DNA of 40,151 nt from Nitrosotalea sp. (GTDB lineage: Archaea > Thermoproteota > Nitrososphaeria > Nitrososphaerales > Nitrosopumilaceae): NCBI GenBank assembly GCA_033853455.1, contig JAWOLM010000050.1, positions 1-40,151 on the forward strand. The letters run 5' to 3'. Each line of letters begins with the position of its first letter. Within the stretch, counting starts at the first letter, position 1. The notes under the pieces are model-generated. The model was not told the origin of the DNA. It worked only from the letters and a program-made list of their open reading frames with translations, and did not search any database. Of the stretch, positions 1-40,151 are shown piece by piece. Position numbers and translations under genes: made by a program.

Positions 1-68
1 TTATTTGGAGAAAGCAAAACTTTTCCCAGATTAATTGTATAAATTCTCTCTAGTGTTTCTGTTGACAA
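1..68 (-). CDS. rpl31e: 50S ribosomal protein L31e (5' part, runs off the window)
   Basis: Manual translation from TTG at 68: MSTETLERIYTINLGKVLLSPN; ERIYTINL is the typical L31e N-terminus; directly follows rpl39e as in archaeal operons. Confidence 0.88.
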   Translation of the reverse strand, partial: MSTETLERIYTINLGKVLLSPN

Positions 69-227
69 CTAACCAACCCTCACATCTGTTCGGCGCCACT
101 GTCTCCTCTTTGGGTTTGTTCTCACTCTTCGTTTTGTCTTTACTATAATCCAAGCTGGAACAGCTGAGTTTTGTCTTACCTTTCCCATCAGCCTGATCTT
201 TCTCGGAGTTGACTTGCGAGCAGCCAT
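69..227 (-). CDS. rpl39e: 50S ribosomal protein L39e (52 aa, not in ORF track)
   Basis: Manual translation MAARKSTPRKIRLMGKVRQNSAVPAWIIVKTKRRVRTNPKRRQWRRTDVRVG; QN..VP.W and R.WRR motifs of L39e. Confidence 0.95.
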   Translation of the reverse strand: MAARKSTPRKIRLMGKVRQNSAVPAWIIVKTKRRVRTNPKRRQWRRTDVRVG

Positions 228-278
228 AAAAGTTTGAGAATCTGGACCTCTTTTTAAATGAATCTAAGAATTATTGCC

Positions 279-860
279 TTACAGTAAACCGTGTGATGAC
301 AGTGTTACAGAAATCTGATGTAACATTCTTGCTGAAGCACCCCATATCAAATGGTTTTGAAATTTGAAGGTATACATCTCTTGAATAGATTTGTGTGCCG
401 GATCCGTATCGTCTTCCATGGTTTTTAAAAGTGGAATCAGCGGGATCTTCAAGATAGATTCTATCTCAGAGTTTGGCTTCATTTTAGGAATCTTTTCCTG
501 TACTGTGATAAAGGGTGTAATTGTAAATCCAGAATTCAAGGTAGTTACAGGTTTGAGCTGTCCTATTACTTGTTTTCTTGCTATGTCTACACCCATCTCC
601 TCTCCCGTCTCTCTTAGGGCAGTAGATACCAAGTCTTCATCCTCCTTTTGCCACCTACCACCAGGGAAGGATATCTCACCTGCATGATGATCCATGGTCT
701 TTGGACGCTCTGTCATGATTACAGAGGGTTGAGGTCCGTAAATTATCACAAGTACCGCTGCAAGTTTTGTATTCTTGTTTTTACTTACATCCGTAGTAAG
801 TGAGCCTGACAATGCAGTTTTTATTTTTTTAAGTTCCAATGCTATACCAATATTAGTCAT
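279..860 (-). CDS. Nudix hydrolase, CoA pyrophosphatase (NudL/PCD1-like)
   Basis: HAGEISFPGG...TALRETGEEMG Nudix box with upstream CoAse motif and IWGASA C-terminal motif. Confidence 0.9.
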   Translation of the reverse strand: MTNIGIALELKKIKTALSGSLTTDVSKNKNTKLAAVLVIIYGPQPSVIMTERPKTMDHHAGEISFPGGRWQKEDEDLVSTALRETGEEMGVDIARKQVIGQLKPVTTLNSGFTITPFITVQEKIPKMKPNSEIESILKIPLIPLLKTMEDDTDPAHKSIQEMYTFKFQNHLIWGASARMLHQISVTLSSHGLL

Positions 861-873
861 TTACTTTTTATAA

Positions 874-3390
874 TTATAATGCAAAATACTCGGCCTCAGG
901 ATGATGTACCACTATGGCAGCAGTAGATTGCTCAGGTACTATCTGACCCATTTCAGTAAGTGTCATACCCGACTTGTCTGGTTCGAGTAGTTTCCAGACA
1001 ATAGAATGTTGGGAAACATCAGGACAGCTTGGATAGCCCCAACTGTATCGCAGTCCTCGCTTTTGCCCAATCTTTAGCTCATCTCTTGCTCTTTGATTTA
1101 TCCATGCAGCCATTGCCTCTGCTGTCTCAACTGCAAGTCCATGCAGATAATATGCATCAGTATACTTGTCCTCCTTGTTCCACTTTTCAATTATCTGAGA
1201 AACCTTGTTTCCAACTGTTACCGCCTGAAAAGATACAATATCATCTTCTCCAAAATAATCAGCAAGACACAAATGTTTTGCTCGAGTAGATCGTGGAAAC
1301 TCAAAAACTAGCTTTTCTCCGTTTGGATGGTCTACTGTCAGAGTTTCATCTTTTCCGTGACATTTGAAATATCCGTACACAGCACGCGGCTCGAATAATT
1401 TTTCTGTAAGAATTTTTTTCTTCCAATCCTCAAGAAGTTTTTCGTGCTCGGCTTCTGAATCTTTTGCAGACTTGCCTCTGAGTCCCCAAGATAAGACAAA
1501 AAGTGATTTTTTGTCAAGAAACTTCCATATCTCATTTAGGTCAATATCCTTCGGTTCAAATCTAATTACCTTGTTGATGTGAGGAGGAACTGGTGCGGGA
1601 ACTGGCTTGACTGTACTGCGTTCAATTTTTTCACCAGCAGCTCTCTCGACTACCGTTTCTGTCCACTTTGCAATTCGCTCTCTCCACTGCTCAACAAACT
1701 TTTGTTTGTCGTTTGAAACAAGATTATCCATAGTCTTGAGCCCATCAAACATGGTCTTGCAGTAAAAGACTCCGGCTTGGTATATTCCACCTTCCTTCGC
1801 GATTCTGTTTATGTAGTTGCTGTTGATTGCAGCCCCACCACATAGTACAGGAATTCGCATATTGTTTTTTCTTGCGTGTTCGACAAAAAACTGCATCTGC
1901 TTTGAAGTTGAAACAAGAAGTGCTGACAGTCCTACTGCGTCAGCTTTAACTTCGTCAATCTTATCAAGAAACTTTTGCATTGGAACCTGTTTTCCCAAAT
2001 CATATACAGTGTATCCGTTGTTCTCAAAAATTGTTTTTACAAGATTTTTTCCAATGTCGTGTACATCACCGTATACAGTTCCAAGCACCAATTTTCCCTT
2101 TGTACTTCCCTCCTCTTTTAGAAGATATTTTTCAAGCTCTGCTACCGCCGCCTTCATGCATTCAGCAGATTTTAACACAAAGGGAAGTATGAGCTCTCCT
2201 GCCCCAAACTTGTCACCCACTTCCTTCATTGCTGGCAACAGGTCATCGTTTAGTGTCTGAATTGCTGCATTGTGTGTGACTTCCTTTGGTGCATGAATTG
2301 TAACCTTGCCATCTTTTTCTTTTATCTCGTGTTTTTGAGAGATCTTTTCAGATATTGCACTGACAACATCTCTTTCAATGCCATCACGAATCCTGTTTAC
2401 TATTCTAAAGTTAGAACGTCTGCCAGCAGGCCATGAGGGATCCACTTCAATTTTCTTTGTCGAAACACTGGCAGTTGTCTTTGTTGTCTCAAAGTGTGCG
2501 ATAAACTCTGCAAGGGCATTTGGATGTTTGTTGAATATTAGATCTTCAGCAAGATTTCTCTCTTTTTCATCTATCTCCGTATATGGGATCACATCTTTTG
2601 GATTTATTATGACAGTGTCAAGGCCTGCCTTTACTGCATGATACAGAAATATTGCATTCAGTATCTTTCTTGCCCTTGGAGCAAGTCCAAAACTTACATT
2701 GCTCAATCCAAGTGTTGTAAAGGAGTTTGGGAATCTTTTCTTGACTAGACTTATTCCCTCCAAAGTATTTTTTCCAGCATCAAGAAATTCTGCTTCACCT
2801 GTAGCCAGTGTAAAAGTAAGAACGTCAAAGATGAAATGCTCTTCTCCTAGACCGTATTTTTTTCCAGTTTCAACAAGTAGTTCGGCAGTTTCCAATTTTT
2901 CCTTTGGAGTCTTTGCCATACCTTTTGGCCCAATGCACATGGCAATGGCGGGAACGCCATACTTTGTCATCAATGGTGCAAGCGAATGAAACCTGCTCCC
3001 GTCTCCTTCAAGGTTAATTGAGTTGATTATTGGTTTTCCAGGAATCTGCTCTAAAGCTGCGGCTATCACTCTTGGTTCAGTTGAATCAATCACAAGAGGA
3101 GATTCTATCTCAAGGCTTAGCAGTTTCACAAGTTTTTTCATAAACTCGAGCTCATCTGCGCGCTCTGTTGTCGCAACACATACATCTAGACAATGCGCTC
3201 CGTCATCTACCTGATCCCGTGCTATCTTTACCAGTTCTTCAAAATTATCGCCTAGAACGTACTCTTTTGCCTTTTTTGATCCTTGTGCATTCAGTCTCTC
3301 ACCTATGATAAGCGGCGCTGGGTCTTGTCGTAATTCTACTGCCTTAAGTGCTGAACTTACTCTAATCTCTTTCAATACAGTCACTTTCAA
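874..3390 (-). CDS. metH: Cobalamin-dependent methionine synthase, C-terminal part (pterin-binding, cap/B12-binding and reactivation domains)
   Basis: IIGERLNAQGS pterin-domain start, GDVHDIGKN (DxHxxG) B12 motif, GLRYSWGYPSCPD activation-domain motif. Confidence 0.93.
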   Translation of the reverse strand: MKVTVLKEIRVSSALKAVELRQDPAPLIIGERLNAQGSKKAKEYVLGDNFEELVKIARDQVDDGAHCLDVCVATTERADELEFMKKLVKLLSLEIESPLVIDSTEPRVIAAALEQIPGKPIINSINLEGDGSRFHSLAPLMTKYGVPAIAMCIGPKGMAKTPKEKLETAELLVETGKKYGLGEEHFIFDVLTFTLATGEAEFLDAGKNTLEGISLVKKRFPNSFTTLGLSNVSFGLAPRARKILNAIFLYHAVKAGLDTVIINPKDVIPYTEIDEKERNLAEDLIFNKHPNALAEFIAHFETTKTTASVSTKKIEVDPSWPAGRRSNFRIVNRIRDGIERDVVSAISEKISQKHEIKEKDGKVTIHAPKEVTHNAAIQTLNDDLLPAMKEVGDKFGAGELILPFVLKSAECMKAAVAELEKYLLKEEGSTKGKLVLGTVYGDVHDIGKNLVKTIFENNGYTVYDLGKQVPMQKFLDKIDEVKADAVGLSALLVSTSKQMQFFVEHARKNNMRIPVLCGGAAINSNYINRIAKEGGIYQAGVFYCKTMFDGLKTMDNLVSNDKQKFVEQWRERIAKWTETVVERAAGEKIERSTVKPVPAPVPPHINKVIRFEPKDIDLNEIWKFLDKKSLFVLSWGLRGKSAKDSEAEHEKLLEDWKKKILTEKLFEPRAVYGYFKCHGKDETLTVDHPNGEKLVFEFPRSTRAKHLCLADYFGEDDIVSFQAVTVGNKVSQIIEKWNKEDKYTDAYYLHGLAVETAEAMAAWINQRARDELKIGQKRGLRYSWGYPSCPDVSQHSIVWKLLEPDKSGMTLTEMGQIVPEQSTAAIVVHHPEAEYFAL

Positions 3391-3407
3391 TTACTTTTTC
3401 TAAATAC

Positions 3408-4385
3408 CTAGCGCCTATTTTCTGATTGCTTTTCATCAATTATTTTTCGTAAAAGTGCTATATGATCTGCATTGGTTCCACAACAGCCGCCTATTATTCT
3501 GATTTTTTTGTACTGCGACAAGAAATCCTTCATTACTTTGGACATGTCATCTGGAGTCATCTTGTATACTGCCCTGCCTCCTTGGTTTTCTGGCATTCCA
3601 GCATTTGGTACAACAAGTAAAGGTAGACCATCTTGTTCATTGAGCCATTGCACACTTGGAGTCATCTCAGTAGGACCGGTAGAACAATTGAGTCCAAATG
3701 CGTCTACTCCCATCTCAGATACAGTGGTATATGCAGCTTGGACGTTTGTACCAAGAAGCATCTTTCCATATTTGTCAAGTGTGATGTTTGCAATGATTGG
3801 GATTTTCTTTCCTGTCTTTTTCATTGCATTGTGGCATGCCTCTATTGCAAGCTTTACCTCCAAGATGTCTTGACTTGTCTCAATTAGCAATGCATCCACT
3901 CCGCCAAGTATAAGCCCCTCGGCTTGAATTTCAAACGCTTCTCTAATTTTTTCTAGAGGGATTTGGCCAAGTGAAGGATCGTTTGAGCTTGGCAAAAATC
4001 CTGTAGGTCCCATTGAACCAATTACATATCGCGGTTTATTGTCAAACTCTTTTGCAACGCTTACTGCAAGCTCTGCAATTTTTTTGTTAAACTCTAGCGT
4101 TTTGTCACCATAACCATATTCTTCTAGCTTGAGCTTGTTTGAGCCAAAAGTGTTAGTCTCGATGCAGTCAGCTCCTGCTTTGAGATAACTTCTGTGAATA
4201 TTTTTTATCCATTCCGGCCTAGTAAAAGACAGTCCGTCGTTGAAGCCATCTTTTCCATCTGGAAAGTCTTCTGGTTTTGGGTTTAGTTTTTGAATTTCTG
4301 TACCCATTGCACCATCAAAGAGTACTACTCTTTGTTTCATCAATATATCAAGAGGGATTTTTGTTGCCAACAGTAAGTGGTCCAT
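3408..4385 (-). CDS. metH: Methionine synthase homocysteine-binding (S-methyltransferase) subunit; start may be a few codons downstream
   Basis: FDGAMGT, GLNCS and IGGCCGT Zn-binding motifs; adjacent to the C-terminal MetH gene. Confidence 0.92.
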   Translation of the reverse strand: MDHLLLATKIPLDILMKQRVVLFDGAMGTEIQKLNPKPEDFPDGKDGFNDGLSFTRPEWIKNIHRSYLKAGADCIETNTFGSNKLKLEEYGYGDKTLEFNKKIAELAVSVAKEFDNKPRYVIGSMGPTGFLPSSNDPSLGQIPLEKIREAFEIQAEGLILGGVDALLIETSQDILEVKLAIEACHNAMKKTGKKIPIIANITLDKYGKMLLGTNVQAAYTTVSEMGVDAFGLNCSTGPTEMTPSVQWLNEQDGLPLLVVPNAGMPENQGGRAVYKMTPDDMSKVMKDFLSQYKKIRIIGGCCGTNADHIALLRKIIDEKQSENRR

Positions 4386-4468
4386 GTTTTAATGTATTAA
4401 TTTTCTTTTGTTTTGCCATCAGTCAACTGCCTTCAAAGGTTATAATCAAGTAGTCGTGACACTCTTTT

Positions 4469-5224
4469 ATGACAATAATTTATGAATTAAATCCTCCAAA
4501 GGTAATTCAGGATACCGTTCTTTCTCATAAAGAGTTGCAGGAATCAGTTGACAAGTTCAAATCAAAATCAGCAATGGTAAGCAAAGTCTGCAACGGCATA
4601 CATGTAACAGACTCTGTACTTGGCATCCCACGCATATCGCCCATAACGGCAGGATTCTTTGTCAAGAATGCCAATAGCAAGATTAGAATCTCTGCAAGCG
4701 TGAGAGTGAGAGACAGGAACCATACGTCTATTACTCAGACCGTTTGTGATGCCATACTTTTGAATCTCAATGGCGTATTGATAGTAAAAGGCGACCCTCC
4801 CCCCACAGGCCCAAAAGATTCCAGGCTTGTTCCAAGCGAAGTGGTAAAACAATTCAACGAACAAGGTTTTGGAAAAAAAATTGACCTCTATCTTTCAATT
4901 TCAAGCAACCCGAATTTTGATAAAATTCACAAAAAAATCGAGGCTCAGCCAAAAGGATTTGTCACCCAGGTGGTTAGCTCAGAAGATCAGGTAACAAGGA
5001 TTGTAGACAAGCTCAAACCTCAAGGGTTTACTGTCATACCATGTGTTTTATTGGCATCTGAACTTAATCAAAAATCTGCAAAGATGCTCAATCTTGACTG
5101 GTCAGAATATAGCAAAGATATGGTAGGATTTGTAAATAAAGTTCACAAAATTGCAGGCAATGTGCTTTTGAGCTCTCCAAATGATTTCAAAGGTGCGTTG
5201 AATCTGCTCAAGAATCTCAAGTGA
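4469..5224 (+). CDS. metF: Methylenetetrahydrofolate reductase-like FAD TIM-barrel protein
   Basis: YELNPPK start, VTDS, RVRDRN, L.VKGDPP and FVTQ motifs resemble MTHFR; divergent from the metH genes. Confidence 0.72.
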   Translation: MTIIYELNPPKVIQDTVLSHKELQESVDKFKSKSAMVSKVCNGIHVTDSVLGIPRISPITAGFFVKNANSKIRISASVRVRDRNHTSITQTVCDAILLNLNGVLIVKGDPPPTGPKDSRLVPSEVVKQFNEQGFGKKIDLYLSISSNPNFDKIHKKIEAQPKGFVTQVVSSEDQVTRIVDKLKPQGFTVIPCVLLASELNQKSAKMLNLDWSEYSKDMVGFVNKVHKIAGNVLLSSPNDFKGALNLLKNLK

Positions 5225-5239
5225 TTTATCAAAAATTGA

Positions 5240-6001
5240 TTATGTCGATGGTCCCCATCGTGACATGACAGTTTTTTCGAGTCTTTTGAAGAGAAAGCCA
5301 TCCACTAAAATTCCAATTATCATTATCACAATCAAAATGGATATCACTTGAGAGATGTCATTGCTCTTGTTACCAATATTCATCAAAGAGCCTAACCCTA
5401 GAACGGCAAAGATGACCTCTGCTGATATTACTCCACGCCATGCATACGCCCATCCTTGTTTGAAACCAGAGATCAAATGTGGAAATGATGCAGGTATTAT
5501 TACACTTGTTATGAGTTGTATTCCACTTGCGCCCAAGTTTTTCCCAGCAGCAATGAAGGAAGGCGGCACATTTTTTATCCCAGAGTAAGTGTTCATAGCT
5601 ACTGCAAATAAGGCACCTATAACAGTGACAAATATCACACCGCCATCAGTTTTGCCGAACCATAAGAAAGCCAAAGGCACCCAGGCAACAGATGGTATTG
5701 ATTGTAATCCAAGAAGAAGCGAGCCTACCATCTGGTTTACCGTCTCAAATCTTGCAATAAGTATGCCCAGTGCCATCCCAGCTGCTATCGCAATCACAAG
5801 CCCTACTGATAGCCGCCACAAGCTTGTTGCGGTACCATATAGCAAACTGCCATCAGATACTCCTTTAGCTAGTGCGTGTCCTACTTCATATGGTGAAGGT
5901 ATCACTTGTTCTGGCACCAGATGCAAAGAAAAGACTAGTTGCCATACAGCAACAATTCCGACATAGAAAATTATTCTATTTGTAATTTTTTTTCTTGCCA
6001 A
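5240..6001 (-). CDS. ABC transporter permease, nitrate/sulfonate/taurine (SsuC/TauC) family
   Basis: Multiple TM helices, QSIPSVAWVPL, EAA-like loop AAGKNLGAS, AWRGVISAE...GLG. Confidence 0.88.
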   Translation of the reverse strand: MARKKITNRIIFYVGIVAVWQLVFSLHLVPEQVIPSPYEVGHALAKGVSDGSLLYGTATSLWRLSVGLVIAIAAGMALGILIARFETVNQMVGSLLLGLQSIPSVAWVPLAFLWFGKTDGGVIFVTVIGALFAVAMNTYSGIKNVPPSFIAAGKNLGASGIQLITSVIIPASFPHLISGFKQGWAYAWRGVISAEVIFAVLGLGSLMNIGNKSNDISQVISILIVIMIIGILVDGFLFKRLEKTVMSRWGPST

Positions 6002-6003
6002 CT

Positions 6004-6777
6004 TTAATCACTAATTTTCTTTTGCTCTATGATCTCGCTCTTTAGTTCTTGAATTATCGCATGTTGATATTTTAAAAGATTTTCATCTTCTGCTAATCTC
6101 GGTCTTCTATAATCAATTACAATTTCTTTTTTAATTTTTGAGGGTCTATGTTTGAATATAGCAACGCGGTTTCCTAAAATCACAGATTCTGCAATATTAT
6201 GGGTAACAAAAACAATGGTCTTTTTTGTTCGCTCCCAAATCAATTGCAGTTCAACCAATAACAAGTCTCTTGTTTGCGAATCTAGCGCGGCAAATGGTTC
6301 GTCCATAAGAAGGATTTCTGGATCCAATGCTAATGCTCTAGCAATTGCCACTCTTTGCTTCATTCCAGTTGATAATTGGTAAATGTATGAATCAGCAAAC
6401 TTGGTAAGTTGCATCATGTCGAGATATCGTTGCGATATCTGTCTTCGCTCCTCTTTTGGTATGCCTGCCACTTTTAGACCAAACTCTACGTTATCAATTA
6501 CTTTGAGCCAAGGAAAGAGCGCACCTTCCTGAAAGACCATGGTTCTGTCAGGCCCAGGAGTCGAGATCAACTTACCGTTTAGAAGAATTTCTCCTGAATC
6601 TGGTTTTTCAAGTCCTGCGACAATATTTAGAAACGTGGACTTGCCACATCCAGAAGGACCAACCAAGCAAACAAAATCTCCTTCTTCCACGTTCAGATTA
6701 ATTCCATCAAGTGCAAGAACACGGTTACCGTTGTGATCAAAATGTTTTACAATATTTTTTGCCTGAAGTTTCGTCAT
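6004..6777 (-). CDS. ABC transporter ATP-binding protein, SsuB/TauB/NrtD family
   Basis: Walker A GPSGCGKST, signature LSTGMKQR, Walker B LLMDEPF; start placed at ATG 6777 (MTKLQAK), preceded by GGAG, rather than the ORF-track 7020. Confidence 0.92.
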   Translation of the reverse strand: MTKLQAKNIVKHFDHNGNRVLALDGINLNVEEGDFVCLVGPSGCGKSTFLNIVAGLEKPDSGEILLNGKLISTPGPDRTMVFQEGALFPWLKVIDNVEFGLKVAGIPKEERRQISQRYLDMMQLTKFADSYIYQLSTGMKQRVAIARALALDPEILLMDEPFAALDSQTRDLLLVELQLIWERTKKTIVFVTHNIAESVILGNRVAIFKHRPSKIKKEIVIDYRRPRLAEDENLLKYQHAIIQELKSEIIEQKKISD

Positions 6778-7019
6778 TGAAAATCTGCTCCACTCCAATC
6801 TTTGCGATAGGATATACTCTGAGATGTGCCCGTAAAGGGATTCAAATTCATATAACAGCGTTATAATGGTGTGGTTAAATAGTGTTCGAATTTTAGCTTG
6901 GACTAATTCACTGCGTCTCATCATCTTGAAAATAATTTTACAATTTTTTTGGCGCAAAAATAGATCAGAATTTAAGATCATAAAAGATAAATGCGAAAAT
7001 TTGATCACACAAAACCTCA

Positions 7020-8207
7020 ATGAAAGAAAAAGCAGTTTTAGCTTTCTCTGGCGGATTAGATACTTCAGTTGTAATAAAATATCTTCAAGAGAAACATGAC
7101 ATGGATGTTGTTACCATTACAGTTGATGTCGGACAAGGAGATGATCTCAAAAAAATTGCAACAAAGGCAAAAAAACTCGGAGTTGTGAGGCATTACAACG
7201 TTGACGCAAAAAACGAGTTTGTTTCTAATTTCATCATACCGTCAATCAAGGCAAATGCGTTATACCAGAAAAAATATTGTCTTGCAACAGCACTGGCAAG
7301 ACCACTGATTGCACAAAAAGTTGTAGAGATTGCAAAAAAAGAGAATGCCGGTGCGCTGGCTCATGGCTGCACAGGCAAAGGAAACGATCAGGTGCGATTT
7401 GATGTCACGATGCGTTCAGGCTCTTCGCTTCCAATCATTGCGCCAATACGTGATCTCAATCTTACTCGTGATGTCGAACTAAAATTTGCAAAAAAGCACG
7501 GAATTCCAATCGATATGGCGGCAAAAAGATTCAGTATAGACCAAAACTTGTGGGGAAGGGCAATCGAAGGTGGTGAGCTGGAAGACGCGTTTTCAGAACC
7601 ACCAGATGACGCGTTCATCTGGGTCAAGACAAAGAACTTGCCTGACAGGCCACAATATCTTGAGATAAAGTTCGACCAAGGAGTTCCAGTCGCAGTTGAC
7701 GGTAAGAGCCTAAAACCAATCGATCTAATCCAACACATCAACAAAAAAGCAGGTGCATCCGGAGTTGGCATAGTCGATCACATTGAAGACAGGGTAGTTG
7801 GAATAAAATCGCGTGAAGTGTACGAAACACCTGCGGCACTCTGCCTCATTGAGGCACATACAGATCTGGAAAAGATGGTTCTCACAAAGCATGAGTTGAA
7901 ATTCAAATCAATGGTAGATTCTGAATGGGCATGGCTTGTATATTCTGGTCTTTGGCAAGATCCTTTGAAAACTGATTTAGATATGTTTATCAATGCGTCA
8001 CAGAAGAGAGTTAGCGGAACTGTAAAGCTAAAAATGTTCAAAGGAAGTCTAAGAGTTGTTGGAAGAAAATCAAGTTATTCGTTATACAGTCATGATTTGG
8101 CAACATATGGTTCAGGTTCCACCTTTGACCAAACTCTTGCAAAAGGGTTTGTAGAATTGTGGGGACTGCAATCAACAGAAGCTAATAAATTACTAAAAAA
8201 GAGGTGA
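7020..8207 (+). CDS. argG: Argininosuccinate synthase
   Basis: AFSGGLDTS, AHGCTGKGNDQVRF, SIDQNLWGR, GIKSREVYETP motifs. Confidence 0.97.
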   Translation: MKEKAVLAFSGGLDTSVVIKYLQEKHDMDVVTITVDVGQGDDLKKIATKAKKLGVVRHYNVDAKNEFVSNFIIPSIKANALYQKKYCLATALARPLIAQKVVEIAKKENAGALAHGCTGKGNDQVRFDVTMRSGSSLPIIAPIRDLNLTRDVELKFAKKHGIPIDMAAKRFSIDQNLWGRAIEGGELEDAFSEPPDDAFIWVKTKNLPDRPQYLEIKFDQGVPVAVDGKSLKPIDLIQHINKKAGASGVGIVDHIEDRVVGIKSREVYETPAALCLIEAHTDLEKMVLTKHELKFKSMVDSEWAWLVYSGLWQDPLKTDLDMFINASQKRVSGTVKLKMFKGSLRVVGRKSSYSLYSHDLATYGSGSTFDQTLAKGFVELWGLQSTEANKLLKKR

Positions 8208-8218
8208 AAGATCAAAGA

Positions 8219-8386
8219 ATGAATTGTCCAGAATGTGATGCAAATTTGAAAATTCCAGGCGACGCAAGTGTAGGAGAAATAGTCTCCTGTCCAGATTGTG
8301 GCGCAGATTTCGAGATTGCATCAAAGAATGGTTCAGTGTGCGAGCTAAAGCACGCTGAGAAAGTAGGCGAAGATTGGGGAGAATAA
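8219..8386 (+). CDS. lysW: Amino-group carrier protein LysW/ArgW, copy 1 (C-terminal EDWGE)
   Basis: CPEC...CPDCG zinc ribbon and canonical C-terminal EDWGE; ATG at 8219. Confidence 0.95.
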   Translation: MNCPECDANLKIPGDASVGEIVSCPDCGADFEIASKNGSVCELKHAEKVGEDWGE

Positions 8387-9244
8387 ATGCCCAAAGTCCG
8401 TATCGTGTTCGATAGAATAAGACTAGAGGAAAAAATGCTCGAGGAAAAAGCAATCGAGCTTGGACATGATACAAAGATGATAGATGCCAAGACAACTAAC
8501 ATCAGTACAGAAAGCAAGAAAAGTGATTTTGATTTTGGCGATGTTGTGCTTGAAAGGTGCGTTAGCTATTTTCGAGGACTGCATTTTACAGCTTGTCTAG
8601 AATTTCTTGATGTCCCAATACTTAACACTCTTCAAGTTGCAACAAACTGTGGAAACAAGTTACTGACATCATTGTTACTAAAAAAACACAACGTTCCCAC
8701 CCCAACGACTCATTTCTCATTTTCATCAGAATCTGCAATGGAGACCCTTGACAAGCACGGTTATCCGCTTGTCATAAAACCAATCATAGGCAGCTGGGGA
8801 AGGGGGGTAATACTGCTAAAGGATAGAGAAATAGCAGACGCAATAATGGAAGTAAGAGAACTAAGTGACGGCCCGCTTGACAGGATTTATTATTTACAAG
8901 AGGCAATCAAGAGGCCTCCAAGGGATATACGGGCAATAGCAGTAGGAGACAGGGTGATAGCTGCAATGTATAGGACGTCAACTGGTGGCTTTAAGACAAA
9001 TATTGCCCTTGGCGGAGAGCCAATGCCCTGCGAGATTACAAAAGAGCTTGAAGATATCTGTATAAGATCATCAAGAGCTGTCGGTGGAGGAATTCTTGGG
9101 ATTGACGTGATGGAAGACGAGAAACGAGGATTTGTAGTACATGAAGTCAACAATACTGTAGAGTTTAAAGGACTAGCAAAGGTTGCCAAACGCAACATTC
9201 CAAAAGAAATGATCGAGTTTGCAGTAAATTCGACTCGCAGATAA
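8387..9244 (+). CDS. argX: ATP-grasp LysW ligase, ArgX-type (glutamate--LysW ligase)
   Basis: RimK/LysX family (KPIIGSWGRG, RDIR, HEVN); EFKGL matches the ArgX G-F-type signature; adjacent to argG. Confidence 0.82.
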   Translation: MPKVRIVFDRIRLEEKMLEEKAIELGHDTKMIDAKTTNISTESKKSDFDFGDVVLERCVSYFRGLHFTACLEFLDVPILNTLQVATNCGNKLLTSLLLKKHNVPTPTTHFSFSSESAMETLDKHGYPLVIKPIIGSWGRGVILLKDREIADAIMEVRELSDGPLDRIYYLQEAIKRPPRDIRAIAVGDRVIAAMYRTSTGGFKTNIALGGEPMPCEITKELEDICIRSSRAVGGGILGIDVMEDEKRGFVVHEVNNTVEFKGLAKVAKRNIPKEMIEFAVNSTRR

Positions 9245-9303
9245 AATAAGAATTTGAAAATTTTAGAGTTTAAATTATACTATGTTATGCTAGGAGATCA
9301 CTT

Positions 9304-10356
9304 ATGCGAGTAGGAGTAATAGGAGCTTCAGGATATGTCGGAGGAGAGATTCTCAGGCTACTTGTTAGTCACCCAAAAGTCGAGATTACTGCAGTTACGT
9401 CGCGACAATATGTAGGAGAATACATCTCCAGAATTCAACCAAGTCTTAAAGGATTTACTGATCTTACTTTTTCAGAACTAAACTATGACAAGTTATCAGA
9501 CAAGTGTGATCTAGTTTTTACTTCGGTTCCACACGGTACCGCAGTAGATATCGTAAAAGAACTCTATGATAGAGGAATGAAGGTAATTGATCTTAGTGCC
9601 GACTATAGGTTGCACAACTCTCCAGACTATGACAAGTGGTATGGTTGGCAACATCCACATCCAGAATATCTCTCAAAATCAGTCTTTGGAGTGCCAGAAC
9701 TTCACAGAGAAGAGATCAAAAAAGCACAGCTTGTCTCATGCCCAGGATGCATGGCAGTAACATCAATTCTTGCACTGTATCCGTTAGTAAAGAAAGGAAT
9801 TATCGATACTGATCACATCATAGTTGATTCAAAGATAGGCTCTTCAGGGGCAGGTGCCGGTTCTGAAGCAGGAACTCATCATGCGATGAGGTCAGGTGTC
9901 ATCAGGCCATACAAGCCTGCAAAGCACAGACATACAGGCGAGATTGAGCAAGAGCTCAGCCAAGCAGCAGGAAAGAAGATCAAAGTATCAATGAGTCCAC
10001 ATGCGGTAGATATTGTAAGAGGCATACTGTGTACAAACCACACGTTTCTTACAAAGCAGGTAACAGAGATGGATTTGTGGAAGATATATCGCGAACAGTA
10101 TCAAAATGAGAAATTCATCAGACTAATTCGTGACAAGAAAGGATTCTACAAATTCCCTGATCCAAAGTTCGTAGTAGGCTCCAACTTTTGCGATGTAGGA
10201 TTTGATATAGATGAAGACAACAACAGATTGGTAGTACTATCAGCATCAGATAACCTAATGAAGGGTGCTGCAGGTTCTGCCATACAAAACCTCAACGTAA
10301 TGGCAGGATTCAACGAGATGGAAGGTCTCACCTATTCTCCGTTAACTCCTGTGTGA
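9304..10356 (+). CDS. lysY: LysW-gamma-aminoadipyl/glutamyl-phosphate reductase (LysY/ArgC)
   Basis: GASGYVGGE, DLSADYRL, CPGC catalytic motif, DNLMKGAAG. Confidence 0.95.
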   Translation: MRVGVIGASGYVGGEILRLLVSHPKVEITAVTSRQYVGEYISRIQPSLKGFTDLTFSELNYDKLSDKCDLVFTSVPHGTAVDIVKELYDRGMKVIDLSADYRLHNSPDYDKWYGWQHPHPEYLSKSVFGVPELHREEIKKAQLVSCPGCMAVTSILALYPLVKKGIIDTDHIIVDSKIGSSGAGAGSEAGTHHAMRSGVIRPYKPAKHRHTGEIEQELSQAAGKKIKVSMSPHAVDIVRGILCTNHTFLTKQVTEMDLWKIYREQYQNEKFIRLIRDKKGFYKFPDPKFVVGSNFCDVGFDIDEDNNRLVVLSASDNLMKGAAGSAIQNLNVMAGFNEMEGLTYSPLTPV

Positions 10357-10360
10357 AAAG

Positions 10361-11161
10361 ATGATCACAATCAAGATAGGAGGAAGTGTGGTAGATGGTC
10401 TTCATCCATCAACTATATCCGATTTAAAAAAAGTGTCAGAACACGAAAAAGTGATTTTGGTTCATGGTGGAGGAAAAGAAGTAACAAAAATTTCAGAAGC
10501 TCTAGGCAAAGAACAGAAATTCATAGTCTCCCCCGGTGGAATCAAGAGCAGATACACTGACAAGGAAACTGCAGAAATTTTCACAATGGTAATGTCAGGT
10601 AAAATAAATAAGATGATAGTAGGAATGCTACAAAAAAACGGAATTAACGCAGTTGGACTTTCTGGCATTGATGGCAAGATAATTCAGGCAGAGAGGAAAA
10701 AAAAGCTGATTGTCATGAACGAAAAGGGACGAAAAATGGTAATTGATGGCGGATATACAGGAAAGATTCATGATGTAAATACCAGTCTCATCAAGGTGAT
10801 CTTGGACCAAGGGTACGTTCCCGTCATATCTCCAATTGCGACAAGCGAAGAGTTTGACTTTTTAAATGTCGATGGCGACAGGGCCGCTGCCTATGTTGCA
10901 GGCAAGATGCAGTCAGACAAGATCTTGTTTCTTACCAATGTAGACGGACTGTTGATGGATGACAAGCTTGTAACAAAGATGACCTTGGAAGAGGCAAAGG
11001 CAATCCTTCCCAAGATAGGGTTTGGAATGGAAAAGAAGATACTTGCCGCAACAGAAGCAATAGAAATGGGTGTAAAACAGGCCCTTGTTGCAAACGGCCA
11101 GAGGGAAAACCCCATATCAAGAGCAATAGCAAACGAGAATTGCACGGTGATTACAAGATGA
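10361..11161 (+). CDS. lysZ: LysW-aminoadipate/glutamate kinase (LysZ/ArgB)
   Basis: IKIGGS, VHGGG, SRYTD, NVDGDRAA amino-acid kinase motifs; in the lysW cluster. Confidence 0.95.
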   Translation: MITIKIGGSVVDGLHPSTISDLKKVSEHEKVILVHGGGKEVTKISEALGKEQKFIVSPGGIKSRYTDKETAEIFTMVMSGKINKMIVGMLQKNGINAVGLSGIDGKIIQAERKKKLIVMNEKGRKMVIDGGYTGKIHDVNTSLIKVILDQGYVPVISPIATSEEFDFLNVDGDRAAAYVAGKMQSDKILFLTNVDGLLMDDKLVTKMTLEEAKAILPKIGFGMEKKILAATEAIEMGVKQALVANGQRENPISRAIANENCTVITR

Positions 11162-12333
11162 CAGAAGACCAATTCATGGGAAGCATCTACCAGAGATTCC
11201 CTGTAACAATAGAGCGAGGACTTGGGGCACGTGTCTGGGATGCAAATGGAAAAGAGTACATTGACTGCATGGGAGGCTATGGCGTAGCACTTGTAGGACA
11301 CTGCAACCCCCGCGTCGTCGAGGCATTAAAGAATCAACTTGATAAAATAATTACAGTACATAGTTCGTTATACAACAAGACAAGAGAAGAGTTTCTTGAA
11401 AAACTAATTGGAATTGCGCCACAAGGTCTCAGCCAAGTTTATCTGAACAACAGCGGTACCGAGGCAGTAGAAGCTGCAATCAAGTTTGCTCGCAAGTTTA
11501 CTGGAAGGAAGGGTCTTGTTGCAATGAATGGATCGTATCATGGAAAATCATTTGGTGCTCTATCAGTTACATTCAACCCAAAGTATCGTAAATCCTTTGA
11601 ACCACTCTTGAGCAATGTGTCTTTTACGCCCTTTGGTGATGTCGAGGCTTTAAGATCAACAGTAAATTCGGATACGGCACTTGTCATACTTGAGCCAATA
11701 CAGGGAGAAAGCGGAATACATGTTGCGCCGGAGGGATTTCTCCAAGAAGTCAGAAAAATCTGCAACGAGAGCGGAGCTGTTCTTGTATTTGATGAGATTC
11801 AAGCAGGCCTGGGAAGGACAGGCAAGATGTGGGCAAGCCAGCATTGGGAGACAGTTCCTGACATAATGTGCCTTGCAAAAGGAATTGCAGGAGGCGTACC
11901 AATGGGTGCAACATTGGTCAAGCCCGAAATATTGGCATGCATTGGAAAAGGAGAACAGTCATCTACATTTGGAGGCAACCCACTTTCATGTGCTGCTGGA
12001 ATTGGTGCAATACAAGCTCTAACAGAGGATGGTCTAGTAGAAAATGCAGCCAAGAATGGAAAAATATTTCGAGAAGGACTTGAGAGATTAAAGGAGAAAC
12101 ACAAGATAATTCGTGAGATTCGTGGCAAGGGACTAATGATTGGTGTTGAGATGAAATTTGAAGTAAGAGACATATTGTTTGATGGAATTGCAAACAATTT
12201 GTTGTTGCTCTATTCTGGAAAGAACATACTCCGATTATTGCCGCCGCTCGTAATCTCAGAGACTGACATAAACAAAGCTTTAGAAACTCTGGACAAGATA
12301 CTAACAAAGGAGGAACAGAGAAGAAATGTCTAG
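11158..12333 (+). CDS. lysJ: LysW-semialdehyde aminotransferase (LysJ/ArgD)
   Basis: Class III PLP aminotransferase: SGTEAVE, EPIQGESG, FDEIQAGLGRTG, LAKG; ATG 11158 overlaps lysZ stop (ATGA). Confidence 0.94.
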   Translation: MTEDQFMGSIYQRFPVTIERGLGARVWDANGKEYIDCMGGYGVALVGHCNPRVVEALKNQLDKIITVHSSLYNKTREEFLEKLIGIAPQGLSQVYLNNSGTEAVEAAIKFARKFTGRKGLVAMNGSYHGKSFGALSVTFNPKYRKSFEPLLSNVSFTPFGDVEALRSTVNSDTALVILEPIQGESGIHVAPEGFLQEVRKICNESGAVLVFDEIQAGLGRTGKMWASQHWETVPDIMCLAKGIAGGVPMGATLVKPEILACIGKGEQSSTFGGNPLSCAAGIGAIQALTEDGLVENAAKNGKIFREGLERLKEKHKIIREIRGKGLMIGVEMKFEVRDILFDGIANNLLLLYSGKNILRLLPPLVISETDINKALETLDKILTKEEQRRNV

Positions 12334-12745
12334 AGACAAGACTGACGAAATTATACTTGAAATGCTAAAAAAGGATTCAAGACAGTCTTTTGTAGAGATT
12401 GGGCAGAAACTCGGACTATCAGAATCTGCTGTCAGAAGAAGAGTGAAGAACCTTACTGATGGCGGTACCATAAAAAAATTTACAATTGAGACTGGCGATA
12501 CCAATTCAACCAGCGCAATAATTTTGATATCTGTTGATTCATCCACTGATACTTCAAAGGTTTCTGCAAAACTTGCCAAGCTTCATGGAGTTGATACCGT
12601 CTACGAAATTACAGGACAGTATGACATTGCTACCGTGATTCGAGCCCCAAACATTACTGAGATCAATGCATGTATTGATGCACTACGCAAGATACCTGGT
12701 GTTTTTGACACAAACACAGTCATTATTCTTAGAACAGTAGCATAA
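12326..12745 (+). CDS. lysM: Lrp/AsnC-family regulator LysM
   Basis: N-terminal HTH (LGLSESAVRRRV) plus RAM domain (YEITGQYD); embedded in the lys/arg cluster. Confidence 0.85.
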   Translation: MSRDKTDEIILEMLKKDSRQSFVEIGQKLGLSESAVRRRVKNLTDGGTIKKFTIETGDTNSTSAIILISVDSSTDTSKVSAKLAKLHGVDTVYEITGQYDIATVIRAPNITEINACIDALRKIPGVFDTNTVIILRTVA

Positions 12746-12819
12746 AACGAAGTTCGGCACCACAATCAAATCTTTAACGAAAATCGTTGTAAAAGCAACA
12801 AAAATAGACGAAATCTGTA
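12746..12819. promoter_or_regulatory. Three phased Lrp-type operator boxes (putative LysM sites)
   Basis: AACGA-AGT-TCGGC (12746), AACGA-AAA-TCGTT (12776, perfect palindrome), GACGA-AAT-CTGTA (12807); spacing 30 and 31 bp. Confidence 0.65.
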
Positions 12820-12827
12820 CAAATATG

Positions 12828-12834
12828 TTTATAT
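12828..12834 (+). promoter_or_regulatory. TATA box of the homocitrate synthase-lysW2-lysX-lysK unit
   Basis: TTTATAT about 26 nt upstream of ATG 12861. Confidence 0.6.
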
Positions 12835-12860
12835 TCGCAAAACTTGGTACTAAAGAAGCA

Positions 12861-14051
12861 ATGGATGAGGCAAACTACTACGCATACAAGTATAACGAGT
12901 CAGAGGCAAAGCCAAAGAAGATCCACATACTTGACAGTACGTTAAGAGAAGGAGAACAACATCCAGGTGTTACATTTTCCAACAAGCAGAGAATCCAGAT
13001 TGCGTGGATGCTTGACTATTTTGGTGTTGACCAGATTGAGATTTCCCCCGTAGTATCACCAGATCATAAAGAAGCTACCAAGACGATAATCAAGCAAGGT
13101 CTCAAGGCAGACATTGTCGCTCATGTAAGAGCACTCAAAGAAGATGTGGATGTTGCACTTGATTGTGATGCAACATGGATGGCAACATACTTGGGAATCT
13201 CTGAAGTTCATATGAAAGACAAGTTACGAATTACAAGAGAAGAAGCACTTAGGCGTGCAATAGAAACAGTCGAATATGCAAAATCCCATGGCCTTAAGAT
13301 GCGATTTACAGTAGAGGATGGCAGTAGAGCAGACCCAGAGTTTCTAATCAAGATTTGCAAAGAAATTTCAAAAGCAGGAGCTGACAGAATTAGTATACCT
13401 GACACAGTTGGGATAATGAGACCAATTGGCATGTATAACTTGGTCAAAACGGTTCGTGAGCATGTCAAGACACCTCTTGATGTTCACTGTCACAATGACA
13501 TTGGTCTTGCCTTGGCTAATGCACTTGCAGGTTGTGATGCTGGAGCTGATCAGATACATACGACTATAGATGGAGTAGGGGAGAGAACTGGCATACCCGC
13601 TCTTGCAGAGACCGCTGTTGCACTTACATATCTTTACAGGTCTCCAAACAATTTCAGATTAGACATGTTAATGGACCTTTCAAGACTTATCGAACAGTAT
13701 ACAGGAATTGTCCCATACGACTCTAAACCAATTGTTGGCTCAACAGCATACAAGCACAAGGCAGGAACACACTTGGCTGCAATACTTCGAAACCCAGCAG
13801 CCTACGAACCAATCGAGCCAAAGGCTGTTGGTAACAGAAGGAAGATTGTCTTTGGCGAGCTTGCAGGCAAGAATGGTGCCGCATATCTCATGTCCCTTCT
13901 AGGCCTTGACCAAGACGAGGAACATGCAAAGAAGGTGGCTGCAGGACTCAAGAACCTAAGAATGGGCGACTTGCTTGAGATCCCACTAGATGAAAGACTT
14001 GAAAGAAAGATAATTAATGACACCCAAATGAAGGTAAAGACAGGTAAATAG
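12861..14051 (+). CDS. Homocitrate synthase (LeuA/DRE-TIM family)
   Basis: DSTLREGEQ, HCHND, GVGERTG, HKAGTH motifs; no LeuA regulatory domain; context in the lysine cluster; start chosen at ATG 12861 from the promoter position. Confidence 0.85.
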   Translation: MDEANYYAYKYNESEAKPKKIHILDSTLREGEQHPGVTFSNKQRIQIAWMLDYFGVDQIEISPVVSPDHKEATKTIIKQGLKADIVAHVRALKEDVDVALDCDATWMATYLGISEVHMKDKLRITREEALRRAIETVEYAKSHGLKMRFTVEDGSRADPEFLIKICKEISKAGADRISIPDTVGIMRPIGMYNLVKTVREHVKTPLDVHCHNDIGLALANALAGCDAGADQIHTTIDGVGERTGIPALAETAVALTYLYRSPNNFRLDMLMDLSRLIEQYTGIVPYDSKPIVGSTAYKHKAGTHLAAILRNPAAYEPIEPKAVGNRRKIVFGELAGKNGAAYLMSLLGLDQDEEHAKKVAAGLKNLRMGDLLEIPLDERLERKIINDTQMKVKTGK

Positions 14052-14052
14052 T

Positions 14053-14217
14053 ATGAAATGTTTAGAATGTGATGCGAACATAAATCCTCCAAAGGATTCC
14101 ATGGAAGGCGAGATTGTGACTTGCCCCGACTGTGGCGCAAGTTTTGAGTTAGCTAAAGGATCATCAGGCTTTGAGTTGAAACCAGCACAAACTGTTGGTG
14201 AGGACTGGGGCCAGTGA
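14053..14217 (+). CDS. lysW: LysW-family carrier protein, copy 2 (54 aa, C-terminal EDWGQ; not in ORF track)
   Basis: Manual translation MKCLECDANINPPKDSMEGEIVTCPDCGASFELAKGSSGFELKPAQTVGEDWGQ; stop overlaps the GTG of lysX. Confidence 0.93.
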   Translation: MKCLECDANINPPKDSMEGEIVTCPDCGASFELAKGSSGFELKPAQTVGEDWGQ

Positions 14218-15062
14218 GCTCAGGCCTATCGATACTTTACGACACCATTCGCTGGGAAGAAAAAGCTCTGTTTGATGCCGCAAAGAAAAAGGGCGTCGAT
14301 GCAAAGATGGTGGACTGTAAGAGTTTAACTGTCAAATTAGACAAGAGTAAGGAAGAACATGATACTGCAATACAGCGATGTGTTAGCTATTACCGAAGTT
14401 TGCACTCTACTGCAGCGCTTGAAGGCAAGGGAGTAAATGTCATCAACAGTTTGGATACAAGCATACTTGCTGGCAACAAGCTATTCACACATATGCTTCT
14501 ATTAAAAAAGGGCATTCCAACACCATTTAGCGCAGTTGCATTTTCAGAAGAAGCTGCTCTTGAGTATCTAGATAAAAATGGCTATCCGATGGTACTCAAG
14601 CCAACCGTCGGAAGTTGGGGAAGAATGATCGCATTGCTAAAAGATCGTGACTCTGCAGAAGGCATTATGGAGATGCGCGAAAAGATGTACCCAATTTACC
14701 AAGTATATTATTTAGAAGAGTTTGTCAATAGGCCTCCACGTGACATTAGGGCAATCATGGTAGGCGACAAGGTAGTCGCTGCAATATACCGCTATTCTGG
14801 CGAGGGTCAATGGAAGACAAACATGGCATTAGGGGGCAAGGCAGAGCCATTAAAGGTAACAAAAGAGATCGAAGAGATCTGCATCAAGGCAAAAGAGGCG
14901 GTGCAAGGTCAGATAGTTGGCATCGATCTAATGGAAAGCAAGGAAAAAGGGCTTGTCGTACACGAGGTTAACAATACAACGGAATACAAAAATACCGTCA
15001 GAGTTACTGGCGTAGATATACCGGCCTTGATGATAGATTACGCCAAACAATCGAGAAAATAA
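14214..15062 (+). CDS. lysX: Alpha-aminoadipate--LysW ligase LysX
   Basis: ATP-grasp (KPTVGSWGR, WKTNMALGG, HEVN); EYKNT matches the LysX N-T/S signature; follows homocitrate synthase. Confidence 0.87.
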   Translation: MSSGLSILYDTIRWEEKALFDAAKKKGVDAKMVDCKSLTVKLDKSKEEHDTAIQRCVSYYRSLHSTAALEGKGVNVINSLDTSILAGNKLFTHMLLLKKGIPTPFSAVAFSEEAALEYLDKNGYPMVLKPTVGSWGRMIALLKDRDSAEGIMEMREKMYPIYQVYYLEEFVNRPPRDIRAIMVGDKVVAAIYRYSGEGQWKTNMALGGKAEPLKVTKEIEEICIKAKEAVQGQIVGIDLMESKEKGLVVHEVNNTTEYKNTVRVTGVDIPALMIDYAKQSRK

Positions 15063-15065
15063 GAA

Positions 15066-16202
15066 TTGGACTCTTCAATTACCATAACTCCTAGATATTC
15101 AGTAAAGATGCTAGAGAAGGCTCTAAGGCTTTACACACCTTCGCTTTCCGAAAAAGCTTTGGCTGAATTTTTAGCAGACAAGTGTGATGATCTTGGATTT
15201 GAAAATATCCACATTGATGAGGTAGGAAACCTTATTGCAACAAAGGGCTCCGGTTCTCCCAAGATACTTCTTTGCGGACATATGGATACTGTCCCAGGAA
15301 AGATAAAGGTGAGAAACGAGAACGGTTACATTTATGGAAGAGGGGCGTCTGACGCAAAGGCTCCACTGATGGCTATGCTTCTTGCTGCTGCTTCCTTTCA
15401 AAATAACAATGGCACTGTTGTCTTTGCAGCAGTTGTTGACGAGGAGGGAAATGCAACAGGCATCAAAAGCCTTGTAAAACAAAAGTTAGACATTGACTAT
15501 GCAATCTTTGGAGAACCAAGCAGTATAAGAAATATCACAATAGCTTACAAGGGAAGAATTGCAATAAACCTCAAGGTCAATGTTGGCGATAGTGCGCACG
15601 CAAGTGCACCGTGGCTAGCAAAAAACGCAATTGAAGAATCGTATGTTTTTACAAAAGCAATCAAGGACGCATTAGAGGGAAACCAAGAAAACAAACCAAA
15701 ATCCATGATGCTAACTGCTGCTCTCACAGAGATAAAGGGTGGAACAAGCCATAATGTCACTGCAGTAGAATGTGATGCAATAATGGACATTAGGATTCCA
15801 GTTGACATGAACTGCAAGATGGTGGGTGAAAAAATTGCAACCATAGTTCAGGAGGTAGCAAAGAAAAGAGGAGTAAATGCCTTCTATTCAGTGTTAGATG
15901 AGACAGAGCCTTTTGAGGCACCTCATACATCACCTCTTGTCAGAGCCCTCACACTTGGAATTTTAGATGTGGAAAAGGCAAGGCCGCAACTCATCAGAAA
16001 GACTGGAACAGGAGACATGAACATAATTGGAAACTCGCTGAATATTCCAGTTGTAACTTATGGTCCAGGAGACCCTCACGCATCCCATACAATTGACGAG
16101 CATGTATCAACAGACGAATATCTAAGAAGCATCGAGGTCTTCAAAAGGATGTTACATCATCTTAAGAGACTGCACGATGGTCAAAAGAAATCAAACGCGT
16201 AA
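15066..16202 (+). CDS. lysK: LysW-lysine/ornithine hydrolase (LysK/ArgE, M20 family)
   Basis: LCGHMDTVPG, GRGASDAK, DEE, GEPS, KTGTGDMN, YGPGD...HT motifs. Confidence 0.93.
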   Translation: MDSSITITPRYSVKMLEKALRLYTPSLSEKALAEFLADKCDDLGFENIHIDEVGNLIATKGSGSPKILLCGHMDTVPGKIKVRNENGYIYGRGASDAKAPLMAMLLAAASFQNNNGTVVFAAVVDEEGNATGIKSLVKQKLDIDYAIFGEPSSIRNITIAYKGRIAINLKVNVGDSAHASAPWLAKNAIEESYVFTKAIKDALEGNQENKPKSMMLTAALTEIKGGTSHNVTAVECDAIMDIRIPVDMNCKMVGEKIATIVQEVAKKRGVNAFYSVLDETEPFEAPHTSPLVRALTLGILDVEKARPQLIRKTGTGDMNIIGNSLNIPVVTYGPGDPHASHTIDEHVSTDEYLRSIEVFKRMLHHLKRLHDGQKKSNA

Positions 16203-16239
16203 AACGAACATCAAAATATACAGCGTGTAGAATTGGTTC

Positions 16240-17274
16240 ATGTTATGGTTTATTGGGCTCGGCATATCAGGAGTCGATGGATTAAGTCCAAATACATTGA
16301 AAATTTTAAAAAAAGCAAATCTTGTTTTTTTTGAAAACTTTACAAGTCCCATACCAAAAACCGACGAGTCTAAGATAAAAAAACTTGTAAAAAACAGATT
16401 CAGATTAGCGCCAAGATGGCTAGTAGAAGATGGCAAGACAATACTTGCGGAGGCCAAGAAAAAAAAGGTGATTTTGCTTACGTATGGCGATCCCTACATT
16501 GCAACAACACATATCGAGCTCCGAACTCGGGCCGAGCTTGAAAAGATAAAGACCCAGACAGTGCATGCTGCTTCTGCAATCCCGTCGCTAGTGGGTGAGT
16601 GTGGATTGCAGTATTACAAGATGGGAAGGCCTGTAACAGTAATGAGAGAGCAACAATCATGGAACACAGTATATTATACAATTTATGAGAACCTTGTAAA
16701 AGGGACTCACAGTATATTGATACTTGAATTCAACAGTGATGTTGGATTTTTCCTTGACCCAAAGGATGCAATCTCAAGCCTACTTTCTACAGAAAAAGAG
16801 CAGCGAAGAAACGTAATAGACGAGGCAACATATGGAATCGTAGCATCAAGAATTGGCTCAAAAAAACAGAATATAGTCGCAGGAAAACTTGGGAGCCTAG
16901 CAAAATATGACTTTGGAAAACCACCGCATACGATAATTATTCCAGGAAAAATGCATTTTACAGAAATTGACGCGCTCAAGGTATTTGCCAAGTGTCTTGA
17001 CGAACCGTTTGACAATTCAAAGATTCAAAGGATTTCGGATCAGATGCTTGCCAAGTATGTTCCAAAAGCAAGAAGGGCGTTAGAAGAAGTAGTAAGAATG
17101 TTCAAGGATGACAAGAGCCTGCAATCAGTAATAGAAAATGCTCAACTCTACATAGATGATGCAGAAAAATTTCAAAGGGAGGGAAAAGAAGAGCTTGCCA
17201 TACTTAGCATCGGATACGCAGAAGGGCTAATTGATGCACTTCGACTGTCAAAGGGTATAGACCCTTGGACATAG
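16240..17274 (+). CDS. dph5: Diphthine synthase with C-terminal DUF357-like helical domain
   Basis: FIGLG, ENFTS, GDPYIATTH, GLQYYKMG, PPHTIIIPG; C-terminal YIDDAEKF...SIGYAEGLIDALR. Confidence 0.9.
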   Translation: MLWFIGLGISGVDGLSPNTLKILKKANLVFFENFTSPIPKTDESKIKKLVKNRFRLAPRWLVEDGKTILAEAKKKKVILLTYGDPYIATTHIELRTRAELEKIKTQTVHAASAIPSLVGECGLQYYKMGRPVTVMREQQSWNTVYYTIYENLVKGTHSILILEFNSDVGFFLDPKDAISSLLSTEKEQRRNVIDEATYGIVASRIGSKKQNIVAGKLGSLAKYDFGKPPHTIIIPGKMHFTEIDALKVFAKCLDEPFDNSKIQRISDQMLAKYVPKARRALEEVVRMFKDDKSLQSVIENAQLYIDDAEKFQREGKEELAILSIGYAEGLIDALRLSKGIDPWT

Positions 17275-17303
17275 CTTAATCAAGCAGTAATGCTTGAGCT
17301 CTT

Positions 17304-17927
17304 TTGATATATTTGGACGCATTTGACAAGGAACTAATATCGGCGTGTTATGTCGGCTCGCTTTCAAAGGAAGATGCAATAGATATTATTAGAAAAAAGC
17401 TTTCGCTAAGCCCTGATTATATTGCATCAAGGATAGACTCTCTTGTGGCAAATGGATTCATTGAGAAAAATAGGAATTTGACCGAACTTGGTCGAGGTTC
17501 CATTAGAATAGTTCTGGCAGGTGGAGTCTTTGATATCATACATCCAGGTCACATACATACACTTAGAGGAGCCAAAGCTCTTGGCAATGTACTTGTAGTC
17601 GTTGTTGCAACAGACGCCACTGCGCAAAAGATGAAAAATCGTATACCTCTTCACAACATGGAGCTTAGGCGAGACCTTGTAAGTTCGCTCTCAATGGTTG
17701 ATCATGCTATCGTAGGTCATGAAGGAGACATTTTCAAGACTGTAGAGCGTGTAAAACCAAACATCATTGCTCTTGGATATGATCAGATACACCAAGAAAA
17801 ATTCATCATTGACGGATGCAAAAAGATAGGAGTCGAAGTATCAATAGCAAGACTCCAATCTCCAATACCTGACGTCAAAAGCTCAAAGATAGAGACAGAT
17901 TACGGCAAGTCGATATACGGTCTTTGA
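17304..17927 (+). CDS. ribL: FAD synthetase (cytidylyltransferase family) with N-terminal wHTH-like extension
   Basis: GGVFDIIHPGH (HxGH) and IALGYDQ motifs; convergent with riboflavin kinase. Confidence 0.8.
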   Translation: MIYLDAFDKELISACYVGSLSKEDAIDIIRKKLSLSPDYIASRIDSLVANGFIEKNRNLTELGRGSIRIVLAGGVFDIIHPGHIHTLRGAKALGNVLVVVVATDATAQKMKNRIPLHNMELRRDLVSSLSMVDHAIVGHEGDIFKTVERVKPNIIALGYDQIHQEKFIIDGCKKIGVEVSIARLQSPIPDVKSSKIETDYGKSIYGL

Positions 17928-17930
17928 ATT

Positions 17931-18626
17931 TTATTGAGCAAGTTTTGATCTTATGTTTACCCGAATTGTTATCTGAGATCCTGTTGAAAGTCTAAGTGAT
18001 TTTTTGATGTTCTCTTTTGATATGAGTTCTATTATAGAATCATCATGATGAGTTCTCTCAAGTAGGATTAGTGCAACGTCCACGCTATTGTTCACTTTGG
18101 CAGAATAGCATTTGACCCATCCATACGTTCGTTTTCCATCCGAAAATCCATTAACCAATATTGCAGGATGTGCGTCAAGCAGCCTTTTTGCCTCTATGAA
18201 TTCCTTGTCTTTGAGTTTTACATTTAGTGTTCCTGGAAACGGAACATATCCAAGTTTTGATTTGAATTGTTTTGTATATCCTTTCATCGACATATAATAC
18301 GCGCCTTCTCCCATTCCAGAAATTATGATTCCTTTGAATTCTATGAATGACGGCGAGGTTTCAAGACTTGATTTTAGCGTTGAAAAAATTTTAAGCATCT
18401 CAGCATGTCCTTTTGTGGTAATCCTGACTGAGACCTTTGTGCCAGATCTCAGTCTCTCAACATATCCATCTGACTCTAACTCCAAAAGATGTTTTGATGC
18501 GGCCTGCTGAGATTTGTTAATACTTTTTCCAAGAGATGATGTCGTGATTGGAATAAAGTTGTAACGGGCGCCTTTGGCAAAAAGTTCTGCAAGTGTAAGT
18601 ATATGTTGTAACTTCAGTTCTTGCAT
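17931..18626 (-). CDS. ribK: CTP-dependent riboflavin kinase with N-terminal wHTH (RbkR type)
   Basis: SQQAASKHL HTH; SGMGEGAYYM, PFPGTLN, ERTHH, IELIS motifs. Confidence 0.92.
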   Translation of the reverse strand: MQELKLQHILTLAELFAKGARYNFIPITTSSLGKSINKSQQAASKHLLELESDGYVERLRSGTKVSVRITTKGHAEMLKIFSTLKSSLETSPSFIEFKGIIISGMGEGAYYMSMKGYTKQFKSKLGYVPFPGTLNVKLKDKEFIEAKRLLDAHPAILVNGFSDGKRTYGWVKCYSAKVNNSVDVALILLERTHHDDSIIELISKENIKKSLRLSTGSQITIRVNIRSKLAQ

Positions 18627-18632
18627 TTGATT

Positions 18633-19778
18633 TTATGCAATACCAAGCTCTGTAAATGTTTTCAGTATCATACCGTCAGTAGATTTCAGGTTGGCAGTCC
18701 TATGGCCTATGAGGCATTCTATTCCTGCCTGCTTTGCAGAATCAACAAGCCTTTGTGTTATGATGCCGTCCAGTACCAAGTACTTTATTCCAGAGCCGGG
18801 TGATAGTTTTGAAACTACCTCGCTTACTGGTACTTTGAAGATATTGTTCAATCCATCGTCTAGTGCTATTGCCTCTAGAGATTCATTAAGATCAGGATAG
18901 ACTTTTTTTGCAACGTCTGCGATTGGTGCATCCTTTGGATCCTGCAGCTTTGGTTTGGCAGTCTCTTTCTTCATCTCCTCTGCGGTATCTTTTAGAATGT
19001 CTGCAATCTGCATAGGAGTAAGTTCTTCGACCTCAACTCCTTCCGGAGCGCGATGAACAACATCAACATTGACAAGTGATTTCAATTCTTTTAGTATGAA
19101 ACCTCCAGCTCTATCACCGTCAAGAAACGCCACAACCTTTTGCTTTGATTCACAAAGTGATTTTATAGATTCATCAATTCTTGCACCTTCTATGGCAAGT
19201 GCGTTGTCAAAGCCTGCGCGCAGTAGATTTATCACGTCCGCTCTTCCTTCAACTAGAATCACCCAAGGAGAATCAAAAACCCCAGAGCCGCATGCAAGTT
19301 TCTCTTTGCCAAATGTAGTTAGCTTGCCAGATGATGTTACGTCTTGTACATCCTTTAGCATCTCTTCTCCTTCACTAATTGTTTTTGTGGACCATTTCTG
19401 TACAATCTGTTTTGCCCTGTCAACAATCTCTTTCTTTTTTGCAGAGCGCACATCCTCTATTGCTTCTAATTTAAAGTGAGCTTGAAACGGACCAACTTTA
19501 TCGATGCTTTCAATTGCAGCTGCAATTAATGCAGCTGTGTTGATATCAGTACTCATTGGTATCAAGGCATCGCCTTTTGTTTGATTAGTCGTGCTCGTAG
19601 TGTTGACCTCTATTCTCCCTACCTTGGAGACTTTCTGAAGTTCATTTAGGTTCATTTCTGGGCCAAGCAAACCTTCTGTTTGGCCAAAAATTGCGCCTAT
19701 AATATCGGCTTTTTCAACGAGTCCATCGACGTCAAAGCTGAGCTTAACGTGATACTTGACAATTCCACTATATGGCAA
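18633..19778 (-). CDS. dnaG: Archaeal DnaG-type primase / exosome-associated protein
   Basis: GAIFGQTEGLLG, VEGRADV TOPRIM, DGDRAG, DGIITQRL. Confidence 0.95.
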   Translation of the reverse strand: MPYSGIVKYHVKLSFDVDGLVEKADIIGAIFGQTEGLLGPEMNLNELQKVSKVGRIEVNTTSTTNQTKGDALIPMSTDINTAALIAAAIESIDKVGPFQAHFKLEAIEDVRSAKKKEIVDRAKQIVQKWSTKTISEGEEMLKDVQDVTSSGKLTTFGKEKLACGSGVFDSPWVILVEGRADVINLLRAGFDNALAIEGARIDESIKSLCESKQKVVAFLDGDRAGGFILKELKSLVNVDVVHRAPEGVEVEELTPMQIADILKDTAEEMKKETAKPKLQDPKDAPIADVAKKVYPDLNESLEAIALDDGLNNIFKVPVSEVVSKLSPGSGIKYLVLDGIITQRLVDSAKQAGIECLIGHRTANLKSTDGMILKTFTELGIA

Positions 19779-19841
19779 ATCATTAACCTCTTAATTTTTG
19801 ATCAATCTACTTTCATTATGGGCAGATATAAGTGCTTATTG

Positions 19842-20213
19842 TCAGCTTGGCGCGTACAACGAAAGATCCTCAATGTGGCGCACTTTTCCTTTTGTTATTG
19901 CAGTAAGCTTTTTCCTGAAGGAGAGATCGACTGTCGTTCGATGTTCAAGCTGTGAGAGGATCCTTTTTGTGAGATAGGCGCCTTTTCTGTCAGAGTCAAG
20001 CAATATGATAAGACGTTTGTAATTGGATACCGAATCCGCAAATTTTGCTAGTCCTTTAAAGCTGTGAAACTGGCATACCTTGCCTGAAAAGCCAATCTTG
20101 AGCAGTGCAGTCTCATCTTTTTTTCCCTCCACAACAACAATGCTGTTCTTTTTTGAGTTAAGGGATTTTATGAAATCCTGAACTTGTGATATTTCTGACT
20201 CGTCAATTTTCAT
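19842..20213 (-). CDS. Small TOPRIM-domain protein
   Basis: VVVEGKKD and LLDSDRKG TOPRIM motifs; upstream of dnaG. Confidence 0.88.
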   Translation of the reverse strand: MKIDESEISQVQDFIKSLNSKKNSIVVVEGKKDETALLKIGFSGKVCQFHSFKGLAKFADSVSNYKRLIILLDSDRKGAYLTKRILSQLEHRTTVDLSFRKKLTAITKGKVRHIEDLSLYAPS

Positions 20214-20261
20214 GGTCTTGTTTAGAATTAAACATATTAAGCAATTTTCAATGGATTATTC

Positions 20262-20951
20262 GTGTCAGATATACTGGTCATACAGAATACAAAAAACGAA
20301 GGAATTGCAACTCTTGGTAAACTCCTTGAGCAAGATGGCTTCAAGATCACAACTGTTCTTGCAAAGAAAGAAAAAATTCCAAAAATAGAGCCACATGCGA
20401 TAATCATACTTGGAGCACCTGAAAGCGCAAACGACGAGCTGCCCTATCTAAAAGAAGAGATGGTTCTGATACGAGAGTCTGTAAGAAAGAATATTCCCGT
20501 TCTTGGAATATGCCTTGGATCACAGCTCATCGCAAAGGCGTTTGGGGCAAGAGTATACCCAGGCAAGAAAAAAGAGATCGGGTTTTATCACGACGTAGAA
20601 TTTGATAACACATTAGATTCTAGGTTATTTCAAGGGATGCAAAGCCCAGCTACAGTATTTCATTGGCACGGCGATACATTTGATCTACCAGATAATGCTA
20701 TAAGACTAGCACATTCAAAGGACTACAAAAATCAAGCAATAAAGATTGGGAGTGCTGTAGGTGTGCAGTTTCACCTAGAGGTAGACGAATATACCATAAG
20801 ACTTTGGCTTGAAAAATCAAAGGATGAACTTACCTCTGCCCCACATATCAGTGCCAAGAACATAATGGAAGAGATTCCCAAAAACATGGAAATAATCGAG
20901 AAAAACATGAGGACGTTTTACCAAAACTTCAGATCAGAATTCAATCTTTGA
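20262..20951 (+). CDS. Class I glutamine amidotransferase (stand-alone, GuaA-like)
   Basis: LGICLGSQL nucleophile elbow, HWHGD, QFHLE triad. Confidence 0.9.
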   Translation: MSDILVIQNTKNEGIATLGKLLEQDGFKITTVLAKKEKIPKIEPHAIIILGAPESANDELPYLKEEMVLIRESVRKNIPVLGICLGSQLIAKAFGARVYPGKKKEIGFYHDVEFDNTLDSRLFQGMQSPATVFHWHGDTFDLPDNAIRLAHSKDYKNQAIKIGSAVGVQFHLEVDEYTIRLWLEKSKDELTSAPHISAKNIMEEIPKNMEIIEKNMRTFYQNFRSEFNL

Positions 20952-21031
20952 CAGAACCCTCTAGTTAATAATTAACTATAACAAAAAATGAAGATCGCAT
21001 CGAGTTTCTCAAATTGATATTTTGTCAAAAG

Positions 21032-21041
21032 TTTAATATAA
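21032..21041 (+). promoter_or_regulatory. TATA box upstream of the acyl-CoA synthetase operon
   Basis: TTTAATATAA preceded by the A-rich BRE-like CAAAAG. Confidence 0.5.
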
Positions 21042-21065
21042 TGACATTAAGACTCGGATCTCGTC

Positions 21066-21125
21066 ATGATTTATCAAATTGGAATGCAGAGTAGGCACTT
21101 TACAAAAAAGGAGTGCTTGCTTTGA
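21066..21125 (+). CDS. Putative 19-aa upstream leader ORF ([19 protein letters not shown])
   Basis: ATG about 25 nt after the TATA box; TGA overlaps the TTG start of the downstream gene; no homology evidence. Confidence 0.35.
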
Positions 21126-23245
21126 GCCAAGTAACAAAAGTTTTCGAAGAAACAATCGCAACTGATCACAAGGTAATTACCGAAGATCTATCAAAAGCAG
21201 TTTTGAAAAAATACGGAATCAAGGTTCCAGGATATGCTCTTGTAAATAGCGCAAAAGAAGCAAGCAAAGCAGCTAAGAAACTCGGATTCCCACTAGTCAT
21301 GAAGGTTGTCTCTCCGCAGATTCTTCACAAGACTGATGTCGGAGGAGTGAAAGTGGGTCTTCAAAATGAAAAGGAAGTAAAGAAGGCATTTACTGAGATG
21401 TATTCTAGGTTATCAAAGAAAAAAGGAGTAACTCTCAAAGGAATTTTGCTTGAAAAGATGGTTCCAAAAGGAATCGAGCTTATTGTCGGACTTCAAAACG
21501 ATCCACAGTTTGGTCCGGTCATAATGGTTGGACTTGGAGGAGTTCTCACAGAGATCTTCAAGGACGTTTCATTTAGGATGCTTCCAATCACTATGGATGA
21601 CGCAAAAGCAATGCTTGCAGACCTCAAGGGTTTCAAGATACTACAAGGATACAGAGGAAGTAAACCGATAGACCTGAACATGCTTGCAAAAGCACTAGTC
21701 CAAATAGGCAAGATAGGAGTTGATAACGCAGAATACTTTGATAGCGTTGACTTTAACCCAATCGTAGTATATCCAAAATCTTACTTTGTTGTAGACGCAA
21801 AAATAATTCTAAGAAAAGAAGTAAAAAAGGATGCAATCTCAAACGCCAAACCAAATATCGAATTCATGGAGACATTCTTTACACCACAGTCAGTCGCATT
21901 GGTAGGAGCTTCGGCTACTCCAGGAAAAGTTGGAAACTCGGTTCTTGATAGCATTGCAAAACATGATTATAAGGGCAAGGTATATCCAATTAATCCAAAG
22001 TCAGAAGAGATTCTTGGAATCAAGTGTTATCCAACGCTTGATGCTATTCAGGATCCAGTAGACTTGGTTGTAGTATGTGTAGATCTATCTGTTACACCAC
22101 CAGTTCTAGAAACTTGTGCAAAGAAAGGAATCCACAATGTTGTCATTGTATCAGGTGGAGGAAAAGAACTTGGAGGAGAGCGAGCTGCATATGAGGCAGA
22201 AATAAAAAGACTTTCAGAACAACACAAGATTAGAATAATTGGTCCCAACTGCATCGGAATGTTCAATGCTGCAAATAGACTTGATTGCGCATTTCAAGGT
22301 CAAGCAAGAATGGTACGTGCAAGACAAGGACCAGTAGCACTACTATCGCAGAGCGGCACAATGGGAATTAGTTTCCTTGAGACTGCTGACAGCTTTGGTC
22401 TATCAAAGATGGTAAGCTATGGCAACAGGTCAGATGTAGACGAGGCAGATATGATATGGTATCTTGCAAATGATCCGCAAACCAAGGTCATAGCATTATA
22501 CGTCGAAGGATTTGGCGACGGCCGCAAATTCATAGAAACTGCCAAGCGTGTGATGAAAGAAAAGAAAAAACCAATTGTAATCTGGAAGAGTGGAAGGACC
22601 ACACTTGGTGCCAAGCAAGCAGCATCACACACAGGTTCGCTTGGAGGTTCTAACGCAATAATCATGAGTGTGTTCAAGCAGGCAGGAATAATCTCAGTTG
22701 ATAGTTATCAAGAACTTGCATCTGTTGTCAAGGCTTTAGCATGGCAGCCAGCTGCTGGAGGTCCTCGAGTTGGACTGGTAAGCAATGGTGCAGGTCCAAT
22801 GATTGGTGCAATAGACCAGTTTGAAAAGTATGGGCTGGAGCTTGGCAAAGTAACAGAGGCAACACTAAATGAGATGAAAGCGCATTATCCACCAACTTAT
22901 GTTATAGGAAACGGTAACCCAGCAGATGTAACGGGTGGTGCAAATGCTGATGATTACAGGTATGCAATCCAAAAATTCATGGATGATCCAAATATCGATA
23001 TCGTAATGCCATGGTTTGTTTTTCAAGACGATCCACTCGAAGAAACAATCATTGATTACCTAGGTGAATTCTCAAAACAAGGAAAAAAACCACTGCTTGT
23101 TGGAGGAAATGGCGGTCCCTATACACAAAAGGTATCAGCATTGATTGAAAAGCATCAAGTTCCCGTGTATGACGACATTAGAAACTGGGTAGCTGCAGGA
23201 GCTGCACTATACCAATGGGGAAAGCACAAGCCAGACAAGGTTTAA
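21122..23245 (+). CDS. ADP-forming acyl-CoA synthetase, probable 3-hydroxypropionyl-CoA synthetase of the 3HP/4HB cycle
   Basis: Beta-alpha domain order: ATP-grasp (HKTDVGGV), CoA-binding (VGAS...[11 protein letters not shown]), phospho-His ASHTGSL; adjacent crotonase; TTG 21122 follows AAGGAG. Confidence 0.82.
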
Positions 23246-23270
23246 TTTCCTGGATAGATTGAGTTTTTTC

Positions 23271-24032
23271 ATGTCACTTGTTAATGTCTCAAAAACAGAT
23301 GGAATCTGTACAGTAAAAATAAACAGACCAGACAAGCTTAATGCAATGAATATTGAGGTTGCAAATGACATCATCAGAGTATTCAAAGAAATAGAGACCG
23401 ATGACTCGGTCAAAGTTGTAATCATTACAGGGGAGGGAGATAAGGCATTTTCTGCAGGGGCAGACATCGCATACATGTCAACAATCTCACCAATTGAGGC
23501 CGAGGCGTATGCAAAGGTAGGTCATTTATTAACTTCAACAGTAGAAAATTGCAGTAGGCCGACAATTGCAGCAGTTAACGGATTTGCACTTGGAGGAGGG
23601 TGTGAGCTTGCACTTGCGTGTGATATTAGAATCGCTGCAGATACTTCAAAGATCGGTCAGCCCGAAGTAACAATAGGCGTATGCCCAGGTTGGGGAGGCA
23701 CACAAAGGTTACAGAGAATTATTGGAATATCGCAGGCAAAGGACCTGATCTACACCGGCAGAATGATAAAGTCAGATGAGGCAAAAGAGATGGGTTTGGT
23801 AAACAAAGTAGTAGAACTTGCAAAACTCACAGAAGAGACAACAAACTTTGCAAAGATGATTGTGCAGAACTCTGCCATGGCAGTTAGAATGTCAAAGGTT
23901 GCAATAAACAAGGGAAGAAACTCGGATATTGATACAGGGCTTGCATTAGAGCTTTACACGTGGGGACTGTGCTTTACACACCCAGATAGGTCCGAAAGAA
24001 TGACTGCTTTTGTAAACAAGTCAAAGAAATAG
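23271..24032 (+). CDS. Enoyl-CoA hydratase, probable 3-hydroxypropionyl-CoA dehydratase/crotonyl-CoA hydratase
   Basis: [36 protein letters not shown] crotonase motifs with both catalytic Glu. Confidence 0.85.
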
Positions 24033-24113
24033 ATCTTTTCCCTCTTTTCCCAATTGATTCCGAATATGGCCAGTATGAAAAGATTATTATAATTTAAACG
24101 ACGAATCTGATTT

Positions 24114-24464
24114 ATGAGCAATACGCAGGCAGCAAAACTGATCACAATCACGCCAAAAGCTGCAGAAAAAGTAGCTGCTTTCATGAAAGAGGAAGCGGAA
24201 AAACCAGAATTTCTGCGAGTTTATGTACAAGGCGGAGGATGTTCAGGATTGTCTTATGGAATGGGCTTTGAGAAAAAAGCCGAAGAAGACGACATCTTGA
24301 TCGAAGAGAATGGGGTAAAGATGATTGTTGACAGCTACAGTGCCGAATACCTCAAAGGCGCAAACATTGACTATATCGAGAGTTTAATGGGCGCTGGATT
24401 TAAGATAAACAATCCAAACGTGACCAAGTCATGTTCTTGTGGTCACTCATTTAGCACATCTTAA
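24114..24464 (+). CDS. A-type Fe-S cluster carrier (HesB/IscA/ErpA)
   Basis: GGGCSGLSY and CSCGHSF motifs. Confidence 0.95.
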   Translation: MSNTQAAKLITITPKAAEKVAAFMKEEAEKPEFLRVYVQGGGCSGLSYGMGFEKKAEEDDILIEENGVKMIVDSYSAEYLKGANIDYIESLMGAGFKINNPNVTKSCSCGHSFSTS

Positions 24465-24507
24465 ACTCTATCTTTAATTTTTATTTTTCAATAATTACTG
24501 CAAAGTA

Positions 24508-24735
24508 TTAGATTGTTATCAACGTCATGGTAGATAACACATGCGGCACCTTACGAATTTGTCCTGTGATTATCTTTTCAAGAGATACCGAGTCTTTACT
24601 CTCGATCTCAACTATAATATCATACAATCCTAGGACGCCGGTTACATTCTTTATTCCTTGAATTTCCAAAAGCTTTCGAATAGTTTGTGATTCTTTTCCA
24701 GTCTCACAATGAATTGCTACAAATGCCTTTGCCAT
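24508..24735 (-). CDS. Stand-alone Lrp/AsnC ligand-binding (RAM) domain protein
   Basis: KAFVAI, GLYDIIVEIE, IRKVPHVLSTMTLI pattern; no HTH. Confidence 0.85.
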   Translation of the reverse strand: MAKAFVAIHCETGKESQTIRKLLEIQGIKNVTGVLGLYDIIVEIESKDSVSLEKIITGQIRKVPHVLSTMTLITI

Positions 24736-24758
24736 TTCTCGCCAAAAAAATTATTTGG

Positions 24759-26006
24759 TTATGGCCAGAGACCTCTTGCCTCGTATGCCTCTAAGACTCG
24801 GCCTACGGCAAGCACCATACTTGCTTTTCTCATGTCTACATTGTGCTTCTTGGACAAGGCGTAAGTGTCGTTGAACCCCTTGACGATGTGTTTTTCCATC
24901 TTACCTGCTACCTCGTCAAATGACCAATAGTATCTCTGCAAGTTCTGCACCCACTCAAGATACGATATACATACTCCTCCAGAATTTGCCAAAATATCTG
25001 GAATAACCATTATCTTGTTCTTGTATAAAATTTCGTCAGCTTCAGGAGTAGTAGGTCCATTTGCTGCCTCTCCAATAATCTTACAATCAATATTTTTTGC
25101 AATCTGTGGTGTAATCTGATTCTCAAGTGCTGCTGGTACTAGGACGTCACAGGGTGTTGTTAGTAATTCTTCTGTTGAGATCTTTTTGCTTCCAGGATAG
25201 CCAACTACACTTCCTGATTTTGTCTTATAATCGAGGACCTTTTTTGCATCTAGTCCCTTTGTATTAATTATAGACCCTTTAGAATCACTTACTGCGATTA
25301 TTTTTGCACCCATCTTCTCTAGGTATTCAGCTGCAAATGTACCTGCATTTCCGTACCCTTGGATTACGACCTTTGCGCCTTTTAGTCTCAATCCAACTTT
25401 TTTGGCAGCTTCTCTTACACAGTATGACACTCCAAGACCAGTTGCAACATTTCTTGCTTGAGAACCTCCAATTGGAATTGGTTTGCCAGTAATTACACCT
25501 GGTTCTCCCTGTCCATGCATCATGCTGTACACATCCATTATCTGTGCCATCTCTTTTCCAGTTGTATAAACATCGGGAGCAGGAATGTCTTTTCCTGGTC
25601 CAATTATTTCTGAAATAGCATAAGCGTATCTTCTAGTGAGTCTCTCTTTTTCACCGGCAGAAAGTCTTTTTGGATCACAAATGATTCCACCTTTTCCTCC
25701 ACCAAATGGGACATCAACTATTGAACACTTCCATGTCATCCACATTGATAGAGCCTTAACTTCTTCAATTGTAACATCGGGATGGTATCGAATTCCTCCC
25801 TTGAAAGGCCCTCTGAAATCATTGTGTTGTGATCGGAATCCTGTGAAAACTTTGATTCTTCCATCATCCATTTTTACGGGAAGAGAAACTGTCAAAACTT
25901 TTTTTGGGCTTGCCAGCATCTCGTGTACGCCTGGGTCAAGCTTTAGAATTTTTGCAGCAGATGCGAGTTGCTTTAGTGCATTCTGCCATGGATCTATCTT
26001 GGTCAA
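24759..26006 (-). CDS. gdhA: Glutamate dehydrogenase
   Basis: GPFKGGIRY, GGGKGG, DIPAPDV, QGYGNAG, EAANGP, PDILANSGGV. Confidence 0.96.
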   Translation of the reverse strand: MTKIDPWQNALKQLASAAKILKLDPGVHEMLASPKKVLTVSLPVKMDDGRIKVFTGFRSQHNDFRGPFKGGIRYHPDVTIEEVKALSMWMTWKCSIVDVPFGGGKGGIICDPKRLSAGEKERLTRRYAYAISEIIGPGKDIPAPDVYTTGKEMAQIMDVYSMMHGQGEPGVITGKPIPIGGSQARNVATGLGVSYCVREAAKKVGLRLKGAKVVIQGYGNAGTFAAEYLEKMGAKIIAVSDSKGSIINTKGLDAKKVLDYKTKSGSVVGYPGSKKISTEELLTTPCDVLVPAALENQITPQIAKNIDCKIIGEAANGPTTPEADEILYKNKIMVIPDILANSGGVCISYLEWVQNLQRYYWSFDEVAGKMEKHIVKGFNDTYALSKKHNVDMRKASMVLAVGRVLEAYEARGLWP

Positions 26007-26065
26007 ACCCTATTCATATGCTCTCCTAGGTATTCTATTTAAATTTGTTGAGACGGATCGCGGAT

Positions 26066-26422
26066 TTATTTGGCAGACTGTCCGGAGCCATGACCTGAGT
26101 TTTGTCCTCCAAGTTTTGACGAGATTTGATTTCGTAGATCATCGTCTGTCTTATTTAGATGATCAATTCCGAGTGTCTTTGCTATCATCTCAAGTTTCTG
26201 CCTTTCCGTATTTACTGGACCTTGAACTGGCATTCCAAACTCTCCTCTTGCCATCTGGATTTCTTTCTGTACAGAGTCTTTTGTCTTGTTAAATTCCCCC
26301 ATGATCTTGCCTAGTTTACGTGAAGCTTCTGGCATACGTTTTGTTCCAAGAAACATCACAAGCGCGACGAAGGCAATGACTATCCAATCATTTCCCATTA
26401 TTGTAAGGGAGAAGTCAGTCAC
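26066..26422 (-). CDS. tatA: Twin-arginine translocase TatA/TatE family subunit
   Basis: N-terminal TM helix followed by FLGTKRMPEASRKLG amphipathic helix. Confidence 0.82.
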   Translation of the reverse strand: MTDFSLTIMGNDWIVIAFVALVMFLGTKRMPEASRKLGKIMGEFNKTKDSVQKEIQMARGEFGMPVQGPVNTERQKLEMIAKTLGIDHLNKTDDDLRNQISSKLGGQNSGHGSGQSAK

Positions 26423-26455
26423 GTGCTAATTTGCGATGTTTCCGAAATTAAAGCT

Positions 26456-27148
26456 TTAGACTTTGTAGGCTGCAACTATTATTGCTCCGCCCATCATTCC
26501 TGTTTCAAACTCTACTCTTGCAAACTTTTCAAGTAGTAGGGATTCTAACTTCTTGTTTTGCGGCCACATCTTGTACGTGTCGTAAAGGGCAGCAAACTTT
26601 AGCCCAAGCTTTCCTCCTGCCAAAATAGCGATAAGAGGCAAGATTGTTCTGAGATAAAATGAAACACCAGTTCTTATTACAAGATTATCCGGCTTGCCAA
26701 GGTCTACTATTACAAAACGGCCTCCTTTTTTTAGCACTCGATGAATTTCTGATATGGCAGTGCGCAGACTTATCGCATCACGTAGCGAGTATCCGCAAAG
26801 TACCGCATCAAATTTTTCGTCTTGAAATGGTATGTGCTCAAAGACGCCGCATGTAAGTGAGGGAGTTTTTGCAAAAAGCCTTCCTGTATTTTTCAGCATG
26901 GGCCTCAATGGATCATACAAGGCAATTTCCAAATCATTTTCACATATATTCATTGCAGTCTTTGACATGTTACCAAATCCTGAACCTGCATCAAGAATCT
27001 TGTCTCCCTTGTTCACCCGGTTTTGAATTCCACGTCTTCGAAACTCCAAATCCTTTCCAAGTGAGATAAACGAGTTGACTTTGTCATATACTGGAATTAT
27101 TTGCTCCAGAACATCCATTACCTGGCCCCAATTGCTTCCAAGACCCAC
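26456..27148 (-). CDS. UbiE/MenG-family SAM methyltransferase
   Basis: YDKVNSFISLG, ILDAGSGFG, EIHRVLKKGG. Confidence 0.82.
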   Translation of the reverse strand: MGLGSNWGQVMDVLEQIIPVYDKVNSFISLGKDLEFRRRGIQNRVNKGDKILDAGSGFGNMSKTAMNICENDLEIALYDPLRPMLKNTGRLFAKTPSLTCGVFEHIPFQDEKFDAVLCGYSLRDAISLRTAISEIHRVLKKGGRFVIVDLGKPDNLVIRTGVSFYLRTILPLIAILAGGKLGLKFAALYDTYKMWPQNKKLESLLLEKFARVEFETGMMGGAIIVAAYKV

Positions 27149-27182
27149 AAGAATCTAAAAAATATCACATATTATATTCCAA

Positions 27183-28073
27183 TCATGGCTTCATTTCTGA
27201 GATGACAGCGCTGATACCATTTTGATATGAAGGATATGCCATAGTACATATCTGTGAAATTTTGGTGTTGGATGTTTTGACCGAGGTTGTAAGCAGAGTT
27301 ACAAAATCTTGGCCCAAGGCAGTCTTTGCGAGAAATGCCGGAACGGTTCCTGGATTTTTAACACCAAGTTTTGAGCAGACAAAATTTACAAACTCTGAGA
27401 AAATAACAGGTGTAGAATCAGTTATTACAAATGACTGGCCTGCTTGGTTTTTTTCTGCAATTGCAACAAGAGCAGACACAACATCATCTACATGAACAAA
27501 ACTTCGATAATATTTGCCGGAGCCTGGAATCCTAAATGAGTTTCTCTCGAGTCTCTCAACCATCATCGATTTGAACCATCCGCCATTCCCGTAAACATCC
27601 CCAAGATATGCAACAGCAAGTGGAATCCCATACTGCCTGCAGTTTTCTTCAAGATATTTTTGTGCCTCTAGTCTAATCTTGGCATATTCCGTGTTTGGGT
27701 TAAGTTGCGTACTCTCATTTATCGTGTTTCCTTTTGTATCGCCAAACACTCCAAGACCTGACACATAGATGAAAAACTTCGCCTTGTCCCTTACTTTACT
27801 GAAGAGGTTTACTGTTCCGTCATAGTTTACTCGCCTTTGTAGCTTTTTGTCTTTCTCGCCAGGCCAGAGGGCAGCCAGATGATACACTATATCATAAGAA
27901 TTGTCTGGGAAATCAAAATCAGGATATGTAAGATCTCCTGTCACTTGACTAACCTGTGGGTTAGTCTTTCCTTCGCGTATCAGCGCGGTTACAGTATCTC
28001 CCCGCTTGACAAGCCTATCAACAAGCCTCGAGCCGATAAATCCAGTGGCTCCAGTAACAAGTACTGCCAACAA
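27183..28073 (-). CDS. NAD-dependent epimerase/dehydratase (extended SDR)
   Basis: VTGATGFIG, VYHLAA, FVHVDD. Confidence 0.88.
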   Translation of the reverse strand: MLAVLVTGATGFIGSRLVDRLVKRGDTVTALIREGKTNPQVSQVTGDLTYPDFDFPDNSYDIVYHLAALWPGEKDKKLQRRVNYDGTVNLFSKVRDKAKFFIYVSGLGVFGDTKGNTINESTQLNPNTEYAKIRLEAQKYLEENCRQYGIPLAVAYLGDVYGNGGWFKSMMVERLERNSFRIPGSGKYYRSFVHVDDVVSALVAIAEKNQAGQSFVITDSTPVIFSEFVNFVCSKLGVKNPGTVPAFLAKTALGQDFVTLLTTSVKTSNTKISQICTMAYPSYQNGISAVISEMKP

Positions 28074-28167
28074 ATCTATCTAGGGTTTTATCGCTTTAAG
28101 GTTTGACCTCAAGTACATAAAATGTACAACCAAAAATTAAATCAGACGTTAATCTTCTTGTGACCTA

Positions 28168-30678
28168 ATGCAAACATGTCCCAAGTGTAAGACCAAGATC
28201 GAGATTCAAAAGACATTCAATCAGAAAATCCTATTCAGTTGTTCACACTGCAAGCTAGAAGACGTAATAGATTACAAAAAAAACATTGACGAGGCATATC
28301 TAGAGTTTCTACTAAAGTACGATAACGGCGAGATTCCAACAAAGAAAGAATCGCAATATCTCCTTGAAAACGAAGGCTTGCTTCAAAGCGAGGATGAGAT
28401 AAAAAAGATGGTTGGGAAAGACAAGATAGATGAGCTGACAAGGTCAATCTTGTTTTCAAAGAAACATTATGTTTCACAATTCAGATCAATTGTAGAGCCA
28501 GACCCCGAGATGGGTTCTGCCGTTGAGGATTCTGGACTTAATGACAGCATAATAGAAGTGCTAAAGGCAAAAGGGATATCAAATTTTTACAAGTTTCAAG
28601 AAGACTCCATACATGACATAATGCTTGGAAGAAATATTGTCATAACTGCGCCAACTGCGTCTGGCAAGACAGAAGCCTTTGTGATACCAATCTTGCAAAA
28701 AATATCAGATATGAAGACACCTAAACATAATATACAAGCAATTTTTGTCTATCCTACAAAATCCTTGTCGCGTGACCAGTATCCAAAGATTAAGGAAATT
28801 GCACAAGGGTTAGGTCTTGGCACTGCAGTCTTTGATGGAGACACAAAAGACGAAGAAAGAAGAAAGATTTTGGAGACTCCGCCTGAAATTCTCATAACAA
28901 ACTTTGATGTGCTGCATTACCATCTTTGGCACAGGACAAAGTTTGCCTCTTTGTTAAACACAGTAAAATTCTTGGCAGTTGACGAAGCGCATGTGTATTC
29001 TGGAATATTTGGCTCTAATGTTCATTATATTATCAAGAGGCTAAAGAGAATCTGTCCCAAGGTTCAGTTTGTGGCCTCGTCAGCAACCCTTGAGAACGCA
29101 TTAACTTTTTGCCAAGACTTATTCGGAGTTGAGATGAGGCAGGTCAGGGGCTCTGGAAAGAAAGGGAGAATAGAATTTTGTATGCTTTTCCCCTCACTTG
29201 TAACCCAGCGTTCGTTAATGATTGACATATTAAAGAAACTTACCACAAAAAAACACAAGACCCTTGTTTTCAACAACTCGCACCTAAACTCTGAGCTATT
29301 AGCGCTTCAGGCAAGACGACAAAAGATAGACATCAAGGTGCACAGAGCAGGACTGATGGCAAACTACCGCAGATCAGTTGAGAATCTGTTTCGAAGCGAC
29401 AAATTACTTTCAATTTCTGCAACTCCTACACTGGAGCTTGGAATTGATGTGGGAAATGTTGACGGTGTGATATCTTCCACCATTCCAATCAATCGTCTCA
29501 TTCAAAGAATTGGCAGAGCTGCAAGAAAAGGTCAGGATGGATTTGCCTTTCTAGTACTTGGGAATGATCCGATATCACAATATTACAAGAATCACCCAAC
29601 TGATTACTTTGAAGATATTGAACAAATCTACATTGACCCAAAGAATCCATTTGTTGAAGAGTTTCAAGTTCTTGCAATGGCATGCGACAAACCAATTACA
29701 AAACATGAATTGCCGGAACATCAATCTACAATTCAGAAACATCTCGATGTTGGCAATCTAGTGGTACTTGAAAACAGATACGTTCCAAATCTCGCACAAA
29801 TAAAAAACCTTCTTGAAGAATATAGCATTAGAGGAATAGGAAAATCAATTGACATATTTCTTAACGGTAAAAAGGTTGGAGACAGAATACTTCCTATTGC
29901 TCTAGAAGAACTGCACCCATCTGCTATCTACTTTCTTGCAGGTACAAGATATAGGGTAAAAGAGATCGGATATCCAGAAAACATGTCTTGCAAGCTTGAA
30001 ACCTTGCCAAGGAATTATCCATACTATACTAAAGCCCTTACAGAAGAGTGGCCCACAATTGAGACAATATACGAAAAGCGTAATGCAAATGGAATTGAGG
30101 CAGCATTCTGCAAGTTGCACATACAAAAGCGCGTTTATGGCTATGTCAATATCGAGCTTGGTCAAGAGCTGACTCAGGGTCAAAAAGTAATTTTGGAAAG
30201 ACCGCTTGATTATGATTTTGTCACAAAGGGGCTTGTCTTCAAGGCTCCGAGGCCTCTAAATGAGATAAGCAGGGCTGAAAATGAAGAATACACAGAAGCT
30301 AGTGGGTACCACGCAACAGAACATGTAGTAATAGAAGGAAGCAACATGATAACAGGAGGCGTCTCTCAAGACCTAGGCGGTATCTCACTTGGTACATCCG
30401 GCCTGATCTTTGTTTACGACTCGGCAATTGGAGGGAATGGTGCAAGTAAAGCTCTTTTTGACAGGCTTGAAAAGGCATTTGAACGGAGCTTGCACATTGT
30501 AAAGGAATGTCCTTGTAAAAACGAGTCAGGTTGTCCGAGATGCACATTTTCCTATAGATGCGGCAACAATAATGAGTACCTCCACAAGATGGCAGCTGCT
30601 GAGATTCTTCAGCGAGTTGTTGTTGGAGAAATAACGGAGATAACAGAGCCTACAGAGGGAGATAAGCCTCTTGTCTAA
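28168..30678 (+). CDS. DEAH-box SF2 helicase with C-terminal DUF1998 Zn domain (Hrq1/SftH/MrfA-like)
   Basis: APTASGKT, DEAH, SSAT, LELGIDVG, QRIGRAAR; C-terminal CPC...GCPRC; N-terminal CPKC/CSHC. Confidence 0.9.
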   Translation: MQTCPKCKTKIEIQKTFNQKILFSCSHCKLEDVIDYKKNIDEAYLEFLLKYDNGEIPTKKESQYLLENEGLLQSEDEIKKMVGKDKIDELTRSILFSKKHYVSQFRSIVEPDPEMGSAVEDSGLNDSIIEVLKAKGISNFYKFQEDSIHDIMLGRNIVITAPTASGKTEAFVIPILQKISDMKTPKHNIQAIFVYPTKSLSRDQYPKIKEIAQGLGLGTAVFDGDTKDEERRKILETPPEILITNFDVLHYHLWHRTKFASLLNTVKFLAVDEAHVYSGIFGSNVHYIIKRLKRICPKVQFVASSATLENALTFCQDLFGVEMRQVRGSGKKGRIEFCMLFPSLVTQRSLMIDILKKLTTKKHKTLVFNNSHLNSELLALQARRQKIDIKVHRAGLMANYRRSVENLFRSDKLLSISATPTLELGIDVGNVDGVISSTIPINRLIQRIGRAARKGQDGFAFLVLGNDPISQYYKNHPTDYFEDIEQIYIDPKNPFVEEFQVLAMACDKPITKHELPEHQSTIQKHLDVGNLVVLENRYVPNLAQIKNLLEEYSIRGIGKSIDIFLNGKKVGDRILPIALEELHPSAIYFLAGTRYRVKEIGYPENMSCKLETLPRNYPYYTKALTEEWPTIETIYEKRNANGIEAAFCKLHIQKRVYGYVNIELGQELTQGQKVILERPLDYDFVTKGLVFKAPRPLNEISRAENEEYTEASGYHATEHVVIEGSNMITGGVSQDLGGISLGTSGLIFVYDSAIGGNGASKALFDRLEKAFERSLHIVKECPCKNESGCPRCTFSYRCGNNNEYLHKMAAAEILQRVVVGEITEITEPTEGDKPLV

Positions 30679-30739
30679 AACTGCATTGGTCTTGAATTAT
30701 TTCATTTTAAATGATACAAATTATTAACATGGTTTTAGA

Positions 30740-31573
30740 ATGAAAAACATGGAAAAGGTCGCAATTGTGACGGGTAGCTCAAGTGGTATCGGCTTTGAGA
30801 CCGCACTTGCACTAGCAAGAGACGGCTATTACACATATGCCACAATGCGTGACACAAAAAAAGGTAAGACAATTCTAGATATTGCAAAAAAAGATGGCTT
30901 GAAGATTGAAGTCTTAGAAATGGATGTAGACAGAGAAGAGACGATAAAAAATGCCGTTAACAAGATAGTTCAAGACAAAAACAGAATAGATGTTCTTGTA
31001 AACAATGCAGGATATTTTCTTGTAGGATGCTTGGAAGACCTGACACTCAGAGACGTCAAGGCTCAGTTTGAGACCAACTTTTTTGGCGTGATAAGAACCA
31101 TACAGCAGGTCCTACCCACCATGCGCAATCAAAAATCAGGAATCATAGTAAACGTGAGCTCCGTTGCGGGAAGGATTGGTTTTCCAGTAACGCCTGCATA
31201 CATTAGCTCAAAGTTTGCCCTAGAAGGACTATCAGAGTCTATGCGATACGAGCTCGCACCCTTTGGGATTAAGACGATAATCATTGAACCTGGAGTTGTA
31301 AAGACTAATCTCTTTGCGTCACTTAAGAAAACTACCAAGCCTGACTCGGTATACAAGGATATAACTGAAAAGGTGATGCAGGGCCTGACAATGATGTCTC
31401 AGATGGCAACTCCTGCTCAAGAGGTTGCAAGGACTATAGTAAATGCAGTCAAGGCCGAGAATCCATTGCCAAGGTATCCGGTAGGCAATGACGCTGTGAT
31501 GTTTCTAGAAGCCAAAAAGAACAAGACAGATATCGAGTTTGAAAATTATATAAAAAAGGAACTTTTTGACTAG
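30740..31573 (+). CDS. Short-chain dehydrogenase/reductase
   Basis: TGSSSGIG, NNAG, YISSK catalytic motif. Confidence 0.92.
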   Translation: MKNMEKVAIVTGSSSGIGFETALALARDGYYTYATMRDTKKGKTILDIAKKDGLKIEVLEMDVDREETIKNAVNKIVQDKNRIDVLVNNAGYFLVGCLEDLTLRDVKAQFETNFFGVIRTIQQVLPTMRNQKSGIIVNVSSVAGRIGFPVTPAYISSKFALEGLSESMRYELAPFGIKTIIIEPGVVKTNLFASLKKTTKPDSVYKDITEKVMQGLTMMSQMATPAQEVARTIVNAVKAENPLPRYPVGNDAVMFLEAKKNKTDIEFENYIKKELFD

Positions 31574-31729
31574 GTTTCATCAAGATAGCCCATCCTTTTG
31601 GCATCTCATATAACATTGTTCAAAAATTATATGAATTATTTACATTATTTTTGAGTAGATTGATATAAGTCGTAAAGTCAATTTTTGTCAAAGTCAACAG
31701 ATTTAGGTAAAACAAGATGATATTGAAAA

Positions 31730-33295
31730 ATGAAATGGAAGACACTACAACATAATGGCATAGCATTTCCGCCCCCTTTTGAGTCAAAGGGAATTGCAGT
31801 CAAGATAAAGGGAGAGAAAGTCTCACTAAGCCTTGATGCAGAAGAGATGGCTTACCAGTGGGCAAAAAAGAAGGACACGCCTTATGTGAAGGACACAACA
31901 TTTCAGAAGAATTTTCTTTCTGATTTCGTAAAGATTCTTCCAGACAAATACAAAAAGATAACATTTTCAGATATTGATTTTTCAGACGCGTTCAAGGTAG
32001 TCGATAAAGAAAACGACGCAAAACTCTTGGTAACAAAGGAGGAAAAAAAGAAACTCGCAACAACAAGAAAAGAGATCAAGGAGAAGATGAAATCAGTATA
32101 CGGTAAGGCCATGATGGACGGCAAGGAAGTCGAGGTTGCAAACTGGATGGCAGAGCCACCAGGTCTTTTCATAGGTCGCGGGGATCATCCTCTACGAGGA
32201 AGATGGAAGCCAAGAATAACAGAGAAAGACGTCACATTGAACCTTGGCAAGGAAGCAAAGGTCCCATCTGGGAAATGGGGTGAGATAATTCATGAGCAGG
32301 ATTTCATGTGGCTTGCAAGTTGGGAGGATAGGTTAACAGAGAAGAGAAAATATGTCTGGCTCTCAGACACCTCAGACCTCAAACAAGAACGCGATAAAAT
32401 GAAGTACGAAAAGGCAACCAAGCTTTCAGAGCATATCGACAAAGTTCTCGATGCCATAGTCAAAAAAATGTCAGATAAGGACGAAAAGGTGAGAAGCGTT
32501 GCCACTGTAAGTTACTTGATTTACAAGACAGCAATGAGAGTAGGAGATGAAAAAGATCCAGATGAGGCTGATACTGTTGGTGCCACCACTCTAAGGGTGG
32601 AACATGTCAAGCTAAAACCTAATGTAATAGAGTTTGATTTCCTTGGAAAGGACAGTGTTCGATGGCAGAAGCCTCTGCCCGTTGAGGAAAAGGACAAGGT
32701 CTTTTATGAAAACATGAGAAAGTTAACAGAAAAGAAAAAACCTGATAATCTCATATTTGACAGCATTACGTCAAGACATGTAAACGAGTTTCTAGGAAAT
32801 GTGGTCAAGGGACTCACTGCCAAAGTTTTCAGAACATATCTTGCAACAAATGTTGTAAGAAATTACTTGAAGAAAGTTGATGATCTTGACTCTAAATCGG
32901 AAAACATCAAGATATATCATGCAAAACTCGCAAACCTAGAGGCTGCCATAACATGCAACCACAAAAGAACCATACCCAAGAACTTTGAAGAATCACTACA
33001 AAAGAAAAAAGACGCGTTAAAGAACCTCAAGGAAAAAGCCACAAAGACTGAGAAGCAAGCAGAAAAGCAAAAACAAAGAGAAGAGAAGATGAAGCTAACC
33101 ATAGAGCTTACAGAAAAGACTAGAGATTATAATCTTGGTACATCTTTACGCAACTACATTGACCCAAGGGTTGTCAAGGCATGGTCAGATGAAGTTGGAC
33201 TTGCATGGGAAAAACTTTACACTAGTGCGTTGCAGAAAAAATTCCAGTGGGTCGCAAAAGTAGACATCAACTGGAAAGAGATCTCTCAAGCATAA
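31730..33295 (+). CDS. DNA topoisomerase IB (eukaryote-like)
   Basis: KWKTLQHNG, EPPGLFIGRGDHP, catalytic set AMRVG.EK, DFLGKDS, KVFRTY, CNH, NYIDPR. Confidence 0.96.
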   Translation: MKWKTLQHNGIAFPPPFESKGIAVKIKGEKVSLSLDAEEMAYQWAKKKDTPYVKDTTFQKNFLSDFVKILPDKYKKITFSDIDFSDAFKVVDKENDAKLLVTKEEKKKLATTRKEIKEKMKSVYGKAMMDGKEVEVANWMAEPPGLFIGRGDHPLRGRWKPRITEKDVTLNLGKEAKVPSGKWGEIIHEQDFMWLASWEDRLTEKRKYVWLSDTSDLKQERDKMKYEKATKLSEHIDKVLDAIVKKMSDKDEKVRSVATVSYLIYKTAMRVGDEKDPDEADTVGATTLRVEHVKLKPNVIEFDFLGKDSVRWQKPLPVEEKDKVFYENMRKLTEKKKPDNLIFDSITSRHVNEFLGNVVKGLTAKVFRTYLATNVVRNYLKKVDDLDSKSENIKIYHAKLANLEAAITCNHKRTIPKNFEESLQKKKDALKNLKEKATKTEKQAEKQKQREEKMKLTIELTEKTRDYNLGTSLRNYIDPRVVKAWSDEVGLAWEKLYTSALQKKFQWVAKVDINWKEISQA

Positions 33296-33355
33296 GCAGA
33301 GTGAAAACTTGTGACATTTTGTAGTATATTGAGTACCTCAAGGATTTTTGAGGAG

Positions 33356-33895
33356 TCATTCAGAAAATCGCAATGCAAACGTATTCTTGTTATATTTTAC
33401 ATTGATCTTTTTGTGGAACAGTTCATCAAATATACGCTCCAAGATTATCTTGTTGTATAACGACCAGTTCTTGCCAAGATCATGTTTCATAACAACAGTA
33501 TGAGTTCCATCATCGGACATGTGACTTACCTGAACAGAAGAATTTACCATTTGAGTCTCAAACCATGACATGAATGTGTCAATGTTAAGCTCGCCTTTCA
33601 TAAAGAGCGCAACATCGCGTACCTCATCCGTTCCTATAGTGCTTGCAATCTCGATCACTTCCTTTTCCTTTAGATTTTCAAAGATTTTAACAAAGACCGG
33701 TCTGTTAAGAGAGACAAGCCCGATTCTTGGCTGGTAAATGTCCCACTCGAGAAATCTCCTCATGGCCTGCGTTGCAAGTGTATTGGTGCTTACTTGATGT
33801 TCCTTTGCTTCATTTTGTAGTTTTGCGATGAGATCTTCATCGAATCTAAACGTGATGGTAGCTGTCTTTTTCCTTACCACATCCGGATCTCGCAT
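33356..33895 (-). CDS. Hypothetical protein with N-terminal ribbon-helix-helix-like motif
   Basis: TITFRFDEDLIAKLQNEAKEHQVSTNTL matches the RHH strand-helix-helix pattern; C-terminal domain unassigned. Confidence 0.6.
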   Translation of the reverse strand: MRDPDVVRKKTATITFRFDEDLIAKLQNEAKEHQVSTNTLATQAMRRFLEWDIYQPRIGLVSLNRPVFVKIFENLKEKEVIEIASTIGTDEVRDVALFMKGELNIDTFMSWFETQMVNSSVQVSHMSDDGTHTVVMKHDLGKNWSLYNKIILERIFDELFHKKINVKYNKNTFALRFSE

Positions 33896-34014
33896 GAGCT
33901 ATGTATGGGTTTTCGATATTTAAGAAATGATTAACATTGTAAGTGAAAATCTGATGATTTTTGTCTTACATTGTGTACCCAGATATTTTATGTATGTTTT
34001 GACAATACAATATC

Positions 34015-34485
34015 ATGGTAGAAATCAATGTCAAGGTACAAATCGACGCACCCATTGAAAGAGTGTGGGATGTCGTATCAAGAGTTGATGAGGATCCAAG
34101 GTTTTGGAATCTCATGAAAGCTATACGAAACATCTCAAAAAGTGAGAAGGAAATAGTTCGACAAGTCACCTTAGGTAAGACCGAAAAATGCAACCAGAAA
34201 ATAACTTTCTTGCCAAAAGAAGCAGTTCATGTCCTTTGGACAAAAGGAGTGATAACAGGAGAAAAAGACATTGTGTTGACATCTCTTGGTAACGCAACGC
34301 TTCTTGAGGTCAAGATGGATTACAAGATCTCTGGACCGGCTCGCTTCTTCCCAGGAGCAATCACAGATGATCTACATCTGGAAGCTGAAATGGCGGTTGA
34401 ACTGATAAAGGAAAAAGCAGAGGGAAAACCTCACTACATTCCTATGGAAGAGCGAAAGATGTGGGCCGACCTAATACGTGGATAG
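34015..34485 (+). CDS. SRPBCC/START (polyketide cyclase-like) family protein
   Basis: IDAPIERVWDVVS...P.FW N-terminal signature. Confidence 0.8.
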   Translation: MVEINVKVQIDAPIERVWDVVSRVDEDPRFWNLMKAIRNISKSEKEIVRQVTLGKTEKCNQKITFLPKEAVHVLWTKGVITGEKDIVLTSLGNATLLEVKMDYKISGPARFFPGAITDDLHLEAEMAVELIKEKAEGKPHYIPMEERKMWADLIRG

Positions 34486-34651
34486 AATCAGAAAGATTGT
34501 CAAGAGAAAACAATTTTACTGATTTAAATTGTTTCATGAAAGTATGAAATGGTCCGGCTCAGACTAATTCTTTTTGTTTTAAACTAATTTTTGTAAAGCA
34601 TTTTCTTCTACGAGTACATTTAATTGCATGTGGAAATTAGGCGTAACTTAT

Positions 34652-34744
34652 GCCGGGGTAGCTCAGCCTGGCCTAGAGTGCCAGTCCACATAAAGGGTAA
34701 TACTCATAATCTGGAGGTCGTGGGTTCGAAACCCACCCCCGGTA
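34652..34744 (+). tRNA. tRNA-Met(CAU), elongator-like, with 17-nt intron (34685-34701) at position 30/31
   Basis: Acceptor GCCGGGG/CCCCGGT+A, D arm GCTC/GAGT, anticodon stem CCAG^A/TCTGG with loop CT-CAT-AA, T arm GTGGG-TTCGAAA-CCCAC; intron forms a BHB-like motif. Confidence 0.92.
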
Positions 34745-34876
34745 TACACCTCAACCGCATTTCTGAGGATATTTTCACAAAATTCATGAAAGACAGGATT
34801 TTGATTTTATCTTATTTTCAAACGTGATAATTAGCCATTTTCTTATATACAATTGTTGAGACCAGTCGAAATAACT

Positions 34877-35026
34877 TTGGCAAAGAAATGCGAGATCTGT
34901 TCAAAAAAAATTTCAAATCAAGATGTTACTCATTGTTCAGAAGAATGTCTTCTTAAGAGCATAGAAAAGAGCAGACCATTTGTGCCTTACAACAAAAAAA
35001 ATGAATCGTTTAAAGATGATTATTGA
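34877..35026 (+). CDS. Small Cys4 zinc/metal-finger protein (49 aa, TRASH/DUF2116-like; not in ORF track)
   Basis: Manual translation from TTG: MAKKCEICSKKISNQDVTHCSEECLLKSIEKSRPFVPYNKKNESFKDDY; TTATATA box at 34843-34849. Confidence 0.62.
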   Translation: MAKKCEICSKKISNQDVTHCSEECLLKSIEKSRPFVPYNKKNESFKDDY

Positions 35027-35090
35027 TAGTATTTTTCAAACATAGAGTCAAATGTATCTTAATGCCTAGCTAATCAAACGAATAATCTAT

Positions 35091-35297
35091 TCAAGGAAGT
35101 GGATATTTTTCTCCAGGTTTGCATATATGGTCTCCACATATTTTTACTAGAGGATGGGATATCGTAATATGATGGTGAGCGTAATCACCTCCTATTTCTT
35201 CTATGCCAAGTCCAATCGTGTTCAATCCTATTGCGAACACGAAAAGAGGTAGAATCGAAAGTGCCATAATCTGTTTTGCGGTTGTCATTACAAACAT
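35091..35297 (-). CDS. Small exported/membrane-anchored His/Cys-rich protein
   Basis: Hydrophobic N-terminus then HHH...H and ICGDHICKPGE. Confidence 0.6.
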   Translation of the reverse strand: MFVMTTAKQIMALSILPLFVFAIGLNTIGLGIEEIGGDYAHHHITISHPLVKICGDHICKPGEKYPLP

Positions 35298-35433
35298 TAA
35301 CCCTGAAATCTTATTTTAGGATCTGGTAAATTACTATCTTTGATTATCATCCATGGATTGCAAATTTCCCAAAACTGGAAAAGTATAACGTCTAAAAATA
35401 GTACTCCCGGCTATGGATTTTTAAGATTCAGGA

Positions 35434-35868
35434 CTATTTTATAACAAGTACTGGAATTTTGGACTTGTGTACGACTGTATTTGCTACACTTCCCAAGAAG
35501 GCTTCTTTTACAGATCCTAATCCTCTTGAGCCTATCACAATTAGATCGAATTTTTTGCTAGCCGCAAATTCTGGTATTAGCCATGATCCATTGCCATAGA
35601 GCAATTTTTCATTTAATACAATACCATTTTGAGCCGCAATTTTTTTTGCGTCCGCCATGAATTTTTTTGCCTGTTTTGTGGTCTCATTTCTGAGAGGTGT
35701 CAATATCCTTCCAGGAAATCCAAGATTCATAGAATACAGCGGAATGACGCATAATGCTGTAATTGTTGCATCACATTGTCGTGCCAAATAGATTGCCTCA
35801 TTCAATCCCCTCAAGGAATTCTTTGAACCGTCAATAGGCACCAAGATTTTCTTAATTTTTTGTTTCAT
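35434..35868 (-). CDS. Universal stress protein (UspA family)
   Basis: KILVPIDGS and IVIGSRGLGSVKEAFLGSV; start at ATG 35868 or GTG 35877. Confidence 0.93.
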   Translation of the reverse strand: MKQKIKKILVPIDGSKNSLRGLNEAIYLARQCDATITALCVIPLYSMNLGFPGRILTPLRNETTKQAKKFMADAKKIAAQNGIVLNEKLLYGNGSWLIPEFAASKKFDLIVIGSRGLGSVKEAFLGSVANTVVHKSKIPVLVIK

Positions 35869-36024
35869 CAAAACCACCGGTTTTCATCAAGTACTGTTTC
35901 ATTTCTTTGCCTTTAAAATTATTCATTGATGACTCTTTCCCATTATTACTTAAAAACCCGTTATTTAGTTATCAAAGGTGGAATTCGAATATTTCCTTAA
36001 ATGAATAATAACTAAATCTAATTT

Positions 36025-36444
36025 ATGTTTGCGCACATTATGGTTCCCTATGACAATTCAGAGCCGGCCAACAAGGCTCTTGAATTTGCAATAGACCTTA
36101 CAAAAAAATACAGTTCAAAGTTGAGCGTTATTGCATATGTTCCTTTGAATCTTGATTATGCTGAGGAAGGCACATCGTATATTGAGACTGTGAAACTTCT
36201 CAAAAGTTCTGCTGCAAATTCACTTTCGAAGTTAGAACCAAATTTGAAAGAAGTTCCGTACGAGTTAAAGGTGATTGATGGCATATCAGTTGTAGAAACT
36301 CTGTTATCATATGCAGAGATGCATCATGTAGACATTATTGTGATCGGTTCAAGAGGATTAGGAGGATTCAAAAAATTGCTACTTGGAAGTGTGGCAAGTG
36401 GAATTTCACAGCACTCAAAGTGTCCTGTGTTGATAGTAAAATAA
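36025..36444 (+). CDS. Universal stress protein (UspA family)
   Basis: HIMVPYDNS and IVIGSRGLGGFKKLLLGSV...CPVLIVK. Confidence 0.93.
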   Translation: MFAHIMVPYDNSEPANKALEFAIDLTKKYSSKLSVIAYVPLNLDYAEEGTSYIETVKLLKSSAANSLSKLEPNLKEVPYELKVIDGISVVETLLSYAEMHHVDIIVIGSRGLGGFKKLLLGSVASGISQHSKCPVLIVK

Positions 36445-36481
36445 GAATTCCAAATGCATAACTCAATTGAGACAATAATGA

Positions 36482-36889
36482 CTATTTGATTAACATTACA
36501 GCAACTTTGGACTTGCTTAATACATAATGAGATACGCTGCCAAGAAAAATTTTCTTAAATGTTCCTAATCCTCGAGCGCCTATTACAATTAGGTCTACGC
36601 CACGCGTGTTCGCATATTCAATTATCTCATGTCCTGGATCACCTACAAGTATCCTGCTATGAAATGGAATAGAGTTTTTGAGTGCAAGTTTATTTGCCTG
36701 CAAGAGAAACGATGGCTGCACTTCTTCTGATTTTTTTCTTGGTGTTCCCTTTTGAAGTGTATGGATTACATAAATTGCAGTAAGAGACGCCTCATGTTCT
36801 TTTGCAAGATGAATAGCAGTCTCTAGTCCTCTAAGAGAGTTTTTTGAGCCATCCAACGGTACTAGGATCTGGCTTATTTGTTTATTCAT
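36482..36889 (-). CDS. Universal stress protein (UspA family)
   Basis: QILVPLDGS, GDPG, IVIGARGLGTFKKIFLGSVS; ATG 36889 follows GGAG. Confidence 0.92.
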   Translation of the reverse strand: MNKQISQILVPLDGSKNSLRGLETAIHLAKEHEASLTAIYVIHTLQKGTPRKKSEEVQPSFLLQANKLALKNSIPFHSRILVGDPGHEIIEYANTRGVDLIVIGARGLGTFKKIFLGSVSHYVLSKSKVAVMLIK

Positions 36890-37367
36890 GTACTCCACAA
36901 ATTAATGACATGGTCTCGCCATCTTTATCATGCGCCAAGGCCTTGCCTGATTCTTCCTGCGGATTTAATGAAAATACTGCCTTTGGTTTGAACATGATAA
37001 CTGCTGGTTGTTTATTTTGGCTTAGCCGTTCAAACACTTTTGCAGATGTCTTACCAGTGACAGAACGCGATATTGTCTCAATAATTTTTGTTCGTTTGTT
37101 TGTATCTGTTATGAAACTTACTTTGCCTTTCATCTGGTATCCCTTTAATTTTTCCTTATCAAAAACAGCTACACTTACCCAAGGTATAACTTGAAAGTTT
37201 CCCTGTGATTTATGTTTGAAAAAATCAAGCCAATAAATGGCATCATCTACAAAGTAAAACGCAGTTCTTGGAGAAATATTTGCTATGCCGTTTGGATCGA
37301 CCGAGCCGACAACTACGAATTTTTGTTGTTTTAGGAGTTTTTGTACATCTTCTGGAATTGTAACCAT
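36882..37367 (-). CDS. Pyridoxamine 5'-phosphate oxidase-like FMN-binding split-barrel protein
   Basis: VGSVDPNGIANISPR, HKSQGN...PWVSV, GYQMKG pattern. Confidence 0.8.
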   Translation of the reverse strand: MVTIPEDVQKLLKQQKFVVVGSVDPNGIANISPRTAFYFVDDAIYWLDFFKHKSQGNFQVIPWVSVAVFDKEKLKGYQMKGKVSFITDTNKRTKIIETISRSVTGKTSAKVFERLSQNKQPAVIMFKPKAVFSLNPQEESGKALAHDKDGETMSLICGVHE

Positions 37368-37467
37368 ATTGATCTTTTTCCAGCTCTTTTAATTAAAGTA
37401 TAACATGTGATTCTCTTTACTGATAATCTCCATTCTCATTATATAAGATAAATTAAGATTGTATATC

Positions 37468-38223
37468 ATGAGATTTTCTGTTGCAGTACTACTCACTATA
37501 ATCTCGTTAGCTACACTATGCAACATAGCATATGCAGAATCAAGCTTCGATCTGAAGGGAAGCGGAGCTGCGGTAATGGGTGGCAACACTCCAAAAATGT
37601 ACCAATCGGTATTTCGAATGACATTGACCAATCAGTCATCTATTTCCAAAGGAACATTTTTGGTATATGGAAATGATATATTTTTACACGCTCATATATT
37701 GCCACAAAACTGGTCATTTTCATATGATACAGATGGATCTTTTCATGGAAATGGGCCAGTTCAGACAAACCAGGGGCAGTCTTTTACTATGACAATTGAC
37801 GGGAGCAGAATTTTTGCCACAGGTACAGAATCGCTTTGGAAGGTAAGTGCAGACATGCAGAACAGTAACATCAGCATGATACTCAACTATCTCGTAACTG
37901 GATTGGACCCTCTTCCTACACTAGGCGTAACTGAAAATGCCACTGTAATTATTCCGAATGGAAACTCTGCTATTGCCAACAAAGGCTTCTTCGTACCCCT
38001 AAACCTTGAGGTAATGAGAGGGACTACGGTGACATGGCAGAATGAGGACAATATTGGCCATGTAATTCAGAGTCAAGACGGCCATGGAAACTTGGTATCT
38101 ATGTTTAACAGTGGCATCTTAAACACAGGAGACACTTTCAGTTACAAGTTTGTGAAACCTGGAGTGTACAATTACTTCTGCACAATACACCCATGGAGAA
38201 CCGGTGTTGTTACCGTTTCTTAA
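37468..38223 (+). CDS. Secreted protein with C-terminal cupredoxin (plastocyanin-like) domain
   Basis: Signal peptide ending AYA; GTTVTWQNED..GH, FNSG.L..GDTFSYKF..PGVYNYFCTIHPW. Confidence 0.85.
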   Translation: MRFSVAVLLTIISLATLCNIAYAESSFDLKGSGAAVMGGNTPKMYQSVFRMTLTNQSSISKGTFLVYGNDIFLHAHILPQNWSFSYDTDGSFHGNGPVQTNQGQSFTMTIDGSRIFATGTESLWKVSADMQNSNISMILNYLVTGLDPLPTLGVTENATVIIPNGNSAIANKGFFVPLNLEVMRGTTVTWQNEDNIGHVIQSQDGHGNLVSMFNSGILNTGDTFSYKFVKPGVYNYFCTIHPWRTGVVTVS

Positions 38224-38346
38224 TTTTTTTCAAAGTCGGTAAAAAACAATTTGATTTGAAACTATATCGGTCATAAATAAAATGAATTGATTGAAAATCA
38301 TTATTGAAAATTAGGTAGATCTAATATATCCATTAAGTAAATAGAA

Positions 38347-39894
38347 TTGCTATTGCGTCTCAAAGTAGATATCTTAGGGATAGAGTCAGGTGGAAAACCG
38401 ATTGTATTTCTCAATAAATCAGACTCGGACGAAATTGGAATTAGAGCATCGGGCAGAATTATTGTCACTTACAGAAGAAAAACAGTTACAGCGATAGTAA
38501 ATACCACGACATCAATCAGTCATGGATTCATAGGAGTAAATGAGGAAGTAAGACATCTGCTTGGTGTTAAACAAAATTCGGTTGTAGATATCGAAGTAGC
38601 CACTTTTCCAAAATCACTTCAATTCATCCACAATAAATTGACTGGCAGGAGATTGATGTATGACGAGATTTCCGAGATTGTAAAAGACGTCGTACAGGGA
38701 AATTTGAACGAGAATGAGATCTCTGCCTTTGTTACTGCGTTAAGCATGGAAGGGCTTGACATGGATGAGGCAACAGGTCTAGCTTTATCGATGGTTGAAA
38801 CTGGAAAACAGTTGGATCTTCGAAAGAAAACAATTGTAGACAAACACAGTATTGGCGGCGTCCCAGGGGATAAGACAACTTTGCTTGTAGTTCCCATCGT
38901 AGCTGCCATTGGTCTAACAATACCAAAGGTTTCATCAAGGGCAATCACATCTGCCGGTGGTACTGCGGACAGGGCTGAAACTCTGATGCCTGTAGACCTT
39001 GGAATATCAGAGATGAAACGTGTGGTAGAAAAAAGTAACGGTTGCATCGTGTGGGGAGGTTCTTTGGACCTTGCACCTGCTGATGACATTTTTGTTAGAA
39101 GTGAGTATTCTCTGTACATCGATCCATTGTTGTTACCATCTATAATGAGCAAGAAAAAAGCTGTTAACGCATCACACCTTGTCATTGACATACCGACGGG
39201 AAAGGGTTCAAAAATGCAGACGGTTGGAGAGTCGGACTTTCTAGCCAAAGAATTGATAGAACTAGGACGAAGGCTTGGGATACATACACATTGTGTATTG
39301 ACTAATGGAGAAAAACCAATAGGACTTGCCATAGGACCATCACTTGAGGCAAGAGAGGCTCTCTCAGTATTGATGAATAGAGCATCTGCGCCAGATCTTA
39401 TAGACAAGGTTTGCCATATAGCAGGCAGCATATTTGAGATGGTTGGCAAAAAAAACGGCTACAACCTAGCAAGAGATGTTTTGCACAGTGGCAAGGCAGA
39501 ACTGAAAATGAGAGAAATAATAGGTCTTCAAGGCGGAAATTCCAAAATACAAATTAAAGATCTTCCGGTAGGCGAGGAAAAGGTAGAGGTCAGGGCAAAA
39601 AAAACAGGTAAAGTTTTGTGGATGGATAATTTAACATTAATCGAACTTGCACGTGCTGCAGGAGCTCCAAAGGACAAGGGAGCTGGAATTCTCTTCAGTA
39701 AAAAAATTGGCGACTGTGTAAAAACAGGAGATGTGTTGTATACAGTTTATGCGGAAAAGTCAAGAAAGTTGTCAAGATCAATTGAGATTCTTTCAGATGT
39801 CGAACCGTTTGGCATAGGTGACTATTCAGAGATGTTCATACACAAGATTAAAGATTCCTCAGCAATCAAGAGATCATTCATGATGGAAAGATAG
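38347..39894 (+). CDS. deoA: AMP/nucleoside-monophosphate phosphorylase (archaeal long-form thymidine phosphorylase family)
   Basis: About 85-aa N-terminal extra domain, DKHSIGGVPGDKT, SSRAITSAGGTAD, SIMSKKKA, ARAAGAPKDKGAG. Confidence 0.9.
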   Translation: MLLRLKVDILGIESGGKPIVFLNKSDSDEIGIRASGRIIVTYRRKTVTAIVNTTTSISHGFIGVNEEVRHLLGVKQNSVVDIEVATFPKSLQFIHNKLTGRRLMYDEISEIVKDVVQGNLNENEISAFVTALSMEGLDMDEATGLALSMVETGKQLDLRKKTIVDKHSIGGVPGDKTTLLVVPIVAAIGLTIPKVSSRAITSAGGTADRAETLMPVDLGISEMKRVVEKSNGCIVWGGSLDLAPADDIFVRSEYSLYIDPLLLPSIMSKKKAVNASHLVIDIPTGKGSKMQTVGESDFLAKELIELGRRLGIHTHCVLTNGEKPIGLAIGPSLEAREALSVLMNRASAPDLIDKVCHIAGSIFEMVGKKNGYNLARDVLHSGKAELKMREIIGLQGGNSKIQIKDLPVGEEKVEVRAKKTGKVLWMDNLTLIELARAAGAPKDKGAGILFSKKIGDCVKTGDVLYTVYAEKSRKLSRSIEILSDVEPFGIGDYSEMFIHKIKDSSAIKRSFMMER

Positions 39895-39900
39895 ATTGCA

Positions 39901-40151
39901 ATGAAGACTCTAGAGCAAGTCACAAAAGATATAAGAGAATTTAGGGTTCAAGGGGCAAATCAAATTGCACTATACGGACTATCTTTTTTAAAAGAGGTTG
40001 GTCTCAAGCATGGGTTTGGAATAAAGTTCAGGACTGCATCACTACACTTGGAAAAGGTGCGACCAACAGCAGTAGTCCTTCACAACTGTATAGAAATAGT
40101 GAGATCCGAACCAAAAATATCTATAATTGATGGTTTGATTGATACGCTTCA
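39901..40151 (+). CDS. eIF-2B/MtnA-family protein, probable ribose-1,5-bisphosphate isomerase (5' part, runs off the window)
   Basis: Manual translation MKTLEQVTKDIREFRVQGANQIA...VRPTAVVLHN; [R/Q]GA and RPTAV motifs; 6 nt after AMP phosphorylase. Confidence 0.75.
   Translation, partial: MKTLEQVTKDIREFRVQGANQIALYGLSFLKEVGLKHGFGIKFRTASLHLEKVRPTAVVLHNCIEIVRSEPKISIIDGLIDTL

What the first reader, a model, noticed from the sequence alone, without database searches (positions are those of the whole stretch)
14053..14217. LysW carrier missed by the ORF track ends in EDWGQ and lacks the gamma-carboxyl attachment residue
Seen: an intact 54-aa LysW (two CxxC pairs) ends GAG GAC TGG GGC CAG TGA = EDWGQ and is translationally coupled to lysX. 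Known: LysX/ArgX attach the substrate amine to the gamma-carboxyl of the C-terminal Glu of EDWGE, and Gln has no such carboxyl. Inference: this points to different carrier chemistry. Options are ligation to the alpha-carboxyl (RimK-like), activation by deamidation or transamidation (a possible nitrogen-status switch), or a decoy/regulatory carrier that binds LysX while LysW1 does the work. Caveat: CAG vs GAG is a single base.
Basis: partly seen in the sequence, partly recalled or inferred. Interest (0 to 1): 0.8.

Follow-up and report, generated by a model that had tools for sequence, protein, structure and literature searches.

The report
Glutamine-capped carrier for lysine synthesis
The small carrier protein on which this ammonia-oxidising archaeon likely builds lysine is encoded with a terminal glutamine where the known chemistry needs a glutamate; many other archaea and bacteria share this trait, sometimes in their only carrier, so it is likely switched on by a one-time, untested removal of the amide group.

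Summary
Confirmed, and not an error. lysW (14053-14217) ends CAG TGA = EDWGQ; four sequencing runs, one RNA, agree. Gln is conserved in 80 of 80 closest loci. In closed relatives it ends the only carrier or both carriers, and no DAP, ArgJ or Dop bypass was found. That excludes a decoy. Across prokaryotes only Glu or Gln occurs at this position, switching at least 7 times. LysX/ArgX, LysZ, LysY, LysJ and LysK show no residue that tracks the switch, which argues against alpha-carboxyl ligation. Best reading (0.62): a pro-carrier deamidated once to Glu and then cycled normally, like Pup-Gln/Dop. Here the enzyme would be LysK (inferred, untested). In bacterial Gln operons an EgtC-like amidohydrolase follows lysY and is predicted to bind the EDWGQ tail (0.78, best control 0.09). 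No such gene was found in this genome. Not found in 10 literature searches, but key primary papers were unreadable. The scan found this trait before on other DNA. New variant of a known kind.

The parts
14053..14217 (+). lysW2: 54-aa zinc-ribbon amino-group carrier ending EDWGQ
   Evidence: (NF041070 over cut-off)
14212..14214 (+). terminal Gln codon CAG in place of the acceptor Glu; its G is also the first base of the lysX GTG start
14214..15062 (+). lysX ATP-grasp ligase; canonical catalytic and carrier-binding residues (R55, K89, K129, GSWGR 133-137, R179, N203, D238, E251, N253, E257); specificity motif I-I-M-NT, aminoadipate type
   Evidence: (TIGR02144 over cut-off)
15066..16202 (+). lysK M20 [LysW]-lysine/ornithine hydrolase (ATG start probably 15108); inferred candidate deamidase of the carrier
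   Evidence: TIGR01902 over cut-off; PDB 5XOY, metal motifs aligned; one copy found
12825..14051 (+). likely homocitrate synthase, tying lysW2-lysX to lysine synthesis
   Evidence: TIGR02146 385 bits, below the 413.55 cut-off; gene order
8204..8386 (+). lysW1/argW: second carrier ending canonical EDWGE (M start probably 8219)
8387..9244 (+). argX ligase, specificity motif I-M-I-GL (glutamate type)
9304..12333 (+). lysY/argC, lysZ/argB, lysJ/argD; one copy each found in the 78%-complete genome, so likely shared by both carriers
12326..12745 (+). lysM Lrp-type regulator
   Evidence: NF040947 over cut-off
7020..8207 (+). argG, start of the arginine/lysine cluster

Best explanation
This LysW is encoded with a terminal Gln and is likely a working pro-carrier whose gamma-amide would be hydrolysed once to give the canonical Glu, after which it would cycle normally. 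The cycle (inferred from the characterised pathway): LysX joins aminoadipate to the gamma-carboxyl, LysZ/LysY/LysJ convert it, and LysK releases lysine and regenerates the Glu form, so the Gln matters only for a new carrier's first turn. The likely deamidase is the pathway's own gamma-glutamyl-amide hydrolase: LysK in this archaeon, and the EgtC-like Ntn hydrolase in many bacterial operons. Gln is gamma-glutamyl-ammonia, so uncapping is chemically the release step, as Dop both depupylates and deamidates Pup-Gln. Shown: the sequence, its conservation, Gln-only genomes with intact pathways, and unchanged enzymes. Inferred: deamidation (about 0.62 overall) and LysK as the catalyst (about 0.4).
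For: (1) The Gln carrier must work. Closed genomes G234, G273, G285 have one LysW and G298, G358 two over the family cut-off, all ending Q. Glu pattern: 0 of 20 in g90 and 0 of 20 in g97. G234 and G285 keep argG-argX-lysY-lysZ-lysJ-lysM-hcs-lysW(Q)-lysX-lysK. No dapB or dapF in 5 of 5, no argJ in 12 of 12. (2) Only E or Q occurs: 82 E and 12 Q of 94 representatives with a terminal motif; 223 of 223 distinct loci; never K, D, G, A or V, which are also one base from Glu. (3) E and Q swap on both paralogues: 11 changes on a 92-ligase tree, at least 7 forced by starred branches; sister pairs within a genus (G494 Q / G118 E; G501, G551 Q / G082 E). (4) No ligase column separates Q from E partners overall (48/50), in AOA LysX (34/6) or in AOA ArgX (12/20); 33 of 38 E-invariant columns are kept in 48 of 48 Q-partnered ligases. 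No separating column in LysZ, LysY, LysJ or LysK. (5) Bacterial Q operons: an EgtC-like class II amidotransferase follows lysY in 11 of 17 loci with a complete lysY. A predicted complex with the same operon's carrier scored 0.78 against a best control of 0.09 (the mark was reached by 116 of 157 solved and 2 of 215 mismatched pairs; runs agree in at least 98% of contacts; partner pLDDT at least 79). The interface joins Cys2 and residues 100-108 (N101-G102) to tail 45-54. (6) Precedent: Pup-Gln is deamidated by Dop, 'chemically equivalent to depupylation' (PMC8223512, passages).
Against: No biochemical or proteomic evidence. No LysK residue marks Gln lineages: a C26/T10/A44 lead failed on new sister pairs. 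I found no evidence that LysK hydrolyses a primary amide, and M20 hydrolases usually anchor on the leaving amino acid's carboxylate (recalled). The predicted complex concerns a bacterial operon. No such enzyme was found in this 78%-complete genome, and no standalone one tracks Gln in 44 archaeal genomes. Unchanged ligases are also compatible with LysX acting on Gln directly. A neutral cap does not explain why Gln is fixed on the lysine carrier (80 of 80) and Glu on the arginine carrier (55 of 55) in this family, or why 0 of 121 f36 genomes have a Glu carrier without a Gln one.
Confidence: 0.62

Rival explanations
1. LysX/ArgX join the substrate to the C-terminal alpha-carboxyl (RimK-like), so the last side chain may be Glu or Gln and the downstream enzymes accept an alpha-peptide link.
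For: The RimK family ligates alpha-carboxyls, and the C-terminus-binding Arg is shared (RimK R189 = LysX/ArgX R173; PMC10375531 passages). An M20 enzyme could cleave a C-terminal peptide bond (recalled). It would keep the two carriers orthogonal in this family.
Against: Only E or Q occurs and tail length is unchanged. E54A abolishes function in a haloarchaeon (PMC10433800 passages). No ligase change with Q partners, including 32 metagenomic ligases. LysZ/Y/J/K are single-copy here and would need to serve both links. ArgX also pairs with Q carriers.
Confidence: 0.13
2. LysX itself handles the Gln, by ATP-dependent activation of the amide or transamidation with release of ammonia, giving the normal gamma-link on the first turn.
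For: Needs no extra gene, fits the repeated E/Q swaps and the absence of a LysK signature.
Against: The ligases are unchanged carboxylate-amine ligases. Amide activation by an ATP-grasp enzyme is not known to me (recalled). The bacterial operons carry a predicted tail-binding amidohydrolase.
Confidence: 0.12
3. No dedicated step: a small active pool arises by spontaneous deamidation, by Glu misincorporation at the Gln codon through the indirect Gln-tRNA route, or by a generic unlinked amidase.
For: A carrier recycles once it is Glu. Archaea make Gln-tRNA indirectly (established knowledge). This would explain why only Gln is tolerated.
Against: The trait is fixed in mesophilic soil, freshwater and marine lineages, where Gln deamidation is slow (recalled). 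Q carriers occur in loci labelled Gammaproteobacteria and Ignavibacteria, groups that usually use GlnRS (recalled, not tested). The nearby class I amidotransferase has no orthologue in 4 of 5 Q genomes tested.
Confidence: 0.1
4. LysW2 is a decoy or regulator that binds LysX while LysW1 (Glu) carries both pathways.
For: This genome and its family keep a Glu-ended LysW1.
Against: Closed relatives have only Gln carriers with complete clusters and no bypass found. In g99 and g131 the arrangement is reversed: lysine carrier E, arginine carrier Q.
Confidence: 0.03

Closest known systems
LysW/ArgW amino-group carrier proteins (Thermus thermophilus LysW; Sulfolobus/Sulfurisphaera LysW, PDB 3VPB; Thermococcus kodakarensis LysW, PDB 5K2M; Natrinema gari ArgW)
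   Same: Zinc-ribbon carrier with acidic EDWG tail (NF041070); same LysX/Z/Y/J/K set; ligase motifs align with 3VPD and 5K2M.
   Different: Encoded terminal residue is Gln, with no gamma-carboxyl. All characterised carriers I read of use a terminal Glu, essential in N. gari (E54A auxotroph). Two carriers per genome here.
Pup-Gln / Dop / PafA (actinobacterial pupylation)
   Same: Small acidic modifier conjugated through a C-terminal gamma-carboxyl; encoded with Gln in some lineages and Glu in others; the de-conjugating enzyme also deamidates (PMC8223512).
   Different: Unrelated proteins; no Pup_ligase family member in 5 of 5 Q genomes. Analogy only.
RimK alpha-L-glutamate ligase (PDB 5ZCT, 4IWX)
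   Same: Same ATP-grasp family (TIGR00768); shared C-terminus-binding Arg.
   Different: The window ligase is far closer to LysX/ArgX (E 6e-63 against 3e-23) and scores 89.6 against a cut-off of 331 for RimK.
EgtC-like class II (Ntn) amidohydrolase (PDB 4ZFJ; TIGR03442)
   Same: N-terminal Cys gamma-glutamyl amidohydrolase family; a distant relative follows lysY in bacterial Gln-carrier operons.
   Different: Weak similarity (E 0.011; 38 bits against a cut-off of 218.65); predicted partner is a protein tail; not found in this genome.

Membership tests
LysW/ArgW carrier | Zinc-ribbon fold with two Cys pairs; family profile | tested here: met
   CLEC and CPDC; NF041070 83.2 bits over cut-off 75; TIGR01206 26.1 below 53.2
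LysW/ArgW carrier | Encoded with lysX and lysZ/Y/J/K | tested here: met
LysW/ArgW carrier | C-terminal EDWGE with encoded acceptor Glu | tested here: not met
   EDWGQ in window, reads and orthologues; hence filed as a variant, not a canonical member
LysW/ArgW carrier | Substrate attached by a gamma-isopeptide in vivo | not testable with these tools
   needs MS/MS
LysX (aminoadipate type) | ATP-grasp catalytic residues, GSWGR loop and N[S/T] specificity pair | tested here: met
   TIGR02144 344 over 275.6; motif I-I-M-NT against F-I-T-NS
RimK alpha-ligase | RimK equivalog profile | tested here: not met
   89.6 bits against cut-off 331
Pup/Dop-like capped modifier | Dop/PafA-family deamidase in the genome | tested here: not met
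   PF03136 in 0 of 5 genomes
Pup/Dop-like capped modifier | Gln/Glu interchange across lineages with unchanged ligase | tested here: met
Pup/Dop-like capped modifier | Release enzyme deamidates the Gln | tested here: inconclusive
   predicted binding of the bacterial hydrolase to the tail; no LysK signature; activity untested

The most novel reading that the evidence does not exclude
Amino-group carrier proteins across archaea and bacteria are often made as Gln-capped pro-carriers that must be uncapped by the pathway's release hydrolase (LysK, or an Ntn hydrolase). This would be a Dop-like maturation step evolved independently in core lysine and arginine synthesis. In ammonia-oxidising archaea the cap is kept by selection and gates how much carrier enters the lysine or arginine branch.
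Probability: 0.35. Interest if true: 0.85.

Novelty: new variant of a known kind. Interest (0 to 1): 0.7.

Why it matters
Ammonia-oxidising archaea are abundant nitrifiers, and a published metabolic model fills their lysine and arginine routes by assuming canonical LysW chemistry (PMC6038301 passages). As translated, their lysine carrier, and in many soil lineages every carrier, lacks the acceptor group, so a step is missing from the described pathway. The likely fix is a post-translational uncapping that parallels Pup/Dop. It can be tested with four recombinant proteins and a mass spectrometer, and the same trait recurs in several uncultured bacterial groups.

Tried and rejected
Sequencing error or RNA editing: rejected (contigs only, so rare variants are invisible). 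Nucleotide constraint from the GTGA overlap: rejected. Decoy: rejected. Bypass pathways: a LysA-like decarboxylase below cut-off is present in 6 of 6 f36 genomes, but dapB and dapF were not found in 5 of 5 and argJ in 0 of 12. Ligase co-variation: the top columns were LysX/ArgX paralogue differences, and its 'disjoint' list used only the three commonest letters; the corrected test found none. The LysK C26/T10/A44/A167 lead failed. Extra genes inside the f10 and f16 operons are not shared. The class I amidotransferase at 20262-20951 has an orthologue-level match only in G234 among 5 Q genomes and in G280 among 5 E genomes, so it is not a general deamidase, though a role in AOA is not excluded. 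A Dop homologue was not found. A standalone class II amidotransferase in archaea does not track Gln. The G041 pattern hit was not a LysW; its carrier ends in E. The bacterial contigs could not be extended, so whether LysK is missing there and whether the hydrolase prefers Q operons was not tested by me. The careful tree did not finish; the quick tree was used. Yoshida 2016, Yoshida 2015 and Shimizu 2016 were not held, so residue-level contacts of the acceptor Glu were not read.

Full report
Observation. Window 14053-14217 (+) encodes a 54-aa LysW ending EDWGQ. The Gln codon is CAG 14212-14214, and the TGA stop overlaps the GTG start of lysX. It lies in argG-lysW1(EDWGE)-argX-lysY-lysZ-lysJ-lysM-hcs-lysW2(EDWGQ)-lysX-lysK-dph5. 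The closest GTDB loci are titled Nitrosotalea or Nitrosopumilaceae. Four of 13 listed runs were laid: three DNA (one possibly the source) and one RNA. None shows another letter at 14212; the RNA contig covers 14019-14400 with no differences. The specificity motif of PMC12998189 (abstract, introduction, first results sections with Table 1, and reference list read) was mapped through the alignment to PDB 3VPD. It reads I-I-M-NT in the lysW2-linked ligase (LysX type F-I-T-NS) and I-M-I-GL in the lysW1-linked one (ArgX type I-Y-V-GF). The Gln carrier therefore sits with the lysine branch.

The Gln is inherited. It ends 19 of 19 best same-family loci, 80 of 80 best GTDB loci (the 55 lysW1 copies in them end in E) and 117 of the 120 listed homologous proteins (the other 3 have extended or aberrant ends). 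A looser tail pattern hit 51 of 51 same-family genomes. It is a protein-level trait: CAG 122 and CAA 18 in 140 distinct loci, three different stops, and 14 Glu carriers with the same GTGA junction.

It is not a decoy. In 121 genomes of family f36 (same order; probably Nitrososphaeraceae, my inference), 119 have a Gln-tail match and 44 a Glu-tail match. None has Glu without Gln, and the 2 without Gln have neither. Genus g90 (0 of 20 with Glu) has one carrier and g97 (0 of 20) usually two, both Gln. The Pfam LysW family finds one copy in closed G234, G273 and G285 and two over cut-off in G298 and G358. G234 and G285 keep the full cluster with ArgX, LysX and a single Gln carrier. No dapB or dapF was found in 5 of 5 closed genomes and no argJ in 12 of 12. 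A LysA-like gene below cut-off exists in 6 of 6 f36 genomes without those upstream steps. Genera g99 and g131 are reversed (lysine E, arginine Q); g92 is like the window, with one Q/Q genome; f35 has Q/E and E/E genomes; f37 and 5 of 5 other class members sampled are Glu.

The trait recurs, and only as E or Q. Outside the class, Gln carriers were verified in f10, f16, f31 and f50, with Glu sisters in the same family or genus for f10, f16 and f31. Of the best 150 of 676 representatives at 50% identity, 94 end in the tail motif: 82 E, 12 Q, nothing else (22 short ones lack the motif, and the rest are long non-carriers). All 223 distinct loci found by a pattern open to any ending had E or Q. A quick ML tree of 92 carrier-adjacent ligases needs 11 E/Q changes, at least 7 forced by starred branches (the 80 GTDB f1 loci, three duplicates, f50 and ligases without an adjacent carrier were left out). 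Neighbours (GreA, KdsB, peptidoglycan peptidase) and source labels of the proteins or their 90% clusters (Ignavibacteria, Ca. Roizmanbacteria, Thermodesulfobacteriota, Ca. Saccharicenans, Gammaproteobacteria, 10 proteins looked up, 5 with a taxon) show that many are bacterial.

The enzymes do not change with the tail. In 98 ligases with a known partner (48 Q, 50 E; one in eight of the GTDB f1 loci used), no column separates Q from E, overall or within AOA LysX (34/6) or AOA ArgX (12/20). Of 38 columns nearly invariant in E-partnered ligases, 33 are kept in all 48 Q-partnered ones, including R55, K89, K129, GSWGR, R179, N203, D238, E251, N253 and E257. The 32 metagenomic ligases with the GSWG motif show the same residues where covered. 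GSWGR is described as recognising EDWGE, and E54A makes N. gari auxotrophic (PMC10433800 passages). LysZ, LysY, LysJ and LysK also have no separating column (34-36 Q-bearing against 24-28 E-only loci), and each was found once in this 78%-complete genome. A LysK lead failed on further pairs.

Mechanism. A change of linkage should free the last side chain or alter the enzymes; neither is seen. Gln is the one residue that a single hydrolysis turns into Glu, and in a gamma-linked cycle LysK regenerates Glu after every turn, so only the first turn needs uncapping (inference). Pup offers the precedent: encoded with Gln or Glu, and deamidated by the same enzyme that removes it (PMC8223512 passages). 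No Dop homologue was found in 5 genomes. In bacterial Q loci an N-terminal-Cys class II amidotransferase, distantly like EgtC, follows lysY in 11 of 17 loci with a complete lysY; 2 end too soon, 3 have an hcs-like gene and 1 has lysZ. Its predicted complex with the same operon's carrier scored 0.78 against a best control of 0.09. The mark was reached by 116 of 157 solved and 2 of 215 mismatched pairs (roughly applicable, as my own alignments were used); runs agree in at least 98% of contacts; partner pLDDT is at least 79. Cys2 and residues 100-108 contact tail 45-54 including Q54. My PDB search found only EgtC, weakly, so I know of no like solved complex. This supports binding, not activity, and concerns bacteria. 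No such enzyme was found in this genome or as a standalone gene tracking Gln in 44 archaeal genomes, and the nearby class I amidotransferase does not track Gln. That leaves LysK, whose metal motifs align with PDB 5XOY, as the most economical candidate here. This is untested, and a primary amide lacks the carboxylate that M20 enzymes usually grip (recalled).

Unexplained. A neutral cap should drift, yet this family fixes Gln on the lysine carrier and Glu on the arginine carrier, and no f36 genome has lost Gln altogether. Selection for the cap, such as gating new carrier or partitioning it between branches, is possible but untested.

Literature. Ten searches of the held library found no mention of a Gln-ended LysW; 'LysW' with 'EDWGQ' gave 0 papers. 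Passages were also read in PMC6038301 (assumes canonical LysW routes in a marine AOA model), PMC10375531 and PMC4745020 (nothing relevant). Three structural papers were not held; Horie 2009 and Ouchi 2013 were seen only as citations, and no supplements were read. A prior remark there cannot be excluded. The scan noted the trait on other genomes five times and the EgtC-like gene once. I stated the deamidation reading before the first look-up and found the hydrolase before the last.

Verdict. Real, conserved and functional by necessity; a new variant of the LysW/ArgW system. Deamidation to Glu 0.62, alpha-ligation 0.13, direct LysX action 0.12, non-dedicated routes 0.10, decoy 0.03. Interest 0.7.

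Noticed in passing
L248:4-636 (-), also L225, L232, L253, L273, L280, L283, L294, L296, L297, L301: Standalone class II (Ntn) amidotransferase, EgtC-like, directly after lysY in bacterial Gln-carrier operons; predicted to bind the carrier tail; may be both release enzyme and deamidase.
   Followed up: partly
L152, L153, L154, L155, L156: Several f36 genera lack the argG-linked lysW in the cluster and appear to run ArgX and LysX with one Gln carrier; in L156 no argX was detected between argG and lysY either.
   Followed up: partly
window:20262-20951: Standalone class I glutamine amidotransferase-like gene (PF00117), with orthologue-level matches in G234 and G280 but not in 8 other genomes tested; function unknown.
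   Followed up: partly
L222, L223: LysA-like PLP decarboxylase (below cut-off) beside cdc48-like and his genes in f36 genomes in which dapB and dapF were not found; substrate unclear.
   Followed up: partly
L245:1129-1779, L288:1563-2228 and similar loci: About 220-aa ACT-domain protein (weak DUF7523/ACT_7) divergently upstream of many bacterial lysW operons; possible amino-acid-sensing regulator.
   Followed up: no
L211 (G193): A same-family genome with two Gln-tail matches; the second carrier is divergent and near a contig end, context unknown.
   Followed up: partly
window:13998-14196: Run X1 holds a second, roughly 91%-identical allele of this stretch, that is a co-occurring relative.
   Followed up: no
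window:4469-5224: 251-aa ORF upstream of the ABC transporter genes with no Pfam hit; resembles a methylenetetrahydrofolate-reductase-like fold by eye (recalled, untested).
   Followed up: no
L186, L197: Family f11 carriers end in EDYGE rather than EDWGE.
   Followed up: no
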